The notes beneath the pieces are model-generated. The model saw only the letters and a program-made list of their open reading frames with translations. It was not told the origin of the DNA and ran no database searches. Of a stretch of DNA of 64,000 bases, positions 1-64,000 are shown piece by piece. The stretch comes from Escherichia phage AV111. The number at the start of each line of letters is the position of its first letter. The first letter of the stretch is position 1. The position numbers and the translations under genes were made by a program. The stretch lies in sequence record OR352941.1. One strand, written 5' to 3'.

Positions 1-292
1 ATTCTGAAGCACCAAATTCTGAATCATAGAACAAACAAATTGCATCTTTATATTTCTTCATATATGCTGCAACCATGGTCAGTCCAAACAACGTTTTAAA
101 GTGTTTAGAAGGAGCAGCAAAAATAGTCAAGCCTGATTGCAATCCTGCATTCAGAGCACCACCTAGTGCAATATTCAACATCGGAATACGAGTAGGGACT
201 TCATCACGATTATTAAACAGCTTAGACTTAGTCAAGTCTGCAGTCATTTTAGAAGTAGAAGCTTTAATCAGACGAGATTTTAAATCAGACAT
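1..292 (-). CDS. uvsX: UvsX recombinase (RecA-like), N-terminal part; gene continues past window start
   Basis: Reverse-complement translation from ATG at 290-292 reads MSDLKSRLIKASTSKMTADLTKSK...FYDSEFGASE, matching T4 UvsX N-terminus; absent from ORF track because truncated by window edge. Confidence 0.9.
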   Translation of the reverse strand, partial: MSDLKSRLIKASTSKMTADLTKSKLFNNRDEVPTRIPMLNIALGGALNAGLQSGLTIFAAPSKHFKTLFGLTMVAAYMKKYKDAICLFYDSEFGASE

Positions 293-390
293 TGTATTTT
301 TCCATAGGCATCATTATATTTTACTCATGTTTAAAAGATAAGATGATTATATACTAAGAGTTATACAGCATTTAAAACTTTAAATGGCTC

Positions 391-939
391 TTAACGAGCC
401 CATTTAATGATTTCTGTAATCAAATTATTACGTTCGCTTGCATTAAATCCTATAACTTTGTTAGAACCATCATGATTAAGTAATTGATACGTTTGGATTT
501 TGTTATGAATTGCAAACTCTTCAAAATGTGAAATGACTGTATTAAAACCGAATGAAGACAAAGTAATAAGGTCGTCTTCAAAACTTTCAGACATTTCGTT
601 ACGTGTTAAAATAATTGTGAACACATCATGGTTTTGGCAAAGACGAACATAATCCTGTTCATAAACGTCAAGAACCGAGTCCGCATCTTGTCGAATACGT
701 CCATAAACCCAGTTACTAATATATCCACGGTCTAACAGATAAATCTTAGTAGGGTCTAAATAATTCAACATCGTTTCGAAACAGCCAACTTCATTTCGAG
801 ACTTAACATCGAAACGTCCATCAACTGTTCGTTTAGGGAAATCAATCTTTACATATCTTTCACTAATTTCCATTATGTCATTAATGAAAGTTGTTTTACC
901 AGCATTATCTGGGCCATCTACTAAAATAATTTTAGCCAT
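391..939 (-). CDS. P-loop (Walker A GPDNAGKTT) nucleotide/nucleoside kinase-like protein, 182 aa
   Basis: ORF track; N-terminal MAKIILVDGPDNAGKTTF resembles dNMP/thymidylate-kinase-type P-loop; sits where T4 has beta-gt region genes. Confidence 0.6.
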   Translation of the reverse strand: MAKIILVDGPDNAGKTTFINDIMEISERYVKIDFPKRTVDGRFDVKSRNEVGCFETMLNYLDPTKIYLLDRGYISNWVYGRIRQDADSVLDVYEQDYVRLCQNHDVFTIILTRNEMSESFEDDLITLSSFGFNTVISHFEEFAIHNKIQTYQLLNHDGSNKVIGFNASERNNLITEIIKWAR

Positions 940-940
940 T

Positions 941-1840
941 TTATTCCTCGATTACGACATCTTCATATTTAGGTATATTATACGGCGAAGAAATTAAAGC
1001 GTTAAAGTAGATGAACTCACCAAGACCTGGATGGAATACTTCTTCAGGATTTTCGAAATATTGAATCTTCGGACGTCCTTTAAGAATTTGATAGTACTCA
1101 GTTTTAGTTGGATTAAAAATTCGAATCAGCGCTTCTTCAGGATACTTATTTCTGTCGAAACTATTATTTGGATCAGTTATATAAAGCGGTTGACCTAATT
1201 GAATTGCGCATTCAACCACTTGTTCAAAACGATAGCATGGGTCACTAATTCGAAATGGATGAAAAATACCATCTAGATGAATAGGAGCCAAATCACCTAC
1301 AAGACGCTGCATGACGGAAGGACGTATAACTTTCTGCGTTACGATAATCTTATTACCATCTGCACCTGCGTTAACCAGCACTTCTTTTTGACGTTCATTC
1401 AACACAGTAGTTTGAAGTGAACGATTAACAGACAACATGTCGGTTTTTAAGAATTCATCAATATAAAAACGTGGTTTATTAGGGTCTGCAGTGATATTGA
1501 AATTGAATTCTACATCAAAAGCGCCGTCATATCCAGTGATATCTGTGATTAGAAAATCGCAATCATAATAAGCAATTAATGAATCAACTACAAATTCATT
1601 TTCAGACCAGAAATATTTACGAGTGTTATACGCGTTATCTTTATACCATAATGGAACAAACTTAAATTCTGGAAAAAGACGTTCGCATTCTTTAATATCA
1701 GATGCATTACGTGGATATGTAATCACATCACCCGGATTAGCACGGTGCAAATGAAGTTGGAAGTTGCCATCCTTAAGGATAGCATACTGTCCAGTTTCAT
1801 AAGACCGCATACTCAAGATAGGTACGCGGAAAATAGCCAT
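941..1840 (-). CDS. hypothetical protein, 299 aa (occupies the T4 beta-gt position; function unknown, candidate transferase)
   Basis: ORF track; tightly packed between P-loop gene and 42-like gene (1-nt spacing/overlap); no recognisable motif by eye. Confidence 0.6.
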   Translation of the reverse strand: MAIFRVPILSMRSYETGQYAILKDGNFQLHLHRANPGDVITYPRNASDIKECERLFPEFKFVPLWYKDNAYNTRKYFWSENEFVVDSLIAYYDCDFLITDITGYDGAFDVEFNFNITADPNKPRFYIDEFLKTDMLSVNRSLQTTVLNERQKEVLVNAGADGNKIIVTQKVIRPSVMQRLVGDLAPIHLDGIFHPFRISDPCYRFEQVVECAIQLGQPLYITDPNNSFDRNKYPEEALIRIFNPTKTEYYQILKGRPKIQYFENPEEVFHPGLGEFIYFNALISSPYNIPKYEDVVIEE

Positions 1841-2556
1841 TAGTCAAGGAATCCTTTAACATAATCAAAATCACGTTCAAACACATGGGCACTTACCATG
1901 GTATGAGTATAATCACCAACTTCTACACCACATTCGTTAGCGATATAATGAAGTAATTTTCCTTGGAGATAAAAATCCAACTGCATAACAACAGCACAGT
2001 TCTGAGAACGCATATGACAGTGGGTATAAAGCTTACCATCACGAATATAATAAGTCACTGAGTCAGTACATGGATATTCAAGCGTTTCGTCTGAATCAAG
2101 CAAAGCCTGATCAGAACTTTCTAGAATTTGGAACACAACTCTTCGAGAGTTAGGCTTCTCTTTAAGTTCTTTTAGAAGAGCTGGTAATTGAGCCGCAATG
2201 CGAGGACCATAGAAAGTGTTGAAGTTCGCCGGCAAAACATCTGATTTTGGTTTAGAAATAAATTTAGCGACATTAGGATATGCCTTAAACGCTTCTTCTG
2301 CGTTGGTACCACCAGAAATCATAAACTTCCAGAAGTCTTCGGCATATTCATAAGAGATGCGGTTAATACGTGGGTCGGTCATTTTGAATGATGACGGAGT
2401 GTCAACAACTACTGTCATAGACCCAATTTCATTACAACGTCCAATACGAGAATCAGTTACGAATTCCGGGTTTTCTAAAATTTCACGATTGACTGCTTTA
2501 AATGCGGTTTGAAAATCTGCGGCTTTGATATATTTCATTGTGTTATGTTTTCCCAT
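1840..2556 (-). CDS. 42: thymidylate-synthase-family pyrimidine hydroxymethylase (gene 42 position, divergent dCMP hydroxymethylase homolog)
   Basis: Motifs PNSRRVVF, YPCTDSVTYYIRDGKL and HMRSQNCAVVMQLDF parallel the T4 gp42 PDSRRG / CTNTVQYLIRD / MRSNDVVFG blocks, but overall identity to T4 gp42 as I recall it is low. Confidence 0.7.
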   Translation of the reverse strand: MGKHNTMKYIKAADFQTAFKAVNREILENPEFVTDSRIGRCNEIGSMTVVVDTPSSFKMTDPRINRISYEYAEDFWKFMISGGTNAEEAFKAYPNVAKFISKPKSDVLPANFNTFYGPRIAAQLPALLKELKEKPNSRRVVFQILESSDQALLDSDETLEYPCTDSVTYYIRDGKLYTHCHMRSQNCAVVMQLDFYLQGKLLHYIANECGVEVGDYTHTMVSAHVFERDFDYVKGFLD

Positions 2557-2597
2557 GTTTACCTCAATACAATTATTATATACTCAATTCGTAAAGC

Positions 2598-2837
2598 TTA
2601 TTTGAATTTCTTGGCAGTGTTGATATAACGTAAAGCTTCAGCATCGATACTTCCAAGAACACTATGAAGAAATGCATCAGCGTAGTATTCCAATTGAACA
2701 GATTCTTTAATCACTTTAGCCGCTTTAGTTTCAAACAGGCCCATCAGGGCCTTTTTAAGAATTTGTTCATTAGTGTTCAGTTTCATAGTCAAAATCTCTT
2801 CATTAAGTTGGTGGTTAAAAGTTTTTCTAGAAATCAT
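2598..2837 (-). CDS. hypothetical protein, 79 aa
   Basis: ORF track; overlaps stop of upstream gene by 4 nt, operon-like packing. Confidence 0.45.
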   Translation of the reverse strand: MISRKTFNHQLNEEILTMKLNTNEQILKKALMGLFETKAAKVIKESVQLEYYADAFLHSVLGSIDAEALRYINTAKKFK

Positions 2838-3994
2838 TCCGGGTACCTCAAAGCGTCATCAGAGTTAGTTATATCAATAATAGATATAGAGTTTTCTGCT
2901 AACCCGTTTTTAGATAATTGACGTTTATAATATCTTTCACAATATGTACACGTCGTCCCGCAGATTTCATTAGCACAATCGAAATCTGGATGTCTGAACC
3001 ACCTTTTTTCTAAAAAGCCATCTAACAAAGAGGTTTCAATATTTACTGTATGTGAAAACTCAGTTTCGTTTTCAAGAGTGAAAATAGTCTCTAAAGGCTT
3101 CCACAGTTCTAACAAATTACCTTCAAACTTTTCAGAAGCGTATGCTTCAAGAACTTTCAAAATGTAGTCTGTGCTACCTGTACGTCCTGAAACTTTGAAT
3201 TGAGTGATACCAATATCATTATAAAGTTTCAAATCTTGAGGACGAACAAAACGAGTTCTCAACCAGTTAAATGGGTCTGTATCACGAGCTTTAATACAGT
3301 GCTGCATAGGATATCCGTTTAAGGATTTAGCATCATCAGCTGTAACATCAGTACTATGGAAAATATAGCAAGAGTCACGATAGCTACAATGTGTTGTATA
3401 CCCTTTACCAGCATTAGAACAGAACTCATTTACAAGAACTTCAAATATTATATTGTTCTTATTGCAAAACTCTGCTGCACGCTTCAGGAAAGAAACTGAA
3501 CGGTTCTTATGAATTCCACAGCAGACCTTTTTGATATTATATTGGTCATGCAAGTATTTGATTTGAGTTACAGCATCGACATGTAGAATTGTTGAAACTT
3601 CAATCTCAATGTCTTTATTGACTTCACGAACAATTTCCATAACAACAGGGTTAGCGATAGTAATACGCCATACGCCTATTGACCAAAGATACTGAACATA
3701 ATCCTGAATAGCTTTCTTCTTCCACTCAACTAGTTCTCTTTTTGAACCAGGATTTATCGTGTTGAGTGTATAGTTAAAGCAAATACCTAATTCGTTACAA
3801 CGTTTAACGTAATCTTCTAACATCTTTTTGTCAACGTCAGGAAGCCTAAAATCAGGTCTGGCTGCTACAAAAGCCATTTCTCTTGTAGAGCCGTATACTT
3901 CGTTTATCAAGCTATTAGGATAGGTTTTATTGAGCTCTACGATTTTATCAAGAAGAGCTAAATCAAAATTCGTTCCGATTTTAAAAGTATTCAT
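2834..3994 (-). CDS. cysteine-rich hypothetical protein, 386 aa (possible metal/Fe-S binding; modification-island gene)
   Basis: ORF track; C-terminal FDCANEICGTTCTYCERYY (Cx4Cx3Cx2C) plus other Cys clusters; no confident family assignment. Confidence 0.6.
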   Translation of the reverse strand: MNTFKIGTNFDLALLDKIVELNKTYPNSLINEVYGSTREMAFVAARPDFRLPDVDKKMLEDYVKRCNELGICFNYTLNTINPGSKRELVEWKKKAIQDYVQYLWSIGVWRITIANPVVMEIVREVNKDIEIEVSTILHVDAVTQIKYLHDQYNIKKVCCGIHKNRSVSFLKRAAEFCNKNNIIFEVLVNEFCSNAGKGYTTHCSYRDSCYIFHSTDVTADDAKSLNGYPMQHCIKARDTDPFNWLRTRFVRPQDLKLYNDIGITQFKVSGRTGSTDYILKVLEAYASEKFEGNLLELWKPLETIFTLENETEFSHTVNIETSLLDGFLEKRWFRHPDFDCANEICGTTCTYCERYYKRQLSKNGLAENSISIIDITNSDDALRYPE

Positions 3995-4056
3995 TTTTTT
4001 TGCATCTCGCGTTAATTGATGCGATGGTTTTTTTTTTGCAGGTCTTACTTAAATTA

Positions 4057-4458
4057 TTATAGATTCGGTTTATATGATTTAAATGTTTCGAATTCGCCTT
4101 TATTCATAAGAGCTTTGAATTCATCAGGACGCATAGCTTTGTCGTCGATAATCCAATCATATACTGGTTTATGTGTTAGCAAATTATGGTACTTCAAACC
4201 AATGTTTTCCAAGTTCTGAATAAGACTTGGGAGAATGTCAATTGCTATACGACCAGGACCTACTGACTTCATACCACGAGCAGTGTAAAGCGTTATGGTA
4301 TGCCCTGCATCATACAGGGCATTAATGGCAGACACCATTTCGACGTCTGGTTTGAAGTTCACGTAATCACGATTGTTATTCCATTCCGTGATGCAATCAT
4401 CGACATCAAAACAAAGATTAAGCATGTTTTCTACACAGTGCATTAGATTCGTTCCCAT
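4057..4458 (-). CDS. HAD-superfamily sugar-phosphate phosphatase (KdsC/GmhB-like), 133 aa
   Basis: N-terminal FDVDDCIT = HAD motif I (DxD); small size typical of HAD IIIA phosphatases; overlaps upstream gene end. Confidence 0.65.
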   Translation of the reverse strand: MGTNLMHCVENMLNLCFDVDDCITEWNNNRDYVNFKPDVEMVSAINALYDAGHTITLYTARGMKSVGPGRIAIDILPSLIQNLENIGLKYHNLLTHKPVYDWIIDDKAMRPDEFKALMNKGEFETFKSYKPNL

Positions 4459-6128
4459 TGATGAGTGATATCGCCACCGATTGGACGATAAGAAACACCA
4501 GTTTCTTTATCAGTTAGTACCCATTTACCAGGATTTTTTGTAATCAGAGTAGCCGTTACAGGTTCTGCTACGTCATAACTAATAGAGCCGTCTTGAAGTA
4601 CACGGCCCATGTTACGTAATTGCTTAGTCAGAAGTTCCATACCTTTATAATATGCTGCTACCGCTTTAAGTGGATTATTCTTGAAATAACCACCTAATGC
4701 AATCCAGATAATTGCTACAGCCAAATGATGATACTCGTTAAACGAACTCATCTTTCCATATTTGTAAACTAATGGATTGATGTTAATAGTCACATTACAA
4801 GTTGTTTCATCAATAGTAAACTGTCCCCAGGCCGGATTAGCATTGAATTCATCATAACCTGAAACAGCATAAAGCACTTTAGCTTCATCATACAATTTTG
4901 GCCCGTAAATCTTGGTTTCGCCAAAATATCCACGAGGGTCGATAAACTTGACTTCGCCGTTATCAGTAATCATAGTATTACTGAAGTTCGGGTCACCATG
5001 AATAACAGAGTACTGTCCCTGAGAACGGTTATGATAACGAATAAGGTGTTCTAAAGCTTGTTTCAGCATTGGCTTCAGACGTCCAATCTTAGTGTAGTTC
5101 ACATGTGTGATTTTACCAAATGAATCAATCAATGGTTGAATACTTTCACAACGATCAATAACTTTCGTATAGAATTCTTTAGTGAAATCACGACGAACAG
5201 TTTCAGGACTTACAAAATAAGTGTCTGTGCTGAATTTCAGTGCATCTAAAATTGCATCAACAATTTGTGGACGAGCAAGACTTGATTTGGATTTAATATA
5301 TTCAAATGCCGGCTTACCTTTAATGCGTTCCATTTCAAAGTTATTTTCATTAACAGAAACTAACTGAGGAACTGAATCTGATTTCACTTTAAGATACCAC
5401 GAAATCTCATCTTTCTGAAGAGCTCGACCCTGTTCGGTTAATGCGAATTTAGTTACAGTTTCTTCACCAATTTCAACTGCATTAAAACTACGATTAAGTT
5501 CACGAACTTCATGAGCTTTTTCAAGTTTAGGCATATCACCTAAATCAATTAGATTCATAAGCTCTGATTTATTGAATGCGCTGCCGTAAAGGAATTCTAC
5601 GAAATCACGTCCTTTGCAGTATTCATGAATTTCCTCATCGGTAGAACCCATATAGAATTCCCAGTCTTTGAACTGATAAATTCCTACAACATTACCACCT
5701 GTTGAACCTACGTTAGTGATATTTTCACCGTCGAAATTATATCGACATTCATCACCCTTAACATAGATTGCGTTAACATTCCAAGACCATGAACCAAAAT
5801 CAGGAATAATATCACACCAGTTAACAATTACGTTATGGCCGTCTAAATCTTTGTGTAATTTAGCAAGAGCATAAGCAGAACCATACGCTTCATCAACTGT
5901 ACGAATAGTCACATTGAACCCTTCTTGCTCACAATAAGCTCGAACAGTTTCAGCAAATTTTGAATGAACTACTACAATAATTTCATCTGCGCCAAGGTCA
6001 GAATAAATTGTATACAAATTGCTCAGAATAGTGTCTTGTTTATAGTTAACAAGCACCTTAGGAATATGATGCGTTATTGGATACAAACGAGTTGCCAGTC
6101 CAGCACCAAGAATAACAGCTTTTTTCAT
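4443..6128 (-). CDS. bifunctional sugar-1-phosphate nucleotidyltransferase (N-terminal) / sugar anomeric kinase (C-terminal APH/ChoK-like), 561 aa
   Basis: N-terminus MKKAVILGAGLATRLYPITHHIPKVLV = GxGxRLxPxT pyrophosphorylase signature; C-terminus VIHGDPNFSNTMITDNGEVKFIDPRGYFG = HGDxxxxN catalytic loop of APH/choline-kinase fold. Confidence 0.75.
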   Translation of the reverse strand: MKKAVILGAGLATRLYPITHHIPKVLVNYKQDTILSNLYTIYSDLGADEIIVVVHSKFAETVRAYCEQEGFNVTIRTVDEAYGSAYALAKLHKDLDGHNVIVNWCDIIPDFGSWSWNVNAIYVKGDECRYNFDGENITNVGSTGGNVVGIYQFKDWEFYMGSTDEEIHEYCKGRDFVEFLYGSAFNKSELMNLIDLGDMPKLEKAHEVRELNRSFNAVEIGEETVTKFALTEQGRALQKDEISWYLKVKSDSVPQLVSVNENNFEMERIKGKPAFEYIKSKSSLARPQIVDAILDALKFSTDTYFVSPETVRRDFTKEFYTKVIDRCESIQPLIDSFGKITHVNYTKIGRLKPMLKQALEHLIRYHNRSQGQYSVIHGDPNFSNTMITDNGEVKFIDPRGYFGETKIYGPKLYDEAKVLYAVSGYDEFNANPAWGQFTIDETTCNVTININPLVYKYGKMSSFNEYHHLAVAIIWIALGGYFKNNPLKAVAAYYKGMELLTKQLRNMGRVLQDGSISYDVAEPVTATLITKNPGKWVLTDKETGVSYRPIGGDITHQWERI

Positions 6129-6169
6129 GTTGAAGTCCTCATTGGTAAGTAGGAGTATTGTACACTATT

Positions 6170-6313
6170 CTAGTTAAAGCATTCATACTTTGCTTGTAGT
6201 CCAATCATAATCCATCCAATTACAAGTGTTGGAATCATTACCGGAGCCGTTAAGCTCCAGTAGATAGTCATGACAAGCATCAATAGTAAAAGTCCTATTG
6301 TTATTGCTTTCAT
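6170..6313 (-). CDS. small hydrophobic membrane protein, 47 aa (not in ORF track; imm-region small protein)
   Basis: Own translation MKAITIGLLLLMLVMTIYWSLTAPVMIPTLVIGWIMIGLQAKYECFN; ATG overlaps stop of SIS gene (ATGA). Confidence 0.4.
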   Translation of the reverse strand: MKAITIGLLLLMLVMTIYWSLTAPVMIPTLVIGWIMIGLQAKYECFN

Positions 6314-6945
6314 TGTTCGCCTCGTAACATGGCACCTAGTGCACCGCCTGGATGGAACTTAAGGAAATCATTAGAGGTAAATCCACGTTCAGACGAAAGG
6401 TTGATAGCAAACGTATCGATAAGCGCTAACAACAATGTAGTGGACATTGTCGGAGCTAAAGAGTTCTCGTCAACTTCTACCGCGATACCGGTACAGAACG
6501 TATAATCAAAAAGAGCTTCGTATTCTTGTGGAATGTCAGGGTTACAATGTAACAGAATCTGTTTAACCTGAGGACGAATCATACGAAGATGTTTAGCAAC
6601 ACCTATCATTTCTTCAGTCTTACCAGAACGACTGATGTGAACTAATACATCATTAGGTGCAATAAATCCTGCGTCACCATGAGAATAATGCCCAGTGTTC
6701 AAGTACATACTCGGGATACCGAGTGAAGCAAATGTCTCAGAAGCTTTAGTTGCGATATTAGCATTCTTACCAACACCTGTAATAATTACCCGGCTTTCAT
6801 AATTGCTAAGTCCGGGGCGTCGAAGAGTTTCTAGAATAGCATTATAACGAGCAGGGTTTTGACTAATTACTTTGGCCATAGCGGCCAAAGAAGAAGCTTG
6901 TTTTATGATTGCGTCAATAGCGATAGTAATAGGAGTAGTTTTCAT
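6310..6945 (-). CDS. SIS-domain sugar-phosphate isomerase (KdsD/KpsF-type arabinose-5-phosphate isomerase-like, no CBS domains), 211 aa
   Basis: RVIITGVGKNANIATKASETFASLGIPS...HGDAG resembles the KdsD GxGKSxxIxxKxAATxASTGTP...HGDLG core rather than the GmhA GNGGS motif. Confidence 0.7.
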   Translation of the reverse strand: MKTTPITIAIDAIIKQASSLAAMAKVISQNPARYNAILETLRRPGLSNYESRVIITGVGKNANIATKASETFASLGIPSMYLNTGHYSHGDAGFIAPNDVLVHISRSGKTEEMIGVAKHLRMIRPQVKQILLHCNPDIPQEYEALFDYTFCTGIAVEVDENSLAPTMSTTLLLALIDTFAINLSSERGFTSNDFLKFHPGGALGAMLRGEQ

Positions 6946-6985
6946 ATTTCTCTCATTTAATTAGTTTACCGTCCATGACATTATA

Positions 6986-9697
6986 TCAAAAATCGAACAT
7001 ATCGAACAGAGATGCTTTCTTCTCATAATCGAGTTTCGCTGCTGATGTGAATCCTTCAAGTGGTTTAATAAATGTCTTCTCAAGGAGAACAGTGTAGTCC
7101 ATCCAATGAAGTACATCGTCTTTAATTAAATCTGTGATTTCAGTACCAGAAGGCCATGCGATACATTTATCACCGAATGGGTTTCCTTCACGTAAAGGCA
7201 GAACATATACTTTTTCACCTTCTACAACTTGCGGCGCATCAATATTACCTTTGATAGCTCGGTTATATGTCAGAATTCCACGAATATGGAACGGGCATTT
7301 GGGGCCAGGGAATCCACCGACATCATATTTAGCAATGTTATTCGCAGAAGATACCGACGCGATGCTAATATAATTCAATTGACGGAATTCTTTTTCAAAC
7401 TCTTTAAAATATTCTTGTAATGATTCTTCACCTTCTTGAAGCATACGACGAATACATTCTTTAAGAGCTTTCTGTACTGCTTTAGGGGTCGAAGATTTCT
7501 GAGTCTCTAGACCCATGATTTTGAGTTTAGGCTCAGCGTAACGAGTGCCTTCCATATCCCACACGTTTAATGCATAACGTTTCTTACCAGTCCAGAATCC
7601 ACCAATACCTTTAGAACCGAGCGGAGGGCCAGCAATAGCTTCTCGGTCCATGAACATCAAATGTTGCTTATTATTCATGTATTCACACATTTCACGGAAA
7701 CCTCTATCAATAGCTGGTTCCATACGTTCACGTGCAAACTTATCTAAGAAGTCTACCCAATGGTTGGTATCACGGAATTTAGATTCACCAACCTTATCAA
7801 TAATTTTATCTGCAGATACGTAAATGGAGTCTGTATCACCATATAGAACGAAAGCTTCGCCTTCTGTACCACAAACTTCATTCAGATATTCATTAACTTT
7901 ACGTTCAATCCACTGTAAAGCCATTTGCCCAAATGTTGTGATTGCAGTTGCATTACGCAAATCGTAATAACGGAACCAAACGTTTCCAAGTGCACCATAA
8001 AGTGAGTTGATAAGCAATTTACGGTTAATCTGTGCAGTCATACCTGCAACTTCAGTACGTTGAGCTCTAAACAACATTTCATTAAGAGATTTAGCAGACA
8101 ACTTTTTAATCTTTTCTTTAATCTCATCACTGAAGTCGAAACGATAATCAACATCTAATGGTTCGTCAACAGAAAGATTAGGATTATGCAATGCCTCTTT
8201 AATTATTTCGCCATTACGTTGAGCTGCAAGCATGTAACCTTTATGTTCTTTACGTTGATTAAAGACCTTAGTGATTTCAGTTGGAACTACACCATCACGG
8301 TCTTTATAATACATCATGCCGTTAGGAGAGCAACTGTACACATCTGAAGGACGTTCAGCGATTGCGTTAATATAATCATGCAGTGGAGCTACTTTAAACG
8401 TTCCTGCTATTGTTTCAGGGCTAATATTCACTTGGCGAATAATACTTGGATACAGAGATGTAAGGTCGAAACTCATTACATATTTGTATCGATTTGGAAT
8501 AGGTTCCTTAACAAAAGCGCCAGGATAAGGTTGAACCGGGTGAGAACGACCTTGTGGAATCACCTTGTTCTGCTCTTTAAGGCTATTAAAAATAATAGCA
8601 TCCCATGTTTTAATTGGACTGAACACAGATTGAATCTGAATTTTAGCATAATAACCCATGTCCAAGCTCAAGTTAATGAACTGGCGTTTAGCATCAATTT
8701 GCAATACACGATATACGTCGATAATGTTATAAGAAATATATCGTTGGTGATTGCTTTCACGAAGCTTAGAAATAGGGCCGTCATATTTCAGTTTACCAAC
8801 GTTCAATTCAAATTCTGAAATGTAATCCAGAGAATACGACGGTTGGTTCGTGAAAGAGAACTTTTTGTAAAGGTCAATGTAATCAAGAACAGAGATACCG
8901 AACAATGTAATGATTTCACGAGAACCATACATGTTTTCGATAACTTTAACACGAGTTTTACGATGTGGTGATAAACGTTTCGCAGTAGATTCGCCAAAAA
9001 TATTCTTGATTCGGTTATACACATATGGAATATCAAATGACTCAACGTTCCATCCAGTCAAAATGACAGGAGTTTTCTGTTGCCAGAAGTTGAGATATTC
9101 CATCAACAATTCTTTTTCGTTATCGAACGGCATATAAATGATTTTATCGATAATTTCGGATGGAACTTCATCACCGCCTTGTTCTTGAAGCTTAGCAGCG
9201 ATTTCAATAGACCATTCTTCTACATTACCATATGGAGAATTCAATAGATCAAATACGTAGAACCTGTCGTCAATTGAGTCATAATGGGTGATAGCATCAA
9301 TCGGATGTTTTGCTTGTGACGGCTCAGGGAACCCATCCGGAGATGTTACTTCGATGTCGAAGTTAGCCACACGAATTTTTGTATGGTCGTATTTGATTTC
9401 ATAGTTATAAGTGTCAGACAAATACGCCAATTTGAAATCGTCCATGCCAAGTGCTTCAAGTCCGATATCTTCCATGCGTTTAATCCATTGAGACGCATCG
9501 CGCATATTAGCGAACAACTTACGAGTACACGGCTTACCGTAGATATCGAAATATTTCGTAGCCTGACTTTCTGGACAATGAGCAAACAGTGATGGTTTAT
9601 ATTCTACTTCACGAGTACGTTCACGGCCATTAGAATCGATGTAACGTTCAAAAATTGAATCACCAATCTGTTCAACCGTTAAGTAAAATTCTTTCAT
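6986..9697 (-). CDS. 43: DNA polymerase gp43 (family B, with 3'-5' exonuclease)
   Basis: 903 aa; N-terminus MKEFYLTVEQIGDSIFERYIDSNGRERTREVEY and motifs DIEVT, YGDTDS match RB69/T4 gp43. Confidence 0.97.
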   Translation of the reverse strand: MKEFYLTVEQIGDSIFERYIDSNGRERTREVEYKPSLFAHCPESQATKYFDIYGKPCTRKLFANMRDASQWIKRMEDIGLEALGMDDFKLAYLSDTYNYEIKYDHTKIRVANFDIEVTSPDGFPEPSQAKHPIDAITHYDSIDDRFYVFDLLNSPYGNVEEWSIEIAAKLQEQGGDEVPSEIIDKIIYMPFDNEKELLMEYLNFWQQKTPVILTGWNVESFDIPYVYNRIKNIFGESTAKRLSPHRKTRVKVIENMYGSREIITLFGISVLDYIDLYKKFSFTNQPSYSLDYISEFELNVGKLKYDGPISKLRESNHQRYISYNIIDVYRVLQIDAKRQFINLSLDMGYYAKIQIQSVFSPIKTWDAIIFNSLKEQNKVIPQGRSHPVQPYPGAFVKEPIPNRYKYVMSFDLTSLYPSIIRQVNISPETIAGTFKVAPLHDYINAIAERPSDVYSCSPNGMMYYKDRDGVVPTEITKVFNQRKEHKGYMLAAQRNGEIIKEALHNPNLSVDEPLDVDYRFDFSDEIKEKIKKLSAKSLNEMLFRAQRTEVAGMTAQINRKLLINSLYGALGNVWFRYYDLRNATAITTFGQMALQWIERKVNEYLNEVCGTEGEAFVLYGDTDSIYVSADKIIDKVGESKFRDTNHWVDFLDKFARERMEPAIDRGFREMCEYMNNKQHLMFMDREAIAGPPLGSKGIGGFWTGKKRYALNVWDMEGTRYAEPKLKIMGLETQKSSTPKAVQKALKECIRRMLQEGEESLQEYFKEFEKEFRQLNYISIASVSSANNIAKYDVGGFPGPKCPFHIRGILTYNRAIKGNIDAPQVVEGEKVYVLPLREGNPFGDKCIAWPSGTEITDLIKDDVLHWMDYTVLLEKTFIKPLEGFTSAAKLDYEKKASLFDMFDF

Positions 9698-9755
9698 TTA
9701 ATTTCCTTTAGACGAGTTATTGTCTTTTGTTTGTTGATGAACTTATTATACTCCA

Positions 9756-9775
9756 AATGGGACCGAAGTCCCATT
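9756..9775 (-). promoter_or_regulatory. stable stem-loop (AATGGGAC-TTCG-GTCCCATT) between regA stop and gene 43 start; candidate regulatory/operator or processing hairpin
   Basis: Perfect 8-bp inverted repeat with TTCG tetraloop; followed on the minus strand by TATAAT-like hexamer, not by a U-tract. Confidence 0.4.
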
Positions 9776-9778
9776 GCT

Positions 9779-10156
9779 TTAATTACCAATTGTATATTTT
9801 GCTTTCAAAGTCCAGTCATCTTTCTGTTTAAAAGAGATAACACGGAAGTTATTAGTCAGGCCAAACAGATCTTCACGAGCAGAGTCTTCAATAACAATCA
9901 ATCCCCAGTCTTCAAGCAACTGGGCAATCGAATCACGTCGCTGATAGTCTTCACCGTCAATATCAACCTGACGTCCATCCATACGCAACATTTCTTTAAA
10001 GTGGACGATGTAGTATTTACCTTGCTTTTGGAGGATATGACAGGACTGATAAAGAACTTTATCCTTGTTATTAGCGATGCCCATACGGGTCAAAGTCTCT
10101 TTGACTTTCAGAAAATCTTCGGGGTTCTTCAATTTAATTTCAATCATTTTTACCAT
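9779..10156 (-). CDS. regA: RegA translational repressor
   Basis: 125 aa; [30 protein letters not shown] matches T4 RegA; conserved position after 62. Confidence 0.9.
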
Positions 10157-10713
10157 TCCAATGCTAATTTTTTAAATTGTTTTTGTTCTTTCACATTTTT
10201 TGTAACTTCTTTGAGAAACTCATCAGTGACCATGGCCTTCAGTTCTTTAAGGACTATTGGCAACTTGTTATTTTTTTCAAGGAGCCGCTTATACTCGGTA
10301 GCATCATTCATGTTGATTGTGTAACGTTTCATCAACAGTTTGATAACTAGTAACTCTGAAGTGTCTTCGACTAGTTTAGCCCATTTAGAGAATCGACGAC
10401 CACGTGGAATTGCCGCCATCATATAGTTGAAGTGCGCTTCATCACTTAATTCAGAACCGACTAAGTTCATCATGTAAACGGCTGGCATACATTCCGGGAA
10501 CTGGGATAATGAGTTCTCAACCATAAATTTTGAGTAGTCGACCTGAGCAATTGACATAGATTTCTTTTCATTAATAGCATTAATGATTTTAAAGAATTCA
10601 TTCTCAGGTTTTTCTTTAAACATGTCAGCACATTTTTGAATCGCATCAGCGTCATTAGACTTCCATGCAATTTGGTGCTCGTTAAGTTGGACGTCATCAT
10701 CAAATAAGTTCAT
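10150..10713 (-). CDS. 62: clamp loader small subunit gp62
   Basis: 187 aa, same length and position as T4 gp62, immediately downstream of gp44. Confidence 0.85.
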
Positions 10714-10714
10714 A

Positions 10715-11677
10715 TTATTTCCAAGTCAGTTCGCAGGTCAGTTGAAGAAGCATATACATAACATGTAATTCAATATTACTTGCTAATCCATGAAATTTAT
10801 TATTTTCGCCTGCGATTTCATAAAGCGAAATAATACTTTTACCAGGTGCAACTTGGTCATAACATTCTGAAACTAATTTATCGATGAACCATGAATAATC
10901 TGCGGCATATTTTGGAGCTAATGCACGAAGCTGTTTGATATCTTTGTTCTTCATTGCTTCGATAACATCATCTACCGTGCCACGATCATTGGTTACAATC
11001 GACAAAATACCTGCATCAAGAACACCTTTAGACGAGTACCTGTCTAATTGACCAATTGTACGTCGAAAGTCCGGGAAGTTCTTTTTAACCAGAGCTGCAA
11101 CAACTTTCATATCAGCGATTTCGATATTTTCGTTCTTACAGATTTCAACCATGCGATGAATCATTTTCTTCATCATTGAGATTTTATCTTCTTCGGTTGG
11201 ACGTCCGAATTCGATAACTCGACAACGACTACGTAATGGTTCAATAATTCCATCGATGTTGTTGGCAGTAATAATAATAGAACAGTTACTAGAGAATTCT
11301 TCCATGAATGTACGAAGGTGACGTTGTGATTCAGCGAGGCCACTACGGTCAAATTCATCGATAACAATAACTTTAGGCTTGCCTTCCATTGAGACTGAAC
11401 GAGCAAATGCAGTTAACGGACCGCGTACAAAATCAATTTTACAATCAGAACCGTTGACGAACATCATTTCAGCGTTGATATCGTTACATAGTGCTTTTGC
11501 CACGGTTGTTTTACCGGTACCAGGAGATGGAGAGTGTAAAATAATATGAGGAAGTTTTCCTTTAGATACTAAAGACTTGAATGTTTCATGGTCATACGCA
11601 GGCAGAATACATTCGTCAATGGAAGAAGGACGATATTTCTGTTCTAGAATGTGCTCTTTGGAATTGATAGTAATCAT
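10715..11677 (-). CDS. 44: clamp loader ATPase gp44 (AAA+)
   Basis: 320 aa; Walker [11 protein letters not shown], Walker B VIVIDEFD; T4 gp44-like. Confidence 0.92.
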
Positions 11678-11752
11678 GTAATTTTCCTCATTATCATTAA
11701 ACTGGAGGATTTCTCCTCCATAATCGTACTACATTAAACGTAAAGCTTTGAC

Positions 11753-12439
11753 TTAGAAGTCGTGAGTAGAATCGGCTTCCATTGCAATAACATAACTTAC
11801 TTGAGAGCTTTCAAACTTGGCTGCAACTTTATCACCAGCTCCCCACAACATTACTTTATAGTTACCTGGCTGGATTTTCATATTAGCCATATTGATTACG
11901 AAGTTAAAGTTGTTAGAACCATCATAATCGGTAAGAGTCAAAGAATACTTAGGACGAGTTAGTCCGGAATCTTCAACTTTATTATAGCCATTGATAACAA
12001 TTTTACCATCTTTATTTGTAATAGCAATTATATCAATCTGAAGACCACGTGAAACTCGAAGCAATTGTTGAAGGTCTTCAGCTTTAATTTCAGTAATCAC
12101 AGAAGCCACTGGGAATTGAATTGGCTTATTAGGAAAAACAATGGTGCTCTTGTCAGCGGCAGGCCAATAAACTGTGGAACGTGTATCTGCAATTTTAATA
12201 TTGCCATCGGTGTGCATTGAAATTTCAGCATCATCGGACACTAGACTCAAAATGCTTAAGAAGCTATTCAAATCATAAAGTGCTACGTCAAAATCAATTT
12301 CATCAGAGATATTTGCTTCCGCATAAGTGGTGCCATTAACTGCACGAGTCATAATAAATTTACCTTGACTAAGCAGAATGCCAGAGTTAATAGAAGCGAA
12401 GTTTTTCAGAATATTTACGGTTTCACGGCTAAGTTTCAT
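11753..12439 (-). CDS. 45: sliding clamp gp45
   Basis: 228 aa, T4 gp45 length and position. Confidence 0.9.
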   Translation of the reverse strand: MKLSRETVNILKNFASINSGILLSQGKFIMTRAVNGTTYAEANISDEIDFDVALYDLNSFLSILSLVSDDAEISMHTDGNIKIADTRSTVYWPAADKSTIVFPNKPIQFPVASVITEIKAEDLQQLLRVSRGLQIDIIAITNKDGKIVINGYNKVEDSGLTRPKYSLTLTDYDGSNNFNFVINMANMKIQPGNYKVMLWGAGDKVAAKFESSQVSYVIAMEADSTHDF

Positions 12440-12711
12440 TTAGGTTTCCTATTAGCATAATAATTTGTCCAAGACCGGATAGCACCTTGGTATGATTCAT
12501 CATTAAAACCATGCTGAATTGCATGTTTTCTAAATGTAATATAACTTGGTTTTCCTAAAGCAATCCACAATTCCTTTAATTTTTGTTCATGAAATATCCA
12601 TGTACCTCTAGCTTTAGATTTTCTGAATTTATCCTTAAATTCTTTGGTTGCATTTCTTTTCGAAGCTGCGATAGAGGCCTTTGCTCTATTTTCAGGTTTA
12701 GACCAATACAA
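12436..12711 (-). CDS. possible displaced C-terminal DNA-binding segment of the adjacent homing endonuclease (NUMOD3-like WSKPENRAKASIAASKRN plus HTH-like tail), in a different frame
   Basis: 91-aa ORF overlapping the last ~45 codons of 12576..13334 in another frame; AT-rich homopolymer runs near 12712-12740. Confidence 0.4.
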   Translation of the reverse strand: MYWSKPENRAKASIAASKRNATKEFKDKFRKSKARGTWIFHEQKLKELWIALGKPSYITFRKHAIQHGFNDESYQGAIRSWTNYYANRKPK

Positions 12712-13334
12712 TGTTTTAGATATTTTATTTTATCTTTAACATTAGGAGAATTCATTATATCTTTAAATTTTAAAGCAAAATCTCTATCGCTAAACATTTT
12801 TTTAGAACGAATAGAAACTTTCTCTCTTCGTTCTTTGGTCCAATATGTTTTTTGAAATTCTCTAATTGCGTTTAAATGATTCTCCGACAATTTGCAATTT
12901 TTTCTAACACCGACGTAATCTTCATTTATTTCGTTTTTAGAAAGTTTTACTATTTTGCCTGTTTTTAAATTTTTATACGGTGCATATCCTTTAGCTGATA
13001 TTCTAGACTTCTCGTTAGCATAAGCCTTATTAAAATATTTTTCATTTGAAACGGCTTTAACATTGAGTTGGAATAGTCTTTCTATTCTTCTAGGGTCTAA
13101 TGTGGTTTCGCCTAAAATTTTTACAGAATATTCGCCTTGGTCTATTAATCTGTTATATAAAGGAGAATACGAGGAATTAACACTACCGGTATATATTTTA
13201 CCGGTAGAATCTTCAATAATATCCTTTCCATTAAAATGACACGAAACTTTAGAACCTATATAATAACACGGGTATTCATTTTTAATCTCACGATTATAAA
13301 AGGTTATAAGATATATTAAATTCATAATTATCAA
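12576..13334 (-). CDS. GIY-YIG homing endonuclease-like protein (Seg-like), possibly frameshifted near its 3' end
   Basis: N-terminus NLIYLITFYNREIKNEYPCYYIGSK (GIY...YIG spacing) and NUMOD3-like YWTKERREKVSIRSKK; inserted between 45 and rpbA-like gene. Confidence 0.7.
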   Translation of the reverse strand: MIIMNLIYLITFYNREIKNEYPCYYIGSKVSCHFNGKDIIEDSTGKIYTGSVNSSYSPLYNRLIDQGEYSVKILGETTLDPRRIERLFQLNVKAVSNEKYFNKAYANEKSRISAKGYAPYKNLKTGKIVKLSKNEINEDYVGVRKNCKLSENHLNAIREFQKTYWTKERREKVSIRSKKMFSDRDFALKFKDIMNSPNVKDKIKYLKHCIGLNLKIEQRPLSQLRKEMQPKNLRINSENLKLEVHGYFMNKN

Positions 13335-13747
13335 GCAGCAACCATCTGCTTTTTAATAGCTTCAGGCAGTGATTCAATATATTCTGGAATTTTAGAAGCA
13401 ACAATTTCGCCAGCTGCAATTAGTTGTTCGTCGGCATCAACACAGTAAAAATCTTCAAGGCGTTCAGAACCGTCTTTATCAAGAACGATTTTAGCACCTG
13501 CTTCGATAGAATCTTTATAGTGCTTACGCATCAAATGAATCCACATATCAGACACATCGTTATCAATAAAACCATAAATCATAAAACGAGTTTCTTGTGG
13601 CAAAGATTGGAGTTTTTTAGCACTTGCGTCATCACAATGCAGGACCCATGCTTTACGAACACGATTATGGTTATGCGGGTTAGCGTCAGTACGGATAGAA
13701 GTAACTTTCAGATCAGCAGCGGTAAAACCTTTAGCAGTAGTAAACAT
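13331..13747 (-). CDS. rpbA: RpbA-like protein (positional assignment)
   Basis: 138 aa ORF between 45 and 46 where T4 has rpbA; no sequence verification possible. Confidence 0.45.
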   Translation of the reverse strand: MFTTAKGFTAADLKVTSIRTDANPHNHNRVRKAWVLHCDDASAKKLQSLPQETRFMIYGFIDNDVSDMWIHLMRKHYKDSIEAGAKIVLDKDGSERLEDFYCVDADEQLIAAGEIVASKIPEYIESLPEAIKKQMVAA

Positions 13748-13759
13748 ATTATTTCTCTC

Positions 13760-13960
13760 TTATTCGTAGAAGTCGGTAACTGTCCATGCGGAATTGCGAT
13801 TAGACATTATTTTATTATACTCATCTTTAAAAGCAGATTTGAGCATTTGTTCAGTGACAATATGTTCTTCACCTGAAAACGTATTGGTCAAAACATATTT
13901 TTTAATTTCAGGGACAACGAGAAGATGTTGTCCAGTTGAATACTCCATGTTGTTCTCCAT
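13760..13960 (-). CDS. hypothetical protein, 66 aa
   Basis: ORF track; between rpbA-like gene and 46. Confidence 0.4.
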   Translation of the reverse strand: MENNMEYSTGQHLLVVPEIKKYVLTNTFSGEEHIVTEQMLKSAFKDEYNKIMSNRNSAWTVTDFYE

Positions 13961-14002
13961 TTAATTTGATGTGGTCATTATAACCACATCGTGTTAAAGC
14001 GT

Positions 14003-15691
14003 TTATGAAACAGTCATTACAGTAAATCGTCCAACTTTGCTCATTTGCAAATGTTGTCCATAACGTTGAGGGTCATGGTCCCTATGAGAAATAATGAACA
14101 CGTTAGTATTTTGTAAACTTCCAAGAATGGTATCTATAGCCTTAACAGCTTCAGAATCAACTGCCCCATCAAAAACCTCATCAAGAATCAGAGTGTTGAT
14201 TTTAACACCAGAGACCTTTTCAGCAATATCTCGCCATGTAAACAACAACGCGATATCAATGCGTGCTTTTTCACCTTGACTAAATGAAGCATAACTAAAA
14301 TCTTCACGACCACGTGATTTTATAGATTCATTGAATTCTTCATCAATAGAAAACACGTAATCAGCTTCCATAATTTTAAGATAATGGTTAATCTGCTTGT
14401 TGAACAGAGGCACATATTTTTTAATGATAGCACCTTTAATACCAGAATCTTTTAACATATCTGTGATAATACCACGATGGTATTTTTCAAGAACGATATC
14501 CGATTTTGTTTTAATGATTTTATCAAGTTCTTTTTGAAGCAAAGCTATCTCATCGGCATGGTCGATAAATTCTGCTGAGGCTTGCTCTATTGCAGCTTTA
14601 ACTTTCTTAGCTTTATCAATAGTGGCAATCATTGCTTGTTTCTTGGTACGAATATCGGATGCAAGGTCCTGCTTAGTCTTAACATTAGCTCTATATTCGT
14701 CCACTAGGACACTCAGATTATCTCTGTGACAGGTAAGTTGCTCGAATGAGTGATTACATTCATGAAGCTTATCGGTAATCTTAGAGACAATAGGGTCACC
14801 CTGGTGCAATTGTGATGCACAAGTAGGACATGTGCCACCGTCATGATACATCTTAATAACTTTGTTATATGAGTCGATTTTAGATTTAATCAAGAATGCT
14901 TCTTGTCCTATCTTGTTGAATGCCTCAGTAGGGTCTTCATCAAGAACGATATTAAGTAGTCGCTCATTAGCTTCTTCGATTTCTGCTTTTAATGAACGAG
15001 CTTCTTTGGCTAGGTCGTCATACATATTCTGTAGACGCGCTACATTATCACCAGATAATTTCTTTTGACGTTCGATATTCTCGTTATAAATCTTAATTTG
15101 TTGGATAACACCATCTTTCTTGGCATCAAGAACTTGTCCCTGAGAATTAAGTTCGCGAACTTGAGACTTATTGATTTTATCCATTTCAGCGAGTGTGCCG
15201 ACTTCTAAAAGGTCTTCGACAAGTTTTCTACGAGCAGGGGTGCTAAGAGCCATGAAAGGGGTATACCCTGCCGTCCCAAGCACAACGATCTGTTTAAAAG
15301 ACGCGTATGACATTCCGATGCTACGTTCAAATTCTTCTTGGAAGTCACGACTGCTGGCAGATTCATCAAGACGAACACCGTCAACGGAGATTTCGAAAAT
15401 ATTGGGCTTTTGGCCTCGTTTAATGAAGTATTTTTTATCATCGAATTCCATCCAAAGCTCAACTAAGAGCTCTTTCTTGTTCGTGCTATTAATGATTTGT
15501 CCTTTCTTAACATCACGAAATGGTTTACCGAAAAGTCCGAAAGTAATGGCTTCTAACATCGTAGATTTACCACCGCCATTTTTACCGGTGATTAAGGTCT
15601 TTTGGACTTTATCTAATTGGATATCGATAGGATTCCCACCTACCGACATGATGTTTTGATAACGAACACGATTTAATTTAAATGATTTCAT
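14003..15691 (-). CDS. 46: recombination endonuclease subunit gp46 (Rad50/SbcC-like ATPase)
   Basis: 562 aa; Walker A GKNGGGKST, coiled-coil middle, zinc hook CPTC, C-terminal LILDEVFDG. Confidence 0.93.
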   Translation of the reverse strand: MKSFKLNRVRYQNIMSVGGNPIDIQLDKVQKTLITGKNGGGKSTMLEAITFGLFGKPFRDVKKGQIINSTNKKELLVELWMEFDDKKYFIKRGQKPNIFEISVDGVRLDESASSRDFQEEFERSIGMSYASFKQIVVLGTAGYTPFMALSTPARRKLVEDLLEVGTLAEMDKINKSQVRELNSQGQVLDAKKDGVIQQIKIYNENIERQKKLSGDNVARLQNMYDDLAKEARSLKAEIEEANERLLNIVLDEDPTEAFNKIGQEAFLIKSKIDSYNKVIKMYHDGGTCPTCASQLHQGDPIVSKITDKLHECNHSFEQLTCHRDNLSVLVDEYRANVKTKQDLASDIRTKKQAMIATIDKAKKVKAAIEQASAEFIDHADEIALLQKELDKIIKTKSDIVLEKYHRGIITDMLKDSGIKGAIIKKYVPLFNKQINHYLKIMEADYVFSIDEEFNESIKSRGREDFSYASFSQGEKARIDIALLFTWRDIAEKVSGVKINTLILDEVFDGAVDSEAVKAIDTILGSLQNTNVFIISHRDHDPQRYGQHLQMSKVGRFTVMTVS

Positions 15692-15942
15692 ATGTATTCT
15701 CTTCGAATGAAGTCCTCTACATATTTTAACATGTCATCTCTATCAGCAAAATATTCATCTAGTTCTGCATACATAACAACACCTGGTGCATACTCACAGG
15801 TAACATACATTGTTCCAAAGAAACGAGGAGTTGATTCCTCGTAATTCTCAGTCCATTCAACGATACCAATATAACCGTCACCAATACTAAATTCATGACG
15901 ATGGATTTCATAATCAGTCTTCGTCATTATACGCATCCTCAA
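15688..15942 (-). CDS. hypothetical protein, 84 aa (46.1-like)
   Basis: ORF track; overlaps 46 start by 4 nt. Confidence 0.5.
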   Translation of the reverse strand: MRMRIMTKTDYEIHRHEFSIGDGYIGIVEWTENYEESTPRFFGTMYVTCEYAPGVVMYAELDEYFADRDDMLKYVEDFIRREYI

Positions 15943-16171
15943 TACACGCTTCAGCCATTTTAAGAATAGAGCCGGGAGTATCGTTGTCCATTATATTAAA
16001 GCTAAATTCAATAGCCCAGTCGGTGCAGACATGAACTGCTTTAACTTCATTGCCTTCAACGCGTAATGGCTCAATCCAATACTTGATAGTGTTCTCGAAT
16101 CCATCATCGTCTTTAACGTCCATTTCAACTTCAAGTCCAAGCCCAGCATTATTAAATTCATCTAAAGTCAT
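15914..16171 (-). CDS. hypothetical protein, 85 aa (46.2-like)
   Basis: ORF track; overlaps 47 stop by 4 nt. Confidence 0.5.
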   Translation of the reverse strand: MTLDEFNNAGLGLEVEMDVKDDDGFENTIKYWIEPLRVEGNEVKAVHVCTDWAIEFSFNIMDNDTPGSILKMAEACIEDAYNDED

Positions 16172-17187
16172 TGTGTTGCCTCAATATAAAGTTCGTTGGA
16201 ATATTTGACCAGCGCTTCTCTGTCTTCGTCTGAGATATCTGGAATCGCGTCAATATATTCTTTAATGATATCTTGAAGTGATTTAATCTCGATTTCCTGG
16301 TCGTCATCAGATTCAACACTGTTATCAACTTTAGAAACCATGCGAAGAGAGTGAACTACTTTTTCAAGTTCAGATTCAAACTTAGTCAACTCTGAATCAA
16401 TTTCTGATACTATAACACGTAAGGCTAGATTAGTATAATCAGAATAATTGATTTTGCCTTTAAACGGATAAGTGATTCGTCGATGCCATGTTGTTTCATT
16501 AGGAATAAATTCCATACGTTCAACATCAGTGTCAAATACCCAGAATCCGCGCGGGTCATTCTCATCACCTGCAGTAAGGGTCCATGGTGTCCCAATATAT
16601 TTGACGTTAGCAGCTTCAGAGATTGTGTGGAAGTGGCCGGACCAGACTTGTTTATAGGTCTTTAAGAAATCAGGTTCAAGCCCATGAGACTTCATTCCTT
16701 TATAGAAATAAAAGCCGTTAAGTTCCCAGTGACCAACACAATACGCAGCAGAAGAAGTCTTGATGTGCTCTAAGATTTCACCTGTATTTTCTTCACACAT
16801 CCATGGAACGATATCAATCAGACATCCGTCAAAATCTACAGTAGTCGGATGCTCGTAAATAGTAAAGTTTTCAAATTGAGTTAACAATTCAGAAACAGTG
16901 TTAGGTGTTATTGTATTCTTAAACGCCATGTCATGGTTTCCTATCGTGACATGAACGTGAATGCCTGCTTTAGAAATCATATCAACGATTTCACGATTGA
17001 ATTCCATTGTACGATGTGTTATTGCTTTACGGACGTCAAACCAATCACCGTACTGAATCCAAGTTTTAATCCCGTGTTTCTTAGAGTATTCAATTGCTTG
17101 TTGAATACCATCACGTTGAATATCTTGAACCCATGGGTCGTCTTGTTTGACTCCGATATGGAAGTCGCCTAAGTGCAAAATTTTCAT
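16168..17187 (-). CDS. 47: recombination endonuclease subunit gp47 (Mre11/SbcD-like phosphoesterase)
   Basis: 339 aa; MKILHLGDFHIG, GNHD, GHWELNGF metallophosphatase motifs. Confidence 0.93.
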   Translation of the reverse strand: MKILHLGDFHIGVKQDDPWVQDIQRDGIQQAIEYSKKHGIKTWIQYGDWFDVRKAITHRTMEFNREIVDMISKAGIHVHVTIGNHDMAFKNTITPNTVSELLTQFENFTIYEHPTTVDFDGCLIDIVPWMCEENTGEILEHIKTSSAAYCVGHWELNGFYFYKGMKSHGLEPDFLKTYKQVWSGHFHTISEAANVKYIGTPWTLTAGDENDPRGFWVFDTDVERMEFIPNETTWHRRITYPFKGKINYSDYTNLALRVIVSEIDSELTKFESELEKVVHSLRMVSKVDNSVESDDDQEIEIKSLQDIIKEYIDAIPDISDEDREALVKYSNELYIEATQ

Positions 17188-17232
17188 ATTATTTCCTCAT
17201 TAGTTAATTCATTCTATCATCCGTTTATAAAG

Positions 17233-17257
17233 CAAAAAAGGAACTCCGAAGAGTTCC
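17233..17257 (-). terminator. rho-independent terminator (GGAACTC-TTCG-GAGTTCC + T6 on minus strand)
   Basis: Hairpin immediately after stop of small ORF 17257..17430, followed by TTTTTT. Confidence 0.7.
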
Positions 17258-17430
17258 TATCCACATAGTACACCGTACAGAGGCTCATTTGAACTTTTAA
17301 ATCGAATGGGCTTGTACGTAATAGTTCCTTCGGCTTTAGCTTTATCATAAGACTCTTTAAAACGTCTCATTCTTTCTGCTTTGCCTTTACGGATTTTATC
17401 GAAATTTTCAGAAGTCGGGATGTTCGTCAT
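17257..17430 (-). CDS. small basic protein, 57 aa (not in ORF track)
   Basis: Own translation MTNIPTSENFDKIRKGKAERMRRFKESYDKAKAEGTITYKPIRFKSSNEPLYGVLCG; terminator directly downstream. Confidence 0.45.
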   Translation of the reverse strand: MTNIPTSENFDKIRKGKAERMRRFKESYDKAKAEGTITYKPIRFKSSNEPLYGVLCG

Positions 17431-17469
17431 GCATAAGCACCTCTCAGAAAATGCCTAAATCGATTTCTC

Positions 17470-17691
17470 TCATCGTTTCCACCATTTCTTAACTTGAAAT
17501 GAATCAACCCACACGAGTTGTTTTGGGTCTGCCTTTACAATAGGCGGACAAATTTCTGTAATAGAACCGTCGTGATATTCCTTTTCAGAAATTTTAACAC
17601 AAAGAGGACCACCCAATTTAACGGTGAACCCTGCGTTCAGCTTCAGACGTTTAAACTTTGTTTGAACTAGCGCCATTAATGATGTCCTCAA
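17470..17691 (-). CDS. hypothetical protein, 73 aa
   Basis: ORF track; overlaps next ORF, true start may be internal. Confidence 0.4.
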   Translation of the reverse strand: MRTSLMALVQTKFKRLKLNAGFTVKLGGPLCVKISEKEYHDGSITEICPPIVKADPKQLVWVDSFQVKKWWKR

Positions 17692-17974
17692 TAGCCTGTC
17701 GAGTAGTAACCCATTGGATTTTAATTAACTTGTCATTGTATGGTTGTCGTAGAATATCCCGAGATTTCTTAATAGCATATTCGTAAGCTTCGAAGTTGTT
17801 TTTAATTGCTGCTTCTTGAGCATGGGCATAAAGACGGTTTAGTTCAAAACGATTCTTTTTAAGAATCTTTTCGGATTTTTTACGTGCTTCAGCTTCATTT
17901 TTCTTTTGGATTTCTTGTAGCATTTTAGCTACTGCATCTTCTGCTTCTTTATTTTCAATAATCTCGGTAGTCAT
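17651..17974 (-). CDS. hypothetical protein, 107 aa, lysine-rich/coiled-coil
   Basis: ORF track; lies in the interval where T4 has alpha-gt, but is far too small to be a glucosyltransferase. Confidence 0.5.
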   Translation of the reverse strand: MTTEIIENKEAEDAVAKMLQEIQKKNEAEARKKSEKILKKNRFELNRLYAHAQEAAIKNNFEAYEYAIKKSRDILRQPYNDKLIKIQWVTTRQAIEDIINGASSNKV

Positions 17975-17975
17975 A

Positions 17976-18185
17976 TTATCTCATTAAATTAAAATAAAAA
18001 CGTCCATCCTCTTCAATACAGAACTCATATTCAACTGGAGTCCCGTTTATCGAAAATGACACGTCATGTGGGTTCAAAGGGTCGATGTCAAAATTAATTT
18101 TAAATTCACGACCCAACAGTTTTACCAAATAAGGGATTGCTTCGTCAAAAGGTTCTTCTAAGTAGTTAGAGATGTCAATTGTCAT
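17976..18185 (-). CDS. hypothetical protein (~70 aa; start moved to internal Met to avoid overlap with 55)
   Basis: ORF track 17976..18269 overlaps gp55 3' end; internal [13 protein letters not shown] start abuts gp55 stop. Confidence 0.4.
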
Positions 18186-18750
18186 CCTCATATAAAAAAT
18201 CCAAACTAGGCGAATCGCTAACAACTTCCTTCTTTTCAGCCCCAGGAGCTTTATAAGCGGATTCTTCATAATGCGTCATTTTATCGTAGATGTCTTGAAT
18301 AAATGTTTCATCTACCAACGCTACCATATCATCGTCATGACTGTCGTAGACATTATGAACGAAGTAACTATATTTCTTTGCAACTTCCTTACGTTCTTTT
18401 TTGATACGTTGGACAAAAGCATTAAAACAAGCTCGAGTTATGTATGCATGTGGGTTATTGTACTTAGTTTCGTCGAAATTATGAAGTCCCTTAATAGAGG
18501 CTTCAATCCCATCTGCAATCATCTCCTGCTTCCAAGACTGGGTATATCCTGAAAAGTTGAAACGTTTGGACAGGCCTTCGGCGATAAGCATAATTGCTAA
18601 ACCGATGGTATCATTCTGACGAATAATTTTGTTTGGGTCTTTATTATTTAAGAGCTCCTTTTTCCACTCGATTATAGCGGCGAGAAGCTCTTTATTATTC
18701 ACATAGTTATTTTTAGGTTTTTGTTCAGTCATAAGTACCTCTTGGCTCAA
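18175..18750 (-). CDS. 55: late-transcription sigma factor gp55
   Basis: 191 aa; [23 protein letters not shown]...[35 protein letters not shown] matches T4 gp55. Confidence 0.93.
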
Positions 18751-18804
18751 TTCATAGGTCTATTATATCATAATATTTAGAGACCTATCTTAAAGCACGA
18801 GATA

Positions 18805-19074
18805 CTATCGGAGCAAACAATAAGCCTGAAACACTTTTTCCATTAAACGTTTGAACTCATGGATATCGATATAAAGCTCAGTAAGACCGGCATTATAAAG
18901 AAAATCTAAAAAGTTCTCATGTGTTTCGTTATAGACGCCTTCGTTTAATTGAGATACATGAGTTTCCCAAAAACCAACACCTTTAACGAATGGAAAATAC
19001 GTGACTTTCATGTATTCGTCAACATAAAATTCGCCCAGCTTTTCTTCAGTTATACTGATTCGAGTTAATTTCAT
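18805..19074 (-). CDS. hypothetical protein, 89 aa
   Basis: ORF track; early-gene cluster packing. Confidence 0.45.
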   Translation of the reverse strand: MKLTRISITEEKLGEFYVDEYMKVTYFPFVKGVGFWETHVSQLNEGVYNETHENFLDFLYNAGLTELYIDIHEFKRLMEKVFQAYCLLR

Positions 19075-19298
19075 TCTAGTTCCTTTGCTGCTTCAAGAGC
19101 AACATCCAGCGAATCAAATTGGTCAACGAAATCAATATTCAACGCATCGTCAACCGTAGCATATAACCACCATTGTTTGAATTCGTATTCTAGAATAAAT
19201 CCAGGACCTTCAATCTGAGGAAGACCTAGACTATTTGTACCAACTTCGTAACCAGCTAGACGCAGGTCATTAATCAAAGTTTCTGTTAATACGCTCAT
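19071..19298 (-). CDS. hypothetical protein, 75 aa
   Basis: ORF track; 4-nt overlaps with neighbours. Confidence 0.45.
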   Translation of the reverse strand: MSVLTETLINDLRLAGYEVGTNSLGLPQIEGPGFILEYEFKQWWLYATVDDALNIDFVDQFDSLDVALEAAKELE

Positions 19299-19627
19299 TT
19301 TACCGCCTTAACAATTTTAAGGTCAACGAATTTTTTCTTACGTTGATTTTTCATACGACGGATAGTCTTTTCAGAGATTTCATGTTTCTGATAAGCTTTA
19401 GATTCAACACCAAATGCAGCAACGTCAAATTCAGAAAGAATATATTGTACTAGAATTTCACGAATAGAATTACGTCCAATTTTCTGGTCGTGTTTTTGCA
19501 TGATTTCATAAAGACGGAATTCCCACGCATCAAGAACTTGAGGAGTAACAATATTGCCAGATTCCAGAAGAGCAACAACTTTATCGAAAGCGAAAGAATT
19601 AACTACGTTTTTGATTTTAGTAGACAT
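19295..19627 (-). CDS. hypothetical protein (~110 aa; start at internal MSTKIKNV with GAGGAAAA RBS)
   Basis: ORF track 19295..19675; listed start lies inside the upstream promoter element, internal Met has a good SD. Confidence 0.45.
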   Translation of the reverse strand: MSTKIKNVVNSFAFDKVVALLESGNIVTPQVLDAWEFRLYEIMQKHDQKIGRNSIREILVQYILSEFDVAAFGVESKAYQKHEISEKTIRRMKNQRKKKFVDLKIVKAVK

Positions 19628-19665
19628 ATTATTTTCCTCGGTTATTTTATTATCCAACGAGAGAA

Positions 19666-19694
19666 TTATACTCATCTCTCAAGAGTTTGTATAC
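19666..19694 (-). promoter_or_regulatory. early sigma70-like promoter (-35 TATACA / -10 TATAAT) inside an inverted repeat
   Basis: rc reads TATACAAACTCTTGAGAGATGAGTATAAT; near-identical copy at 49883..49910. Confidence 0.55.
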
Positions 19695-19933
19695 TATTTT
19701 TTAAGCATGAAAAGTAAGTAATTTGTATCACGTGGAGTAATATCAACACCCATATCAAAGATGCCTTTATAGATTGGGTATTTGTTTTCGGTTGTATCGA
19801 AGCTGAAACTATTTCCATCACAACTAACAGTAATAGCATCTGTTAAAATGTCATACTCAATCCTAACAATTGAATCCCCAATTTTAACGTCGAGGTGTTT
19901 TTTGAATTTGATAAAATCTAATTCTTGGGCCAT
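19694..19933 (-). CDS. hypothetical protein, 79 aa
   Basis: ORF track. Confidence 0.45.
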   Translation of the reverse strand: MAQELDFIKFKKHLDVKIGDSIVRIEYDILTDAITVSCDGNSFSFDTTENKYPIYKGIFDMGVDITPRDTNYLLFMLKK

Positions 19934-19996
19934 GATATTTTCCTCATTTTAAGACGATAGGAAGATAATAACATGTCTTCCTATCATTGTACATTA

Positions 19997-20197
19997 TTAA
20001 CCGAACTTTTTAGCGCCTTTCCAGCCTTCGTACATAACTGCACAAGTCAGTAGTACAGCTTGCTGGCATTCTTTGTATTTGTAAATCCAGAACCAGCGTA
20101 AGAAGTCTTCATCCTCAACGCCGTTGAGTTTCATATTGGCAAAGAATTCGGCACGTTCTTCACGAAGCTTTTGCGATAACATAGATTCAGGATTCAT
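19997..20197 (-). CDS. hypothetical protein, 66 aa
   Basis: ORF track. Confidence 0.4.
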   Translation of the reverse strand: MNPESMLSQKLREERAEFFANMKLNGVEDEDFLRWFWIYKYKECQQAVLLTCAVMYEGWKGAKKFG

Positions 20198-20331
20198 TTT
20201 GTGTTCCAGGCCCCATTTTCATCGATGAACTTAATCCAGTCATTTACAGACCATTTAGTTGTATCACCCTTTGGATTAACATTTAAAGTATATAATCCCT
20301 GCTTAAAAAGCATTCGTTTGATATTCATAAT
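20194..20331 (-). CDS. hypothetical protein (~45 aa from internal MNIKRMLF start with GAGGAAA RBS)
   Basis: ORF track 20194..20421 overlaps upstream ORF; internal Met abuts it. Confidence 0.35.
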   Translation of the reverse strand: MMNIKRMLFKQGLYTLNVNPKGDTTKWSVNDWIKFIDENGAWNTK

Positions 20332-20335
20332 TTCC

Positions 20336-20656
20336 TCAACTGTAACGATAACATTCGTTAGCTTTACGTTTGGCTTCAGTATGAGAAGTATTATAATCAT
20401 ACTCTTCTTTACTGTAAACATCTTTTTTCAACTTATGAACTTCTTTGCGGAGTTGTCGATTCATTTCATTCTTGACTTCAGAATCAACGCCTTTCATACG
20501 TTTCCATTTATCTGAGCGGAAAATGTTTTCAACCATGTCTTTGTGGCTAACACCGTCAGGAGCTTTACGCTTACCAAAATAGTCATAATCGCGAACTTTC
20601 AAATCTTTACGACGATACGTTTTACCCATAAGTACCTCAGAGGTTGATTGATACAA
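20336..20656 (-). CDS. hypothetical basic protein, 106 aa
   Basis: ORF track. Confidence 0.45.
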   Translation of the reverse strand: MYQSTSEVLMGKTYRRKDLKVRDYDYFGKRKAPDGVSHKDMVENIFRSDKWKRMKGVDSEVKNEMNRQLRKEVHKLKKDVYSKEEYDYNTSHTEAKRKANECYRYS

Positions 20657-20885
20657 CGCGTTTGATAAAATTCACTTCACTTACTGAAAGGTCTTTAAGA
20701 CCGATTGATTCTAAACGCTGAGTAAGCGTCAACATCGGGATATAATCCCAATGAGTTTTAGTTGCTTGATAAGTACGAACTCCATTAGCAATTTCAACGT
20801 TCAAATCGGAAATGGTAATGAATATCGGACGTTCGTTATTTACATTAAGAGATAGAACAACTTTCTTTGAATCTAAACTAATCAT
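20637..20885 (-). CDS. hypothetical protein, 82 aa
   Basis: ORF track. Confidence 0.4.
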   Translation of the reverse strand: MISLDSKKVVLSLNVNNERPIFITISDLNVEIANGVRTYQATKTHWDYIPMLTLTQRLESIGLKDLSVSEVNFIKRVVSINL

Positions 20886-21064
20886 GGCTTAATTTCCTTC
20901 GCAATTGAACAGAAGATACCACGGTCACAAAGCATTTCACCAATTTCTGGATATTTGATTGAACGGTACCAAACATCCAGGCTTGAAACTCTGGTTATCT
21001 GTACGGCATTACCATTGACAGAATAGTACTGGTCAACCTTAATTTCTTTATCTTCAATTGTCAT
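20882..21064 (-). CDS. hypothetical protein (~60 aa from internal MTIEDKEIKV start with GAGGAAAA RBS)
   Basis: ORF track 20882..21226; upstream part lacks coding character, internal Met has SD. Confidence 0.4.
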   Translation of the reverse strand: MTIEDKEIKVDQYYSVNGNAVQITRVSSLDVWYRSIKYPEIGEMLCDRGIFCSIAKEIKP

Positions 21065-21230
21065 TTTATTTTCCTCTATAGCAGATGGTTTAATCTTAAC
21101 ACATCTATTGAGGATGTAAACTGTTTTATGAAAATATTTTTTGATTTGAGAGGGGCACAAGGAGATAGTGAAGTGAAGATTCCAATGGATTATATTAGAA
21201 ATGAGATAAAGAAGACCAGGCGGCACCTGG

Positions 21231-21554
21231 TCAATCTTCTATGATATCAGAGTCATATCCTAATGAAATCAAGGACTTTTTAAACTCTGCAATATTCTTT
21301 TGTTTCTTATCATTTAAAAATATGACAGGATAACGAATATTAAGTGAAGTGAATCCTGCACGTTTAGCAAGAGATACGATTAAAGGACGGTCATATTCAA
21401 TCTTACCATTATTAGTGAGGACTTTATAAAATGTATAAGGAGCATTGAGCTCCTTTAAAAGTTTTGTAACAGTATAACATCCTGGACAACGTCCAACTTC
21501 TTCAGGGATGCCATAAATTTCAATCTTGTTCTTTAAGTTCGAGTTTTGTTCCAC
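21231..21554 (-). CDS. nrdH: NrdH-like glutaredoxin (CPGC redox motif); probable GTG start
   Basis: KIEIYGIPEEVGRCPGCYTV...; ATG-initiated ORF would overlap upstream gene by 160 nt, whereas in-frame GTG at 21552-21554 is preceded by AAGGA. Confidence 0.6.
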   Translation of the reverse strand: MEQNSNLKNKIEIYGIPEEVGRCPGCYTVTKLLKELNAPYTFYKVLTNNGKIEYDRPLIVSLAKRAGFTSLNIRYPVIFLNDKKQKNIAEFKKSLISLGYDSDIIED

Positions 21555-21837
21555 GAGAAATAATTCCTTGGTAAGCCCAATAAGGAGGATTAACAGAATC
21601 CTCACCAGAGTTTTCTTCAGGAAAATAAACCTGGATAACGAAGCCGGATTCATCAAAGGTAAAATAAACCGTAGGCAGTTCACCTAACAAATCGGCACGA
21701 GCGTTGATTTCTTCGAGGTCTTGTTCACGTCCAGCCCAGAAGCTTGGGTTCAGACTACATTCATAGAAATAATAGTCATTACCGAACATATCAAAACCAT
21801 TCCAACTCTCTACTACATACCGCTCAAAACTAATCAT
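21520..21837 (-). CDS. hypothetical protein, 105 aa
   Basis: ORF track. Confidence 0.5.
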   Translation of the reverse strand: MISFERYVVESWNGFDMFGNDYYFYECSLNPSFWAGREQDLEEINARADLLGELPTVYFTFDESGFVIQVYFPEENSGEDSVNPPYWAYQGIISRGTKLELKEQD

Positions 21838-21839
21838 AA

Positions 21840-22055
21840 TTAAGCCTTTTTATCAAGAACAGAATTCAGTTTATTAGTAATTTTGTCCAAACGTTCATTG
21901 AATTCGCTGGAGGATAAACCCTTTTCTGGAGAAATTAAACTAATCACGAAAAATACACCAGTAAAAGGAATAAGAAAAATAGCTCCAACTGCCATAAACA
22001 AAAAGAACGTTACAGTTGTAAGAAAATCAGCTAAACCTTTACGAAATTTGTACAT
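21840..22055 (-). CDS. small membrane protein, 71 aa
   Basis: ORF track; hydrophobic core TVTFFLFMAVGAIFLIPFTGVFFVISLI. Confidence 0.5.
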   Translation of the reverse strand: MYKFRKGLADFLTTVTFFLFMAVGAIFLIPFTGVFFVISLISPEKGLSSSEFNERLDKITNKLNSVLDKKA

Positions 22056-22165
22056 ATTTACCCTTAATTAACTAAGCATTGATAATCATTAAACTATATT
22101 GCGAATAAAATTCTGGACCAAAACGAAAAATCATATCATTTATAGTATCCATAATGTAATTCAAT

Positions 22166-22636
22166 TTAATCATGTTTCCACACCCCATCGGTATTTGACC
22201 AAAGTCGCTGATTATCTGATCCTCGCCACAGCTTTTTAGTCGGAAGATTTTTCTCATACTTCCCATCAATAATAACATCAACATATTTAAGCATTTCTAG
22301 TTGTTTAATATCTTCAAACTTATATCCTGTCCACAACCAAATGCTTTTATTGGGATAAAGATTTTTTACTGTTTGAACAATGCAATGAATAACATCTCGA
22401 TTATCAGGATAGAGAGGGTCTCCTCCGGTTATAGTCAATCCTTCTATATAATCGTTATTCAAACATTCAATTAATTGTTCTAGTGTTTCACCAGTGAATG
22501 GAATACCATTTCTAGCATTCCATGTTGATTTATTATAGCACCCTTCACATTTATGCAAACAACCTGTAACGAAAAGAACGACCCTGCATCCAGGGCCATT
22601 CACAAAATCGCAAGGATAAAATCTATCATAATTCAT
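22166..22636 (-). CDS. nrdG: anaerobic ribonucleotide reductase activating protein (radical SAM)
   Basis: 156 aa; CDFVNGPGCRVVLFVTGCLHKCEGCYN. Confidence 0.92.
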   Translation of the reverse strand: MNYDRFYPCDFVNGPGCRVVLFVTGCLHKCEGCYNKSTWNARNGIPFTGETLEQLIECLNNDYIEGLTITGGDPLYPDNRDVIHCIVQTVKNLYPNKSIWLWTGYKFEDIKQLEMLKYVDVIIDGKYEKNLPTKKLWRGSDNQRLWSNTDGVWKHD

Positions 22637-24450
22637 TGGTGTTTAACCCTATGCATGATTTCTTTATTTTTGCCGAGATTAAATCCGCGTTCGTTCGGGT
22701 TTCCCAAATAACCGCATGTTCTTCTTATGGTGTTCATCTTTTTAGGATCAGTTTCTCCGCAAACTGAACAAACAAATCCGTTTTCAGTAGGAGTCATTTC
22801 ATGGGTACTTCCACATGTAAAACATTTATCTACTGGCATATTAACACCAAAATAATCTAAATGTTGTGCAGCATAATCCCACACGGCCTCAAGTCCTTTT
22901 AAGTTATTTTTCATATCAGGAAGTTCAACATAAGAAATGTGACCACCTGTCGCAATGAAATGATATGGCGCTTCACGAGAAATCTTTTCAAACGGAGTAA
23001 TATTTTCTTCTACTGAAACGTGGAAACTGTTAGTGTACCAGCCTTTATCGGTAACATCTTTTACACTTCCATATTTTTCTGTATCGAGTTTACAGAAGCG
23101 ATAACAAAGGTTTTCAGCAGGAGTAGAATACAAACTAAAAGCAAAACCAGTTCTTTCAGTCCACTGCTTAAGATGAGCATTCATTTTAGTTAAAATTTCT
23201 TGCCCAATATCACGGCCGACAAGAATATTCAATTCGTGAATACCAATGTATCCTAAAGACACTGAACTTCTACCGTTTTTAAATAACTCAATTATGTCGT
23301 CATCAGGTTTAAGACGAACCCCGAATGCACCTTCTTGGTAAAGAATAGGAGCTACAGTTGCTTTAACTCCTTTTAAGGAACTAATTCTACACATCAAAGC
23401 TTCAAAACACAGGTCCATTCGTTCGTTAAATAGCTCAACAAATTTCTGTTCATTGAACTGTGTTCCAATATAAGAATCTAACGCAATACGAGGAAGATTC
23501 AGTGTTACAACACCAAGATTATTACGTCCATCAAGAATTTCATTACCAGTCGAATCTTTCCATACGCTCAAGAAACTACGGCAACCCATTGGAGAAACTG
23601 GAACTGAAGAACCGGTAATAGCTTTATTATTCTTAACCGAAATAATGTCAGGATACATTCTTTTGCTTGCACATTCTAACGCAAGTTGTTTAATATCATA
23701 GTTTGGATCATCTTTATAAAGATTAACACCTTCTTCAACAAACATAACAAGTTTAGGAAAAATAGGAGTTATTCCATCACGACCAAGACCTTTAATGCGG
23801 TTTTTAAGAATTGCCTTCTGAATCATTCGTTCAGTCCAATCGGTTCCCGTACCAAATGTAATTGTTACAAAAGGAGTTTGTCCGTTTGAACTAAAGAGAG
23901 TGTTTACTTCATATTCATAAGCTTGGAATGCATCGTATACGTCTTTTTCTGTTTTAGATTGAGCATAATTCAACGCGTCAGCGATTTGCCATTTTTCTGC
24001 ATCTTCAACATGTTTAGCGTATGTACGTTTAACATAAGGAGAAAGAACTTTATCGACATTCGCAAAAGTCGTTCCGCCGTATTGGTGTGAAGCAACTTGT
24101 GCAGTAATTTGTGCCATAATTGCAGTAGCAACACCAATCGATTTAGGCGTTTCAATTTGAGCATTGCCTAATTTAAATCCGTTCTCAAGCATCCCTTTTA
24201 AATCTACTAAACAACAATTAGTAAAAGGCAATGATATACTGTAATCTAAATCATGAAAATGAATTAACCCGGCATTATGAGCATTTACAATATGGCTTGG
24301 AAGAATACTGCAAGCGATATGTTTAGAAACAATACCGGCCATTAAATCTCTTTTTGTTGGAAAGACACGAGAATCTTTGTTGGCGTTTTCGGTATTTAAT
24401 TCTTTATCTTTATTTGAAATAAAATTTAAAACATCTTTCTCTAAAGACAT
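22633..24450 (-). CDS. nrdD: anaerobic ribonucleotide reductase large subunit (glycyl radical enzyme), uninterrupted (no intron)
   Basis: 605 aa continuous ORF; C-terminal CFTCGSTHE...CSVCG zinc site and RRTCGYLG glycyl-radical motif. Confidence 0.95.
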   Translation of the reverse strand: MSLEKDVLNFISNKDKELNTENANKDSRVFPTKRDLMAGIVSKHIACSILPSHIVNAHNAGLIHFHDLDYSISLPFTNCCLVDLKGMLENGFKLGNAQIETPKSIGVATAIMAQITAQVASHQYGGTTFANVDKVLSPYVKRTYAKHVEDAEKWQIADALNYAQSKTEKDVYDAFQAYEYEVNTLFSSNGQTPFVTITFGTGTDWTERMIQKAILKNRIKGLGRDGITPIFPKLVMFVEEGVNLYKDDPNYDIKQLALECASKRMYPDIISVKNNKAITGSSVPVSPMGCRSFLSVWKDSTGNEILDGRNNLGVVTLNLPRIALDSYIGTQFNEQKFVELFNERMDLCFEALMCRISSLKGVKATVAPILYQEGAFGVRLKPDDDIIELFKNGRSSVSLGYIGIHELNILVGRDIGQEILTKMNAHLKQWTERTGFAFSLYSTPAENLCYRFCKLDTEKYGSVKDVTDKGWYTNSFHVSVEENITPFEKISREAPYHFIATGGHISYVELPDMKNNLKGLEAVWDYAAQHLDYFGVNMPVDKCFTCGSTHEMTPTENGFVCSVCGETDPKKMNTIRRTCGYLGNPNERGFNLGKNKEIMHRVKHQ

Positions 24451-25262
24451 AATTCTAATTTATCCTTTTGAAATTCTTCGTCTAAATATGGGTTCCAACC
24501 CATTTTAAACCTTTTGATGAAATTATCAATTCTAAATTTCGGTAAGTTTAAATCCGCAAAAATAGATGATTTACTTTTAAAATCTGGACCTAAATAATCA
24601 TATAAAATTTCTGCGTATTTTAACCATAATATATAAGTACCAGATTTAATTGCTCTCGGAGTTTTCCAAGGTTTTACACCATACATCGGATTTCCACTTC
24701 CTTTATGCCTGATAGAAGATGAAATTCCAATTTTAATTTTAGCTTCCTCTGTATGCGAAAATCCATGATGTGGATTTTCTTTCCAGTATTTTTTAGAAGC
24801 TTCTGATATTTTCTTTCTGGCTAAATTAGTATGATGCTTTCCATAAAATCCATGATTTTTACCTTTATTACGATTTCTTTTAATCATGGTTATTGATTGC
24901 TTTTTTCTAGTTTCTTTAGAAGGAGAAACACCATACGTTGTAAATTGACCATTAGCATATGCTAAATTAAAATACTCTTTATTCCATATATCTTTTTCTA
25001 TATTCTTTTGAAATTCAGCTTCAATGCTAGTTATTTGCTCATCTCCGACTAATTGAAAATATAATATTTCAACTTTCGGCGTTTCTTTCAACAGGGCTTT
25101 TTGAAATTCGGAAGATGACGAAGACGAATAATAAAATTTACCATTTTTATCAATAATATTCGTTCCGTCAAAAGTGCAATTAGTTTTACTTCCAATGTAA
25201 TAATATGGCGGGGTTTTAGCATTAATTCTATTAATAAATGATAGTTTATATACTACATTCAT
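24441..25262 (-). CDS. GIY-YIG homing endonuclease-like protein (Seg-like), free-standing between 49 and nrdD
   Basis: N-terminus VVYKLSFINRINAKTPPYYYIGSK; NUMOD3-like ISEASKKYWKENPHHGFSHTEEAKIKIG; overlaps nrdD start by 10 nt and 49 stop by 4 nt. Confidence 0.75.
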   Translation of the reverse strand: MNVVYKLSFINRINAKTPPYYYIGSKTNCTFDGTNIIDKNGKFYYSSSSSSEFQKALLKETPKVEILYFQLVGDEQITSIEAEFQKNIEKDIWNKEYFNLAYANGQFTTYGVSPSKETRKKQSITMIKRNRNKGKNHGFYGKHHTNLARKKISEASKKYWKENPHHGFSHTEEAKIKIGISSSIRHKGSGNPMYGVKPWKTPRAIKSGTYILWLKYAEILYDYLGPDFKSKSSIFADLNLPKFRIDNFIKRFKMGWNPYLDEEFQKDKLELCL

Positions 25263-25732
25263 TTTAAACTCTTTCTAAGCTGCTTTTTGAATGAAGCTAT
25301 TAATTGTGTTTTAGTATCAGATTCATTATATTCAAATCCTCTTTGAAGCATCTCAGCCATCATTTCCTCTTTGCCTAGTCTTGAGAACTCTTTAGTTTTG
25401 TCTGGAACAAAATTAGGATGGATATTATTATCAGAATAATCTTGTTTCAAATAAGCAAGAAGAGCTTCAAGCCATTCGAGGTAGTCAACATCACGTCCTT
25501 TAAGACCGGAACGATTGAACTTATGCTTCATTTGGCCTTCTGCTGCGTTGCACAGAGAACAGAGTAACCCACGAACTCTACCGGCTTTTGGCCCGTTTAA
25601 TTCGTGGTCGTGGTCAAGATGGTTACCTTGAACATCAGGGTCTAATTCACGGTGGCAAATAGGACACTTACCATTCTGTGCATCATAAAATTTTTGTTTT
25701 TCTTCTTTGTATAATTTGCCAGATAATAACAT
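25259..25732 (-). CDS. 49: endonuclease VII (Holliday junction resolvase) gp49
   Basis: 157 aa; CPICHRELDPDVQGNHLDHDHELNGPKAGRVRGLLCSLCNAAEG matches T4 gp49. Confidence 0.93.
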   Translation of the reverse strand: MLLSGKLYKEEKQKFYDAQNGKCPICHRELDPDVQGNHLDHDHELNGPKAGRVRGLLCSLCNAAEGQMKHKFNRSGLKGRDVDYLEWLEALLAYLKQDYSDNNIHPNFVPDKTKEFSRLGKEEMMAEMLQRGFEYNESDTKTQLIASFKKQLRKSLK

Positions 25733-25762
25733 AATAAACCCTTACCATATATAAGATAAGGG

Positions 25763-25770
25763 TATTTATA
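25763..25770 (-). promoter_or_regulatory. T4-type late promoter TATAAATA upstream of gene 49
   Basis: rc of tatttata at 25763-25770 gives TATAAATA about 30 nt upstream of the gene 49 start codon. Confidence 0.55.
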
Positions 25771-25961
25771 ATTTAGTAAACGTTATAAAAGTCTCGATGA
25801 AAACGTTTATACTGTCGAATCATTCTTTTAGTAGGACGTGTTACCGAAATGATTGAAGTCCTCATGTTCGGATTGTTTGGAGCCCCAATCATAATAAATT
25901 TCCAGGATTTTTGGCCGTTTGTTCTTTCGCCATAAAATAGTTCAGTTTTCATAATAAACCT

Positions 25962-26513
25962 TTAACTTAAACGTCTTTCTAAATATTCAATGTATTCCGC
26001 TGCGGCTTGCATCAGATTACCTTCATAACCGTCATTATTTTCTTGGGCGGCTAATTTAGCTAAAGCATAAGAAATACGTTCACCTTCGAATTCGCCAAGT
26101 CCACCATCACAAACTACTTGGTCAATTTCTTCGAGTTCATCTATTGAATGGGATTCCCAGAAGCACCAAAGAGAAGTATCACGGTCATAGATGCAAAGTT
26201 TCTCACCTGTGTTCAACATCACTTCAATAATGCCATGGTCGCCATAACCATCTTCGGTAGTAGTGCCAATTACCTTGATGATTGTTCCTTTCTTTAATTC
26301 AGGAAACTTATCTTGGAGTTCTTCGTCATCTTTAACAATCTTGAACCACTTACCACGTGTGTCAGAAATATTCATATCAATATCCTCTATAAAAGTTGCG
26401 ATGCGTGCGTTTCGCTTTGCGAAGCTGACGTTTAGTTGGTCGAACCGTAAATGGTCGTCCGGAGAAAAAATTCGGATCGGTTTTAATAAGCAAATACCAA
26501 TCATGCTTGCCAT
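25962..26513 (-). CDS. hypothetical protein, up to 183 aa (pin/49.x region)
   Basis: ORF track; true start may be an internal Met. Confidence 0.45.
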   Translation of the reverse strand: MASMIGICLLKPIRIFSPDDHLRFDQLNVSFAKRNARIATFIEDIDMNISDTRGKWFKIVKDDEELQDKFPELKKGTIIKVIGTTTEDGYGDHGIIEVMLNTGEKLCIYDRDTSLWCFWESHSIDELEEIDQVVCDGGLGEFEGERISYALAKLAAQENNDGYEGNLMQAAAEYIEYLERRLS

Positions 26514-26675
26514 TTTTTAATAAACGGTACAATAATTTAACTTGCATAATAATCTCTTCCCATCTCCATATCAATTAATTCATTTATTGAAGGTTCATCA
26601 TAACACGTTTCTTCGTCGTTGTAAACTGTTTCGACGTCTGGCTCGACTGTCTCCCATCGAGCCGAATACCATGGC

Positions 26676-27032
26676 TTAACCCCGGAGTTTATTGAGCTCT
26701 TCATAATCAATCCAGGATTCTAGCCCTGACGGCAGGTCACATTCAATGTTCCACAGAAGCTCTTCAATGGCTTGCAGGCGATTATATTCTTCAACGGTAA
26801 TGGTAACCATTGGTGCAACCGGTTCTGCCTTTTTAACCATCATGTCGTTCATCAGGACGTAAAGGTCATCACGAACGACAGTGTCGTTCCATCCCCATGA
26901 TTTGGCTTCGTAAGCTAATGATGAAGGGAGCACATTTAAAACTTCAATAATAGTTGGAGCATCAGGACCAAGTTCATTGGCACAAACTTCGTATACATCT
27001 TGGAAATCTTTAAGATTTAATGAATATGTCAT
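26676..27032 (-). CDS. hypothetical protein, 118 aa
   Basis: ORF track. Confidence 0.5.
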   Translation of the reverse strand: MTYSLNLKDFQDVYEVCANELGPDAPTIIEVLNVLPSSLAYEAKSWGWNDTVVRDDLYVLMNDMMVKKAEPVAPMVTITVEEYNRLQAIEELLWNIECDLPSGLESWIDYEELNKLRG

Positions 27033-27050
27033 TTAAAATTTTCTCGCAGG

Positions 27051-27347
27051 TTATTGTTCTACCCATGAACAAGAGACTTCAAAATCAGGACCACCGTATT
27101 CCCAGTGATATTCACCAACAGGAATCCAGTCACCGTGCTCGTTTTCTTCATAGTCCTCAGGCTCAAGGCCAACGAATCGCCATTGGACACCGATGATTCG
27201 ATTACCCATCATTACTCGAAATTCGCCCCATGGATTATCGATAGCATACTGAATATCGTTCTTGGCACGAGAGCACATTTCTTGATATAATAAAGCTTCT
27301 AATTCACCCTGGTCATAAGGGCCAGGGAAAGTTAAATCAATACTCAT
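27051..27347 (-). CDS. hypothetical protein, 98 aa
   Basis: ORF track. Confidence 0.5.
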   Translation of the reverse strand: MSIDLTFPGPYDQGELEALLYQEMCSRAKNDIQYAIDNPWGEFRVMMGNRIIGVQWRFVGLEPEDYEENEHGDWIPVGEYHWEYGGPDFEVSCSWVEQ

Positions 27348-27622
27348 TTAAAATATTCTCGCAGTTGATCAAATCCGCCAATGTGACTTCCGTCAGGAGC
27401 AAACACTTGAGGCATAGTCAATCCAACTTGTGATTCACGTCCAAGCTTAACCAGAAGCTCAGTAATTTTCTCATCATCGAACACACCTTTTTCTGGCATA
27501 ACATTAATGAATTCGAATGGCTGTTTCTTAACAGTCAGCAATCGTTTCGCATTATCACAATAAATGCATTTATGAATAGTAGAGTCATAACCGTACACTT
27601 TAAACATTATTTTTCCTTTCAT
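27344..27622 (-). CDS. nrdC: thioredoxin/glutaredoxin NrdC
   Basis: 92 aa; KVYGYDSTIHKCIYCDNAKRLL...MPQVFAPDGSHIGGFDQLREYFK matches T4 NrdC. Confidence 0.92.
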   Translation of the reverse strand: MKGKIMFKVYGYDSTIHKCIYCDNAKRLLTVKKQPFEFINVMPEKGVFDDEKITELLVKLGRESQVGLTMPQVFAPDGSHIGGFDQLREYFK

Positions 27623-28013
27623 CGATTAAATATGCAACACCAAATACAATACATGTAATAAAACCTGTGATACCGATAGAGAACATCAACACTGTACCAA
27701 AGAACCAAATCAAGTTATCTTTGGTAGTTTGTTTGATATCCATCTCACGAATTTCTATAGCTATCGTATCACCTTTATTCAGAAGCGTATAAAACGATGG
27801 CGATACACGCCTGTCAAAAACTCGTCCTTGTTCATCTTTATAAACTGCAATAAATTCCAGTTTAGAATATTTTCCTGTAGATTGGCCTGAGATTAATTCT
27901 ACTACCTCCACAGGAATTACTTTAGTTTCCATGTAAGTATTCTGGCTGTTCCAAATGAATGGAATGATGGCAAAAACTAAAGCTGCAATAAAACAACGAA
28001 GGCTATATCTCAT
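27600..28013 (-). CDS. membrane protein, 137 aa (two TM segments)
   Basis: ORF track; hydrophobic N- and C-terminal segments. Confidence 0.5.
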   Translation of the reverse strand: MRYSLRCFIAALVFAIIPFIWNSQNTYMETKVIPVEVVELISGQSTGKYSKLEFIAVYKDEQGRVFDRRVSPSFYTLLNKGDTIAIEIREMDIKQTTKDNLIWFFGTVLMFSIGITGFITCIVFGVAYLIDERKNNV

Positions 28014-28318
28014 TATAATGTTCTCTCAAATTTGTGGAAGCATTTACGGCATTTCAATTTCAAGTTATCAGTGGTCCAGTTAACCAGTTGGACTTGGATA
28101 GTTCCACATTCCGGGCATGGATGTTTTGCTGCCGATTTGGCAGCATTTTCACGTCGTTCAACCATTTTCATTATTTCGTTCCATGCCGGAGGAACGAACT
28201 CTTCTTCACCGTGGATTTTATCTCGCTGAACAAATTCAATCTTTGAACTATCGTCAATAAACTTAACCAAGCCATGATTAGTGCTCATATCAATATCCTC
28301 TAAAAGACGTAGTTTCAT
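28013..28318 (-). CDS. zinc-ribbon protein, 101 aa
   Basis: ORF track; CPECG...CRKC pair. Confidence 0.5.
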   Translation of the reverse strand: MKLRLLEDIDMSTNHGLVKFIDDSSKIEFVQRDKIHGEEEFVPPAWNEIMKMVERRENAAKSAAKHPCPECGTIQVQLVNWTTDNLKLKCRKCFHKFERTL

Positions 28319-29268
28319 TATAACACCTCAATGGCATTTCGTAAACCGTCCGCTTTCGCATTCAGAGCTTTTAACGATTTAGTTTGTTCTGCAATCTGGG
28401 CTTCGACTTCTTTCAGACGAGATTTGAGGTACTCACGTTCTTCGCTCAAGTTGTCAACTTTTTCTACTTTAGGTTCTTTAATAGTCTTAAGTTTATACTC
28501 GTTAGGGTTCTTCAACTTAATTCGGGTACGAGAACTATATAACATTGAACCGTTATCTTCGGATTCGTCGAACGTTTCAACAACATCCATAGTCTCTAAC
28601 AATGTAATAAGTTTATAAGACAACGAACGAATAGTTTTGTTGTGCTTATTAATTTCTTCGGCTTTCATAGTACCGAGATTACGTGAGTAGTAATAAGGAA
28701 CCTGGATATCAATTGACAATGATGCGTTACCATTACCAGTTGGTTTGAATACTGCAGTAACCCAATCTTTAACATGAACTTTATTTGTACGGCCATCACC
28801 GCCAGTGAATAATTTACGAGAATGTTTAAAAAGCATATTCACTTGTTTATTGAATTCACAAGCAAATTTATCAGCAAATTTAGTTTCAGGAATGGTAGAT
28901 AACCAATCAGCCAAATGAGTCTTTTTAACATCATTAACAATAGTGAATTCAACCAAATCGGTTTTAGATGTCACAGATTTAATAAAGCTCGGTTTCATAA
29001 AGTTTTTAATGTTATCGCGAGCTACAGTAGAAGATAATAAACGAGAACGTTTGAACCATTGAAGCAGCGTCCCTAGTGAATGAGAATATGCATTTTGAGT
29101 ATCTTTACAGATATGATTTTCTTGGCCTGTGTATGTACCAAAATCGCGAAGAATACCACTTACTACATCTCGGTGTGGAACATCAAATCCTAGTGCACCA
29201 ACAGCGCGCTGGGCACGAACGTTAGCGATAAGACCGGCAAAGTATTCAATGTAATGTGAACGTGTCAT
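28318..29268 (-). CDS. hypothetical protein with C-terminal coiled coil, 316 aa
   Basis: ORF track; own early promoter upstream. Confidence 0.55.
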   Translation of the reverse strand: MTRSHYIEYFAGLIANVRAQRAVGALGFDVPHRDVVSGILRDFGTYTGQENHICKDTQNAYSHSLGTLLQWFKRSRLLSSTVARDNIKNFMKPSFIKSVTSKTDLVEFTIVNDVKKTHLADWLSTIPETKFADKFACEFNKQVNMLFKHSRKLFTGGDGRTNKVHVKDWVTAVFKPTGNGNASLSIDIQVPYYYSRNLGTMKAEEINKHNKTIRSLSYKLITLLETMDVVETFDESEDNGSMLYSSRTRIKLKNPNEYKLKTIKEPKVEKVDNLSEEREYLKSRLKEVEAQIAEQTKSLKALNAKADGLRNAIEVL

Positions 29269-29296
29269 AATATTTTCCTCTCGTTAAGATAGATTC

Positions 29297-29326
29297 ATTA
29301 TACTCCAACCATCCTTGGTTGTAAAC
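29297..29326 (-). promoter_or_regulatory. early sigma70-like promoter (-35 GTTTAC, -10 TATAAT)
   Basis: rc GTTTACAACCAAGGATGGTTGGAGTATAAT; near-identical element at 30314..30343. Confidence 0.6.
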
Positions 29327-29330
29327 CGTT

Positions 29331-30287
29331 TTATGATTTTAATGCATTCATTGCGTTAAAAAGTTTAGAATACTGCAACTGGAGATTCGTTACAACACTT
29401 TGAGCATCACGAAGCTTAGCTTGTGCTTTGTCAAGTTCAACGGACAGTTGGTCTACAGTAGCCTTGATTTGGTTGTAATAATAATCTTCGGCCGGAAGAA
29501 GGTCATTAGAAACATTTAGTTTTACTGCCGACAGTTTGCACACATTTGGCAAACCTTTAAACATATCGGGTTGTGCCGGAGAATATGCGCTTAGAACCTC
29601 TGCATTACCGACTGGTGTTGCTGTGATATTGCCTTCGAACGTTGCATTTTCCTTTTTAAGATTTTGATAGTATTCAGAGTCTTTGTGCCACCATGGCGCA
29701 GGAACCTTTTTACCAATAGATACACGAGCCTGGATAGCGATATGGCCCTTATTCTTGATAATGTCGATAATATTAAGCTCACGAGAATAAATCGCTTTAA
29801 TCTGGTGGATATTATCACCTAAAACTTCCAACGCTTGGTGGAATACACGAGCAACGTTATCATTCTTAGGTTTATACGTAAGAGTGAACTCATTCTCACT
29901 GATAACCATGATTTCCAACTTATCGTAAGTATATTTCAAATGTTTCATGTTAATTGCTTGAGGACGAATACGAGAAGCAATGGCCATCAAATTGTTAAGG
30001 TTATTTCTGAACTGTTTAGCAAAATATTGTCCGGTGCCGCCGATACAAAAATTACGAAGTTTCTGTTTGGCTAATAAACGGCTGAACTCACCATTTTTAA
30101 TGAACTCTTTAACGGGTGTGTTGGTAACGCATTCAAATTGAGTAAACTTACGAGAAGTAATCCCATAATATGAACAGATTTCCTCAATCTCTTCAGGAGT
30201 CTTTACAGGCATACGGATAGGATTAGGTCCTGGAGTATATGCGTTCGAGGTAAATTCTTTAATAAGTTCTCTACGTGTAATAGCCAT
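29331..30287 (-). CDS. hypothetical protein with C-terminal coiled coil, 318 aa
   Basis: ORF track; own early promoter upstream. Confidence 0.55.
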   Translation of the reverse strand: MAITRRELIKEFTSNAYTPGPNPIRMPVKTPEEIEEICSYYGITSRKFTQFECVTNTPVKEFIKNGEFSRLLAKQKLRNFCIGGTGQYFAKQFRNNLNNLMAIASRIRPQAINMKHLKYTYDKLEIMVISENEFTLTYKPKNDNVARVFHQALEVLGDNIHQIKAIYSRELNIIDIIKNKGHIAIQARVSIGKKVPAPWWHKDSEYYQNLKKENATFEGNITATPVGNAEVLSAYSPAQPDMFKGLPNVCKLSAVKLNVSNDLLPAEDYYYNQIKATVDQLSVELDKAQAKLRDAQSVVTNLQLQYSKLFNAMNALKS

Positions 30288-30313
30288 TTTATATTCCTCA
30301 TGTTGAAAAATTT

Positions 30314-30343
30314 ATTATACTCCAACCATCCTTGGTTGTACAT
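30314..30343 (-). promoter_or_regulatory. early sigma70-like promoter (-35 TGTACA, -10 TATAAT)
   Basis: Duplicate of the 29297..29326 element (ttattatactccaaccatccttggttgta). Confidence 0.55.
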
Positions 30344-31338
30344 CATTCCTTAAGAAGTTTTACTACCTGAATAAGATTAGCTCGTTCTGTTTTATTTTTA
30401 CCGTTTAAGCCTGCTAATCGTGAGATTTCATCGTCAGTCTGCTGAATAGTTACATTAAGTTCGTTAATCAAAGCTTCAAAGTATTTGATTTGCTCAGCAT
30501 GTTTTGATTCAAATTTCTGAACCGGAATAACGTCTTGGTTTAGTTCATCAATAAGGTCTTTAAGAGCATCTTCTTGGTTGATATCATATTCAACTTCTTT
30601 TATTTCTTCAACGAGCTCGTCTTTATATCTAACGTCTTTTAGTCCTGGTGCGGGTCCCGAAATCTCTTCTTTAAGAGTACAAACATATCCAATACGATAT
30701 CCAATGCCATCTCGCTTGATATCAACTTCGTCGATAAATCCACAATGTTTAAGTCCAGAGCCGATTATGTCAAAATATCCTTGACGTCGCCCTTCAAACG
30801 TTACACGAACTACTAAGACGGTTTTACCTGCAACCTTTTGAAGCTCACATTTATAAAAGTCAGTTGAACCTGAATAACGTGGATGAGTTTTAAAGTTCAT
30901 CTGACGATCTAGGCCCATTTGTAAACGTGCTGATACAGCCAGAAAACGTGTTTGGTTCTCGTTAAGATGAGCAACAATCTGTTTCAAAGGCATTTTACCC
31001 TGTTCACGACCGAACAAATCGGTACGTCCTAAATTACGCAGGATATTGTTAGAGTTAATCATCGACAGAACGTTAAGTTTATTCAGCGCGCTGAAGATTC
31101 CATCAGCCATTGATTTTCCATAACCTTTACACGCTTTAATAAGTGCTCGCGGCAGATTAGTATAAATTTCAGACGGCATATGAAAATCAAATTTTCTAAC
31201 CAATAATTGATGAACTTGGATAGCAATTTGCTCATAATTAAGTGCTCTGCGATCGTTATGGTCTTTAAACCACACTTTAATCTGTGAAGCACATAAACCG
31301 TTAATTTCATGTTTTACCGCATCAGATGTAATGCTCAT
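30343..31338 (-). CDS. hypothetical protein with C-terminal coiled coil, 331 aa
   Basis: ORF track. Confidence 0.55.
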   Translation of the reverse strand: MSITSDAVKHEINGLCASQIKVWFKDHNDRRALNYEQIAIQVHQLLVRKFDFHMPSEIYTNLPRALIKACKGYGKSMADGIFSALNKLNVLSMINSNNILRNLGRTDLFGREQGKMPLKQIVAHLNENQTRFLAVSARLQMGLDRQMNFKTHPRYSGSTDFYKCELQKVAGKTVLVVRVTFEGRRQGYFDIIGSGLKHCGFIDEVDIKRDGIGYRIGYVCTLKEEISGPAPGLKDVRYKDELVEEIKEVEYDINQEDALKDLIDELNQDVIPVQKFESKHAEQIKYFEALINELNVTIQQTDDEISRLAGLNGKNKTERANLIQVVKLLKE

Positions 31339-31400
31339 AACTATTTCCTCAGATTGAATTGGAACTCAAAACCATTATAACCCGTCCTTGGGTAAAGCGT

Positions 31401-31928
31401 TTATGCGTGAACCGTCTTTAAACGTTCTTCAAATTTCCGAAGAGTACTAATACGTTCTGCTTTCTGTTTTGTATAGTTTGCAATACGTTCTGAAGTGAGA
31501 GCGTATCGTTCGTTTACTGTTTCTTTCATGAAGTCAGGGATTTCACGAGAAGCTTTAATTTCATCAAACTTATCGAGTACCGCCTGGTCTTCAGCGATTA
31601 AATTTTCGTACATCTCGATATCTTTCTTGATAAACTCGATATCTTCCTGGGTTACTTTGGATAAACGAGATGCTTTATCCTTTTTGTACTGATCGTTAGT
31701 TTCACGAGACCAGAATAATGTACGTTTTTTGTTAGTGTTTTTGTAGACTTCCACAATTCCAACTGAATCGATGATAGCAATCCAATTCCAGCGAGATTTG
31801 AAAATCTGACCTCCGTCCACGGTAATCTCGTTACCATAAGCAATGTCATTAAAGAACTTACTTTGTGCTTCAGATTTAAATTTACCGTCGTTATAATTTA
31901 CCAGGTTGAAAATATCTTTAGCGTTCAT
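31401..31928 (-). CDS. hypothetical protein, 175 aa
   Basis: ORF track; early promoter 31956..31984 upstream. Confidence 0.55.
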   Translation of the reverse strand: MNAKDIFNLVNYNDGKFKSEAQSKFFNDIAYGNEITVDGGQIFKSRWNWIAIIDSVGIVEVYKNTNKKRTLFWSRETNDQYKKDKASRLSKVTQEDIEFIKKDIEMYENLIAEDQAVLDKFDEIKASREIPDFMKETVNERYALTSERIANYTKQKAERISTLRKFEERLKTVHA

Positions 31929-31955
31929 GTTTTACCTCCAGTAGTTGATAGGTCT

Positions 31956-31984
31956 ATAATAACATAACCATAGACCTTGTAAAC
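31956..31984 (-). promoter_or_regulatory. early promoter (-35 GTTTAC, -10 TATTAT) within inverted repeat ATAGGTCTAT/ATAGACCT
   Basis: rc GTTTACAAGGTCTATGGTTATGTTATTATAGACC. Confidence 0.55.
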
Positions 31985-31986
31985 AA

Positions 31987-32274
31987 CTAAAAGAAACTTT
32001 TTTCGGTATTTTTTCCACTGAACCAAACAGACTTCGGGATTTTTTGTAATTTTTCAGATTTAAGTTTCTCTTCCTGTTCTTTCTTATATACACCCTTGTC
32101 GTACTGGAGCATCTCTATGGCATTCTTTTGCAAACGATCTAAGGTAATTAAGGCTTTAGTTTTTCCTTTCAAGGAAGAGTCCTGGCGAACCTCCTCGCTA
32201 TATTGCATTGTAGAACTAACCATACGATGAGCATAGAGTTCGACTGCGGCTTTAATTTTTTGCATAAAATCCAT
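31987..32274 (-). CDS. hypothetical protein, 95 aa
   Basis: ORF track. Confidence 0.4.
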   Translation of the reverse strand: MDFMQKIKAAVELYAHRMVSSTMQYSEEVRQDSSLKGKTKALITLDRLQKNAIEMLQYDKGVYKKEQEEKLKSEKLQKIPKSVWFSGKNTEKSFF

Positions 32275-32412
32275 AACATATCCTCTTTGATTTGTACATC
32301 ATTATTTTTAAATATTTCTATGCCCTCAGTAGGTTCCTGGTGTCCTTCTTTGAGGTAAGCCATATGATTATTCATCTTTATGGCTTTTGTTACCTCAGAA
32401 CTTCCTATAAGC

Positions 32413-33414
32413 TTATTTCAGTAAAGTTACTTCAGAGATTTCCTCCCAACCATCTTTATCAGTTGAAATAAAATCTGCTACATAAAGAGCCGTACGTAAT
32501 GATACATTGCGAAGACGAGATACGTTAGCCTTCATCCAGGACAATGCTTTATACGTTTCTGCATCCGTCAGACCACGTTTCTGCATCATGTCAGTAGATA
32601 ATATTACATCTTCAACTCGAACCATAATCTCTTCATTAGAGTGTACTCCAAGGTCGAGATACACTGAACGAGATACTAAAGCTTGAAGGTGTGGAGCAAG
32701 TTTCGAACCCCGTTCTAACTCTTTATCGATATCAACGTTTGTAATGAAAACGATAGTACCTTCAAACTCAAATTCTTTATCAATACCCTTATCCTCGAGA
32801 TAAGATGACGCAGTGCTCCAACAAACTTTGCGTTTATCTCCGGTATCTAATGCTGCTTTAAGAAGGTTCAGGATGTCCATATCTGAGAATACGTCAACGT
32901 CATCGATTAAGAGAACGCTGTCTGCATCACGGTTGAGCCAAAGTTGTTCGTAAAGGCCAATACCAGAGATTTTACCATTAATGCTTTTGTATTTGATGAA
33001 ACCATTATCATTAGCATTATTAAGTGCTTTATCCAGAGAATACGTCTTACCAATACCAGCTGCACCTGAAATAATGAGTGAACGAATTTTGCCATCGATA
33101 ATGCCATTCGTCATCATGTTCATTACTTTAAAGCGTTTGTTGATACGAGTTTTCATATCTTCAGTGCTTTCAACAACTGCAACTGGTGATGTCTCAACTC
33201 CTTCCATTACGATGTCTGATTTGAAGACCCATACTCCACGTTCAGAACCATCAATCATAACGAAAATTTTACCATCACCTAAGTGTGAACATTCAGGATT
33301 AAGCTTTGCCGGGAACCATGTCTTTGTGGCAACATAAGAACCAGAGATTTCGTTATTACGATAGATACCTTTTTTGATTTGAACGTTGAACATTTTATTC
33401 TCCAATTTACTCAT
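32413..33414 (-). CDS. P-loop NTPase with N-terminal extra domain, 333 aa
   Basis: Walker A SGAAGIGKTYS and Walker B VLLIDDVD. Confidence 0.6.
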   Translation of the reverse strand: MSKLENKMFNVQIKKGIYRNNEISGSYVATKTWFPAKLNPECSHLGDGKIFVMIDGSERGVWVFKSDIVMEGVETSPVAVVESTEDMKTRINKRFKVMNMMTNGIIDGKIRSLIISGAAGIGKTYSLDKALNNANDNGFIKYKSINGKISGIGLYEQLWLNRDADSVLLIDDVDVFSDMDILNLLKAALDTGDKRKVCWSTASSYLEDKGIDKEFEFEGTIVFITNVDIDKELERGSKLAPHLQALVSRSVYLDLGVHSNEEIMVRVEDVILSTDMMQKRGLTDAETYKALSWMKANVSRLRNVSLRTALYVADFISTDKDGWEEISEVTLLK

Positions 33415-33431
33415 TTCGTTTCGATAGGTCT

Positions 33432-33459
33432 ATAATAACATATCCTAAAAGCATGTACA
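33432..33459 (-). promoter_or_regulatory. early promoter (-35 TGTACA, -10 TATTAT)
   Basis: rc GTGTACATGCTTTTAGGATATGTTATTATAGACC. Confidence 0.45.
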
Positions 33460-33507
33460 CCACTTTTTAAAAATATTTTATCCCCCTAAAGGGCCTTCAG
33501 GCCCTTA

Positions 33508-34497
33508 TCATTTATAGTACGAATTGTGGTTTTCTAAGTAAACTTGCTCAAGGAAATCATCCCAGAAACTCATATCTACTTTTTGTTGCATACCGTTCTT
33601 AGCGGCTTGTTCTGATGCTTGTTCTACCTGGTCAACGATATCTTCTAGGAATTCTTGCACAGTTTTAAACGTATGTTTACCAAGCTTAACATCGAGAATA
33701 AATGGAGCATCCTGAAGTGGGTAAACCAGGTCACCGGTTTTGTAAATTTCCAATAGTTGAAGTCCACCACGACATGCATGACTCAATGCTTTCCAGTCAA
33801 TACCTTCGTTGGCTTCTGCCTTACGAGCACGTTCACCATAGTTCTCTTCCAGTTTAACCAGGATGGCATTGAACTCTTTATTGGTTAACGTGTCTTGGAA
33901 TTTACGGTCTAACAGATTATAGAATGTTTGCTTACCTGTTTTCTCGTTTTCGGTTTCAACCCACGAAGCAAATTCACCTACGGGCAGAACATTCTTCATA
34001 TGTGATAAACGAATTACTGCACCATTATCAAAGTATTGTCCCCATTCATTAGAACGTTTAAGGGCTTGACGAAGAACGGCCAGTCGAGAACCCTTGACAC
34101 CATATTTAGAAGCTTGCTTACGGACATACCCTAAATAAGATTTCATGTTAGTGGTATAGAAACGAGACCTGTTATCTTGAATATACTTCCATACATCAGG
34201 CAAATCAGATTTAACTACTAGACTTGGTGGAGTGTGAAGCATATCTAATGCGACGGTTTCACCATCCGCAGCCAGTTTAAAGAAATATTTGAGACTATAT
34301 AACTCATGGTCCACGTCGTCTTTTGTGTTCTTAGAAGATGTGTTATTCGTGTTCTTGCTCATGTGTTCTTTAACGTTACCGGTCAAGATATCACGAGCAT
34401 GAGGGACATAAATTTCTTTAAAATCGACGTCAGATTCAGGAGTAGACGTTCCATAAAGGTGGCTACCAAAGTAGCCTTTCATAATTGTTTTCATCAT
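33508..34497 (-). CDS. Pol-beta-superfamily nucleotidyltransferase, 329 aa
   Basis: N-terminal GYFGSHLYGTSTPESDVDF = hG[GS]x9-13[DE]h[DE]h minimal nucleotidyltransferase signature. Confidence 0.6.
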   Translation of the reverse strand: MMKTIMKGYFGSHLYGTSTPESDVDFKEIYVPHARDILTGNVKEHMSKNTNNTSSKNTKDDVDHELYSLKYFFKLAADGETVALDMLHTPPSLVVKSDLPDVWKYIQDNRSRFYTTNMKSYLGYVRKQASKYGVKGSRLAVLRQALKRSNEWGQYFDNGAVIRLSHMKNVLPVGEFASWVETENEKTGKQTFYNLLDRKFQDTLTNKEFNAILVKLEENYGERARKAEANEGIDWKALSHACRGGLQLLEIYKTGDLVYPLQDAPFILDVKLGKHTFKTVQEFLEDIVDQVEQASEQAAKNGMQQKVDMSFWDDFLEQVYLENHNSYYK

Positions 34498-34967
34498 TTA
34501 GCCTTATATTCAAGAGTAGGACAGACTTTTTCTTTACGAGCTTTAAGGTATTCGCCTATTAATGATTTCTTACGTTCAATAGGCTCAAGTCCATTTTTAA
34601 TTCGTTCTTGGTTTTGCGCAATGAGCTCAATTTCTTTATAATATTTTCTGTCGTTATATTTGTCTAACAACCAAGACGGAACAATTACCAACCCGGTAGA
34701 AATAAAAGCCATGACTGCTACCATTGAAATGCCTACGCCAATTGAGGCTGGAACTAATGTCCATAGACTGCTAAAAACAAAGAATTTAGTTAAAATTTCA
34801 TGGCCAACGATTGTGACTGCTGCTAAAATCGCAAATCCAATAATTGAAACAGACAATACCGGAATTAACGTTTTCCAAAAATAAGCACACAACGTTTTCG
34901 GGCGATTCCATGTACTATTGAACGCGGCATAAATTTTAAAGTGCCAAGAGTTTTCATTGATAATCAT
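34494..34967 (-). CDS. membrane protein, 157 aa
   Basis: ORF track; several hydrophobic helices. Confidence 0.5.
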   Translation of the reverse strand: MIINENSWHFKIYAAFNSTWNRPKTLCAYFWKTLIPVLSVSIIGFAILAAVTIVGHEILTKFFVFSSLWTLVPASIGVGISMVAVMAFISTGLVIVPSWLLDKYNDRKYYKEIELIAQNQERIKNGLEPIERKKSLIGEYLKARKEKVCPTLEYKAK

Positions 34968-34976
34968 AATAATTCC

Positions 34977-35519
34977 TTATTTCAAAGTCGGGATAATAGA
35001 ATCAAGATAAGCTTTAAGAGCAACTGCTTCATCTTTGTCTAATGTAACGATATGTTGACGAAGGTCATCAATTTGGCGAATAACTACGACATCACCATCT
35101 TCATAAGAAGGATTAACGCCTAGGACTGTTGTATAGTCAGGGCGGTCCTGATTTGTAATAAAAGCATTACGGCATTTAGCCCATTGAAGTTTGGCCTTTT
35201 TGGCTGTTTCAGATTCCATTAATTCTTTCACCTTATTGACAAATGTTTTCCAATTATTAATAGAAAAACATTCGTCTTCAGTTTCGATATTAACCCCACT
35301 ATAAAGTCCGTGATAAAAACGAACTTGAAGGTCTTCATCAATGTTAATTACAGATGCATGGCCGGGTGGATTGAGTTTCAAAATCTTGTCCAGTTCCATA
35401 GGAAGAATAGTAGCAGCATCATCTTCTTGTGTCAGAACATACACATAACCACGTTTTTCGATACATAAATCACCAAACAACTCGGTTGTTTCAATTACAG
35501 TTTTCATATTATTCACCAA
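34977..35519 (-). CDS. hypothetical protein, 180 aa
   Basis: ORF track. Confidence 0.55.
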   Translation of the reverse strand: MVNNMKTVIETTELFGDLCIEKRGYVYVLTQEDDAATILPMELDKILKLNPPGHASVINIDEDLQVRFYHGLYSGVNIETEDECFSINNWKTFVNKVKELMESETAKKAKLQWAKCRNAFITNQDRPDYTTVLGVNPSYEDGDVVVIRQIDDLRQHIVTLDKDEAVALKAYLDSIIPTLK

Positions 35520-35823
35520 TTAAAGTTTCAACAAAATTCACCAAATCATTCAGACAAGCATCAACCTGTTTTTCATAAAAGTCTTCGTTATCATTTACTG
35601 CATGATAAGCTACATCATTCAAATCTGAATCGGCTTCACGTAAGTCACGGATAAGGTCCATCAATTTATTAGCTTGTTCACGGGTCATTTTACCATACTC
35701 GTTTCAATAAGATTCATTATGCCGTTTACCATGTTATAAGTAAACATTGGATAATTGTATTGTACCACAACATAAGCGATAAGCAAAAGTTTCATTTTGT
35801 TCTCCGTTTGTTTTGATAGGACT

Positions 35824-35853
35824 ACTATAACATAGTCCTACCAAGATGTAAAC
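35824..35853 (-). promoter_or_regulatory. early promoter (-35 GTTTAC, 18 nt, -10 TATAGT) inside palindrome GATAGGACTA...TAGTCCTA
   Basis: One of four near-identical copies (also 45790, 47085, 54505). Confidence 0.6.
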
Positions 35854-36113
35854 TACCGATTGTGTTTTAAATGTTGATAAAGTTCTTCAACTTGTTTTGG
35901 GTCCAAAACAATTAGGTCATTTTCTTGACGAAGATAAATCCATCCCTTATCCCCAGGACCATTTTTACAAAACATCACCGTCGTCATATCATCATCTTCA
36001 GCGCTTTCAGGTAAAAGTTCAAGTACACCGTCTTCAGATTTTCCAGTATAATCGTAAAGCATAATATCCTCACATAATCTCGTTAACATACATTTGCAAT
36101 TCGGTGTGGGCAT
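35853..36113 (-). CDS. hypothetical protein, 86 aa
   Basis: ORF track. Confidence 0.45.
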   Translation of the reverse strand: MPTPNCKCMLTRLCEDIMLYDYTGKSEDGVLELLPESAEDDDMTTVMFCKNGPGDKGWIYLRQENDLIVLDPKQVEELYQHLKHNR

Positions 36114-36249
36114 CGGCCATCTTTTTCATAGCTCTGTTAATGTCGATGTCTCCATCTTCGCAACCATGAGCATTTTCCCAATCAGATACCGCATTAGCGT
36201 ACTCTTCAATCAAAAACATTAACTTAGAAATTTTTTCTTTACGTGACAT
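36070..36249 (-). CDS. hypothetical protein (~59 aa from internal MSRKEKISKL start)
   Basis: ORF track 36070..36318; listed start lies upstream of the predicted promoter 36268..36295, so internal Met used. Confidence 0.4.
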   Translation of the reverse strand: MSRKEKISKLMFLIEEYANAVSDWENAHGCEDGDIDINRAMKKMADAHTELQMYVNEIM

Positions 36250-36267
36250 AACGTTCTCCTCTAGTAA

Positions 36268-36295
36268 GTAAGGTTTACTATAACACAACCTGAGG
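36268..36295 (-). promoter_or_regulatory. early promoter (-35 GTTTAC, -10 TATAGT) inside inverted repeat CTCCTCAGG/CTAGAGGAG
   Basis: rc GTTTACTTCTCCTCAGGTTGTGTTATAGT. Confidence 0.55.
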
Positions 36296-36314
36296 AGAAG
36301 TAAACTGATAGATG

Positions 36315-36344
36315 CCAAAAAGCCCCAACCATAAGGAAGGGGCT
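36315..36344 (-). terminator. rho-independent terminator (AGCCCC-ttccttatggtt-GGGGCT + U-tract), repeat family member
   Basis: Hairpin then TTTTTGG on minus strand just after stop of 36351..36653; related copies at 50829 and 51373. Confidence 0.6.
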
Positions 36345-36350
36345 AGTAAA

Positions 36351-36653
36351 TTAGATAGATGTAGGCTCTAATTTTATTTTCATGAACTCGGCAAATTGTC
36401 TGGCAGTTTTTATGCCTTGTTCATGACATTCAAATGCATCATCACAGGGACTATTTTTGTAATGCTTTGCCATATACTTATAGAATTTTTCAGAATTCTC
36501 GACATTTTGAATTTCAAACAAAGTATATACGTTTTTAATCCCTGATTCCATAAAGTTATCAAAATATGGGTCGATATGTGCAATACCAACGATAGGAGTT
36601 GTTGCTGCAAAAAACCCCAGCATCGCTATGACAGCTATCGCTCTTAAGGCCAT
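36351..36653 (-). CDS. secreted/periplasmic protein with signal peptide, 100 aa
   Basis: N-terminus MALRAIAVIAMLGFFAATTPIVGIAH. Confidence 0.55.
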   Translation of the reverse strand: MALRAIAVIAMLGFFAATTPIVGIAHIDPYFDNFMESGIKNVYTLFEIQNVENSEKFYKYMAKHYKNSPCDDAFECHEQGIKTARQFAEFMKIKLEPTSI

Positions 36654-36665
36654 ATAGGCCTCCTG

Positions 36666-36878
36666 TTAATTTTGGCCAGTATTTATTTTTCGCCTTTGGA
36701 CGGCCTTAACATCTGCGAGGTATTTTTCCAGCTTGCGCTTGCGTGTATAATCAGCTTTAGAACCAGTTTGACGGATATCCTCGTTTAAATGAGAAATAGA
36801 ATGTCCTAATTCTCTTCGGATTTCATCCAATTGGGTTACAGTAAGATTACGAAGTTGTCTTTCGTTTAATTGCTGCAT
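36666..36878 (-). CDS. hypothetical protein, 70 aa
   Basis: ORF track. Confidence 0.45.
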
Positions 36879-36905
36879 ATATACCTCTTGGTTAGATATT
36901 AGTAT

Positions 36906-37487
36906 TTATAACAACCCTGTCAAATCGTTCCAATGCTTCCGGCATAATGACACATATCTATCGGTATCACCAATTTCAATTTGACTGCCATCTGTAATTG
37001 GAAGTCCGTCTTCCGTGACTCTAGCTACCATTGTGGCCTTTTTACCACAATGACAGACACCTTTAAGTTCAACAAGCTTATCGGCAATAGCCATTAATGC
37101 TTGAGAACCTTCAAATAGATTACCTTTAAAATCTGTTCGTAGTCCATATGCCATTACCGGCACATTGTATACGTCAACAATACGACTAAGTTGATACACC
37201 TTTTCAGTAGTTAAGAACTGAGCTTCGTCAACAAATACGCAGTGAATATCCTTTTGTGCTGCAGCCCATTTATAGAATTCAAAGATATCCATGTCTTTTG
37301 TAATTATATTGGCGTCCTGACGAATACCAATACGAGAGACTATTTCACCTTTTGAATCGCGAGTATCAATAGCCGGTTTAAGAACTAATACACCCATGCC
37401 ACGTTCTTTATAGTTATGTGCGGCAGTAAGTAATGAAGCAGACTTACCAGCGTTCATAGCGGCATAGGTAAAAATTAAACTAGCCAT
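36906..37487 (-). CDS. tk: thymidine kinase
   Basis: 193 aa; AAMNAGKSASLL P-loop, CHCGKKATMVARV...CRKH zinc site; T4 Tk-like. Confidence 0.93.
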   Translation of the reverse strand: MASLIFTYAAMNAGKSASLLTAAHNYKERGMGVLVLKPAIDTRDSKGEIVSRIGIRQDANIITKDMDIFEFYKWAAAQKDIHCVFVDEAQFLTTEKVYQLSRIVDVYNVPVMAYGLRTDFKGNLFEGSQALMAIADKLVELKGVCHCGKKATMVARVTEDGLPITDGSQIEIGDTDRYVSLCRKHWNDLTGLL

Positions 37488-37496
37488 AAGAGTCCC

Positions 37497-37679
37497 TTAT
37501 AGTGAATTCACGTAGTCAATGAGTTCTTGTTCTTTCCTGTCAAATGATTCCAACAATGCTTGATATTCTTCGTCCGTCAAAGGAGCATATTCATCATACG
37601 CATTGGTGGCTGCTTGCTCATCCAATAGGTCATGGATAAGTTCAAACAGTTTAGTTTTCTCTTCTTTAGTCAATTTCAT
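37497..37679 (-). CDS. hypothetical protein, 60 aa
   Basis: ORF track. Confidence 0.4.
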   Translation of the reverse strand: MKLTKEEKTKLFELIHDLLDEQAATNAYDEYAPLTDEEYQALLESFDRKEQELIDYVNSL

Positions 37680-37903
37680 TTAGGTTCACCTTCTTTAACG
37701 AAATCTGGGTAAGGGTAAAATCCTGAGTAAAACCCTTCACCTTTATGATTGCTACAACCTTTGTTCGAACAGTAACACCAATAATCAAAATCACAAGCCA
37801 TTTCGTCATTGCATAAAGCAAAAACTACAGGCCATTCGCATTTTTCGCATTTAGCACCTGTAAGAATTTTTGTTTGACTCATAGCCATGTCACCTTTAAG
37901 CAA
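37676..37903 (-). CDS. cysteine-rich small protein, 75 aa
   Basis: ORF track; CEKCEW...CYCSNKGC. Confidence 0.45.
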   Translation of the reverse strand: MLKGDMAMSQTKILTGAKCEKCEWPVVFALCNDEMACDFDYWCYCSNKGCSNHKGEGFYSGFYPYPDFVKEGEPK

Positions 37904-38106
37904 TATTCTTCTACATGTTGTTTACGGCCTTTCTTATCAATAAAGGTATATTCAACGAATGTTCCGATGTAGTCTTTATCTACATCATGTGGACTATTAA
38001 TTGGACATTTAGTACGACAAATGCGTTCCCATTGACGAATAATTACTGCCTTATTCTTTGGATCATATGGATGTGGATAATGTATATTCATAATAACGGT
38101 TCCCAA
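37879..38106 (-). CDS. hypothetical protein, 75 aa
   Basis: ORF track. Confidence 0.4.
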   Translation of the reverse strand: MGTVIMNIHYPHPYDPKNKAVIIRQWERICRTKCPINSPHDVDKDYIGTFVEYTFIDKKGRKQHVEEYCLKVTWL

Positions 38107-38585
38107 TCAACAATCACAATTTCTAGTTTAGTGGAATACGTATCTAAAATCTCTTCGATGACATCCCAGTTTCCACCGCCAATACCTGCACCAATTCTTG
38201 GCATATAAATTACAGGCTTTGTTATCTTATTCTTTCCAAATTCATTTAATTCTATTATACAATTCATTAAAGCAGAGTACTCAAAATTAGGTCCCGGCTC
38301 AAACTGTGTATAAAGATTAAAGCAATAAGCTTTATGGGTCTTAAAATATTTTTCATAAACCGAATAAGTCCCGAGTTTAGACTTGTCTCCGAATTCGGTT
38401 TGAAGTTTATCGGCTTCTAAAATTTTTGGATAAGCCTTTGCTAATTGGCCTGCTACACCGGCGCCCATTGTATGAAAACAATTACACCCATGAGCAATAT
38501 TATTACCTTTAGAAAACAGGGCGACAATATCGCCCTTGATATAGTTTTTAATCACTTGCTGCAAGTCCTCTATTATAAGAGTCAA
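38088..38585 (-). CDS. macro-domain-like protein (ADP-ribose binding/processing fold), 165 aa
   Basis: GNNIAHGCNCFHTMGAGVAGQLAKAYP and IGAGIGGGNWDVI resemble macro-domain glycine-rich loops; by-eye call. Confidence 0.45.
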   Translation of the reverse strand: MTLIIEDLQQVIKNYIKGDIVALFSKGNNIAHGCNCFHTMGAGVAGQLAKAYPKILEADKLQTEFGDKSKLGTYSVYEKYFKTHKAYCFNLYTQFEPGPNFEYSALMNCIIELNEFGKNKITKPVIYMPRIGAGIGGGNWDVIEEILDTYSTKLEIVIVDWEPLL

Positions 38586-38895
38586 CTAGACGGTCCACCA
38601 TAGAATTGCATGCTGCCTTATCTTTAGGTTCCGCCACCGAGCATTCTAATATTTGCCATTTTTTATAGTATCTTTTAATTAAGGTAGACGCCTTGAACCT
38701 ACTAGACGCCCCATCTTTTTCTCCGTCTTTATACGCGTATAACAATTTTTGTGAAAAATCTACTTTACACTCTTGACTTTTACCACAATAATCAGACGCC
38801 GTTCTGTTTGTATACTCCGTTACATCAGTATATGTAGTATTAGCAAGAGCGTTAAATGAAACCAAGCTAACTATTAAAGCCAACATTTTGGTCAT
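38548..38895 (-). CDS. secreted protein with signal peptide, ~112 aa
   Basis: MLALIVSLVSFNALANT signal-like N-terminus, several Cys. Confidence 0.5.
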   Translation of the reverse strand: MTKMLALIVSLVSFNALANTTYTDVTEYTNRTASDYCGKSQECKVDFSQKLLYAYKDGEKDGASSRFKASTLIKRYYKKWQILECSVAEPKDKAACNSMVDRLVDSYNRGLAASD

Positions 38896-39434
38896 TCTTT
38901 TATTTCCAGTAGTTTATTTGATTTAAGGTAATTAGCCTTTTCTAGGACTTCAGAAGCATATTTACTTCCGGCACTTGTCTTCCATCCCGCATTATATGAG
39001 GATATAGCTTTTCTTATATCCCCGTTATGTATATTTAACCAATAAGAAAATTCGATATAAGCCCATCTGGCTGAATTAGACCGCTTAGATAGCATTTTCT
39101 TAATTTGGGCATCAGTCATATTATAACCAAGCTGGTTAATTCTTGCCCTCATTGTCGGTAGATAATTTTGGAACATTCCATACGCATGGTGACCTTTCTT
39201 ATCTTTAAGATTAATACCGGCAGATGATTCCTGCCATAGTATTGCGGCCATTATGTATCCAAGTCCTTTCTTATGCATATTTTCATGCGTTTTAAATTTT
39301 CCATCCTTAGAAAACTGTTCCCCAAACTGATAAGCATAATTCAAGTTATCGAGTTGGACATTACTAAAAGTATGCTCGGAGCTATGTGCTGATAATGAAA
39401 GAGCAAATAGACCAGCGAGTAGTGCTTTTCTCAT
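38892..39434 (-). CDS. secreted soluble lytic transglycosylase-like protein (SLT domain) with signal peptide, 180 aa
   Basis: Signal MRKALLAGLFALSLSAHS; AILWQESSAG ... GMFQ ... YNAG resemble SLT catalytic-Glu, GLMQ and YNAG motifs. Confidence 0.55.
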   Translation of the reverse strand: MRKALLAGLFALSLSAHSSEHTFSNVQLDNLNYAYQFGEQFSKDGKFKTHENMHKKGLGYIMAAILWQESSAGINLKDKKGHHAYGMFQNYLPTMRARINQLGYNMTDAQIKKMLSKRSNSARWAYIEFSYWLNIHNGDIRKAISSYNAGWKTSAGSKYASEVLEKANYLKSNKLLEIKE

Positions 39435-39442
39435 GTTTACCT

Positions 39443-39901
39443 CTAGATTTTAATCACTGCTTTAGAAGCTTTTCCTGGTAGTCGTTTACTGTTAATAATA
39501 GCCATTCTGCATTGAAGAGTCTTCATTTTGAATGCTGGATTTTCGCGACAAACTGTAAGTCCTAACCAAAGATTTCCGTCAGTTATTTCTAAACGGCCTG
39601 GGCGATATTCGACACCTTCGACAAAATCTTCATCAACATCTGGACGGGCCGGCATTGATAAAAATTCTGCAACTTCTTTAACATGATTTTTTACTTTACG
39701 AAATAATTCAAAAACGTAATTCTCATCTATTTCTCTCTGGATGGCACGATCTAAGAGATGTTGAGAATACTTGATATGAAAGCCCGGTAGTCCAAGAGAC
39801 TTTGCAGCATCTTTTATACCGGCATTTATTTTGCGGAACTCCGTTTCAAAGATTCGACGGAGTTTATTACGGCGGATAAAAACGTCTGAATTGATAGTCA
39901 T
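39443..39901 (-). CDS. regB: RegB site-specific endoribonuclease
   Basis: 152 aa; MTINSDVFIRRNKLRR...YSQHLLDRAIQREIDE...RLPGKASKAVIK matches T4 RegB. Confidence 0.93.
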   Translation of the reverse strand: MTINSDVFIRRNKLRRIFETEFRKINAGIKDAAKSLGLPGFHIKYSQHLLDRAIQREIDENYVFELFRKVKNHVKEVAEFLSMPARPDVDEDFVEGVEYRPGRLEITDGNLWLGLTVCRENPAFKMKTLQCRMAIINSKRLPGKASKAVIKI

Positions 39902-39929
39902 TTTGATTTCTCCTCTAGTTGACAGGTCT

Positions 39930-39958
39930 ATAGTAACACAACTAGAGGAGAAGTAAAC
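39930..39958 (-). promoter_or_regulatory. early promoter (-35 GTTTAC, -10 TACTAT) inside inverted repeat
   Basis: rc GTTTACTTCTCCTCTAGTTGTGTTACTAT upstream of regB. Confidence 0.55.
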
Positions 39959-39962
39959 TACT

Positions 39963-40178
39963 TTATTGATAAAATGGAGTTAAAGCCCAAGATTCTTTAG
40001 ATACCATATTGGCGAAATGCCTCATCTCTTCGATTTGGCGTCGACGCTGGTCAGCATAGTCTTCTTCGCCTTCTTCCTTACAATCTTCAAGGTCTTCTTC
40101 AAGATACTTTAAGTATTCACTACAAATTTTGTTGACCTTTTCTTGAAAGTCCAATAACCCAGTAATAGTAGAAGCCAT
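39963..40178 (-). CDS. hypothetical acidic protein, 71 aa
   Basis: ORF track. Confidence 0.45.
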   Translation of the reverse strand: MASTITGLLDFQEKVNKICSEYLKYLEEDLEDCKEEGEEDYADQRRRQIEEMRHFANMVSKESWALTPFYQ

Positions 40179-40441
40179 TAGTATTTTTCCTCAGGTCGAA
40201 ATACTGCACGACATGCCCACATGCTGGCTTCTTTTAGATGTTGCTTAGCATACTTAAGAGCCTGCACTGCATCCATATCTTCTTTGGTTTGTTGCTCTGT
40301 TTCATTTTCTTTCAAGATATATGCTTCTTCAATCAGAGCATCAAACATCAATCCAAGACGGACTTCTGCATCTTTAATAGCGTTCACTTTACCGATTTTA
40401 TCGTCGGTATGTGGCTTGTAGCCTTTGATGTCTTCAATCAT
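40178..40441 (-). CDS. hypothetical protein, 87 aa
   Basis: ORF track. Confidence 0.45.
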   Translation of the reverse strand: MIEDIKGYKPHTDDKIGKVNAIKDAEVRLGLMFDALIEEAYILKENETEQQTKEDMDAVQALKYAKQHLKEASMWACRAVFRPEEKY

Positions 40442-40671
40442 TTCACTTCCTCGCCGGTTGCGATATCATATTCTACCAAACTAAGTCCGTCGGTCCAACC
40501 CTGAACGGAGATATAAGTGCTAGGATAAACCAGTTCTTTACCGTTCCACTGACCACCGTCCCAACATTCCATAAAGTCCTGTTCGCCTTGACCGTGGAAC
40601 CAGTCAACAAACATCTTCAGAGCTTCTTCAGAACCTTCAATAGTCAATTTAGACATATTTTTTCCAGTCAC
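40438..40671 (-). CDS. hypothetical protein, 77 aa
   Basis: ORF track. Confidence 0.45.
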   Translation of the reverse strand: MTGKNMSKLTIEGSEEALKMFVDWFHGQGEQDFMECWDGGQWNGKELVYPSTYISVQGWTDGLSLVEYDIATGEEVK

Positions 40672-40945
40672 TAATTAATCGCACATCCTGGTCATATGTC
40701 AGGAGGCTACGAGTTATAATACCCTTACATGGTCCAGAAATAAATTCCAAAGTAAAGTAAGGAACCAACTTCATCAAGCGAATACTCGGAGCAGTGCAAC
40801 GAAATCTGGACCCAATAAAAGGTCCAGACAAAAACACGTACTCAAAGAAATTTGCTTTATTAAAGATTTCAAAATTCTTTACGAAATCTTCAGACCTAAC
40901 CTTTGGAATAAAATAGATTTGGTCAAAAAGCTCTTCATGAGTCAT
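40649..40945 (-). CDS. hypothetical protein, 98 aa
   Basis: ORF track. Confidence 0.45.
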   Translation of the reverse strand: MTHEELFDQIYFIPKVRSEDFVKNFEIFNKANFFEYVFLSGPFIGSRFRCTAPSIRLMKLVPYFTLEFISGPCKGIITRSLLTYDQDVRLISDWKKYV

Positions 40946-41526
40946 TATTGCATTCCAATCACAAAAAATTGAGGACGAACTGTTCCACCCGTTTTAAAAC
41001 AATGAGCATGACAGCAGTGTTGTACAGTTTTCATATGGATATCGTAAATCTTGTCCATATCAGGAGCTTTAATAGGTTCATCAATTATATACAATACGCG
41101 TGAAAGCGCAAGGCCACGGAATTTAGAACCTTCATTACCGATAAAGCTACGTAATGAATCATGGAAAAGCTGGTAACGAATATCTTCCGCGCTAAAACGA
41201 ATAAAATCATTTTTGATAGAATCGGATGAAATTCTTGCATAAGCAGAGGTATTAGACAGGACAATTACTGTACCTCCGTCATAAATCCAGTTAGCGGCAA
41301 AATTAGTTACTGCAGTAGATTTACCTGATTGTCGCCCGCCATCCATACGGAGTGTGCAGTATTCTTTGAGCAAGACTTCCATTGGAGGAATATAACAATC
41401 GGTCTTACAAAGTTCTTCTATTCGAGCATCAGAATGGTGGGTAAAAGCATTCATCAGGGATAGATAAGGTCCAGTTAAAAATGTTCTCATATTATTTCTC
41501 TTAAGGTTTGGGCCATTCCGTGGCAC
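40945..41526 (-). CDS. P-loop-containing hypothetical protein, 193 aa
   Basis: GGRQSGKST Walker-A-like motif. Confidence 0.5.
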   Translation of the reverse strand: MPRNGPNLKRNNMRTFLTGPYLSLMNAFTHHSDARIEELCKTDCYIPPMEVLLKEYCTLRMDGGRQSGKSTAVTNFAANWIYDGGTVIVLSNTSAYARISSDSIKNDFIRFSAEDIRYQLFHDSLRSFIGNEGSKFRGLALSRVLYIIDEPIKAPDMDKIYDIHMKTVQHCCHAHCFKTGGTVRPQFFVIGMQ

Positions 41527-41662
41527 ATGTTAGGTCCTTCGACTCGCTATGTAAACCCATTACCGCATTGCGCTCGACCTTATTACAGGTTGGAAAAGGT
41601 ACATCACTCAGAGGACTCGACGTTCATAAGGAGAGGTTGCGTTTCCCTTTATTAGGCAAGAA

Positions 41663-41992
41663 TTATACTCGAGGCTTTTGAGCTTGTTTGGTATTGGATT
41701 CCCATGCAGCTTTGGTAATTTTGTTAGCGGCATAACCAAAGGCATTAGATAGAACACCTTTAGAGTTGAATACATCCAATCCAATAAGTACACCGGCTGC
41801 GTTAAATTTAGGAGCAAAGTATGCATTAGTTTTAGAAAGAGCTTTTTTCAATTCAGGGTCTTGAACCAAACCATCAAAAACGCCTTTACTATTTACTTTA
41901 TATGTTACTTTGGGATTTTTACCTTCTTCGATAGCAGCTTTCTGTTCCGCAGATAATGTAACTTCAGTGATAAACTCTTGATACGTTTTCAT
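41663..41992 (-). CDS. internal head protein with capsid-targeting leader (MKTYQEFITEV)
   Basis: N-terminal CTS consensus shared with T4 IPI/IPII/IPIII. Confidence 0.7.
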   Translation of the reverse strand: MKTYQEFITEVTLSAEQKAAIEEGKNPKVTYKVNSKGVFDGLVQDPELKKALSKTNAYFAPKFNAAGVLIGLDVFNSKGVLSNAFGYAANKITKAAWESNTKQAQKPRV

Positions 41993-42055
41993 TTTTGTTT
42001 CCTTGTTTATTTTGATAGAGTAATTATACCATATTAATACTTAAGCGTAAACAAT

Positions 42056-42316
42056 TTAAGCTTTACCGCCAGAAATAATTCCGAAGTTGTTAAAATCGTA
42101 TCCAATATCGTCAACATCTACTTTAGGGCTTGCTACAACATAAGCAATTTCACTACGTTTTGCATAGGTGTTGATTTCTTTACCATCGCCACCTAAGAAA
42201 GAATACCCATTACGTTTTAATGAGCCAAAGTCTTCCGCATCACCAATGAAAGCTTTAACTTTAAATTTAGGACCTTTGGCATCTGCTTCAATGATAAATT
42301 CTTGATACATTTTCAT
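42056..42316 (-). CDS. internal head protein with capsid-targeting leader (MKMYQEFIIEA)
   Basis: CTS-like N-terminus. Confidence 0.7.
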   Translation of the reverse strand: MKMYQEFIIEADAKGPKFKVKAFIGDAEDFGSLKRNGYSFLGGDGKEINTYAKRSEIAYVVASPKVDVDDIGYDFNNFGIISGGKA

Positions 42317-42322
42317 TTTTCC

Positions 42323-42736
42323 TTAGTAAATTGATTTGCCATAATATTTATACCAAGACGGCCGTTGAGCAATTTTTTCATCTAAGCGTGCTTGACTTAT
42401 CGCAATGGACGCTTCGGACGGGTCATAATTATTACGAAATTCGGCAGGGATGTCGGAAATATCCTGGACTGTCGTGTCCTTGATTTTGAAACCACGTTTC
42501 AAGCATTCAGCGATTAGCTCGATTTGACGTAAACGTAAAAATTCGAGTTTGTCGTAAAAGAATGTTACGTGACCTGTGCCTAAGATAAATGTTGGAGAGA
42601 TTTTAAAATCCTTTACACGTTTACCGTTTTGAACATGTTTACGGACTGCACCAAATACGCGTGGTAATTCACGATACTCAGCCATAAGATGTTGGTCGGA
42701 CAGTTCAGAAACAAGTGTTAAATTGATACGAGTCAT
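42323..42736 (-). CDS. denV: endonuclease V (pyrimidine-dimer DNA glycosylase) DenV
   Basis: [35 protein letters not shown]... matches T4 DenV; start taken at MTRINL. Confidence 0.93.
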
Positions 42737-42763
42737 AATTTCCTCCAAGTAGTTGATGAATGT

Positions 42764-42793
42764 ATAGTATCAAAACCCTTGGAGGAAGTAAAC
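42764..42793 (-). promoter_or_regulatory. early promoter (-35 GTTTAC, -10 TACTAT) inside inverted repeat
   Basis: rc GTTTACTTCCTCCAAGGGTTTTGATACTAT upstream of denV. Confidence 0.55.
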
Positions 42794-42794
42794 A

Positions 42795-43076
42795 CTATTT
42801 TTCTGAAGCGCCTGAAATATATTTTTCAAGACGTTGTTTCATTAGCGAGCCGTTCTTAGCGATTTCTTCCGGTTTATCGCACATACGTAACAAGGCTTCA
42901 AGCTTAGCGATATCGCTGGTACGTTCAAATTTGCGAGTATCTATCTTACTAGCAAGTTCAGAAATACGTGCTAATAGACTTTCGGCTTCAACCAAAGCTG
43001 CACCTAGCTTAGTTGCAAATGTGTCAGTAGCTTCGTTAAGAATAGATTCTGATAAAAATTCACTATATGTTTTCAT
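42795..43076 (-). CDS. internal head protein with capsid-targeting leader ([10 protein letters not shown])
   Basis: CTS-like N-terminus from internal Met; abuts lysozyme stop. Confidence 0.65.
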
Positions 43077-43561
43077 ATATACGCTTTCCAAGTTCCTGTT
43101 TTAAATGTTGAGATTACGCGTTTCGCGCGATTAGGTGTCTGACGATACCATTTAGATTGGGCTAGATTTACTGCCGCTTCATCCCAACGTTTCTGTTGAA
43201 GCATACGAAGAGAATTAGTAAAACCGGCGACGCCTGATATACCCATTTGGAAGACCATATTGACCAATGCACACCGACGAACCGCATCTAAAGAATCATA
43301 TACCGGTTTAAGTTTAGCATTACCCAAGATTCCGCGAACGGCTTTATCAACGTCTTCATTAAATAGCTTTTCAGCCTCATCAAGGGTAATTGTACCGTTG
43401 CATTTACGTCCGATCATTCTGTCAAGTTCAGCTTTAGCTACGGCTAAAGACGGATTCTTTGTTACTAAATGGCCAATGCCAATAGTCCAAAAGCCTTCGG
43501 TGTCTTTGTATAAAATCAGTCTAAGACCTTCGTCATTACGAAGCATTTCAAATATATTCAT
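43073..43561 (-). CDS. e: lysozyme (endolysin) e
   Basis: [31 protein letters not shown]... roughly 80% identical to T4 lysozyme; catalytic E11/D20/T26 present. Confidence 0.95.
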
Positions 43562-43595
43562 AATACCTCCCACGTTTATAGGAGGTATTTATTAC

Positions 43596-44054
43596 TTATA
43601 GGAGTGTAGTGAGCACCTTATATAATGATTTGCCCATTACATATTCCCATTGAGAAGGTTTAATTAAAGCGAATGCATCAAATTCAGGAATCTGTCGTCC
43701 GTCTGGGAATGTATGATAGGAATTACAAACACTGTTTCTGAATTGCTCGTGCTCTACAGGGATGGTATATAGGAACAGATGAATATTCTTATTGTCTGAG
43801 TAATGATGTTCACCTAGGTCTTTCAGGAAGGCAGGGTCATATTGTGTAAACCCGGTTTCTTCTTCGCATTCACGAATAGCGGCTTCAATAGGAGATTCGC
43901 CAGGTTCGACACGGCCTTTAGGAATATCCCACCGATGAGCTAAAGAACCTTTAGGACGAGAACCAGTTACACGCCCCATGAATAATTCTTTATCTTCGGT
44001 AAGGAAAATAATACCGGCTGATAGTTCTTTCACTTTATTTTTCTTACTCATCAT
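43596..44054 (-). CDS. nudE: Nudix hydrolase NudE
   Basis: Nudix box GRVEPGESPIEAAIRECEEETG. Confidence 0.85.
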   Translation of the reverse strand: MMSKKNKVKELSAGIIFLTEDKELFMGRVTGSRPKGSLAHRWDIPKGRVEPGESPIEAAIRECEEETGFTQYDPAFLKDLGEHHYSDNKNIHLFLYTIPVEHEQFRNSVCNSYHTFPDGRQIPEFDAFALIKPSQWEYVMGKSLYKVLTTLL

Positions 44055-44280
44055 CTCGGTCCCATGATTTGGCCATTAATTCGGACATAAATTCTTCAAT
44101 GCGCGTTTCTTTAGATGGACTTTCACTATTAGAGACCGCAAGTTTGTAATCTGCAATAGGACAGAACATATCAAGGTCCATATTAAGGTCGTCTTTGATT
44201 TTTTCTTCTGACACATCTTTATCGTATGTGTACAGATAACTATCACATGATTCTGATTTAATGTAAATTGCTATACTCAT
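44044..44280 (-). CDS. hypothetical acidic protein (~78 aa)
   Basis: ORF track 44044..44295; internal Met start avoids overlap. Confidence 0.4.
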   Translation of the reverse strand: MSIAIYIKSESCDSYLYTYDKDVSEEKIKDDLNMDLDMFCPIADYKLAVSNSESPSKETRIEEFMSELMAKSWDRDDE

Positions 44281-44768
44281 CTCAAATTCCTGCATTCGGT
44301 AATAAAACGTTCAACTTCATTATTCTTGGCCTTTATCTTGTCTTTACGTTCCTGTAAACTACTTTTAACAAGATTAATAATGATGCCTACAGTACCGCCG
44401 CCAATGATGCCACCAACAACACTTATGATAATAGATGCTAATAAGATAGCAATAATATCAACAAAACCGAAAGAACTCACCTTAGTACTAAAAAACCATA
44501 CCGATGGTACAAATATAATCCATCCTGCTATCCATTGGCACTTATTGAAAAACTTTTCAAGATCAGCTTGAGTTGTTCGTATTACTTCATCGATAGGTTG
44601 ATAACCGTTAATGTATCTGTTCACGATAATACCTGCTGGCTGGTCGATTTTAAATTCTTGGCAAATACGTTTAACTAAGTAGGATGGACATCCTGTCCAA
44701 TCTACTGAATAGTATGAAATACCTTCGTTGCCATCGTCTATATTAGACCAATATGTTTTGTTAATCAT
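44277..44768 (-). CDS. membrane protein, 163 aa
   Basis: ORF track; two TM helices and glycine-zipper region. Confidence 0.5.
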   Translation of the reverse strand: MINKTYWSNIDDGNEGISYYSVDWTGCPSYLVKRICQEFKIDQPAGIIVNRYINGYQPIDEVIRTTQADLEKFFNKCQWIAGWIIFVPSVWFFSTKVSSFGFVDIIAILLASIIISVVGGIIGGGTVGIIINLVKSSLQERKDKIKAKNNEVERFITECRNLR

Positions 44769-45454
44769 TACCAGCCTTCCATAGGGAATTCCAGATAAAC
44801 TTGAGCGTTGACACGAATTTCATTGGTAATCTTTTTAACTCGGTCTGTATTACGAGATACACGTCCGAACCAACGCCATCCATTACTAATTGCACGAGAA
44901 CCAGTGTGCCATGTTTGCCAATCAAACTGAAGAAGAGTACGGTCTGGAGCTTCCCATTTCTCTAGTTCACCTTTTTCAATTTTTTCGAGGACTTCTTTGT
45001 GCCACTGGCGATAGATAAGTTCACCATCAGGAATCTGACTGAACTCTGCAGTTCCTGTTGCAAAATGAGTAGGACACACATCAGCGTTAACAAGACCAAG
45101 AATATGTTCAGATAAATAGCGAGGATTGTCATAATCAGGTTGTCCTGCAGTAATAAAGTGTTGACCAACTGGAATATCAGGGCGTGGTACGTCATCATGG
45201 TGATAACCTGGGATAGCAGGGTACCAACCGGGCATCAGCATATGAACCCGAGAATCAAATACAACATGTTGATTAGTCCAATCAATTGGGAGATTGGCAA
45301 TAAAGCTACGAGTGATTGAGCCACCATTATCCCAAGCAAAACCCAAATCACAATTAAAGAACATTGGTTCATTTTTGATTCGGTCATTTTGTACGTTATG
45401 TGCAAAACTACCAACTGCACGAGCTTGACTATTAAACACTTTAGAACTATTCAT
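44768..45454 (-). CDS. hypothetical protein, 228 aa
   Basis: ORF track. Confidence 0.55.
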   Translation of the reverse strand: MNSSKVFNSQARAVGSFAHNVQNDRIKNEPMFFNCDLGFAWDNGGSITRSFIANLPIDWTNQHVVFDSRVHMLMPGWYPAIPGYHHDDVPRPDIPVGQHFITAGQPDYDNPRYLSEHILGLVNADVCPTHFATGTAEFSQIPDGELIYRQWHKEVLEKIEKGELEKWEAPDRTLLQFDWQTWHTGSRAISNGWRWFGRVSRNTDRVKKITNEIRVNAQVYLEFPMEGW

Positions 45455-45455
45455 A

Positions 45456-45761
45456 TTATTTTCCTCGACATTCTTTAATGAAATTTTCTAGATTGGTAGA
45501 TTCAATAGCTTTTTTACGAGCTTCTGCGTGTTCTTCTTCAGACAATTTACATTTATAATTGACCCAGACGTTATGGTCGAAACTAGTCGTGGCATATAAT
45601 AACAATGCTCCAACGAATAGCAAAAACGGCGATAAGAATACAAAACCAGGAACACCATCCATACTGTAAGCCTTTTGTAATACTGCAACAGAAAGAGTTG
45701 CGTAAAAAGGTGATGCAAGTATTGTTAAAAGACCAATTCGATTGGTTTCTGTTAATTTCAT
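45456..45761 (-). CDS. membrane protein, 101 aa
   Basis: ORF track. Confidence 0.5.
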   Translation of the reverse strand: MKLTETNRIGLLTILASPFYATLSVAVLQKAYSMDGVPGFVFLSPFLLFVGALLLYATTSFDHNVWVNYKCKLSEEEHAEARKKAIESTNLENFIKECRGK

Positions 45762-45789
45762 AATATTCTCCTCATGTTTTAATAGGACT

Positions 45790-45819
45790 ACTATAACATA
45801 GTCCTATAATTGTGTAAAC
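45790..45819 (-). promoter_or_regulatory. early promoter copy (GTTTAC-18-TATAGT) in palindrome ATAGGACTA...TAGTCCTAT
   Basis: Repeat family with 35824, 47085, 54505. Confidence 0.6.
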
Positions 45820-45831
45820 AGTTTTGTGAAG

Positions 45832-46788
45832 TTATTTGAAAGGTTTTACCATATGGAAATTTTGTTTGAAACGTTTGACGTAATCGTCATGTCCTAAGCT
45901 TTGGTACATACTTACTACTTTGCTGTAGTTTTCCCAGGCGTATTCACGGAACCAACCGGAGGTGATGCTTGTGCAGACTTTTTCCAATGCCATTATGAAA
46001 CTGGCTTCAGGGTTAATTTCAAAGTTATTAGGAATCTGAGAACGTTCTAATGCTAGTACACATGATTCTTCATATACACCGGCCAATTTGACCATTTCTG
46101 GTAATGATTCGAACTTCTCGCGTGAGGTCATGACTTCAGAACCATCTTTCATGTAAAATGTATACGCTGGACGGTCAGTTAGTGCAATGGCTTCATGGAT
46201 AGTATCATGGTCATATGTATAGATGTCATCTTTAAAGAACGCACTTTTAGAAGTGTCAAGAACTGGGTGAGCATAATTCAAGGTTTCTTTCTGGCGTTTC
46301 AGCATAATTTCAGTAAGTTCATCGTTCAGTGTAACACCTTTACCACGAAGATACTGAATATGGTTCATAGTCTTTAAAAAGAATGGATTATTTTTCTTGA
46401 AACGATGAGACATCTTAATTGCAAGACATATCTCAGGAGTTGCCCAGTAAAACCCGTTCAAACGGTCTTTAGTCAAATTTTTCTTGGCGTATTTTAAAAG
46501 GTCATAAGAAGACGTGAAATCTTCAGGAGTGAGTTCACCGACTAATTCACGGACATTAGTGATTGCCGGAACAATATATGCTTCAAAATGAGTTTCGCGT
46601 CCATTATGGAAGCATTTGAAAACTTGGACATCAGGGTTATCTTGGTGAACATATACACCCATCATTTGATTTTTGAATGCATTCCAAGAACATTGGTCCG
46701 CAATAAAGTCCCAATCACTATTTTTAATAGCGCTAGAATCAATAAGACCGTGATAGTGAAGTGCACGAGAACCAATAACTAACATCAT
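45832..46788 (-). CDS. hypothetical protein, 318 aa
   Basis: ORF track. Confidence 0.55.
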   Translation of the reverse strand: MMLVIGSRALHYHGLIDSSAIKNSDWDFIADQCSWNAFKNQMMGVYVHQDNPDVQVFKCFHNGRETHFEAYIVPAITNVRELVGELTPEDFTSSYDLLKYAKKNLTKDRLNGFYWATPEICLAIKMSHRFKKNNPFFLKTMNHIQYLRGKGVTLNDELTEIMLKRQKETLNYAHPVLDTSKSAFFKDDIYTYDHDTIHEAIALTDRPAYTFYMKDGSEVMTSREKFESLPEMVKLAGVYEESCVLALERSQIPNNFEINPEASFIMALEKVCTSITSGWFREYAWENYSKVVSMYQSLGHDDYVKRFKQNFHMVKPFK

Positions 46789-46816
46789 AATATTTTCCTC
46801 GGATTAATTCATTAAC

Positions 46817-47068
46817 TTAAATTTCACGACATGCGATATTATATTCATCCCAGAGGTCATCATGTGAAGCCTCTACCAATGGAACGATTGTACCGTTTAT
46901 GTCTTCATTATAAGGGCAAATTGTACAGTGCGCATCTTCGAATCGGATGCCTTTGTGTTCAGATTTTTTATAACGCATATCGAATATCTTTGCAAACTTT
47001 TCACGAGTAATGGTTTTAGCAACTACTTTGGTTCCGATACTTTCGTAATAAATCATTGTGGACTCCAT
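46817..47068 (-). CDS. hypothetical protein, 83 aa
   Basis: ORF track; start codon immediately downstream of promoter copy. Confidence 0.5.
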   Translation of the reverse strand: MESTMIYYESIGTKVVAKTITREKFAKIFDMRYKKSEHKGIRFEDAHCTICPYNEDINGTIVPLVEASHDDLWDEYNIACREI

Positions 47069-47084
47069 TTGTTTTGATAGGACT

Positions 47085-47114
47085 ACTATAACATAGCCCT
47101 ATCTTGTTGTAAAC
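47085..47114 (-). promoter_or_regulatory. early promoter copy (GTTTAC-18-TATAGT) in palindrome
   Basis: rc GTTTACAACAAGATAGGGCTATGTTATAGTAGTCCTATC. Confidence 0.6.
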
Positions 47115-47118
47115 TGTT

Positions 47119-47316
47119 TTAGCAAGAATAACTAGATGATACCCAGCCTTGAACAGTGATACTATTGTGGGATAATGAGATCGCGTCCTGGAGATTCAGA
47201 CCTGCGTTATCTTCAATCCATAATGTAACTTCTTCGCGTTCTTCTGTTGCAATTTGGAACAGGTTTTCCAGAGCAGCTACTGCCGTACGTACAGCACAAT
47301 CTAATTCACGAGACAT
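47119..47316 (-). CDS. small protein, paralog family member (C-terminal GWVSSSYSC)
   Basis: Shares C-terminal GWV[AS]SS..C with the next two ORFs. Confidence 0.5.
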   Translation of the reverse strand: MSRELDCAVRTAVAALENLFQIATEEREEVTLWIEDNAGLNLQDAISLSHNSITVQGWVSSSYSC

Positions 47317-47325
47317 ATGGTTTCC

Positions 47326-47598
47326 TTAGCAAGTGTGAGAAGATGCGACCCAGCCGCCATCTTCAAGGCTCAGGTTGTAGTCGTATTGGTAAACGTCAGC
47401 CCATTCAGCCTGGCCGTTTTTTGTACAACGTTCAAGATCGGCTTTAAGATGTCCGGGTGAATGATAGGTTCCACCCATACCATAAGCTGGATACAAGTTG
47501 AACGTTGTGTTTTGTTTATCAGCAATTTCTTTGGCAGCCTCAATAGCTGCATAGATTTTTGCTACAGCTTCAGCCAGTTCGGTTTGTTCTTTAGACAT
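47326..47598 (-). CDS. small protein, paralog family member (C-terminal GGWVASSHTC)
   Basis: Tandem paralog. Confidence 0.55.
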   Translation of the reverse strand: MSKEQTELAEAVAKIYAAIEAAKEIADKQNTTFNLYPAYGMGGTYHSPGHLKADLERCTKNGQAEWADVYQYDYNLSLEDGGWVASSHTC

Positions 47599-47607
47599 AA
47601 TGATTCC

Positions 47608-47913
47608 TTAGCACAACGCAGAAGACGAAACCCAAGCACCTTCAGTAATAACGTAACCATTACCTTCACGCTTAACATCGCCACCATTATTTTCAATTTC
47701 ATCTTTCATCCACTGGGATACGATTTCACCCTTAGGATAATAAGTACGGCCGCTACCATAATCACCTACAGAAAATGATACGGCATATTGGTCTGCGATC
47801 TTTGTTGCTTCTTCTTCGATACGTTCAGCTTGATTCAGAAGTTTATAAATTGCATCTGAAGCGGATTTGGCATCATTAAACTCTGGTACTTTAATTTCAA
47901 TAATCTTACTCAT
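47608..47913 (-). CDS. small protein, paralog family member (C-terminal GAWVSSSALC)
   Basis: Tandem paralog. Confidence 0.55.
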   Translation of the reverse strand: MSKIIEIKVPEFNDAKSASDAIYKLLNQAERIEEEATKIADQYAVSFSVGDYGSGRTYYPKGEIVSQWMKDEIENNGGDVKREGNGYVITEGAWVSSSALC

Positions 47914-48269
47914 TTTCTACATTCCTTAATAAAGTTTTCGATTGTTTCATTTTCACGTTTAGCTAGAAGTTCATTATAACTAATCATTTGAGAAGCGTAA
48001 ATATTTTTATTTTTCTTGTTATGGTTTATAAAATCGTAGTAAAAATAGACTACGGTACAAAAGGATGCGATGGATGCAAAGGCTTGGGTATACCGTAAGT
48101 CCTGCCATTGGTCTGTGAATCCACCAGTGTTCCCTATAAATCCTAACACAACGCCGTCAATAAGAAATCCAACTAATCCAAAGGCAAATCCCATGCCAAT
48201 ACTCATAATAAAAATTAGAATGTTCTCACCAAGAGAAGGCCATACGGTTAAGAGTTGAGGCTTTTGCAT
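47910..48269 (-). CDS. membrane protein, 119 aa
   Basis: ORF track. Confidence 0.5.
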   Translation of the reverse strand: MQKPQLLTVWPSLGENILIFIMSIGMGFAFGLVGFLIDGVVLGFIGNTGGFTDQWQDLRYTQAFASIASFCTVVYFYYDFINHNKKNKNIYASQMISYNELLAKRENETIENFIKECRK

Positions 48270-48673
48270 CTTATTTCCTTAACGAATTCCATAGCTTCTT
48301 CATATTCATACTTTTTAACAGCTTCATCATACTGAGCTTTGGCTTTTGCGCACTGAACTTTCCATTCACGAACTCGAGCTCTGTGATGACGGCCTTGGTA
48401 CCAATATCCCACCCAGTTAATAGGCATTAATAAAAATGGCACAATAAACGGCCCGGCTATAACAAGTAAAAACACTGCATCAGACGATATAACTTCACTA
48501 GAATCTAAAACAGCTCCTATAATCATAAAGATTAAAAATGCTAAAGCTAAAATAGGGCCAAATAGTACTTCGTTTGGGATTAATTTACGTTTGTATTCGT
48601 ATGCCCAGGGCTTACTTGGCATGTATAGGGTTGGCTTTGACATATTCTCTACATTCCATAATAAATTGCTCAA
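48248..48673 (-). CDS. membrane protein, 141 aa
   Basis: ORF track. Confidence 0.5.
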   Translation of the reverse strand: MSNLLWNVENMSKPTLYMPSKPWAYEYKRKLIPNEVLFGPILALAFLIFMIIGAVLDSSEVISSDAVFLLVIAGPFIVPFLLMPINWVGYWYQGRHHRARVREWKVQCAKAKAQYDEAVKKYEYEEAMEFVKEIRCKSLNS

Positions 48674-49214
48674 GGATTAAATTGTTAGTGAAATTAGGAC
48701 TAACAACCATAGTTTCATAAAGCGCGTCAATAGCACTTAAAGCATCAACTCTTTTAAGCAAAGGCTTGCCTTCATACATAGTTTCAGAATCGATGATTAA
48801 CGTAAAGTAATATTTTTTATTATCGACTAGAACTTCTGTATCGATATAAAACATATTAGACCTCAGAAGCTTATCTCTAAAACCATAATAATCTTCTGAA
48901 CGTTCACTGATATATTCCAATTCGGTGTTTAAACAACAAACAGACCACGTAGGAGCAACGAAATCAGTGAATCTAATATCATGGTCTGCAACTAGTTTAG
49001 CAATAGCTCCGATATCATGAATCATAATACCTGGGGCTAATAAAGATTTTCTGCTATGGCTAGCCGTTTTCTCGGTGGTCTCATAAGAAGACGACCAGTA
49101 CCATTTACGTCCGGTTGCAACATATCGTAATGAATCAACTAAAGACGTAGGTGGATTTACCTTATCTCGGAACTCTTCGAACATTGAGTCAATATCATTA
49201 TTTTGGTTTCGCAT
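48612..49214 (-). CDS. hypothetical protein (~200 aa)
   Basis: ORF track 48612..49235; internal MRNQNNDID start after terminator. Confidence 0.5.
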   Translation of the reverse strand: MRNQNNDIDSMFEEFRDKVNPPTSLVDSLRYVATGRKWYWSSSYETTEKTASHSRKSLLAPGIMIHDIGAIAKLVADHDIRFTDFVAPTWSVCCLNTELEYISERSEDYYGFRDKLLRSNMFYIDTEVLVDNKKYYFTLIIDSETMYEGKPLLKRVDALSAIDALYETMVVSPNFTNNLILEQFIMECREYVKANPIHAK

Positions 49215-49231
49215 GTTAACTCCTTTATTAT

Positions 49232-49255
49232 CCAAAAGGAGGACCGGAGTCCTCC
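49232..49255 (-). terminator. rho-independent terminator (GGAGGAC-TCCG-GTCCTCC + TTTTGG)
   Basis: Hairpin just downstream of the stop of 49264..49872. Confidence 0.6.
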
Positions 49256-49263
49256 GTATTATT

Positions 49264-49872
49264 TTATTTCAAAGAGTTAATATATTCTTGTACATCAGCA
49301 GAAGTGGTTTCAACACCAGCTGGAGTGCCATTGAACGTTTCAACACGAGTCAGAGTATCTTCGATATCAACCTTAGTCAGTGCAGCGATTTCAATTACAT
49401 CATCGGCCGTAGAGATACCAAGGGCATTAGCTGCTCGAGTTTCACGAATGTATTCGAGTTTGATTGCCAGATTCTGACGAGCATCATCAAGTTCAACCAC
49501 CTTACGAGCAATTTCAATTCGCATAGCGGCATACCCATCAGCTTTTGTATTAAGTTGTTCGGCAGTTCGACGATACAGAAGACCAAGCTTAGCATGCATA
49601 GTAACATCTTGTCCTTCAGCCAGGAGCTTACGAATTTCACGTTCCTTAGAAGCGGCTTGCTTGTTCTTTTCATTAACAAGTTCGCGAATACGTTTTTCTT
49701 CATTAATAGATTTAACAGAAGCCGTTTTTAGTTCTTTGATTTGGGTAATCAACTTATCTGCAGCTGCGTTATACTGTTCTTCGACAGTCAGATTTTTAGC
49801 CATAGCAGTACCCAGTTTAGTGCGGATGAATTCAACAAGTTTCTTCAGTGTGTTCATATTATTACCTTTCAA
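49264..49872 (-). CDS. coiled-coil protein, 202 aa
   Basis: ORF track. Confidence 0.55.
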
Positions 49873-49882
49873 TTGGTGGTTT

Positions 49883-49910
49883 ATTATCCAACGAGAGCAT
49901 TATACTCTGC
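49883..49910 (-). promoter_or_regulatory. early promoter (-35 TTTACA, -10 TATAAT) inside inverted repeat
   Basis: Duplicate of the 19666..19694 element. Confidence 0.55.
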
Positions 49911-49927
49911 TCTCAAGAGTTTGTAAA

Positions 49928-50155
49928 TTATTTTTTAATCAAATTGACATAAAACTTGGCGTCTTCGGGGTGCATGCCTTCGCAGTATTCTTCAACCATG
50001 AACTTCTTAACAGCTTCATAAGGACCACTCAGATTAAGCTCAGTTGTCCAGAACTTGGAATCTTGGGCTGAATCGATACGAACTTCAGGGTGTCGGTTGC
50101 GAATAACTTCTTCGGTGTATTCATAATCAACGACATCAATACTAACTTTAGCCAT
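49928..50155 (-). CDS. hypothetical protein, 75 aa
   Basis: ORF track. Confidence 0.45.
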   Translation of the reverse strand: MAKVSIDVVDYEYTEEVIRNRHPEVRIDSAQDSKFWTTELNLSGPYEAVKKFMVEEYCEGMHPEDAKFYVNLIKK

Positions 50156-50202
50156 TTTGTTTCTCCTCTTGATTTGATGTGATTACTATAACATAAACGT
50201 AC

Positions 50203-50367
50203 TTAGATGTAAATTATTTCAACGTCACCTTTAGCTGCTTTATAACCTTCAGCCCAAGATACAACAGAGTTTTTATCTGAGGATTCAAATTCAGGCATTG
50301 GACTTTCACCAATATTCACACAGTATGTTTCTTCATTTTCATCAAACCAAATAATTAAAGTAGTCAT
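50203..50367 (-). CDS. small protein, 54 aa (not in ORF track)
   Basis: Own translation MTTLIIWFDENEETYCVNIGESPMPEFESS...; GGAG RBS; promoter 50398..50425 upstream. Confidence 0.35.
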   Translation of the reverse strand: MTTLIIWFDENEETYCVNIGESPMPEFESSDKNSVVSWAEGYKAAKGDVEIIYI

Positions 50368-50434
50368 TTTGTTTACTCCTCTGTAGTTGATAAGTCTATA
50401 GTATCACCATCCTTGGGGCTTGTACATCATTATT

Positions 50435-50740
50435 TTATTTTTTCCAACTCAACAACTTGTAGTGCCCTTCATTCGTACGAGGTTTATCCCAAGAAATACT
50501 AATATATGATTCGCTGTCAATAGAAGTCGCCGGGTTTTTCTCTACCGTAAGACCTTCACTTTCCAGCCACTCAATAGTATTTGCGCATAAATCTGAAGAA
50601 CACCTAATCGGAAACCGGCAAGATTTTTCACCTTTAGCTGCAGCGTTATACATCTTTTCTAAAATACGCTTTTGCACGTTTTTAAAAATAGTTTCAGCAG
50701 ATTCTTCAGATTTTTTATTCAGTTCAGTGTAAAGACTCAT
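50435..50740 (-). CDS. hypothetical protein, 101 aa
   Basis: ORF track; promoter 50769..50797 upstream. Confidence 0.5.
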   Translation of the reverse strand: MSLYTELNKKSEESAETIFKNVQKRILEKMYNAAAKGEKSCRFPIRCSSDLCANTIEWLESEGLTVEKNPATSIDSESYISISWDKPRTNEGHYKLLSWKK

Positions 50741-50768
50741 AACATTTTCCTCTGTGGTTGATAAGTCT

Positions 50769-50797
50769 ATAGTATCATGTCCTTAGAAGAAGTAAAC
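50769..50797 (-). promoter_or_regulatory. early promoter (-35 GTTTAC, -10 TACTAT)
   Basis: rc GTTTACTTCTTCTAAGGACATGATACTAT, directly downstream of terminator 50829..50857. Confidence 0.55.
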
Positions 50798-50828
50798 ATC
50801 TTTATGAAATATTTTTATGCCCTAGATA

Positions 50829-50857
50829 CCAAAAAGCCCCAACCTTTCGGAAGGGGC
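50829..50857 (-). terminator. rho-independent terminator (GCCCC-ttccgaaaggtt-GGGGC + U-tract), repeat family
   Basis: Nearly identical to 51373..51402. Confidence 0.6.
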
Positions 50858-50863
50858 ATTCTA

Positions 50864-51127
50864 TTATTTAATTTGTTTAGCAGACCAGATACGGTCTTTA
50901 ATAAGTTTTTGGATATCTTCAACATACTCAAGGCTATGAGCGTGAGGATTATCTTTGAAGCTATGTGCTCGTGCCAGTTTCTGGCCTTCTGTTTTGATTA
51001 CTAAAAGCTCTTTAAGAATTGCTTCATACTTAGAAATAATTCCTTTGGCGATATTTTTTTTCTTGAGCTGCTTTAGGGTCCGCTTTTGGCGCAGGTGCTT
51101 TACCTGTAGCTTTCTGGAACAATTCAC
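50864..51127 (-). CDS. hypothetical lysine-rich protein, 87 aa (overlaps 3' end of next gene)
   Basis: ORF track; 98-nt out-of-frame overlap with 51030..51329 makes one of the two starts doubtful. Confidence 0.35.
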   Translation of the reverse strand: MNCSRKLQVKHLRQKRTLKQLKKKNIAKGIISKYEAILKELLVIKTEGQKLARAHSFKDNPHAHSLEYVEDIQKLIKDRIWSAKQIK

Positions 51128-51329
51128 CTGATGCAGCTAGGCTTTTAAAAACTCGGCTAACAGTATTAGCATTAGTAAAACCTTCGGCTTTAAAATCTCT
51201 AATAAAACGGAAACGTTCTTCATCAGAGGCGTCTTTGTAAGAATATTTACCTGCTTGAATTGCTGCAATCGCAGCGGCTTTTACATCTGAACTAGATTGT
51301 TCAGTCAAAAATTCAGCGTATGATTTCAT
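51030..51329 (-). CDS. internal head protein with capsid-targeting leader (MKSYAEFLTEQ)
   Basis: CTS-like N-terminus. Confidence 0.6.
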   Translation of the reverse strand: MKSYAEFLTEQSSSDVKAAAIAAIQAGKYSYKDASDEERFRFIRDFKAEGFTNANTVSRVFKSLAASGELFQKATGKAPAPKADPKAAQEKKYRQRNYF

Positions 51330-51372
51330 GTTGCTTTTCCTAAGTTAATTAACTTATCTATTTATTATTATG

Positions 51373-51402
51373 CCAAAAAGCCCCGACCTTTCGGAAGGGG
51401 CT
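51373..51402 (-). terminator. rho-independent terminator (AGCCCC-ttccgaaaggtc-GGGGCT + TTTTTGG)
   Basis: Hairpin plus U-tract at the downstream end of the structured RNA region. Confidence 0.6.
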
Positions 51403-51712
51403 AAGCCTTGCGGCAACCTTGTCGGGGTTCCACCTGCTAAGGCAAGTGTTTGTACGAAACGCCGGGATTCGAACCCGGTTATTAAGTAGTTGACGCTACT
51501 CAATATTTTTAAAAGGCCATATCTCGACCATATCCGAACGTTCCGTCAAAAACGCTACTCGGCTTACGGCAAAGATATTTCCTCGAATCGATAATTCGGT
51601 GCGCCGTTTCTGCTGTGATGTAAGGGGATATTAACGAATCATAAAGATTTATTAAGACCAGTCCTTACTCAGGGAACATCAGTCCGACGACTTACCGGTA
51701 GCGACCCGGCTT
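51403..51712 (-). ncRNA. non-coding structured RNA region with a canonical tRNA-like T-arm (CCGGGTTCGAATCCCGG at 51461-51477); possible small stable RNAs or degenerate tRNA
   Basis: No ORF of 60 aa or more; T-arm consensus on minus strand; I could not fold a complete cloverleaf by hand. Confidence 0.3.
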
Positions 51713-51713
51713 C

Positions 51714-52058
51714 TTATTTTGGCATATCATCAATTTGCTCTCGACGCCGACGCCATAGATTAATCGCTTCATTGGCACATTCTGCGTTTGGTATATGACG
51801 GCAATAATATAATGATTCGCGTTTCTGGAACCGATGTTGTAATGGGATTTCGTTTAAAAGGTCTTTACGGTCAAAGTATTCAAAACTAGTTAACCCGGAA
51901 CGGTTTTTAATGAACTTCCAATGTCCAAATTCATTTTGAACATAGATGTAATCGGCATGTTGGTATAACAAATTAATCAATCGGTCTGAAATAACTGTAT
52001 CATGTTCGTTAAAATAAAACGTTAAATCATGAACTACCAGATAAATATTGCCTTTCAT
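51714..52058 (-). CDS. hypothetical protein (~114 aa; start at internal MKGNIYLVV)
   Basis: ORF track 51714..52109; the listed N-terminus overlaps tRNA-Arg, so the internal Met is used. Confidence 0.5.
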   Translation of the reverse strand: MKGNIYLVVHDLTFYFNEHDTVISDRLINLLYQHADYIYVQNEFGHWKFIKNRSGLTSFEYFDRKDLLNEIPLQHRFQKRESLYYCRHIPNAECANEAINLWRRRREQIDDMPK

Positions 52059-52076
52059 ATTTTCCTCACTTAAAGT

Positions 52077-52152
52077 TGGTGCCTCTAGAAAGATTTGAAC
52101 TCTCACCATTAACCTTAGAATGATTATATGCTATCCATTACACTATAGAGGC
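52077..52152 (-). tRNA. tRNA-Arg (anticodon UCU), 76 nt with encoded CCA
   Basis: Hand-folded cloverleaf: acceptor GCCTCTA/TAGAGGC, D-arm with GG, anticodon loop ATTCTAA, T-arm GAGAG-TTCAAAT-CTTTC, ACCA end. Confidence 0.75.
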
Positions 52153-52809
52153 AATTAAATTATTTACAATATCTTCTTTATAAACTTCAGCATAATGAAG
52201 TTCATATATTTCCCATCCTAATGATTTTATAATATCATGGCGTTCTTTATAATAAGGGGCCAAAATCTTTTTCTTAGGATTGGAGTAATGTTGGTTTCCA
52301 TTAACTTCAATAATAATCTTTTTATCTATTAAAGCAATATCCGTGCAATACGCTCGGTTTTTAACCGGTTGGTATTCTTCAATAAATGAAATTCCATTTT
52401 CTATTAATTTAGATTTCAAAAATTCACAAGGCACAGATTTAAATTTTGTATTTTTCTTCCAAGGATGTTTATCGGGGTTTTCATTCAACCATTTTTTCCG
52501 AGCATTAGATATTTTTATTCTAGCTTCCTCAGAGTGTTCTCTACCTAATGAAGCGGCTGACAATTTTTGTCTAGTCTCTTCCGAAATTACTACAGGAACA
52601 CCAGTCTTTTTAGATACAACATACTGGTTTAAATTACCTGAAGCTATACGTGCTTTATTCATTGCTGCAATGGCTGATTTAGAACTTTCTTTATACAATT
52701 CCAATTTAGGGTTGGATTTACACCATCTAGTGTGGTTAGCCATCCATCCTTTAGGTTTATTAGAAATATCAAATTCCATATTACAATGTTTACAAATGCT
52801 CATTACCAA
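52138..52809 (-). CDS. homing endonuclease-like protein: N-terminal zinc finger, NUMOD3-like motif, C-terminal Vsr/DUF559-like PD-(D/E)xK nuclease domain
   Basis: CKHCN...WCKSNPK; SEETRQKLSAASLGREHSEEARIKIS; YCTDIALIDKKIIIEVNGNQHYS; last 5 codons overlap tRNA-Arg 5' end. Confidence 0.65.
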   Translation of the reverse strand: MVMSICKHCNMEFDISNKPKGWMANHTRWCKSNPKLELYKESSKSAIAAMNKARIASGNLNQYVVSKKTGVPVVISEETRQKLSAASLGREHSEEARIKISNARKKWLNENPDKHPWKKNTKFKSVPCEFLKSKLIENGISFIEEYQPVKNRAYCTDIALIDKKIIIEVNGNQHYSNPKKKILAPYYKERHDIIKSLGWEIYELHYAEVYKEDIVNNLIASIV

Positions 52810-52877
52810 TTATCTCCTATAAAATATAGGAGTATTTATTATTTGGATAGAGCACTTAATTTACTTCGTTTAAATTA

Positions 52878-52949
52878 CTGGCGCACTTTGACTCGAACCA
52901 AGATAAAGGAGTTAACAGCTCCCCGTAATAACCTTTATACGATGCACCA
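52878..52949 (-). tRNA. tRNA-Asn (anticodon GUU), CCA not encoded
   Basis: Acceptor TGGTGCA/TGCGCCA, anticodon loop CTGTTAA, T-loop TTCGAGT; T-stem has one mismatch. Confidence 0.6.
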
Positions 52950-52955
52950 TTTGTT

Positions 52956-53030
52956 TGGTGACCCTGGCTGGTTTCGATCCAGCTACCTATCAGTTATGAG
53001 CTGACAGCTCTCCCATTGAGCTACAGGGCC
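52956..53030 (-). tRNA. tRNA with CAU anticodon (Ile2/lysidine-type or elongator Met), 75 nt with encoded CCA
   Basis: Acceptor GGCCCTG/CAGGGTC with C4-G69 and C5-G68, D-stem GCTC/GAGC, anticodon loop CTCATAA, T-arm GCTGG-ATCGAAA-CCAGC. Confidence 0.75.
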
Positions 53031-53109
53031 TAAATAACTTTCTATTATGAAAGGCACTTTAGAGCACCTTTGGTAATAGAGGGTATTAATTAATAATAAC
53101 ACATAATTC

Positions 53110-53625
53110 TTAAAGCAAATCAATCATTTTAACAGTTGGCAAAACGATTTCTTCTTCAATATAAGCAAATTCAACACATTCAACTACACGCAAGAAATCA
53201 TAATCATAATATTCAGAAGCATGACCAAGAATATCAATGAGACCTTCTGATACCAAATATCCATTCTCACGGAACAGGTCGAATACACGCGATTCGTCTT
53301 CTTCAGATTTATTACCAAGGTCGACTTCAATATCAAAGACCTTTTTAATGAATTCTGGATAAAGCTGGTCCGAGAACAGTCCTTCAACTAAGTATTCATA
53401 GATTAAAAGTGAGCAATCACTGAATGGTGTATTACCACAGTAACGTTCAGCTTTAGTGCTGGAATGACGACTCTTAAATTTCTTCAAAAGATATTTAAAC
53501 TGTTGGAGCTCATGCTCTTCCACACCAAATAACGTTTTGGTTTTATAGTTGTCGCCGTCATTTTCCCAAGTAGTGACATCAATTACGTAACCCTTAGGAA
53601 TTGTACTGCCTAAACAAATATTCAT
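53110..53625 (-). CDS. hypothetical acidic protein, 171 aa
   Basis: ORF track. Confidence 0.55.
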   Translation of the reverse strand: MNICLGSTIPKGYVIDVTTWENDGDNYKTKTLFGVEEHELQQFKYLLKKFKSRHSSTKAERYCGNTPFSDCSLLIYEYLVEGLFSDQLYPEFIKKVFDIEVDLGNKSEEDESRVFDLFRENGYLVSEGLIDILGHASEYYDYDFLRVVECVEFAYIEEEIVLPTVKMIDLL

Positions 53626-53629
53626 TTAC

Positions 53630-53920
53630 TCACCGTACCATATTAATGTAATTATATTCAATGCAACGTAATTTCAAAGGATTCTTGAAAATATCATATT
53701 CAAGAGGACCTTTTTCTGTTTCAATAAAGAAATCAAAGTTCACACTATTAAATTTGCGGTCTTCCCAAAGTAATTTAACCTGTGAAGATGAACGGTCGAC
53801 GTAAACCTTTTCAACTTCAAAGTGGGTCAAAATACCATAGTAATCGACTAGTGCTTTAGCTGCACGTTGATCGCTCTCATATCCGTTCTCGACAGATTTT
53901 ACTTTAGCATAAAGAATCAT
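53630..53920 (-). CDS. hypothetical protein, 96 aa
   Basis: ORF track. Confidence 0.5.
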   Translation of the reverse strand: MILYAKVKSVENGYESDQRAAKALVDYYGILTHFEVEKVYVDRSSSQVKLLWEDRKFNSVNFDFFIETEKGPLEYDIFKNPLKLRCIEYNYINMVR

Positions 53921-54288
53921 GAATGTTCCACCATTTCAAAGGTATGAGCATCAACAATATGATACCAGTCAAAATTTTCTTCCGCGTTTTTATAAATTTC
54001 GCGAAGAGCCTCAACAGTTTTTCCTGTAGCAACAAGGTCGTCAATACCACCAAGAGGATAACAGTCATAACCAGCAAACAGAAGGAAATTAATAGTTTCT
54101 GTAGGTTCTGGATGCAGTGTACCGTTGTCATCGACTACTTCAAAGAAAGTGTAAGAAGGAGTACAAGTTTTAATCCAAGCCCATGCTTGAGCTGCCGAAT
54201 CAAATGGTCTGCGTATTAAACGACAATCAGGGTCTTTAGAAGGATTTGCTTCAAAATCCGCATATACGTGATATTTCATTTTACTCAC
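53917..54288 (-). CDS. hypothetical protein, 123 aa
   Basis: ORF track. Confidence 0.5.
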   Translation of the reverse strand: MSKMKYHVYADFEANPSKDPDCRLIRRPFDSAAQAWAWIKTCTPSYTFFEVVDDNGTLHPEPTETINFLLFAGYDCYPLGGIDDLVATGKTVEALREIYKNAEENFDWYHIVDAHTFEMVEHS

Positions 54289-54488
54289 CTTTTTGCAATT
54301 TTATCCATAACGATAGCGATTAAACCGATTAGAAATGCTACTACCAATGAGATAGAATTTTCAGTTGTTGTCAGTAGTCCGCAAATGAATCCTACAAACA
54401 TCGAAAAACTAAAAGCCATTGAAGCAATTACTACAGCAACATTACGAATCAGTTCAGCGCGTTTCATTTTATTTCTCCATTTACTCAT
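54285..54488 (-). CDS. small membrane protein, 67 aa
   Basis: ORF track; hydrophobic. Confidence 0.5.
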   Translation of the reverse strand: MSKWRNKMKRAELIRNVAVVIASMAFSFSMFVGFICGLLTTTENSISLVVAFLIGLIAIVMDKIAKR

Positions 54489-54504
54489 TTGTTTTGATAG
54501 GACT

Positions 54505-54534
54505 ACTATAACATAATCCTATCAGCATGTAAAC
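54505..54534 (-). promoter_or_regulatory. early promoter copy (GTTTAC-18-TATAGT) in palindrome
   Basis: Repeat family; further related element with duplicated TGTAAACTGTTTTGTG at 54850..54905. Confidence 0.6.
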
Positions 54535-54537
54535 TAC

Positions 54538-54825
54538 TTACAGAAGAGTTTTTGCAATAATTTTAAGCTGAGCTACAGAAATATGCTTAGCTTTAAACAG
54601 TGCAGTCTCTTCAGCCGGAGAGATAACAATAGTAGCGCCGTCTTTCTTAGCAGACCATCCATCCCCTAAGTAAACAGTACCTTTTACTTCTTCGCCGTCA
54701 ACCAGACTAATCATTGGTTTACCCTCACGTCCTTTATTTGTTTTAATAACTTCGGAAGTAAGGGTTGCTTCGGTCAGAGTAGAAACGTTAGCATCAGGTG
54801 ATATAAATTCTTTATAGGTTTTCAT
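54538..54825 (-). CDS. internal head protein with capsid-targeting leader (MKTYKEFISP); ipI-like position next to 57B
   Basis: CTS-like N-terminus; location matches T4 ipI. Confidence 0.65.
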   Translation of the reverse strand: MKTYKEFISPDANVSTLTEATLTSEVIKTNKGREGKPMISLVDGEEVKGTVYLGDGWSAKKDGATIVISPAEETALFKAKHISVAQLKIIAKTLL

Positions 54826-54844
54826 TTTATTTCCTTGAGGTCGT

Positions 54845-55587
<743 letters not shown>

Positions 55588-55591
55588 TTTA

Positions 55592-56326
55592 TTACCTTAA
55601 GATTTTTTCAATTTTAGAATAAAGCTCTTCTAAAGAGCCGTCGTTTGTAATAACTAAATCGCCTTCTTCAATAGGCAACCCAGCTTCTGTAATATGTTTA
55701 TCAGTGGATTCCGTACCAGAGCGAACCACATGAATAACTGTAGCACCCATCGCTCTAGCGGTTTCCATTTCATGGACTTGGCGTGTATCGGTCACAACGT
55801 AGTAATCGAAATCACTTCCAATATAATCCATATAGTTTAATGCAAAAAGCTTAACCCAATACATACGGTCAAATAAATTAACGACAACATCCGTACCGAG
55901 GGCTTGCATAAGACGGCGGATCGACCACGTGTCGTTGATATTATTTATAGCTTCACGCAGGGCTTCGTACGGTTTAATATCTAGATATGAGTATCCACCT
56001 TCTAAGGATGATAATACTTTAACATTATTAATTGGTAAATATTGACTTTGTAAATAAATTAGCGCTTCTTCCATTAATTCAATAACATCCAACTTATTGA
56101 TATTTAATGGTGTTTCACGGTCATATCCGACACCTTCAAAGTATTCGTATTTCAACTCCGTGAATACATCAGGGTTTTCAGCATGTTTACGCCCCCAGGC
56201 TATTGCTAGAGCGTCTTTAATCGGATATGCCAATTGATATTTTACGGATTTAAAGTTTGAATTGATGTAATCAGCAGTAGTGTCTTTACCACTACGTTTG
56301 ATGCCGCTTAAAAAGATTAGCTCCAT
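55592..56326 (-). CDS. 1: deoxynucleoside monophosphate kinase gp1
   Basis: 244 aa; LSGIKRSGKDTTADY P-loop; matches T4 gp1. Confidence 0.92.
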   Translation of the reverse strand: MELIFLSGIKRSGKDTTADYINSNFKSVKYQLAYPIKDALAIAWGRKHAENPDVFTELKYEYFEGVGYDRETPLNINKLDVIELMEEALIYLQSQYLPINNVKVLSSLEGGYSYLDIKPYEALREAINNINDTWSIRRLMQALGTDVVVNLFDRMYWVKLFALNYMDYIGSDFDYYVVTDTRQVHEMETARAMGATVIHVVRSGTESTDKHITEAGLPIEEGDLVITNDGSLEELYSKIEKILR

Positions 56327-56379
56327 AGGTTTTCCTCATATAATTTATGAATGATTATAACATACGGAGCTAGAAGCGA

Positions 56380-56970
56380 TTAACGCAAGGAAGGGTGTCT
56401 AGAAATGGATTTAGATTCGACCGCTTGACGTGGTTGTTGAGATACAATGACTTCACCATCCTTTTCTATCGTCATATACGCGTAGTGAATAGTTGCTACG
56501 CACGTAACGGCAGGGTCAGAGTCTTCAGTGTAACTAAATTCAATTTCACTCAAATCAGAAATCCATGGTTTATAGAAATTTGCCGTCAAAACTACTTCGG
56601 TCTTATTGTTGTTTAAAATGTGCAAAGTAACAAACTCAGGACCATCAGAGTGGGCCGTATTATGTCCTGTTATATAGTTATTAGTGCTGAGCATCCATTT
56701 ATACATGTTCATCCAGGACGTCATGTCTTCATCAACTATAAATCGTACAACAAAAGGGTCGTATTCAAATGTGGTGCCTGCACGCATTGCACGTCCTAAC
56801 CCCATTGTGCCTGTCACAGTTTCAACAACAGGAATTCTCACACCTGGTAATGGTGCCGTCTGGGCATTGAGCACAAAACCTGAAGTTCGTGTACTATCCG
56901 GGATATCCACAACAAAGTTTGTTATATTTGTTTGGTTAAAAATCTGTCTCGTTGGACGAGTCATAAGCAC
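56380..56970 (-). CDS. 3: tail completion / sheath stabiliser gp3
   Basis: Position between 1 and 2 as in T4; length similar. Confidence 0.75.
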   Translation of the reverse strand: MLMTRPTRQIFNQTNITNFVVDIPDSTRTSGFVLNAQTAPLPGVRIPVVETVTGTMGLGRAMRAGTTFEYDPFVVRFIVDEDMTSWMNMYKWMLSTNNYITGHNTAHSDGPEFVTLHILNNNKTEVVLTANFYKPWISDLSEIEFSYTEDSDPAVTCVATIHYAYMTIEKDGEVIVSQQPRQAVESKSISRHPSLR

Positions 56971-57066
56971 CTCAAAAACGCTTTAATAAAAATGCAGTAT
57001 AATGGTTTTAGGTCTCTTCCATTAATCCGGTTCAACAGAATATCAGAAGAACGGAAGAGAATAGAA

Positions 57067-57888
57067 TTAAGATTTCCAAACAGTATTCGCAGAGAAACGT
57101 TTTCCTTTTGACATAAACTGCTGAGTAGGTAACATGATTATGTTAGCCCAGTCTTTAGGAGCTATTTCTGTTATTGTTCCTCTAATGTGGCCTGGCAGGT
57201 ATGCTTTAATCATTTTGTCAGCACCTTGAAATCCTTTCACCTTGCTCCAGTCTATCTTCAACTTTGTGTTATTAGTAATAGTAGTTGTGCTAGCATATTG
57301 CTTCAGCAATTCTTCAAGAAACTGTTGACGTGCTTTAGGTGGGATATAGTGCAAGTTTAACCCGTACATCAAATTATGTTTACCTAATCCCAAATAAATA
57401 ATTAAAGGATATCGGTCCCAGTATGGCAGAGTATCTTTATGTTTAGCATCATACACGTAAGTATAAATTTTGCCTGGCGTAGGCTTGACTACTTTATGGC
57501 CTTTTACACTTTTCTTAATTGTTTCAACGAACCACTTAGATGATTTGTTGTTTACTGCTGCGCCTTCATTTCTAATCTTTTCTCGTATTGAACTGCGAAA
57601 CGAGTTTATCATCAGAAGTTGACGTTCTTGCTTATTGAGTTTATTTTTAGGTTTAGATTCAAGCGTTTCAATTTTCTGTGCAGTCTTAATAGATGATGCA
57701 TATCTAGACATTGCAGATGTAAACGACGAGTATTTTATTCCTTTTGATTCTGCAAATGCTTTTGCAGTGATTCCTTTCTCTTTAGCTTTCTTGTATTCTA
57801 ATCCTATCTCAATCCATTTTCTTTCATTCATAGACTGAGCAATCTTAGGGGCTTGTACGCCTTCAGATATAATTTGGAATATGCTCAT
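57067..57888 (-). CDS. 2: DNA end-protector protein gp2
   Basis: 273 aa, T4 gp2 length and position. Confidence 0.8.
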
Positions 57889-57890
57889 AA

Positions 57891-58340
57891 TTACCCCTTG
57901 TATCCGAGTTTCCTAAGTCCGTCTTCGGTTAGAACTCGAAATTTTATATTTCTCTTTTCAGCAACAGCTGAAGCAGCTTTCCATTTGTCACAGTTCACAG
58001 ACCAGGTGTATATTTCATTCATATAACGTTTCTTTGCTGCGGTAGTAAGATTTGCAGGCTTAATAGGTGGCTGAGTTTCTTTCTTTGGTTTTATTTCTAC
58101 AAAGAACTCTTGGCCTGATGCATCTTTCATCCATATGTCCATATAGTATCGACGTTTCTTGCCTTCAGCATTACAAAAATATGGAATTACTGCTGTTTCA
58201 CTACCCCATGCAATAATTTCTGGATTTTTATCCAACCATTCGAAAAAGAATTTTTCCCAGTTTGAACGATACGTTATTTTGGTATGGTCTCCACGGTATT
58301 TTTTTAAATTTTTCGGGACCCATTTACCAGAGTAGGCCAT
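57891..58340 (-). CDS. 4: head completion protein gp4
   Basis: From internal [37 protein letters not shown] matching T4 gp4 (150 aa). Confidence 0.88.
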
Positions 58341-58351
58341 GTTGTCCTCCT

Positions 58352-58359
58352 TATAAATA
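58352..58359 (+). promoter_or_regulatory. late promoter TATAAATA for gene 53
   Basis: Exact TATAAATA about 43 nt upstream of the 53 start codon. Confidence 0.6.
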
Positions 58360-58366
58360 GTATTAT

Positions 58367-58374
58367 TATTTATA
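58367..58374 (-). promoter_or_regulatory. late promoter TATAAATA (minus strand) for gene 4, divergent from the gene 53 promoter
   Basis: rc of tatttata gives TATAAATA about 27 nt upstream of gp4 start. Confidence 0.55.
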
Positions 58375-58401
58375 CCAATTTCATATTGGAAGGAGACTAT
58401 C

Positions 58402-58977
58402 TTGTTATTTACATTCTTCGACCCAATAGGATATAGTGCTAAAACAGTTAATAAGAATGCACCTACTATTCCTATGACAGACATATTTCGTAACTATAAA
58501 GAGTACTTTAAGCGTGTGGCTGCCAATTATAGATTACGTTCTTATTACATTAAAGGCTCTCCACGTCCTGAAGAACTAGCGAATATCATTTATGGCAACC
58601 CGCAATTATACTGGGTTCTTTTGATGTGCAACGATAACTACGACCCGTATTACGGTTGGATTACATCTCAGGAAGCAGCGTATCAAGCTTCTATTCAGAA
58701 ATATGCTAATGCAGGCGGCGACCAAGTTCTTTATCATATTAATGAAAATCGTGAGAAATTTTACAATTTGGTTTCATATCCTGACGAGCCTTTAGTGTGG
58801 TACGATAAAGGTGATGAAGCTCGTAAGTATCCGCAATATAAAGGACCTTTAGCTGCAGTAGATACTTATGAAGCGGCAGTATTAGATAATGAAAAACTTC
58901 GTAAAATAAAAATTGTTGCAAAAGAAGATATAAACTCGTTTATCACAGATTTGATTCGTGAGATGGAGATTGCATAA
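58402..58977 (+). CDS. 53: baseplate wedge protein gp53
   Basis: 191 aa; MLFTFFDPIGYSAKTVNKNAPTIPMTDIFRNYK matches T4 gp53. Confidence 0.92.
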   Translation: MLFTFFDPIGYSAKTVNKNAPTIPMTDIFRNYKEYFKRVAANYRLRSYYIKGSPRPEELANIIYGNPQLYWVLLMCNDNYDPYYGWITSQEAAYQASIQKYANAGGDQVLYHINENREKFYNLVSYPDEPLVWYDKGDEARKYPQYKGPLAAVDTYEAAVLDNEKLRKIKIVAKEDINSFITDLIREMEIA

Positions 58978-60710
58978 TGGAAATGATTAGCAGTAGCCTT
59001 AATTGGTTCGTTGGTGTTGTTGAAGACAGAATGGACCCATTAAAACAAGGGCGAGTTCGAGTTCGAGTCGTTGGCCTTCATCCGGCTCAGAGAACACAAG
59101 GTGATGTACAAGGTATTCCTACAGAAAAACTTCCATGGATGACTGTTATTCAACCTATTACGTCTGCATCAATGTCAGGTATCGGTGGTTCTGTTACAGG
59201 TCCTGTTGAAGGAACTCGAGTATATGGTCATTTCTTAGACAAATGGAAAACAAACGGGATTGTACTTGGTACATATGGCGGAATCGTACGTGAAAAGCCT
59301 AATAGACTTGAAGGTTTTTCAGACCCGACAGGCCAGTATCCGCGACGTTTAGGTAATGATACGAACGTATTAAACCAAGGTGGTGAAGCTGGTTATTATT
59401 CAAACTCTAACGTAATTCAAGATAACAACTTAGATTATGGTATAAACCCAGACGATACAGATTTAGCAAATATTCCAGAAGATGATGACCCTAATTTTAC
59501 AATAACAGAAATGTTACGTCGTGACGAAGGTCTTCGTGATAAAGTGTATTGGGACCATCTCGGATATCCTACCGTAGGTATTGGACACCTTATCGTAATG
59601 GAAAAGACCCGAGATATGTCTCGAATTAATAAATTGCTATCTGATCAAGTAGGGCGTGAAGTAACAGGAAATCCGGGAACTATTACATTAGAAGAAGCAA
59701 CAGCGTTATTTGAGAAAGACCTTGCTAAGATGCAGAAAGACATTCGTTCTAATTCTAAAGTAGGTCCTGTTTATGCTAAAATGAACAGATCTCGTCAAAT
59801 GGCATTAGAAAACATGTGCTTCCAAATGGGCGTTGGTGGTGTAGCAAAATTCAATACTATGCTTAAAGCAATGGCCGAAGGTGATTGGAAAACTGCATAC
59901 AAATCTGGGCGCGATTCATTATGGTTCCAACAGACTAAAGGACGCGCTTCACGTGTAACAACAATTATTTTAACCGGTAACATGGAATCATACGGTGTTC
60001 CTGTTAAAACACCGCCTTCACCAGGAGTTGGTGCCGATTTAGTTACTAGAAATACCGATTCAGAAGACCCGGCTGGTCCTCCTGTTCCATTAGATTCACG
60101 CATCCTTTTTAAAGAACCGGAATCAAGTTATCGTGGTGAGTACCCATATGTTCATGCTATGGAAACAGAAAGTGGTCATATCCAAGAATTTGACGATACT
60201 CCAGGTAATGAACGTTATCGCTTAGTTCATCCAACAGGTTCATATGAGGAAGTTTCTCCGTCTGGGCGTCGTACTCGTAAAACTGTAGAAGACCTTTTTG
60301 ACATCACTAATGGCGATGGGAACTTCTTGATTTCTGGCGATAAGCTTGTTAACGTTGGTGCTAATGAAATATATTATAACATGGCAGACCGCCTCCATCA
60401 AATAGACGGCAATGACACAATCTTTATTCGTGGTAACCAATCTAAAACTGTTGAAGGCGATGGAACTCTTTACGTTAAGGGTAATATCAAAATAGTTGTT
60501 GACGGAAATGCAGATATTCTTGTTAAAGGCGATGCTAAAACTCAGGTCGAAGGGAATCATGATTACACCGTCAACGGAAACGTTAAATGGACCGTTAATG
60601 GTAATGTTGATATGACTGTTGCCGGGGATTGGGCAGAAACAATGTCTACAATGAGCTCAGTAGCTTCAGGACAATACACTGTTGACGGATCTCGTATCGA
60701 TATTGGGTAA
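58977..60710 (+). CDS. 5: baseplate hub / tail lysozyme gp5
   Basis: 577 aa; MEMISSSLNWFVGVVEDRMDPLKQGRVRVRVVGLH N-terminus, central lysozyme domain (DEGLRDKVYWD...GIGHL), C-terminal VxGxxxxx beta-helix repeats. Confidence 0.95.
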   Translation: MEMISSSLNWFVGVVEDRMDPLKQGRVRVRVVGLHPAQRTQGDVQGIPTEKLPWMTVIQPITSASMSGIGGSVTGPVEGTRVYGHFLDKWKTNGIVLGTYGGIVREKPNRLEGFSDPTGQYPRRLGNDTNVLNQGGEAGYYSNSNVIQDNNLDYGINPDDTDLANIPEDDDPNFTITEMLRRDEGLRDKVYWDHLGYPTVGIGHLIVMEKTRDMSRINKLLSDQVGREVTGNPGTITLEEATALFEKDLAKMQKDIRSNSKVGPVYAKMNRSRQMALENMCFQMGVGGVAKFNTMLKAMAEGDWKTAYKSGRDSLWFQQTKGRASRVTTIILTGNMESYGVPVKTPPSPGVGADLVTRNTDSEDPAGPPVPLDSRILFKEPESSYRGEYPYVHAMETESGHIQEFDDTPGNERYRLVHPTGSYEEVSPSGRRTRKTVEDLFDITNGDGNFLISGDKLVNVGANEIYYNMADRLHQIDGNDTIFIRGNQSKTVEGDGTLYVKGNIKIVVDGNADILVKGDAKTQVEGNHDYTVNGNVKWTVNGNVDMTVAGDWAETMSTMSSVASGQYTVDGSRIDIG

Positions 60711-60713
60711 TAT

Positions 60714-61229
60714 ATGGCACAAATACTTCCTTTAAATACCGACTTAGGAGAAGACATGGAAGGGGCGTCTATTGACGTCCTTTTTACTCCACAGTTAGAA
60801 ACAACCGAAACTTTAGTGTCAATAAATATAACAGATTATGAACCGACACAAGGCATTACGGTAGATGGTAATCGTTTATATGGAACATATGAAAGTGTGT
60901 TTAGCTTTTCTTCGGACGCATTGAAATACCGATTAAATGATGATTTTGAAACCGCATCTTCATGGGATGATTTACCAAAAGATGAGTCCACACAGTTATA
61001 TTTGTGGAGAGCTCCTCAGAATCTTCGTAAAGTGTTTAGTTATACGGTTGAAATGATTTATAACTACCAAGAAGAAAGTTCATCAGGAGGTTCTAGAAGT
61101 GACTCTGGTACAGAACCTCCACCAGCTCCAGTACAAAAAACTCTTACTAAGGTTTATACAAAAACTATAGTAGGAAATTGGAGCAAATGGGCTCATCAAT
61201 TACGAAACTATGTTTATGTGAGGCCGTGA
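60714..61229 (+). CDS. 5.1: gp5.1-like baseplate-region protein
   Basis: 171 aa ORF directly after gene 5. Confidence 0.65.
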
Positions 61230-61231
61230 AA

Positions 61232-61525
61232 ATGTCTGGCTTAAGTTACGACAAGTGCGTTACAGCAGGTCATGAAGCATGGCCTCCTACTGTAATAAAT
61301 GCTTCCCAATCTAAAGTATTCACCGGCGGTATTCCTGTTCTTGTAGCAGGAGACCAAATAACACCTCATACAGAAATTAAAAAACCGTACGAGACTCATG
61401 GTGGTGTTACTGAACCTCGTACATCTAAAGTATACGTCACCGGTAAAAAGGCTGTTCAAATGGCTGACCCAATTTCATGCGGGGATACTGTTTCTCAGGC
61501 CTCGTCAAAAGTCTTTATAAAATAG
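61232..61525 (+). CDS. 5.4: gp5.4 PAAR-repeat spike-tip protein
   Basis: 97 aa from internal MSGLSYDKC; PAAR-like ITPH/GDT repeats; T4 gp5.4 size. Confidence 0.75.
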
Positions 61526-61530
61526 GAATT

Positions 61531-63504
61531 AAAATGGCAAACACTCCTGTAAATTATCAATTAACCCGAACAGCGAATGCTATTCCCGAGATTTTTATCG
61601 GGGGCACATTTGCCGAAATCAAACAGAACATTATCGAATGGCTCAACGGGCAGAATGAATTTCTTGATTATGATTTTGAAGGTTCACGTTTAAACGTATT
61701 GTGTGACCTTTTAGCATATAACACTCTTTACATCCAACAGTTCAGTAATAGTGCAGTGTATGAAAGTTTTATGCGTACTGCAAACTTGCGTAGTTCTGTT
61801 GTACAAGCGGCTCAAGATAACGGATATCTGCCTTCATCTAAATCAGCAGCACAAACAGAAATTATGCTCACGTGTACGGATGCATTAAATAGAAACTATA
61901 TCACCATTCCACGCGGCACTCGTTTCTTAGCATACGCTAAAGATACTTCTGTTAACCCGTATAACTTTGTTTCTACTGAAGATGTCATTGTAGTTAAAGA
62001 CAAAAATAACCAATATTTTCCACGTCTTCGATTAGCTCAAGGACGCATTGTTCGCACTGAATTAACATTTGATAGATTAAAACCTATCATTATTCGTGAT
62101 AAGAATATTGACCGTAATTTGGTTAAGTTGTATGTTGACGGAGCAGAATGGATTAACTGGACTCGTAAGTCGATGGTTCACGCTGGTTCTACGTCAACAA
62201 TCTATTATATGCGTGAAACAGTTGATGGGAACACCGAATTTTATTTTGGTGAAGGCGAAATCTCTATTAACACATCAGAAGGTGCGTTAACATCTAACTA
62301 TATTGGTGGCCTTAAACCTGTTCAGGGTTCTAAAATCGTAATTGAGTATATTTCTACTAATGGCGCAGATGCTAATGGTGCTGTAGGATTCTCTTATGCT
62401 GATACATTAGCTAATATCACAGTTATTGGAATTAATGAAAACCCAAGTAATAACCCTGACTTCGTTGGTGCGGATGGCGGTGGCGACCCTGAAGATATTG
62501 AACGTATCCGTGAATTAGGTACAATTAAACGCGAAACTCAACAACGATGTGTGACTGCGACTGATTACGACACATTCGTCTCTGAACGATTTGGTTCTAT
62601 TATTCAAGCGGTTCAGACATTTACGGATTCATCTAAGCCTGGGTACGCATTTATTGCTGCCAAACCTAAGTCTGGGTTATATTTGACTTCTGTCCAACGA
62701 GACGATATTAAAAATTATCTTAATGAGTATAACTTAGGGACGATAACTCCTGTTGTTATTTCTCCTGATTATTTGTTTATTAAAATGAATATTCGCGTTA
62801 CGTATGCATTGAACAAATTACAGGAATCTGAACAATGGTTAGAAGGCCAAATTATTAATAAAATCGACCGTTATTATATTGAAGACGTGGAAATTTTTAA
62901 CTCGTCATTCGCAAAATCTAAAATGTTAACGTATGTCGATGACGCAGATATTTCTATCATTGGTTCGTCTGCGACTATTCAAATGGTTCGCGAGGTACAG
63001 AACTTCTACAAAACACCTGAAACAGGTATTAAATACAATAACCAGATTAAAGATAGAACATTAGAATCTAACGTGTTTTCATTTGATAGTTTACGCGTTG
63101 ACCCTGAAACGGAAGCTACTATTAAATACGACGTTCGCATTGTAGGTTCAGATAGAAATGACCGCGGCATTGGACAAGTTATTATTGGCCCGTTTGCAGA
63201 TGGCGACGTTATAGAAAACGCTTATATTCAACCATATACTGGTGACGATTTTAATAAACTTCATGTTACGGACGGAAGAAACAAATATTACTCTATAGGT
63301 GAAGTAAATTATCCGGCTGATTCAATTTATTGGAATATAGCTAAAATTGATTTAACTTCTGATAGGTTTGAAGTTCAAACTATTGAACTCTATTCAGACC
63401 CAGCTGATGATGTTATCTTTACTAAAGACGGGTCGTTAATTGTATTTGAAAATGACTTACGTCCGCAATATTTAACCATAGATTTGGAGCCTATTTCACA
63501 ATGA
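61531..63504 (+). CDS. 6: baseplate wedge protein gp6
   Basis: Start at MANTPVNYQLTRTANAIPEIFIGGTF matching T4 gp6 N-terminus. Confidence 0.92.
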   Translation, partial: KMANTPVNYQLTRTANAIPEIFIGGTFAEIKQNIIEWLNGQNEFLDYDFEGSRLNVLCDLLAYNTLYIQQFSNSAVYESFMRTANLRSSVVQAAQDNGYLPSSKSAAQTEIMLTCTDALNRNYITIPRGTRFLAYAKDTSVNPYNFVSTEDVIVVKDKNNQYFPRLRLAQGRIVRTELTFDRLKPIIIRDKNIDRNLVKLYVDGAEWINWTRKSMVHAGSTSTIYYMRETVDGNTEFYFGEGEISINTSEGALTSNYIGGLKPVQGSKIVIEYISTNGADANGAVGFSYADTLANITVIGINENPSNNPDFVGADGGGDPEDIERIRELGTIKRETQQRCVTATDYDTFVSERFGSIIQAVQTFTDSSKPGYAFIAAKPKSGLYLTSVQRDDIKNYLNEYNLGTITPVVISPDYLFIKMNIRVTYALNKLQESEQWLEGQIINKIDRYYIEDVEIFNSSFAKSKMLTYVDDADISIIGSSATIQMVREVQNFYKTPETGIKYNNQIKDRTLESNVFSFDSLRVDPETEATIKYDVRIVGSDRNDRGIGQVIIGPFADGDVIENAYIQPYTGDDFNKLHVTDGRNKYYSIGEVNYPADSIYWNIAKIDLTSDRFEVQTIELYSDPADDVIFTKDGSLIVFENDLRPQYLTIDLEPISQ

Positions 63505-64000
63505 CAGTAAAAGCGCCAGCAGTCACGAGTCTCAGATTATCTAAATTGTCCGCAAACCAAGTTCAAATTCGCTGGGATGAGGTTGGCGCTAATTTCTACT
63601 ATTTTGTGGAAATAGCTGAGACCAAAACAGCTAATGGGGAAGAAATTCCCCGTAATAGTTATAGATGGACTAATTTAGGATATACCGCTGATAACAATTT
63701 CTTTGAGTCTGGTTTAAATTCATTAACAACATATATGATGCGTGTGGCTACAGCAGCGGAGGGATTTGAGCAGTCTGATTGGAGATACACCGAAGAGTTT
63801 GAAACATTTGAAATAAACGCTTACACATTCCAACATATGATTGAAATGCAATTAGCTAACGAGTTTATTTCTGAAAAATTTACAAAAAATAATACAAACT
63901 ACGTTGATTTTAATAATGACACGATCATGGCAGCACTGATGAGCGAGTCGTTCCAATTTAGTCCTGCATACACCGATGTGTCATCGATTAGAAATTTTAT
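63501..64000 (+). CDS. 7: baseplate wedge protein gp7, N-terminal part (runs off window end)
   Basis: ATGA overlap with gp6 stop; MTVKAPAVTSLRLSKLSANQVQIRWDEVGANFYY; position after gene 6. Confidence 0.85.
   Translation, partial: MTVKAPAVTSLRLSKLSANQVQIRWDEVGANFYYFVEIAETKTANGEEIPRNSYRWTNLGYTADNNFFESGLNSLTTYMMRVATAAEGFEQSDWRYTEEFETFEINAYTFQHMIEMQLANEFISEKFTKNNTNYVDFNNDTIMAALMSESFQFSPAYTDVSSIRNF

Follow-up and report, generated by a model that had tools for sequence, protein, structure and literature searches.

A probable dCMP 5-hydroxylase with a thymidylate synthase fold in the arabinosyl-5-hydroxycytosine gene cluster of Escherichia phage AV111

In the 64,000-nucleotide stretch of the Escherichia phage AV111 genome that we analyzed (sequence record OR352941.1; here, the window), there is one open reading frame (ORF) of the thymidylate synthase (TS) family. 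It runs exactly from ATG to TAA at the position given in Table 1 and encodes 238 amino acids. The ribosome-binding site, GAGG, lies 5 nucleotides 5' of the ATG. The leader is tentatively read as a MotA box and −10 element of a middle promoter, on the basis of the T4 middle-promoter consensus. A scan of positions 1 to 7200 for sigma-70 promoters and terminators returned sites no more frequent than in shuffled sequence. The stop codon of the TS homolog overlaps the start codon of the next gene (TAATG), through which the two genes are translationally coupled.

Table 1. Genes and sequence features in and around the uvsX-43 interval of AV111, with the basis of each assignment
Feature	Coordinates	Strand	Basis
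Thymidylate-kinase-like nucleotide kinase (RB69p045), pathway role not established	391..939	-	98% to RB69p045; PHROG 761 "thymidylate kinase," E 3e-45
Putative first DNA arabinosyltransferase	941..1840	-	98% to both RB69 fragments, ORF046c and ORF047c
Probable dCMP 5-hydroxylase/5-hydroxy-dCMP synthase (AfhB; RB69 gp48 ortholog), TS fold	1840..2556	-	ORF, Pfam, identity, structure match, residues
Key residues of the TS homolog: Cys163, Glu160, Arg138/139, Arg183, Asn186, Asp194			
5' leader: GAGG ribosome-binding site and T4 middle-promoter-like aaGCTTTA - 11 nt - TATAAT	2557..2600	-	Sequence read
79-aa ORF, unknown function (RB69p049), in the slot of the chorismate mutase of related genera	2598..2837	-	94% to RB69p049
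Member of the peptidase U32 family (RB69p050); hypothetically an Fe-S hydroxylase that depends on prephenate	2834..3994	-	Pfam Peptidase_U32, E 7e-11; weak UbiU match
HAD-type sugar phosphatase (AfhF/RB69p051 equivalent)	4057..4458	-	98% to RB69p051; TIGR01689 capsule biosynthesis phosphatase, E 2e-13; function, PMC13326640
Bifunctional arabinose-phosphate kinase/UDP-arabinose pyrophosphorylase (AfhE)	4443..6128	-	99% to RB69p052 and RB69p053; NTP_transferase and kinase-like Pfam; function, PMC13326640
Arabinose-5-phosphate isomerase (KpsF/GutQ family; RB69p055)	6310..6945	-	TIGR00393, E 9e-32; 98% to RB69p055
gp1-type dNMP kinase	55592..56326	-	Pfam DNMK, E 9e-97

AV111 is a Mosigvirus, with 97 to 100% identity to RB69 over the region. 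Between uvsX and gene 43, where T4 carries segA, beta-gt, 42, imm, and imm.1, AV111 has genes for a kinase, an arabinosyltransferase, the TS homolog, the 79-aa ORF, a U32 protein, a HAD phosphatase, a kinase/pyrophosphorylase, and an arabinose-5-phosphate isomerase. A complete arabinosyl-5-hydroxycytosine cluster replaces the beta-gt/42/imm genes of T4, and no homologs of T4-type gp42, alpha-gt, or beta-gt were detectable in the 64-kb window by tblastn (the glucosyltransferase matches were not significant). The suggestion in the preliminary description that the uvsX-43 module had been swapped horizontally is borne out insofar as the whole interval differs from that of T4. Recent horizontal acquisition, however, finds no support in composition: the GC content is 0.365 in the module, 0.368 in the adjacent replication genes, and 0.369 in the window, and therefore the difference from T4 is taken to be old. 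The gene order of the cluster is the same in JK45, RB69, KLB31, Virsaitis27, WG01, and Konradin.

The TS homolog is thus linked in AV111 to genes for UDP-arabinose synthesis, a DNA glycosyltransferase, and a dNMP kinase. Two genes that are split in RB69 (ORF046c/ORF047c and RB69p052/RB69p053) are single ORFs in AV111. The product of the first of these has no Pfam or NCBIfam match, and its function as the first DNA arabinosyltransferase comes from its ortholog (Table 1 of PMC13326640). The HAD phosphatase gene likely starts at the ATG at 4443, which overlaps the upstream stop codon and would give a protein of 128 aa. We infer that the distant dNMP kinase gene is orthologous to that of RB69 gp159, a gp1-type kinase that phosphorylates 5-hydroxy-dCMP to the diphosphate (PMC13326640). 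The idea of a chorismate mutase encoded by the 79-aa ORF gained no support: the ORF has no Pfam match even at an E value of 10, belongs to PHROG 8601 and not to the mutase PHROG 10027, and shares 17 to 20% identity with mutases.

The TS homolog matches Pfam Thymidylat_synt (PF00303; E 2.3e-15, 56.9 bits against a cut-off of 24.3). Its PHROG and Pfam family names are both "thymidylate synthase," which would suit an enzyme acting on dUMP, either a TS or a dUMP hydroxymethylase of the SPO1 gp29 type. It falls, however, far under the cut-off of every NCBIfam TS equivalog (best score, 68 bits against 174.55; others, 42 to 50 bits against 108 to 405). Moreover, the uracil-selecting Asn of ThyA (Asn177 in Escherichia coli), which would also be expected in a dUMP hydroxymethylase, is not found; the position holds Asp194 in AV111 and Asp in 120 of 120 homologs. 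The substitutions N177D in ThyA and N229D in the L. casei enzyme shift preference to dCMP (references 46 and 60 of PMC13326640), and the crystal structures of a close relative (see below) contain dCMP. The hm-dUMP product that the preliminary description had kept in play is ruled out by Asp194, and the published product of the orthologs is 5-hydroxy-dCMP (PMC13326640); we assign activity on dUMP a negligible probability.

The preliminary description had also remarked that a strongly divergent protein stands at the gene 42 position among T4-like neighbors. In a BLASTP comparison with T4 gp42, the TS homolog shows 54 identities over 218 residues (25%; E 3e-13), which falls short of similarity at the level of orthologs, whereas the identity between AV111 and T4 is 62% for gp43, 79% for RegA, 74% for gp62, 78% for gp44, 77% for gp45, 83% for gp46, and 76% for gp47. 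With neighbors at 62 to 83%, the contrast is therefore real. One explanation offered for it, a hydroxymethylase that evolved faster than the replication core, does not hold: in a family alignment, the distances of the protein from T4 gp42 (24% identity) and from E. coli ThyA (20%) are about equal, and, among the matches listed, tblastn identities to it are either at least 60% or at most 32%, with none between. Nor does RB69 have the T4-like gp42 that had been assumed, as the product of RB69 ORF048c, which occupies that position, shares 99% identity with the AV111 TS homolog. The proposed alignment check thus confirmed divergence for T4 gp42, but its threshold, by which an identity of at least 60% to T4 or RB69 gp42 was to overturn the claim, was ill-posed because of this 99% identity of the RB69 counterpart.

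A rival reading, which is the common database annotation and was the default of the preliminary description, takes the AV111 protein for a highly diverged gp42 ortholog in which synthesis of 5-hydroxymethyl-dCMP with methylene-tetrahydrofolate has been retained. The AV111 protein and T4 gp42 do have much in common: their genes occupy the same place between uvsX and gene 43, their products are C5-modified forms of dCMP that replace dCMP in phage DNA, and both have the TS fold, the catalytic Cys, the Asp at position 177 that confers dCMP specificity, and an acidic residue at position 143 (ThyA numbering). The equivalents of T4 gp42 Cys148 and Asp179 are Cys163 and Asp194 in AV111; they are common to both clades and do not discriminate between them. 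Of the three core blocks that had been described as shared with T4 gp42, all are present in AV111 (PNSRR at 135, CTDSVTYYIRD at 163, and MRSQN at 182, for PxSRR, C-T-x-x-V-x-Y-x-IRD, and MRSxN), but the last is not that of T4. The sequence is MRSND in the hydroxymethylases of T4, CGG4-1, and 44RR2.8t, QRSCD in ThyA, and MRSQN in AV111 and a Rhizobium phage homolog.

The difference lies at position 169 of ThyA, where the folate-dependent members of the family, including ThyA and the T4-type enzymes, keep Asp and AV111 has Asn186. The correspondences are Asn186 for D169N, Asp194 for N177D, and Glu160 for L143E, and these positions, together with those of Cys163 and Arg183, are kept in 120 of 120 homologs (at least 53% identity). 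D169N is diagnostic, and nine diverse homologs carrying it all made 5hodC (PMC13326640). Trp80 of ThyA, kept in T4 gp42, is Ala in AV111 as judged from the alignment only. In comparison with E. coli ThyA, the fold, the phosphate- and nucleophile-binding framework (Cys146, Arg166, and Arg126-127), and His207 are common, whereas AV111 carries N177D, L143E, D169N, W80A, and G173V and lacks the C-terminal ~40 residues of ThyA that close over the folate. Asn186 alone suffices for reannotating the orthologs, most of which carry a wrong label in databases.

The AV111 protein is identical to RB69 gp48 (ORF048c) at 236 of 238 positions (99.2%), differing at N85D and V107A, and to AfhB of phage HY126 (PDB 9iqc/9ir2) at 233 of 238 positions (97.9%; E 8e-161). 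These two and five substitutions are conservative, and none falls at a diagnostic residue. Length, fold, diagnostic residues, and neighborhood are the same as in RB69 gp48 and HY126 AfhB (9IQC, 9IR2, and 9IQU), so that the three are practically the same protein. An AlphaFold model built from a 63-sequence alignment (pLDDT, 87; a single-sequence model with a pLDDT of 37 was unusable) superposes on 9iqc and 9iqu with TM scores of 0.94 to 0.97 in Foldseek. The former entry is titled "Monooxygenase dependent on riboflavin with dCMP and FAD," and the latter is titled "phage HY126 dCMP hydroxylase-AfhB with substrate dCMP." The best non-self match was MilA, the CMP 5-hydroxymethylase of mildiomycin biosynthesis (5JNH, 5B6D, and 5B6E; Foldseek E ~1e-17; TMq, 0.83 to 0.85; 23% identity). 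MilA shares the specificity for cytosine nucleotides but differs in its ribonucleotide substrate, its folate-dependent hydroxymethylation, its bacterial origin, and a length greater by ~80 residues. T4 gp42 structures (presumably 1B5D, 1B5E, and 1B49) were not among the best 50 Foldseek matches listed.

The chemistry is known from these relatives. RB69 gp48 and its dNMP kinase together yield 5hodC in E. coli DNA, 18O2 labels the gp48 product, and the gp48 preparation is yellow and releases FMN, the flavin being loosely bound (PMC13326640). Because RB69 gp48 converts dCMP to 5-hydroxy-dCMP with O2 and flavin, the AV111 protein is not a hydroxymethylase. Several GenBank records do label the ortholog a dCMP hydroxymethylase, and RB69 DNA was first reported to contain ara-hmC (PMC6024577). 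However, the many labels of dCMP hydroxymethylase or TS are based on homology and not on experiments. The ara-hmC assignment was later called erroneous in an independent statement, by which Mosigvirus cytosines are derived from 5-hydroxy-dC (PMC13390438), and the 98%-identical crystal structure was deposited as a flavin monooxygenase. Distances, D169N, and the published chemistry together rule out a fast-evolving gp42 ortholog, and folate-dependent hydroxymethylation by the AV111 protein is very improbable. The suspicion that its product might not be hm-dCMP was well founded.

We conclude that the TS homolog of AV111 is very probably a dCMP 5-hydroxylase (5-hydroxy-dCMP synthase), in which the TS scaffold has been switched from a folate one-carbon donor to loosely bound reduced flavin and O2. 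For the AV111 protein itself, we obtained identity, fold, diagnostic residues, and gene context; what the product is, that its oxygen derives from O2, and that flavin is bound were shown by others on 98 to 99% identical proteins, and the flavin mechanism is drawn from the PDB titles and from what a citing paper relates. T4 gp42 uses methylene-tetrahydrofolate and water to add CH2OH, whereas the AV111-type enzyme would use flavin and O2 to add OH; the former is linked to glucosyltransferases, and the latter is linked to arabinose genes. A third reading, a dCMP methyltransferase making 5-methyl-dCMP as in fully 5mC phages, would be compatible with the TS fold and with Asp at position 177. It has scarcely any probability, given that position 143 holds Glu and not a bulky hydrophobic residue, that the gene is tightly linked to those for enzymes that activate arabinose and for glycosyltransferases, whose acceptor must be a hydroxyl group, and that the published product of the ortholog is 5hodC (PMC13326640).

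In the proposed 5-hydroxylase reaction, Cys163 would form an adduct at C6 of dCMP, a step common to all enzymes of the TS family, while Asp194 would read N3 and N4 of the cytosine. The activated C5 would then attack the oxygen of a flavin hydroperoxide, and elimination of the Cys would release 5-hydroxy-dCMP. This product would be phosphorylated by the gp1-type dNMP kinase and then by the host NDP kinase, built into DNA by the phage polymerase instead of dCTP, and, after replication, O-arabinosylated with UDP-arabinofuranose supplied by the products of the neighboring genes. The resulting arabinosyl-5-hydroxycytosine DNA, with arabinose on every cytosine, would be resistant to restriction and CRISPR nucleases.

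The function of 5-hydroxy-dCMP synthase has already been published for RB69, HY126, DLP3, and relatives (2025 to 2026), and AV111 therefore contributes one more allele from a Mosigvirus and no new biology. The primary source on the structure and biochemistry of the enzyme is He et al. (Nat Chem Biol 2026). The re-tooling of a folate-dependent scaffold into a flavin monooxygenase is a striking case. The hydroxylase is the committed step toward arabinosyl-5-hydroxycytosine DNA. Many restriction enzymes are blocked by such DNA, and sensitivity to defense systems is altered, which matters for phage therapy and for enzymatic DNA handling.

The U32 gene lies two genes upstream of the hydroxylase gene. 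The known U32 enzymes act in a prephenate-dependent manner: RlhA and TrhP introduce 5-hydroxy-C and 5-hydroxy-U into RNA, and ubiquinone precursors are hydroxylated by UbiU/V. Prephenate is the product of chorismate mutase, and a gene for this enzyme, verified with Pfam, is located exactly between those for the U32 protein and the TS homolog in 48 related phage genomes. It is possible, although we think it somewhat likelier to be wrong than right, that the U32 protein is an O2-independent, prephenate-dependent cytosine-C5 hydroxylase for anaerobic replication, for example in the gut, and that the flavin/O2 enzyme is the aerobic half of a dual system. Precedents for such pairs of O2-dependent and prephenate-dependent enzymes are TrhO/TrhP and UbiIHF/UbiUV. 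If true, the U32 gene (with the chorismate mutase in relatives) would answer how a pathway with an O2-requiring step supports growth without oxygen, which is directly testable.

The distribution of the genes bears on this hypothesis. Phage records with the U32 gene number 221, and the hosts listed for them, Enterobacterales and Shewanella, are facultative anaerobes. The hydroxylase gene occurs in 65 Acinetobacter phage records; the U32 gene is missing from the cluster of the one Acinetobacter phage examined, and Acinetobacter is absent among the listed host genera. A gene for NrdD, the anaerobic ribonucleotide reductase, is likewise found in the AV111 window. Dhakavirus WG01, which infects E. 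coli without a U32 gene, is a caveat to the dual system and rules out a strict rule by which every phage of a facultatively anaerobic host would carry U32. A further caveat is that the AV111 ORF in the mutase slot is not recognizably a mutase. A 2026 NAR paper gives the U32 gene only as a "sugar or heterocycle reductase." Our literature search found no connection between U32 and 5-hydroxycytosine within its scope; He et al. 2026 and Mahler et al. 2025 lay outside it and may already address the idea.

The AV111 U32 protein shares the Pfam U32 core with RlhA, TrhP, UbiU, and UbiV, but identities are 15 to 23%. The essential Glu (E161) and the first Cys (C169) of RlhA align, whereas the second Cys (C176) is Gly and the fourth is His213. 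Two of the four canonical [4Fe-4S] Cys residues thus align in AV111 (C192 and C209), and an additional Cys203 is nearby. It would act on a deoxycytidine nucleotide or on DNA, unlike the RNA that RlhA and TrhP hydroxylate at pyrimidine C5. Like RlhA, the AV111 protein has a Cys cluster in its C-terminal region, with the motif CX4CX3CX2C.

The thymidylate synthase (TS) homologue of the window represents an already known feature, for which the best explanation is a dCMP 5-hydroxylase (AfhB of phage HY126, gp48 of RB69). The window protein is identical at 236 of 238 positions to ORF048c of RB69, a phage that was to serve as a gp42 reference in the preliminary description and that lacks a T4-like gp42, and at 233 of 238 (E = 8e-161) to the protein of structures 9IQC, 9IR2, and 9IQU. 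When modelled from 63 homologues (pLDDT 87), the window protein superposes on these entries at TM scores of 0.94 to 0.97, its best other fold matches being the CMP hydroxymethylase MilA and ordinary TSs. The PDB titles “Monooxygenase dependent on riboflavin with dCMP and FAD” and “phage HY126 dCMP hydroxylase-AfhB with substrate dCMP” belong to entries released on 2025-07-16.

The DNA of RB69 and Acinetobacter phage DLP3 contains mono- and poly-arabinosylated 5-hydroxycytosine (Lee et al., NAR 2026, PMC13326640), and the earlier “arabinosyl-hmC” assignment for RB69 is called erroneous in a second paper (PMC13390438). RB69 gp48 is yellow and releases FMN, its product is labelled by 18O2, and 5-hydroxy-dC enters E. 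coli DNA when gp48 and the RB69 dNMP kinase are provided (PMC13326640). The same paper cites He et al. (Nat Chem Biol 2026), whose crystal structure of the HY126 protein contains flavin and who obtained O2-dependent hydroxylation by reconstitution. The early suspicion that the product might not be hm-dCMP was correct; the near-identical gp48 makes 5-hydroxy-dC (PMC13326640). For proteins nearly identical to that of the window, the literature documents the product, the origin of its oxygen from O2, and the binding of flavin (PMC13326640); the individual chemical steps are proposed here by analogy. As in TS chemistry, Cys163 would add to C6 of dCMP, the C5 carbanion equivalent would attack an oxygen of a flavin-hydroperoxide, and elimination would give 5-hydroxy-dCMP, which would then be phosphorylated, incorporated by the phage polymerase, and arabinosylated after replication.

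The preliminary description had noted a divergence from T4 gp42 far beyond that of neighboring proteins. This contrast is real and large: the TS homologue shares 25% identity with T4 gp42, compared with 62% for gp43, 79% for RegA, 74% for gp62, 78% for gp44, 77% for gp45, 83% for gp46, and 76% for gp47. One explanation offered was a fast-evolving hydroxymethylase. However, the protein is no hydroxymethylase at all, given its deep separate branch, the D169N change (ThyA numbering), and the published 5-hydroxy-dC product. In the family alignment, identities are 24% between the window protein and T4 gp42, 20% between the window protein and E. coli ThyA, and 22% between T4 gp42 and ThyA; judged from these sequences, the three are deep branches of one superfamily. 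When 50,697 phage records were searched by tblastn, 342 matched with at least 60% identity (Mosigvirus, Dhakavirus, and Klebsiella, Serratia, Proteus, and Acinetobacter phages) and 134 with less than 60%; among the matches sampled, the next best after 60% lay at 30 to 32% (Rhizobium and Agrobacterium phages), and T4-type gp42 at about 26%. The family-alignment distances and these two discrete identity groups led us to reject an accelerated gp42 orthologue. Neither a second TS-family open reading frame (ORF) nor anything resembling T4 alpha-gt or beta-gt was found in the 64-kb window. The protein matches Pfam Thymidylat_synt above the gathering score (E = 2.3e-15) and lies far below all NCBIfam TS equivalog cut-offs. 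In phage records, orthologues are variously labelled thymidylate synthase, dCMP hydroxymethylase, deoxycytidylate 5-hydroxymethyltransferase, or hypothetical protein, and JK45, a near-identical Mosigvirus-like genome, has a record filed under Tequatrovirus.

The active site points to the 5-hydroxylase as well. In a ThyA numbering that agrees with the twelve active-site residues listed in PMC13326640, the window protein retains Cys163 (C146), Arg138/139 (R126/127), Arg183 (R166), and His224 (H207), whereas Glu160 (L143E), Asn186 (D169N), and Asp194 (N177D) are changed; the same residues occur in 120 of the 120 closest homologues (53 to 100% identity) from a search of 5.8 billion proteins. Asn at position 169 is the signature proposed by Lee et al. 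and validated on nine diverse homologues (PMC13326640). Asp194 argues for dCMP as substrate and against the hm-dUMP alternative; the enzyme does not act on dUMP. The motifs thought to be shared with T4 are present as PNSRR (residue 135), CTDSVTYYIRD (163), and MRSQN (182), but the last is not a common block: in a ten-sequence alignment, all members of the hydroxylase clade have MRSQN, even a Rhizobium phage protein of 33% identity, whereas T4, Salmonella phage CGG4-1, and Aeromonas phage 44RR2.8t have MRSND and ThyA has QRSCD, so that the final residue discriminates.

The second explanation, a swap of the uvsX-43 module, holds insofar as the module differs: in this interval T4 carries segA, beta-gt, 42, imm, and imm.1, where the window has arabinose genes corresponding to the RB69 gp45-gp55 cluster and to HY126 AfhE/AfhF functions (see table). 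The module and its surroundings do not differ in GC content, so the difference from T4 reflects an old module replacement rather than a recent import. From the neighbor of uvsX through gp55, window ORFs are 94 to 100% identical to RB69 proteins (97 to 100% for all except the 79-aa p049). The RB69 splits 046/047 and 052/053 are sequencing errors (PMC13326640), and the unbroken window counterparts of ORF046c/047c and ORF052c/053c agree with this account. The hydroxylase ATG is preceded at a distance of 5 nt by a GAGG ribosome-binding site, and at the 3' end the stop overlaps the next start (TAATG). TAATG or ATGA coupling recurs at several junctions of the arabinose cluster, as at 4441..4458 (-), where the upstream stop and a second HAD phosphatase ATG at 4443 overlap as TAATG; translation from this ATG gives the 128 aa annotated for RB69 and JK45. 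Immediately before the hydroxylase gene, aaGCTTTA-N11-TATAAT at 2557..2600 (-) resembles the consensus of T4 MotA-dependent middle promoters and may be one, which would be consistent with pre-replicative expression.

Coordinates of the hydroxylase gene, its module, and related loci
Feature	Location	Strand	Remarks
Thymidylate-kinase-like kinase	391..939	-	
Putative arabinosyltransferase	941..1840	-	299 aa, single intact ORF
TS homologue (hydroxylase)	1840..2556	-	238 aa, single ORF, ATG to TAA
79-aa ORF	2598..2837	-	beyond hydroxylase gene
U32-family protein	2834..3994	-	Pfam U32 core
HAD phosphatase	longest ORF start 4458	-	next in module order: kinase/nucleotidyltransferase
Bifunctional kinase/nucleotidyltransferase	4443..6128	-	561 aa, single intact ORF
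Arabinose-5-phosphate isomerase	6310..6945	-	end of interval
252-aa ORF	12576..13334	-	TTG start; between gp45 and rpbA
nrdD, anaerobic ribonucleotide reductase	22633..24450	-	
Homing-endonuclease ORF	24441..25262	-	NUMOD3/PHROG 7504; overlaps nrdD start
gp1-type dNMP kinase	55592..56326	-	
U32 gene, Klebsiella phage KLB31	4983-6158		
Chorismate mutase, KLB31 (Kanagawavirus)	6155-6394		U32-TS slot
U32 gene, Erwinia phage Virsaitis27	4992-6161		
Chorismate mutase, Virsaitis27 (Winklervirus)	6158-6502		U32-TS slot

One possible function of the U32 protein is a C5 hydroxylation of cytosine that needs prephenate and no O2, which would provide an anaerobic route to 5-hydroxycytosine. RlhA forms 5-hydroxycytidine in 23S rRNA and requires Fe-S clusters and prephenate, TrhP is the prephenate-dependent partner of O2-dependent TrhO, and prephenate is the oxygen donor for UbiU/V. 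Aligned with these proteins at 15 to 23% identity, the U32 protein has the essential Glu in common with them, together with the first and third of the four Cys residues in the cluster motif, and its C-terminal CX4CX3CX2C cluster recalls the C-terminal cysteines that RlhA requires. In KLB31 and Virsaitis27, as in many related genera, the slot between the U32 and TS genes holds a Pfam-verified type II chorismate mutase (CM_2; 38.5 and 44.6 bits, cut-off 27). By tblastn, the mutase occurs in 48 phage records; an annotated TS homologue lies under it in 35 of the 40 matches listed, and only a hypothetical protein in five (Yersinia phages). The Mosigvirus slot ORF (79 aa, PHROG 8601) has no detectable similarity to chorismate mutase. 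The U32 gene is present in 221 phage records, the listed hosts being Enterobacterales or Shewanella; neither Dhakavirus WG01 nor the cluster of the Acinetobacter phage studied has it. In 15 of 15 IMG/VR U32 loci, an HMRSQN motif follows 0.6 to 1.3 kb downstream. NrdD, also encoded in the window, equips the phage to make dNTPs anaerobically. The alignment, the slot mutase, the host distribution, and NrdD support the anaerobic, prephenate-dependent function proposed for the U32 protein.

The window belongs to a Mosigvirus: a megablast with its first 20 kb gave Mosigvirus genomes of about 98% identity, among them APCEc01, JK45, and AlbertHofmann/Bas46, with about 5% of the query uncovered in most of them. 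RB69 lacks a counterpart of the 252-aa ORF between gp45 and rpbA, and this ORF, a match to PHROG 7504 “homing endonuclease” (E = 9e-17), probably accounts for the uncovered portion.

Follow-up and report, generated by a model that had tools for sequence, protein, structure and literature searches.

We found that a 386-aa cysteine-rich protein encoded in the DNA-modification island of Escherichia phage AV111 belongs to the U32 family. The characterized U32 enzymes RlhA, TrhP and UbiU/V carry out O2-independent, prephenate-dependent ring hydroxylation (PMC5727448, PMC6599085, PMC6747719, PMC10990095). Because the known members hydroxylate without O2, the phage protein would most likely enable anaerobic synthesis of 5-hydroxycytosine. 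On balance, we think that it is an O2-independent, prephenate-dependent pyrimidine C5-hydroxylase, which backs up or replaces an O2-dependent enzyme.

Identification of the U32 gene

The window, i.e. the whole 64,000-nucleotide stretch analyzed (OR352941.1), is that of an RB69-like Mosigvirus. The U32 gene and its neighbors are as follows.

391..939, minus strand: thymidylate-kinase-like (Tmk-like) nucleotide kinase, orthologue of RB69p045 (PHROG 761)
941..1840, minus strand: 299-aa GT-like protein, orthologue of RB69 gp46:47 (PHROG 3891)
1840..2556, minus strand: thymidylate synthase (TS) homologue, orthologue of RB69 gp48 (Pfam Thymidylat_synt)
2598..2837, minus strand: ORF79, 79 aa, its start overlapping the U32 stop (ATGA) (PHROG 8601)
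2834..3994, minus strand: putative U32-family Fe-S protein, 386 aa, ATG start, 13 Cys (PHROG 5757)
4057..4458, minus strand: HAD-type phosphatase, orthologue of RB69 gp51 (NCBIfam TIGR01689, PHROG 1238)
4443..6128, minus strand: bifunctional sugar-1-phosphate nucleotidyltransferase/kinase (NT-kinase), orthologue of RB69 gp52:53 (Pfam NTP_transferase and kinase-like matches)
6310..6945, minus strand: SIS-domain arabinose-5-phosphate isomerase, orthologue of RB69 gp55 (Pfam SIS, NCBIfam KpsF/KdsD, PHROG 5670)

The orthologue of the 386-aa protein in RB69 is RB69p050 (ORF050c), and the RB69 gene is 99.5% identical. A preliminary description had noted the richness in Cys, the position between a TS-family gene and a sugar cassette and the membership of a DNA-modification island, and all of these held. 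The Cys content is 3.4%, the second highest among the window's 60 ORFs with 120 aa or more, for which the median is 1.3%. The same description could place no motif in the protein, which is now superseded. Pfam PF01136 (Peptidase_U32) matched residues 94-286 with 42.2 bits against a gathering score of 22.4. The profile and structure comparisons that it had proposed agreed with this result. In hhalign, residues 53-287 aligned with the E. coli U32 hydroxylases (probability 96.6%, E = 5e-10). The AF2 model had a pLDDT of 93.5, and its best fold match was the U32 structure 5d88. A PDB sequence search with the single protein and with a 110-sequence profile gave nothing meaningful; the sole match, BIM1 (E = 0.015), was a chance one.

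The phage U32 proteins form a separate clade of 1,185 representative clusters. The NCBIfam UbiU equivalog gave 18.5 bits against a cut-off of 440, and the NCBIfam models of RlhA, TrhP and other U32 subfamilies had zero matches to the phage protein. Its 386 aa comprise a bare barrel and a small Cys tail, without the C-terminal regions of RlhA and TrhP. The gene is under strong purifying selection: dN was 0.09-0.14 with saturated synonymous sites, and dN/dS was at most 0.07.

The neighboring genes and the arabinosyl-5-hydroxycytosine pathway

The TS neighbor is now known as a dCMP 5-hydroxylase because RB69 DNA carries arabinosyl-5-hydroxycytosine. RB69 gp48 is a flavin- and O2-dependent 5hodCMP synthase, and it was shown experimentally that the oxygen comes from 18O2 (PMC13326640). 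The enzyme needs reduced flavin and binds FMN loosely (PMC13326640). Since the product is 5-hydroxy-dCMP and not hydroxymethyl-dCMP, the earlier premise of a hydroxymethylase and hmC-DNA is outdated. RB69 gp48 alone is sufficient for 5hodC in E. coli (PMC13326640). Therefore, U32 is dispensable under aerobic conditions.

On the sugar side, RB69 gp55 is the arabinose-5-phosphate isomerase, gp51 is the AfhF analogue that converts arabinose-1,5-bisphosphate to arabinose-1-phosphate, and gp52:53 is the AfhE analogue that makes UDP-arabinofuranose (PMC13326640). The cysteine-rich protein had been regarded as a candidate for a missing DNA glycosyltransferase, and our results do not support this idea. 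Pfam, NCBIfam and PHROGs gave no GT family for it, and no glycosyltransferase was found among the structural matches listed. In addition, RB69 gp46:47, to which the 299-aa protein at 941..1840 is orthologous, and RB69 gp3 are the predicted first and second DNA arabinosyltransferases (PMC13326640). We also searched the window for the glycyl-radical motif of an anaerobic RNR and found nothing. Pfam, NCBIfam and PHROG profiles revealed no CmoA-like methyltransferase at the locus.

Two conserved cysteine motifs

Most U32 subfamilies have conserved four-Cys Fe-S motifs (PMC6747719, PMC11574389). Two four-Cys motifs were found in the phage protein.

3296..3421, minus strand: motif 1, C192-x10-C203-x5-C209-x23-C233, putative [4Fe-4S] site homologous to the UbiU cluster
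2939..2977, minus strand: motif 2, C340-x4-C345-x3-C349-x2-C352, clade-specific C-terminal four-Cys site

Motif 1 is the better conserved of the two. Among 119 representative clusters, C203 and C233 were kept in all 119 and C192 in 118, while position 209 was Cys in 73 and His in 45. In the hhalign alignment, C203, C209 and C233 correspond to the UbiU [4Fe-4S] ligands C169, C176 and C232. The fourth UbiU ligand is unaligned, its segment being deleted in the phage clade, and the near-invariant C192 is available instead. The resulting spacing, C-x10-C-x5-[C/H]-x23-C, is non-canonical when compared with CX6CX15CX3/4C or the UbiU variant CX6CX16CX38C. An Fe-S or other metal center, which the preliminary description had suggested, is very likely, because the protein belongs to the U32 family and its conserved Cys match three of the four proven [4Fe-4S] ligands of UbiU.

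Motif 2, the C-terminal cluster that had been described at first sight, is conserved throughout the family. All four Cys were invariant in 110 homologues, down to 47% identity, and they were kept in 111-113 of the 119 representative clusters, to about 28% identity, which is far beyond chance. The motif lies outside the region aligned with the E. coli U32 proteins and has no aligned counterpart in UbiU, UbiV or TrhP. It is a putative second Fe-S cluster or a Zn site. Five further Cys (C66, C72, C158, C159 and C177) are not family-wide. We rejected a radical SAM reading of C345-x3-C349-x2-C352 (CX3CX2C). PF04055 did not match at E values up to 0.01, the motif is located at the extreme C-terminus, outside the barrel, and it has a fourth conserved Cys, C340.

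Gene neighborhoods in other phages and contigs

An AroQ chorismate mutase gene adjoins U32 in 15 of the 18 T4-like loci, and in two annotated T4-like records the start and stop codons of the two genes overlap. Chorismate mutase makes prephenate. The chorismate mutases of these two records matched CM_2 with 40.9 and 44.6 bits (GA 27), and the phage enzymes retain the catalytic residues R11, R28, K39, S84 and Q88. The chorismate mutases of the loci L008, L009, L039 and L040 pass the AroQ test. The chorismate mutase of the T4-like loci is rare: among 50,697 phage records, it is present in just 51, and in each of these it lies beside a TS homologue. This slot is the one in which it adjoins U32 in the two annotated records and in the surveyed loci; a peptidase or U32 gene is named in seven of the 51 rows. 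AV111's own lineage lacks chorismate mutase.

In most related genera, a chorismate mutase gene occupies the slot next to ORF79. We rejected ORF79 as an AroQ chorismate mutase, intact or degenerate. It had zero CM_2 matches at E values up to 10 and, of the five catalytic residues of EcCM, only K39 is present (R11, R28, S84 and Q88 are absent). Moreover, ORF79 and chorismate mutase occur together in four related loci (L012, L017, L020 and L025).

Outside the T4-like phages, 12 of 34 unrelated viral or MAG loci have DAHP synthase, chorismate mutase or their fusion next to U32 or near it. The linkage with these two enzymes gives indirect support for prephenate dependence. No TS-type hydroxylase was present within 10 kb on either side of U32 in 33 of the 34 non-T4 loci. 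Most non-T4 loci have a Tmk-like kinase gene and a GT-like gene, and many also have SIS and NT-kinase genes. Therefore, in loci with Tmk-like and GT-like genes and no TS, U32 is the only candidate source of the acceptor hydroxyl. The Tmk-like homologues adjoin U32 in many loci (Pfam-confirmed in L027 and L036), and homologues of the 299-aa GT-like protein are near it in most of the distant ones. Elsewhere, U32 is beside genes for dCMP deaminase (overlapping), dUTPase/MazG, UDG, NT5C and dNK. SIS and NT-kinase genes are missing from several loci in which U32 accompanies Tmk-like and GT-like genes, and three loci (L001-L003) are devoid of any sugar genes. In another locus, L004, an epimerase/dehydratase-family gene is near U32. 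Altogether, the sugar cassette accompanies U32 about as frequently as nucleotide genes do, and context alone would therefore allow a sugar substrate.

The gene labels at these loci came from iterated searches, and one ORF of L044 was labelled both Tmk and GT. When key ORFs were re-checked with Pfam, the labels chorismate mutase, DAHP synthase and Tmk held. The GT-like proteins at the re-checked loci had zero Pfam matches, as was also the case for the 299-aa protein of AV111.

Host distribution

U32 was found in 221 phage records, whose named hosts are all Enterobacterales or Shewanella. For the TS homologue, the records further include 57 from Acinetobacter phages and 20 from Rhizobium phages. 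Acinetobacter and Rhizobium are aerobes. None of the listed phages infecting them carries U32, and a direct check of phage Konradin revealed neither U32 nor chorismate mutase. Among 185,579 species genomes, there were six cellular U32 matches, all in MAGs of anaerobic lineages. The TS and sugar genes are present in the E. coli Dhakavirus Bp7, which has no U32; a phage can therefore infect a facultative anaerobe without U32.

Proposed function and alternative explanations

We suggest that the phage U32 protein is an Fe-S oxidase that would hydroxylate C5 of a pyrimidine deoxynucleotide, most likely converting dCMP to 5-hydroxy-dCMP at the level of the mononucleotide rather than of DNA. Its oxygen would be taken from prephenate, with no O2, as has been proposed for UbiU/V, TrhP and RlhA. 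Independence of O2 is suggested by the U32 family, the 5-hydroxycytosine chemistry of the locus and the distribution among hosts and anaerobes. In RB69-like phages, U32 would be the anaerobic partner of the adjacent flavin/O2-dependent TS-like 5hodCMP synthase, and arabinosyl-5-hydroxycytosine DNA could thereby be made at any oxygen level that an enteric host meets. For the many phages of anaerobes that do without the TS-like enzyme, U32 alone would provide the hydroxylation on which the kinase and glycosyltransferase steps depend. More tentatively, the whole clade might represent a widespread viral route to hydroxylated pyrimidine deoxynucleotides that uses prephenate and not O2. This wider reading, which we regard as possible and do not yet hold as probable, has three parts. 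In many phages of anaerobes, U32 might be the only enzyme that hydroxylates the base for O-glycosylated DNA, it might be supported by phage-encoded shikimate-pathway genes (DAHP synthase and chorismate mutase), and it might act as the anaerobic twin of the flavin TS-like enzyme in enteric T4-like phages.

The same chemistry could take place at another level, with U32 hydroxylating cytosine in DNA after replication, or in dCTP, instead of dCMP. The pyrimidine-directed U32 enzymes characterized so far, RlhA and TrhP, act on polynucleotides (rRNA and tRNA), and the level of the first arabinosylation was left unresolved by PMC13326640. However, RlhA (653 aa) and TrhP (453 aa) have long C-terminal regions that are missing from the phage protein, and the total replacement of C in these phages fits the pre-replicative logic of the T-even phages. 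Besides, mononucleotide metabolism is indicated by the repeated adjacency of U32 to a Tmk-like kinase gene and, in some loci, to the genes for dCMP deaminase, NT5C or dNK. We therefore consider hydroxylation at the DNA or dCTP level unlikely. Slightly less probable is an enzyme of sugar tailoring or heterocycle redox chemistry, acting on arabinose or its nucleotide-sugar precursor. U32 does adjoin the HAD, NT-kinase and SIS cassette in AV111 and in many distant loci, L004 has its epimerase/dehydratase-family gene, and Table 1 of PMC13326640 labels the gene "Sugar or heterocycle reductase", a label assigned without experiments. Against this stands the fact that RB69, which has U32, and DLP3, which does not, both carry unmodified arabinose units on 5hoC; therefore, no U32-dependent change of the sugar is seen. 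The loci without SIS and NT-kinase or without any sugar genes also disagree with a sugar substrate, as does the wider context of the clade, which includes deoxynucleotide-metabolism and prephenate-supply genes. A sugar substrate gives no reason for the linkage with chorismate mutase and DAHP synthase and, to our knowledge, no known U32 enzyme acts on a sugar. Thus, of the sugar-modifying redox step that had been suggested for this gene, the redox part is likely and the sugar tailoring is unlikely, given that DLP3 has the same arabinose chemistry without it.

The linkage with chorismate mutase and DAHP synthase is likewise left unexplained if U32 is an electron-transfer partner of the TS-like hydroxylase, with the two Cys clusters of U32 passing on electrons to reduce the FMN loosely bound by the hydroxylase. 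The need for reduced flavin, the two putative Fe-S sites and the TS gene only one small gene away would suit such a role. Yet gp48 is active in E. coli without U32, U32 is missing from the Acinetobacter, Rhizobium and Dhakavirus phages that have the TS enzyme, and 33 of the 34 non-T4 loci have no TS homologue nearby, and we regard a service to the TS enzyme as improbable. A modifier of host or phage tRNA or rRNA, tuning translation during infection in the manner of TrhP and RlhA, is even harder to accept. Among the characterized relatives, those closest in chemistry act on RNA, and the best E. coli scores of the clade profile were TrhP and RlhA, but these scores were weak. The RNA enzymes' C-terminal regions are absent, the protein falls far under the subfamily cut-offs (for UbiU, as given above), and the T4-like U32 gene is embedded and translationally coupled in a DNA-modification operon; in unrelated phages it travels with GT-like and Tmk-like genes. 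Finally, public annotations name the gene "peptidase", "collagenase-like protease" or "U32 family peptidase". That name is historical. In the literature that we covered, all U32 proteins to which a molecular function has been assigned are hydroxylation factors (PMC6747719, PMC11574389). A genuine peptidase or collagenase is scarcely credible here, as neither the conserved metal-ligand motifs nor the nucleotide and shikimate gene context has a proteolytic rationale.

Significance of the proposed O2-independent route

The pathway to arabinosyl-5-hydroxycytosine was solved recently and still has a gap: its published hydroxylase depends on O2, and the gut bacteria that serve as hosts often grow anaerobically. 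If our proposal is true, prephenate-dependent hydroxylation by U32 enzymes would be extended from RNA and quinones to DNA precursors, and there would be a reason for phages to carry chorismate mutase and DAHP synthase. We roughly estimated that about 62,000 cytosines per genome and a burst of about 100 would require about 6 million oxygen-donor molecules per cell. A compact single-chain enzyme could also permit a direct test of prephenate as the oxygen donor. In vitro hydroxylation has so far been demonstrated for none of the U32 enzymes (PMC10990095). The phage substrate would be a small soluble nucleotide and, therefore, in vitro reconstitution of a U32 hydroxylase could be achieved for the first time with this protein. 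The U32 gene would, in addition, be a genomic marker predicting hydroxylated, glycosylated DNA in uncultured phages of anaerobes, which bears on restriction evasion, phage therapy and sequencing. In the literature that we covered on U32, prephenate or chorismate mutase and phage DNA modification, this hypothesis was not stated; He et al. 2026 and Mahler et al. 2025 lay outside that coverage. There is no discussion of the U32 gene in the 2018 RB69 paper or in the papers on Thanatos and the Durham collection.

Comparison with known systems

In E. coli, the U32 enzyme RlhA makes 5-hydroxycytidine and TrhP makes 5-hydroxyuridine (PMC5727448, PMC6599085). RlhA (YdcP; 23S rRNA 5-hydroxycytidine-2501 synthase) shares the Pfam domain of the phage protein, and its product base, 5-hydroxycytosine, is the one we propose for the phage. 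It is prephenate- and iron-dependent and O2-independent, and its segment 171 AYSGQCYISHA aligns with SYRDSCYIFHS of the phage U32. RlhA differs in its length of 653 aa, its extra domains and its substrate, a single rRNA residue. Its canonical CX6CX15CX3C spacing is absent from the phage clade, and RlhA itself lacks a Cx4Cx3Cx2C tail.

TrhP (YegQ) backs up the O2-dependent TrhO, i.e. the same product is made by two unrelated hydroxylases, one that needs O2 and a U32 enzyme that depends on prephenate and not on O2 (PMC6599085). The phage U32 and the flavin/O2-dependent TS-like enzyme are proposed to be a pair of this kind. TrhP differs in having 453 aa and tRNA U34 as substrate, and trhP and trhO lie apart in E. 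coli, unlike the phage genes, which belong to one operon. Similarly, UbiU/V serve as a back-up for flavin monooxygenases, with prephenate as the source of their oxygen (PMC6747719, PMC10990095). UbiU-UbiV, the anaerobic ubiquinone hydroxylases, gave the best profile alignment to the phage protein. They form a heterodimer with one cluster per subunit, act on a lipid and need UbiT, whereas the phage U32 is a single chain with two four-ligand motifs. The substrates of known U32 enzymes are RNA or a prenylated quinone precursor, not mononucleotides. The structural match Mk0906 (PDB 5d88), a U32 domain of Methanopyrus kandleri, has 247 residues and 14% identity, and it lacks the region of the C-terminal Cys motif.

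The TS-like 5hodCMP synthases RB69 gp48 and DLP3 gp80 would be functional analogues of the phage U32, with the same proposed product, and are not homologues. They differ in their thymidylate synthase fold, FMN and strict O2 dependence, and they also occur in phages of aerobes. The phage CmoA/CmoX system of 5-carboxymethylcytosine provides a precedent for a prephenate-consuming bacterial RNA-modification enzyme being co-opted for DNA hypermodification (PMC12783734), although prephenate there donates a carboxyl group to SAM, giving Cx-SAM, and is not an oxygen donor.

Genomic context of the U32 gene

The window is a segment of a T4-like phage genome. Many Mosigvirus (RB69-like) coliphages match its first 7 kb at 98-99% identity. 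The island adjoins a family B DNA polymerase gene (903-aa ORF), followed by clamp-loader and clamp genes. Three neighboring features are:

1840..2556, minus strand: TS homologue (thymidylate-synthase family), orthologue of RB69 gp48, a flavin- and O2-dependent dCMP 5-hydroxylase
2598..2837, minus strand: ORF79, 79 aa, PHROG 8601; its ATG and the U32 stop codon overlap (ATGA)
2834..3994, minus strand: U32 gene (Peptidase_U32 family), 386 aa

The preliminary description had reported the last ORF exactly as we found it, and its cysteine richness was borne out (13 Cys, 3.4%, versus a window median of 1.3%). The gene is 99.5% identical to RB69 ORF050c (RB69p050) and is under strong purifying selection (dN/dS <=0.07). 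The most cysteine-rich ORF of the window (7 Cys, 4.5%) encodes 156 aa and lies at 22166..22636 (minus strand). Between the HAD gene and the start of U32 lie 62 nt (3995..4056) with two long runs of A, A10 at ~4029-4038 and A8 directly before the U32 ATG, in which no Shine-Dalgarno sequence stood out.

Chemistry of the island

RB69 DNA contains mono- and di-arabinosyl-5-hydroxycytosine, and gp48 converts dCMP to 5-hydroxy-dCMP using flavin and O2, with incorporation of 18O2 (2026 paper, PMC13326640). The gene at 1840..2556 had been taken for a hydroxymethylase. As it is the gp48 orthologue, a dCMP 5-hydroxylase, the island product is arabinosyl-5-hydroxycytosine and no hydroxymethylcytosine derivative. 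UDP-arabinofuranose is made by a SIS isomerase, a bifunctional kinase/nucleotidyltransferase and a HAD phosphatase, and the predicted transferases are gp46:47 (941..1840 in the window) and gp3 (PMC13326640). With both arabinosyltransferases already predicted, no transferase is missing, and the proposal that the U32 gene encodes one was wrong. The genes at 941..1840 (minus strand, 299 aa) and 4443..6128 (minus strand, 561 aa) are each one intact ORF in the window. Each is split in two in the RB69 reference record (gp46:47 and gp52:53), which was blamed on sequencing errors (PMC13326640). In the same paper, RB69p050 is labeled "Sugar or heterocycle reductase" in a table, based on a fold match to 5d88 (U32 domain Mk0906) and no experiment; pyrimidine hydroxylation by TrhO/TrhP and RlhA is raised in its discussion without a tie to gp50.

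Cysteine motifs and family placement

The C-terminal Cx4Cx3Cx2C cluster noticed earlier (C340-x4-C345-x3-C349-x2-C352) was invariant across 110 homologues and, among 119 representative clusters reaching as low as ~28% identity, was kept in ~94%. Conservation was higher still for a second motif, C192-x10-C203-x5-C209-x23-C233, in those 119 clusters. Residue 209 was Cys in 73 and His in 45 of them, the kind of alternation typically found at metal ligands. Against E. coli UbiU, UbiV, TrhP and RlhA, a profile-profile comparison gave 96.6% probability (E 5e-10) and aligned phage C203, C209 and C233 with UbiU C169, C176 and C232. These UbiU residues are three of its four [4Fe-4S] ligands established by experiment (PMC6747719). 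The earlier guess of a metal or Fe-S center is well supported. The loop bearing the fourth UbiU ligand is deleted in the phage protein, and the near-invariant C192 would be its obvious substitute.

Membership of the UbiU, UbiV, RlhA or TrhP subfamilies was ruled out (UbiU equivalog, 18.5 vs 440 bits). The protein falls in a clade of its own, comprising 1,185 representative clusters, whose members mostly have 340-390 aa and the additional C-terminal four-Cys motif.

Prephenate-supply genes near U32

Enterobacter phage Entb_45 and Serratia phage LC53 each encode an AroQ chorismate mutase (CM_2, 40.9 and 44.6 bits vs a GA of 27) that retains the EcCM catalytic residues; its gene lies between the U32 and TS genes and overlaps each of them. 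Chorismate mutase adjoins U32 in 15 of 18 T4-like U32 loci; those without it are the window, L010 (same as the window over U32) and L011. This chorismate mutase was found in only 51 of 50,697 phage records. The TS homologue lay beside it in all 51, in the slot where chorismate mutase adjoins U32 in annotated and surveyed loci, and a peptidase/U32 gene was also named in seven. Pectobacterium and Yersinia-type relatives have the order U32, ORF79, chorismate mutase, TS. ORF79 and chorismate mutase coexist there; in the window lineage ORF79 alone is left, chorismate mutase being absent. A Pfam search of ORF79 (2598..2837) gave no match.

Among 34 unrelated viral or MAG contig loci, 12 (L004, L024, L035, L037-L040, L052 and L054-L057) had DAHP synthase, chorismate mutase or their fusion beside or near U32, and Pfam or NCBIfam confirmed the labels in L004, L039 and L040. 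The several differing gene arrangements among the 12 indicate that the link between U32 and prephenate supply arose repeatedly. Many U32 relatives are accompanied by such phage-encoded genes. The fusions (L035:8411-9433, L038:7302-, L039:8332-9387, L037:9- and L054, from viral or MAG contigs) are shikimate-pathway auxiliary genes separated from U32 by one HAD-like gene; that of L039 matched DAHP_synth_1 (84.8 bits) and CM_2 (86.1 bits).

Loci without the TS homologue and host distribution

No TS homologue was present within 10 kb either side of U32 in 33 of the 34 non-T4 loci. Most of the TS-less loci retain a Tmk-like kinase and a GT-like gene (the 299-aa protein type), often also SIS and NT-kinase genes. 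By gene content they form a minimal hydroxylate-phosphorylate-glycosylate set, with U32 the sole candidate hydroxylase within that 10 kb. Elsewhere, U32 neighbors include dCMP deaminase (overlapping), dUTPase/MazG, UDG, NT5C and dNK. In a 466-kb phage-like contig (L001:9447-11086), a dCMP deaminase gene overlaps the U32 gene start, with a Tmk-like kinase, UDG, MazG/dUTPase and a radical SAM/SPASM gene upstream. This deaminase, kinase and UDG context suggests that the U32 substrate in some phages is dUMP, which would give 5-hydroxyuracil DNA. Three Bacillota-type contigs (L002:7135-17428, L003 and L053) carry an island with methyltransferases, U32, NT5C, an NMN transporter, a deoxynucleoside kinase, AlaX-like, radical SAM/SPASM, a second divergent U32 and a nucleoside 2-deoxyribosyltransferase, in that order, which may be a nucleoside-modifying pathway with two U32 paralogues.

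Of the phage records, 221 contained U32. The ten most frequent organism names covered 209 of these and were all Enterobacterales, and the remaining hosts among the rows listed were Pectobacterium and Shewanella. Phages of Acinetobacter (57 records) and Rhizobium (20 records), whose hosts are aerobes, also carry the TS homologue. Acinetobacter phage Konradin (L050), inspected directly, has the order HAD, TS, GT. Genes for the TS-like hydroxylase, an NT-kinase, a HAD protein and a GT are present both there and in Escherichia phage Bp7 (L051, Dhakavirus), and neither locus has U32 or chorismate mutase; the part of Bp7 that was inspected showed no SIS isomerase. As Bp7 infects E. coli without U32, the gene is accessory. 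Among 185,579 cellular species genomes, the U32 clade was found in six MAGs, all of anaerobic lineages (Erysipelotrichales, Bacillota, Gastranaerophilaceae, two Romboutsia and Clostridium).

Proposed function

All function-assigned U32 proteins in the cited literature are factors for ring hydroxylation that needs no O2. RlhA produces 5-hydroxycytidine in 23S rRNA, TrhP makes 5-hydroxyuridine in tRNA with the O2-dependent TrhO as backup, and UbiU/V stand in anaerobically for three flavin monooxygenases, the oxygen atom coming from prephenate (PMC5727448, PMC6599085, PMC6747719, PMC10990095). No U32 hydroxylase has so far been reconstituted in vitro (PMC10990095). The phage gene lies one small gene from the TS homologue, an O2- and flavin-dependent 5-hydroxycytosine maker. 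The window phage infects a facultatively anaerobic gut bacterium.

The best-supported mechanism, to which we give slightly better than even credence, is that the U32 gene encodes an O2-independent, prephenate-dependent pyrimidine C5-hydroxylase. Under anoxia, this enzyme would supply 5-hydroxy-dCMP for DNA hypermodification, with prephenate as oxygen donor in place of O2; in the window's own lineage, which has no chorismate mutase gene, prephenate would come from host PheA and TyrA. We infer the level of action (dCMP, dCTP or DNA) from the kinase and deaminase neighbors. The sugar-modifying redox step suggested in the preliminary description would fit the frequency with which sugar genes accompany U32, about that of nucleotide genes. 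Because the two are about equally common, a sugar substrate is disfavored mainly by phage DLP3, which lacks U32 and yet shares identical arabinose chemistry with RB69, and we consider it unlikely. No prior statement of the hydroxylase idea was found in full-text literature searches, beyond the reach of which lay He et al. 2026 and Mahler et al. 2025.

The pairing of the phage U32 gene with an adjacent O2- and flavin-dependent TS-like enzyme is the same arrangement as the TrhP/TrhO dual pathway. Compared with the known U32 hydroxylases, the protein here is phage-encoded, combines two four-ligand motifs in one chain, and is proposed to be aimed at a DNA precursor.

What the first reader, a model, noticed from the sequence alone, without database searches (positions are those of the whole stretch)
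4057..6945. Phage-encoded NDP-sugar biosynthesis cassette (SIS isomerase, bifunctional nucleotidyltransferase/kinase, HAD phosphatase) inserted between gene 42 and gene 43
Three adjacent co-oriented genes encode the activities needed to turn a central pentose-phosphate metabolite into a nucleotide-activated sugar. The SIS protein (6310..6945) has a KdsD/KpsF-type arabinose-5-phosphate isomerase core (GVGKNANIATKASETFASLGIPS...HGDAG). The 561-aa protein (4443..6128) fuses an RmlA/GalU-type pyrophosphorylase (GAGLATRLYPIT..PKVL) to an APH/choline-kinase-type kinase (HGDPNFSN). The 133-aa protein (4057..4458) has the HAD DxD motif. The logic mirrors the bacterial GmhA / HldE / GmhB ADP-heptose route (isomerase, anomeric kinase, terminal phosphatase, nucleotidyltransferase) but with non-orthologous folds. 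A plausible route is ribulose-5-P to D-arabinose-5-P to arabinose-1,5-bisphosphate (or free arabinose) to arabinose-1-P to NDP-arabinose. T4 has only imm at this locus and takes UDP-glucose from the host; a host without an NDP-arabinose pool would force the phage to carry its own donor pathway. This fits the arabinosyl-hmC DNA modification reported for RB69-type phages, whose donor synthesis is, to my knowledge, not biochemically established.
Basis: partly seen in the sequence, partly recalled or inferred. Interest (0 to 1): 0.85.

Follow-up and report, generated by a model that had tools for sequence, protein, structure and literature searches.

The report
Phage UDP-arabinose pathway for DNA modification

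Summary
Three co-oriented minus-strand genes sit at the stated coordinates: a KdsD/GutQ-type arabinose-5-phosphate isomerase (6310..6945), a 561-aa sugar-1-phosphate nucleotidyltransferase fused to an APH/choline-kinase-fold kinase (4443..6128), and a small HAD phosphatase (4057..4458, more likely starting at 4443).

The proposed route (ribulose-5-P, arabinose-5-P, arabinose-1,5-bisphosphate, arabinose-1-P, NDP-arabinose) matches the published pathway for RB69 gp55, gp52:53 and gp51 and for HY126 AfhE/AfhF.

Three corrections are needed:
- The modified base is arabinofuranosyl-5-hydroxycytosine, not arabinosyl-hmC.
- The neighbouring "gene 42" is a flavin- and O2-dependent dCMP 5-hydroxylase.
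- Donor synthesis has been established biochemically (He et al. 2026, as cited by Lee et al. 2026).

Verdict: real, correctly interpreted, already known, low interest.

One adjacent lead is less explored. The next gene downstream (2834..3994) belongs to the peptidase-U32 family, as do RlhA, TrhP and UbiU/V, which are O2-independent, prephenate-dependent hydroxylases. In 51 related phages it is translationally coupled to a chorismate mutase. It may provide an anaerobic route to 5-hydroxycytosine.

The parts
6310..6945 (-). Single-SIS-domain D-arabinose-5-phosphate isomerase, the orthologue of RB69 gp55. It converts ribulose-5-P to arabinose-5-P.
   Evidence: Pfam SIS 9.6e-10. NCBIfam KpsF/GutQ 8.9e-32 and KdsD 3.9e-30. 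PDB 3etn 9.6e-25, 5uqi 1.8e-22, 2xhz 2e-18. 35% identity to E. coli KdsD, with K60, H89, E112, E157 and H198 matching KdsD K59, H88, E111, E152 and H193. No similarity to GmhA.
6170..6313 (-). 47-aa hydrophobic ORF inside the cassette (RB69 ORF054c region). Its start overlaps the SIS stop by 4 nt. Function unknown.
   Evidence: Conserved at 47-66% identity in related loci, including lineages that lack the SIS gene. No Pfam hit. Not similar to T4 Imm.
5514..6128 (-). N-terminal domain (about residues 1-205) of the 561-aa protein: sugar-1-phosphate nucleotidyltransferase, converting arabinofuranose-1-P plus UTP to UDP-Araf.
4614..5501 (-). Kinase domain (about residues 210-505) of the 561-aa protein, with the APH/choline-kinase/fructosamine-kinase fold. 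Anomeric kinase, converting arabinose-5-P to arabinose-1,5-bisphosphate.
4443..4613 (-). C-terminal tail of about 55 aa (residues 506-561 plus the stop codon), found only in the T4-like phage versions. Function unknown.
   Evidence: Present in homologues down to about 36% identity and absent from the more distant jumbo-phage, giant-virus and cellular homologues in alignment A1. Lower pLDDT of 75-86.
4057..4458 (-). Small HAD-superfamily phosphatase, the orthologue of RB69 gp51 and HY126 AfhF. It converts arabinose-1,5-bisphosphate to arabinose-1-P. The likely true start is the ATG at 4443 (128 aa), in a TAATG overlap with the upstream stop.
   Evidence: PDB 9iqw 5e-86 (98% identity) and 1xpj 1.5e-10, with all four HAD motifs aligned. 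NCBIfam TIGR01689 1.9e-13. Sequence at the junction. RB69p051 is 128 aa.
2834..3994 (-). Peptidase-U32-family Fe-S-type protein (RB69 gp50), directly downstream of the cassette. Function not established. Proposed here to be an O2-independent pyrimidine C5 hydroxylase.
   Evidence: Pfam U32 7.3e-11. Model pLDDT 90, best PDB match 5d88. Ten invariant Cys in 28 homologues. Coupled to a chorismate mutase in relatives. Nucleotide-metabolism contexts elsewhere.
2598..2837 (-). 79-aa ORF whose start overlaps the U32 stop by 4 nt (RB69 ORF049c). It is not a chorismate mutase, although that is the gene found directly after U32 in many sister genera.
   Evidence: No Pfam or NCBIfam hit. hhalign probability 2% against the phage chorismate-mutase class. 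Classes listed.
1840..2556 (-). Thymidylate-synthase-family dCMP 5-hydroxylase (5hodCMP synthase, RB69 gp48), in the position of T4 gene 42.
   Evidence: Pfam Thymidylat_synt 2.3e-15. PDB 9iqc/9ir2/9iqu near-identical, 7.9e-161. 25% identity to T4 gp42, with MRSQN where T4 has MRSND. Function from PMC13326640.
941..1840 (-). 299-aa putative first DNA arabinosyltransferase (RB69 gp46:47), in the position of T4 beta-gt but unrelated to it in sequence.
   Evidence: No Pfam, NCBIfam or PDB sequence hit. No similarity to T4 beta-gt. Always co-located with the cassette in T4-like phages. Assignment from PMC13326640.
391..939 (-). 182-aa P-loop nucleotide kinase (RB69 gp45), part of the same module.
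   Evidence: Weak dTMP-kinase hit. Annotated as thymidylate kinase in RB69 and Bas47. Co-located in all T4-like loci.

Best explanation
The cassette is the phage's own pathway to UDP-D-arabinofuranose, the sugar donor used to decorate 5-hydroxycytosine in its DNA. The steps are as follows. (1) The SIS enzyme takes ribulose-5-phosphate from the host pentose-phosphate pathway and isomerises it to D-arabinose-5-phosphate. (2) The C-terminal kinase domain of the 561-aa protein phosphorylates the anomeric carbon, giving arabinofuranose-1,5-bisphosphate. (3) The small HAD phosphatase removes the 5-phosphate, giving arabinofuranose-1-phosphate. (4) The N-terminal nucleotidyltransferase domain couples this to UTP, giving UDP-Araf. 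Glycosyltransferases then transfer arabinose to the 5-hydroxyl of cytosine; one of them is the 299-aa gene three genes downstream. The 5-hydroxycytosine itself is made as 5-hydroxy-dCMP by the thymidylate-synthase homologue in the same module. Shown here by computation: enzyme family, fold and catalytic motifs for all four activities, the linkage of the genes across phages, and fusion of all four activities into one protein elsewhere. Taken from the literature: the arabinose-hydroxycytosine chemistry in RB69, the O2/flavin hydroxylase, and the kinase, phosphatase and pyrophosphorylase activities measured for the HY126 orthologues. Inferred: that this particular phage behaves the same way (it is 97.65% identical to RB69 over the 6.6-kb module).
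For: Family and fold tests for each enzyme are. In every T4-like locus retrieved, the nucleotidyltransferase-kinase gene is followed by the HAD gene and accompanied by the ThyA-like, 299-aa and P-loop kinase genes, and in most it is preceded by the SIS gene. Proteins of 890-955 aa fuse domains in the order HAD, SIS, nucleotidyltransferase, kinase; most of them carry all four Pfam domains. This is a Rosetta-stone link between the separate phage genes. Near-identical solved structures exist for the phosphatase (9iqw) and the hydroxylase (9iqc, 9ir2, 9iqu). Literature: Thomas 2018 found arabinose in RB69 DNA and nominated ORF055c and ORF53_52c (PMC6024577). The Bas47 GenBank record annotates 'UDP-arabinose biosynthesis'. 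Lee et al. 2026 showed mono- and di-Araf-5hoC in RB69, proposed this exact pathway for gp55, gp52:53 and gp51, showed that UDP-Araf is used by the DLP3 transferases, and cite He et al. 2026 for the AfhE and AfhF activities (PMC13326640). Inactivating the Shewanella phage Thanatos orthologue TH1_060 abolishes propagation (PMC12838424).
Against: No enzyme of this particular phage has been assayed. The primary biochemical paper (He et al. 2026) and Mahler et al. 2025 are not in the held library, so their results are known only through citing papers. Table 1 of Lee et al. still lists the alternative order, with dephosphorylation to free arabinose first and anomeric phosphorylation second. The Thanatos orthologue made no NDP-sugar from xylose-1-phosphate with any NTP, although that was not the expected substrate. 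Nucleotide specificity (UTP) cannot be read from the sequence. Several E. coli and Klebsiella phage lineages have the kinase-transferase and HAD genes but no SIS gene, so the isomerase is dispensable where the host's KdsD/GutQ supplies arabinose-5-P.
Confidence: 0.9

Rival explanations
1. Same enzymes and same end product, but a different order. The HAD phosphatase first strips arabinose-5-P to free arabinose, the kinase then phosphorylates free arabinose at C1, and the transferase makes UDP-arabinose. This would be a salvage-type kinase/pyrophosphorylase logic, as in AmgK/MurU or Fkp.
For: The closest kinase folds (choline kinase, APH, fructosamine kinase, glucosamine kinase) act on unphosphorylated substrates.
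Against: [quoted passage not shown] The phosphatase's structural relatives include the heptose-1,7-bisphosphate 7-phosphatase cited there.
Confidence: 0.07
2. The cassette makes a sugar nucleotide for something other than DNA, for example modifying the host envelope or capsule, or glycosylating virion proteins. This is what the database names ('capsule biosynthesis phosphatase', 'KpsF', 'GlmU') suggest.
For: NCBIfam's nearest families are capsule-related, namely KpsF and EcbF/BcbF. Distant homologues in giant viruses and jumbo phages occur with SIS but without the ThyA-like hydroxylase or the 299-aa transferase, so there the product probably serves another acceptor.
Against: In all T4-like phages the genes are embedded in the base-modification module, between DNA polymerase and uvsX and alongside the hydroxylase and transferase. 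RB69-type DNA carries arabinose on every cytosine.
Confidence: 0.02
3. The 561-aa protein is itself the DNA glycosyltransferase, as the Thanatos study suggested for TH1_060, rather than a donor-synthesis enzyme.
For: CDD labels the N-terminus as GT-A-like. The authors of PMC12838424 keep it as a 'good candidate as a glycosyltransferase'.
Against: The fold and motifs are those of sugar-1-P nucleotidyltransferases, not Leloir transferases. It did not transfer sugar to DNA, dCMP or dCTP in their assays. The kinase domain and the fusions with SIS and HAD make sense only for donor synthesis.
Confidence: 0.01

Closest known systems
RB69 gp55 / gp52:53 / gp51 and HY126 AfhE / AfhF (UDP-arabinofuranose pathway of arabinosyl-5-hydroxycytosine phages; Thomas 2018, Mahler 2025, He 2026, Lee 2026)
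   Same: Orthologous genes in the same order and genomic position. The module is 97.65% identical to RB69 in DNA, and the phosphatase is 98% identical to PDB 9iqw. Same four activities and same product.
   Different: Nothing of substance. The window comes from a different Mosigvirus isolate (best match FL31, 98.6%). It has the intact 561-aa and 299-aa reading frames that are split by sequencing errors in the RB69 record.
ADP-heptose pathway GmhA / HldE / GmhB
   Same: Same logic: ketose-phosphate isomerase, anomeric kinase giving a bisphosphate, distal phosphatase, then nucleotidyltransferase, with kinase and transferase fused in one protein. The isomerase and phosphatase belong to the same superfamilies (SIS, HAD).
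   Different: The SIS protein shows no detectable similarity to GmhA. The kinase has the APH/choline-kinase fold, not the ribokinase-like fold of HldE, and the transferase is RmlA/MurU-type with the domain order reversed. The sugar is a pentose, and the acceptor is DNA rather than LPS.
AmgK / MurU and LicA / LicC (APH-fold kinase plus small nucleotidyltransferase pairs)
   Same: The best structural matches of the two domains are MurU and LicC for the N-terminal domain and LicA and related choline/aminoglycoside kinases for the C-terminal domain. These pairs also make a phosphate ester and then a nucleotide-activated product.
   Different: Those are separate proteins acting on unphosphorylated substrates (MurNAc, choline), with no isomerase or phosphatase step. 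That AmgK is an anomeric sugar kinase of this fold is from my own knowledge and was not tested here.
KdsD / GutQ / Bacteroides fragilis API (arabinose-5-phosphate isomerases)
   Same: SIS domain with all five catalytic residues. Like 3etn, it is a single-domain form.
   Different: It lacks the tandem CBS domains of KdsD and GutQ, so it scores below the NCBIfam full-length cut-offs. The arabinose-5-P is used for a sugar nucleotide, not for Kdo.
U32-family hydroxylases RlhA, TrhP and UbiU/UbiV (for the adjacent gene 2834..3994)
   Same: Pfam Peptidase_U32 domain and a TIM-barrel fold like 5d88, with many invariant cysteines. RlhA makes 5-hydroxycytidine in rRNA and TrhP makes 5-hydroxyuridine in tRNA. 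All depend on prephenate and Fe-S clusters and need no O2.
   Different: Only 16-22% identical to them. The canonical CX6CX15CX3-4C motif is not kept as such; instead there are ten invariant Cys, including a C-terminal Cx4Cx3Cx2C. No activity is known, and Lee et al. list it only as 'sugar or heterocycle reductase'.

Membership tests
KpsF/GutQ/KdsD arabinose-5-phosphate isomerase | SIS domain most similar to KdsD/GutQ rather than to GmhA or other SIS families | tested here: met
   NCBIfam KpsF/GutQ 8.9e-32, KdsD 3.9e-30, GutQ 2.6e-22, with no GmhA model listed. BLASTP against KdsD E=1e-32 and against GmhA E=6.7.
KpsF/GutQ/KdsD arabinose-5-phosphate isomerase | Catalytic residues of E. coli KdsD (K59, H88, E111, E152, H193; residue list from my knowledge of the 2xhz work) | tested here: met
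   K60, H89, E112, E157 and H198 align to them.
KpsF/GutQ/KdsD arabinose-5-phosphate isomerase | C-terminal tandem CBS domains of the full-length family | tested here: not met
   The protein is 211 aa and matches only positions 2-153 of the 268-position model, scoring 110.7 bits against a 203.7 cut-off. This is the same single-domain form as PDB 3etn and 5uqi.
Sugar-1-phosphate nucleotidyltransferase (RmlA/GalU/MurU/LicC type) | G-x-G-x-R-L signature, conserved Lys, and the nucleotidyltransferase fold | tested here: met
Sugar-1-phosphate nucleotidyltransferase (RmlA/GalU/MurU/LicC type) | Specificity for UTP and arabinofuranose-1-P | not testable with these tools
   Rests on HY126 AfhE assays and on UDP-Araf use by DLP3 transferases, as reported in PMC13326640.
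APH / choline-kinase / fructosamine-kinase small-molecule kinases | Brenner motif HxDxxxxN, downstream metal-binding Asp, and a bilobal kinase fold | tested here: met
HAD-superfamily phosphatase (EcbF/BcbF, 1xpj-like small HADs) | Four HAD motifs (DxD, T/S, K/R, DD) | tested here: met
   FDVDD, YTAR, HKP and IIDDK align with the 1xpj motifs. 98% identical to solved 9iqw. TIGR01689 1.9e-13, below its 162-bit cut-off.
ADP-heptose pathway (GmhA/HldE/GmhB) | GmhA-type isomerase and HldE-type (ribokinase-like plus cytidylyltransferase-like) bifunctional enzyme | tested here: not met
   No similarity to GmhA. The kinase and transferase folds are APH-like and RmlA-like. It works like this pathway but is not a member.
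Arabinosyl-5-hydroxycytosine DNA modification module (Mosigvirus / Afh type) | ThyA homologue with Asn at the ThyA-D169 position (5hodCMP synthase signature of Lee et al.) | tested here: met
   The window has MRSQN where T4 gp42 has MRSND. It is near-identical to PDB 9iqc. The signature is stated in PMC13326640.
Arabinosyl-5-hydroxycytosine DNA modification module (Mosigvirus / Afh type) | Syntenic first arabinosyltransferase and nucleotide kinase next to the hydroxylase | tested here: met
   941..1840 and 391..939 are the orthologues of RB69 gp46:47 and gp45.
Arabinosyl-5-hydroxycytosine DNA modification module (Mosigvirus / Afh type) | Second arabinosyltransferase (RB69 gp3 homologue) and dCTPase | not tested
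   In RB69 these lie outside the stretch that corresponds to this window (roughly RB69 23.6-87.6 kb by the offset).
U32 prephenate-dependent hydroxylases (for 2834..3994) | Peptidase_U32 domain | tested here: met
   Pfam 7.3e-11, 42.2 bits against a 22.4 cut-off. Best fold match 5d88.
U32 prephenate-dependent hydroxylases (for 2834..3994) | Canonical four-Cys Fe-S motif CX6CX15CX3-4C | tested here: inconclusive
   Only one Cys (C192) aligns with the motif of RlhA, TrhP and UbiU/V, and the first two are deleted. However, ten Cys are invariant in the subfamily, enough for two clusters.
U32 prephenate-dependent hydroxylases (for 2834..3994) | Functional link to prephenate supply | tested here: inconclusive
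   Met in relatives: a chorismate mutase (Pfam CM_2 40.9 and 32.8 bits; PDB 1ybz 1.9e-15) lies between the U32 and ThyA-like genes in 51 phage records, overlapping the U32 stop codon in nine of the loci examined, and a DAHP synthase lies next to a homologue in another phage. Not met in this window, where the 79-aa ORF at that position is unrelated.

The most novel reading that the evidence does not exclude
The gene immediately downstream of the cassette (2834..3994, RB69 gp50) is not a protease or a sugar enzyme. It is an O2-independent, prephenate-dependent C5 hydroxylase of a cytosine (deoxy)nucleotide or of DNA, and a relative of RlhA, which makes 5-hydroxycytidine in rRNA. It would let gut phages make 5-hydroxycytosine when the O2/flavin-dependent ThyA-like hydroxylase cannot work. 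The same window encodes the anaerobic ribonucleotide reductase NrdD/NrdG, so the phage is equipped to make dNTPs without oxygen. Sister genera carry their own chorismate mutase coupled to this gene to supply the oxygen donor. Phages of the strict aerobe Acinetobacter make the same modification without it. I found no held paper that makes this connection, but He et al. 2026 and Mahler et al. 2025 could not be read.
Probability: 0.35. Interest if true: 0.7.

Novelty: already known. Interest (0 to 1): 0.2.

Why it matters
The cassette explains how a phage can cover every cytosine with a sugar that its host does not activate. This matters for evasion of restriction and CRISPR, for type IV restriction targeting, and for the genetic isolation of RB69-type phages from T4. 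That story is already published, so this finding adds only independent computational confirmation for one more isolate. Two by-products may be worth more. The first is the U32 plus chorismate-mutase pairing beside the cassette, which points to a second, oxygen-independent way of hydroxylating cytosine. The second is the existence of single polypeptides that carry all four pathway activities in giant viruses, which shows the pathway is used well beyond phage DNA modification.

Tried and rejected
- GmhA/heptose assignment of the SIS protein: rejected (E=6.7 against GmhA).
- Window ORF 2598..2837 as a diverged chorismate mutase: rejected (no CM_2 hit; hhalign probability 2%).
- The 47-aa ORF as a relative of T4 Imm: no support.
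- Promoter and terminator scans of 300..7200: no more sites than in shuffled sequence, so no operon boundaries are claimed.
- 299-aa protein against T4 beta-glucosyltransferase: no similarity.
- Profile search of the whole family against PDB sequences found kinases only at E of about 0.03.
- Attempts to read He et al. 2026 failed because it is not held. Searches for Mahler et al. 2025 returned only papers that cite it.
- A transposon-mutagenesis preprint that mentions LC53 and Bas46 gave no essentiality data for these genes.
- Model coordinates are not returned by the tool, so clustering of the U32 cysteines in space could not be measured.
Full report
**What is there.**
The window is a T-even-type phage of the genus Mosigvirus. 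The 3.2-kb region matches about 155 phage records at 95-99% identity (best match Escherichia phage FL31, 98.6%). The 6.6-kb module is 97.65% identical to RB69.

All genes here are on the minus strand. Reading in the direction of transcription, from DNA polymerase gp43 (6986..9697), the order is:

| Gene | Coordinates | Length |
|---|---|---|
| SIS protein | 6310..6945 | 211 aa |
| Hydrophobic ORF | 6170..6313 | 47 aa |
| Nucleotidyltransferase-kinase | 4443..6128 | 561 aa |
| Small HAD protein | 4057..4458 | 133 aa |
| U32-family protein | 2834..3994 | 386 aa |
| Small ORF | 2598..2837 | 79 aa |
| Thymidylate-synthase homologue | 1840..2556 | 238 aa |
| Putative glycosyltransferase | 941..1840 | 299 aa |
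| P-loop kinase | 391..939 | 182 aa |

In RB69 these are p055, p054, p053+p052, p051, p050, p049, p048, p047+p046 and p045, followed by uvsX. T4 has imm.1, imm, 42, beta-gt and segA in the same interval.

**The isomerase.**
- The SIS protein passes Pfam SIS. Its best NCBIfam matches are KpsF/GutQ (8.9e-32) and KdsD (3.9e-30).
- Its nearest solved relatives are arabinose-5-phosphate isomerases: 3etn (9.6e-25), 5uqi and 2xhz.
- Against E. coli KdsD it is 35% identical (E=1e-32), and it keeps all five catalytic residues. Against E. coli GmhA there is no similarity (E=6.7).
- It lacks the CBS domains of KdsD and GutQ, like the single-domain enzyme 3etn.

**The bifunctional enzyme.**
- An AlphaFold model built on 32 homologues has mean pLDDT 92.9.
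- In the alignment, the transferase signature (G10, R14, K24, D106) and the kinase signature (K227, E241, H377-G-D379...S383-N384, I396-D-P-R-G400) are invariant.
- A C-terminal tail of about 55 residues is specific to the T4-like phage versions.

**The phosphatase.**
- The 133-aa protein has no Pfam hit. It is 98% identical to PDB 9iqw and aligns motif for motif with the HAD-like 1xpj. It also matches the capsule-phosphatase family TIGR01689.
- The junction sequence ATCTAATGCAC puts an ATG in a TAATG overlap with the upstream stop codon.
- RB69p051 and the crystallised construct both start there. The gene is therefore probably 4057..4443 (128 aa).

**Linkage.**
- In the 28 T4-like loci from IMG/VR plus Bas47, the kinase-transferase gene is always followed by the HAD gene. 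It is also always accompanied by the ThyA-like, 299-aa and P-loop kinase genes.
- The SIS gene sits upstream in most of these loci. It is missing from the group whose kinase-transferase is 42-44% identical to the window's (E. coli, Klebsiella and Proteus phages such as IME08, Bp7 and Pm5461). Those phages presumably use arabinose-5-P made by host KdsD/GutQ.
- A search of 5.8 billion proteins found proteins of 890-955 aa with the domain order HAD, SIS, nucleotidyltransferase, kinase; most of them carry all four Pfam domains. One lies among giant-virus genes (MutS with HNH, RNA polymerase subunits). Another comes from the slime mould Ceratiomyxa. This is independent genomic evidence that the four activities form one pathway.

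**What is already published.**
- Thomas et al. 2018 found arabinose in RB69 DNA. They corrected the frameshift that splits ORF053c/052c and nominated ORF055c and ORF53_52c for UDP-arabinose synthesis (PMC6024577).
- The BASEL record for Bas47 annotates these genes as UDP-arabinose biosynthesis.
- Lee et al. 2026 showed that RB69 DNA carries mono- and di-arabinofuranosyl-5-hydroxycytosine. The sugar is ether-linked to a 5-hydroxyl, and the 5-hydroxy-dCMP is made by the ThyA homologue gp48 using a flavin and O2.
- Lee et al. lay out the pathway Ru5P, Araf5P, Araf1,5P2, Araf1P, UDP-Araf for gp55, gp52:53 and gp51. They cite He et al. 2026 for the measured kinase/pyrophosphorylase (AfhE) and Mg-dependent phosphatase (AfhF) activities in phage HY126, and Mahler et al. 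2025 for related phages (PMC13326640).
- UDP-Araf is the donor used by DLP3 transferases in vitro.
- The Thanatos orthologue TH1_060 is required for phage propagation (PMC12838424).
- The finding is therefore correct and already known.

- The base is 5-hydroxycytosine, not hmC.
- The gene in the position of gene 42 is only 25% identical to T4 gp42. It has Asn where ThyA has D169 (MRSQN against MRSND), which is the signature Lee et al. give for 5hodCMP synthases. It is near-identical to PDB 9iqc.
- GmhA and GmhB share the SIS and HAD superfamilies with the phage enzymes. Only the kinase and transferase differ in fold from HldE.

**A lead beside the finding: family and cysteines.**
- The U32 gene is listed by Lee et al. 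only as "sugar or heterocycle reductase". Their discussion mentions the tRNA pyrimidine-hydroxylation pathways without connecting them to this gene.
- The characterised U32 members are RlhA (5-hydroxycytidine in 23S rRNA), TrhP (5-hydroxyuridine in tRNA) and UbiU/V. All work without O2, and all depend on Fe-S clusters and on prephenate as the oxygen donor (PMC5727448, PMC10990095).
- The phage protein is a distinct subfamily, 16-22% identical to those enzymes. It has ten invariant cysteines and a U32 TIM-barrel fold.

**The same lead: genomic context.**
- In every Straboviridae locus examined that carries it, the U32 gene is followed by a small ORF that overlaps its stop codon.
- In Kanagawavirus, Shewanella phage Thanatos and seven IMG/VR loci, that ORF is a chorismate mutase (Pfam CM_2 above threshold; PDB 1ybz 1.9e-15).
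- In all, 51 phage records carry the chorismate mutase, always between the U32 and ThyA-like genes. In Yersinia TG1 and Pectobacterium PM2 it follows a window-type small ORF rather than overlapping U32 directly.
- In Thanatos the U32 and chorismate-mutase pair has moved as a unit.
- This window has an unrelated 79-aa ORF in that position.
- The U32 gene occurs in 221 phage records, and all the host genera named in the tally are facultative anaerobes. The 57 Acinetobacter phages that carry the kinase-transferase evidently lack it: Acinetobacter does not appear in the tally of genera with three or more U32 records, although seven smaller genera are not named.
- Homologues at 50-55% identity were examined in eight other contexts. 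All lie in replication or nucleotide-metabolism modules: dCMP deaminase, dUTPase, thymidylate kinase, ThyX, Pol III alpha, deoxynucleoside kinase, radical SAM, and a TAGT-type DNA glycosyltransferase. One is next to a DAHP synthase.
- The window also encodes NrdD and NrdG.

**Reading of the lead and its weaknesses.**
My reading is that the U32 protein is an oxygen-independent route to 5-hydroxycytosine (probability about 0.35). Four points weaken it:
- IME08-type coliphages lack the gene.
- The canonical Cys motif is not kept.
- This phage has no chorismate mutase of its own.
- The two key experimental papers could not be read.

**Verdict.**
Novelty: already known. Interest: 0.2.

Noticed in passing
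window 2834..3994 (-), with L082 3989-5397 and L083 5001-6391: A U32-family gene lies directly downstream of the cassette. In 51 related phages a chorismate mutase lies between it and the ThyA-like gene, overlapping the U32 stop codon in nine of the loci examined. Chorismate mutase makes prephenate, the oxygen donor of U32 hydroxylases. This suggests an O2-independent route to 5-hydroxycytosine.
   Followed up: yes
window 2598..2837 (-): A 79-aa ORF overlaps the U32 stop by 4 nt. It belongs to a sequence class found in Mosigvirus, Yersinia and Pectobacterium phages and is unrelated to the chorismate mutase that directly follows U32 in many sister genera. Yersinia TG1 and Pectobacterium PM2 carry both. 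Function unknown.
   Followed up: partly
window 6170..6313 (-): A 47-aa ORF with two hydrophobic stretches sits between the isomerase and the kinase-transferase genes. It is conserved at 47-66% identity, even in phages that lack the isomerase gene. It is not similar to T4 Imm.
   Followed up: partly
window 4443..4613 (-): The 561-aa enzyme has a C-terminal tail of about 55 aa (TKNPGKWVLTDKETGVSYRP...QWERI). It is present only in T4-like phage versions and absent from jumbo-phage, giant-virus and cellular homologues.
   Followed up: no
P0084, P0088, P0089, P0091, P0092; L096 8001-10781: Single proteins of 890-955 aa carry HAD, SIS, nucleotidyltransferase and kinase domains in that order. One sits among giant-virus genes and one comes from a Ceratiomyxa fruticulosa transcriptome. 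Versions of about 786-790 aa (P0106, P0111) carry or are named for a cupin-type mannose-6-phosphate-isomerase domain instead. Many giant-virus MAG loci (L041-L076) carry the kinase-transferase.
   Followed up: partly
L018-L024, L028, L033, L048: E. coli, Klebsiella and Proteus phage lineages have the kinase-transferase, HAD, ThyA-like and 299-aa genes but no SIS gene within 10 kb. The IME08-type group (L020-L022, L024, L028, L048) also lacks the U32 gene. They presumably rely on host KdsD/GutQ for arabinose-5-P.
   Followed up: partly
window 3995..4050 (-): Two poly-A tracts just upstream of the U32 start codon vary in length between isolates: A10 and A8 in the window, A8 and A6 in Bas47, A5 and A6 in RB69. 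The second tract decides whether an upstream ATG is in frame, giving the 389-aa annotation in RB69 and Bas47 against 386 aa here.
   Followed up: partly
window 4441..4458 (-): The phosphatase ORF's longest form overlaps the upstream gene by 16 nt. A TAATG stop/start overlap at 4443 gives a 128-aa protein that matches RB69p051 and the crystallised construct 9iqw.
   Followed up: yes
window 22166..25732 (-): The anaerobic ribonucleotide reductase NrdD (22633..24450) and its activase NrdG (22166..22636) are present. A 273-aa ORF with a NUMOD3 motif (24441..25262), probably a homing endonuclease, lies between nrdD and endonuclease VII (25259..25732).
   Followed up: partly
L092 7001-8891; L093 7001-9000: In unrelated metagenomic phages the U32 homologue is followed by a Bacillus-type DAHP synthase (L092), or by a weak TAGT-type DNA glycosyltransferase, with dUTPase/dCTP deaminase and UDP-galactopyranose mutase genes nearby (L093). 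No ThyA-like hydroxylase was detected within 7 kb in either.
   Followed up: partly
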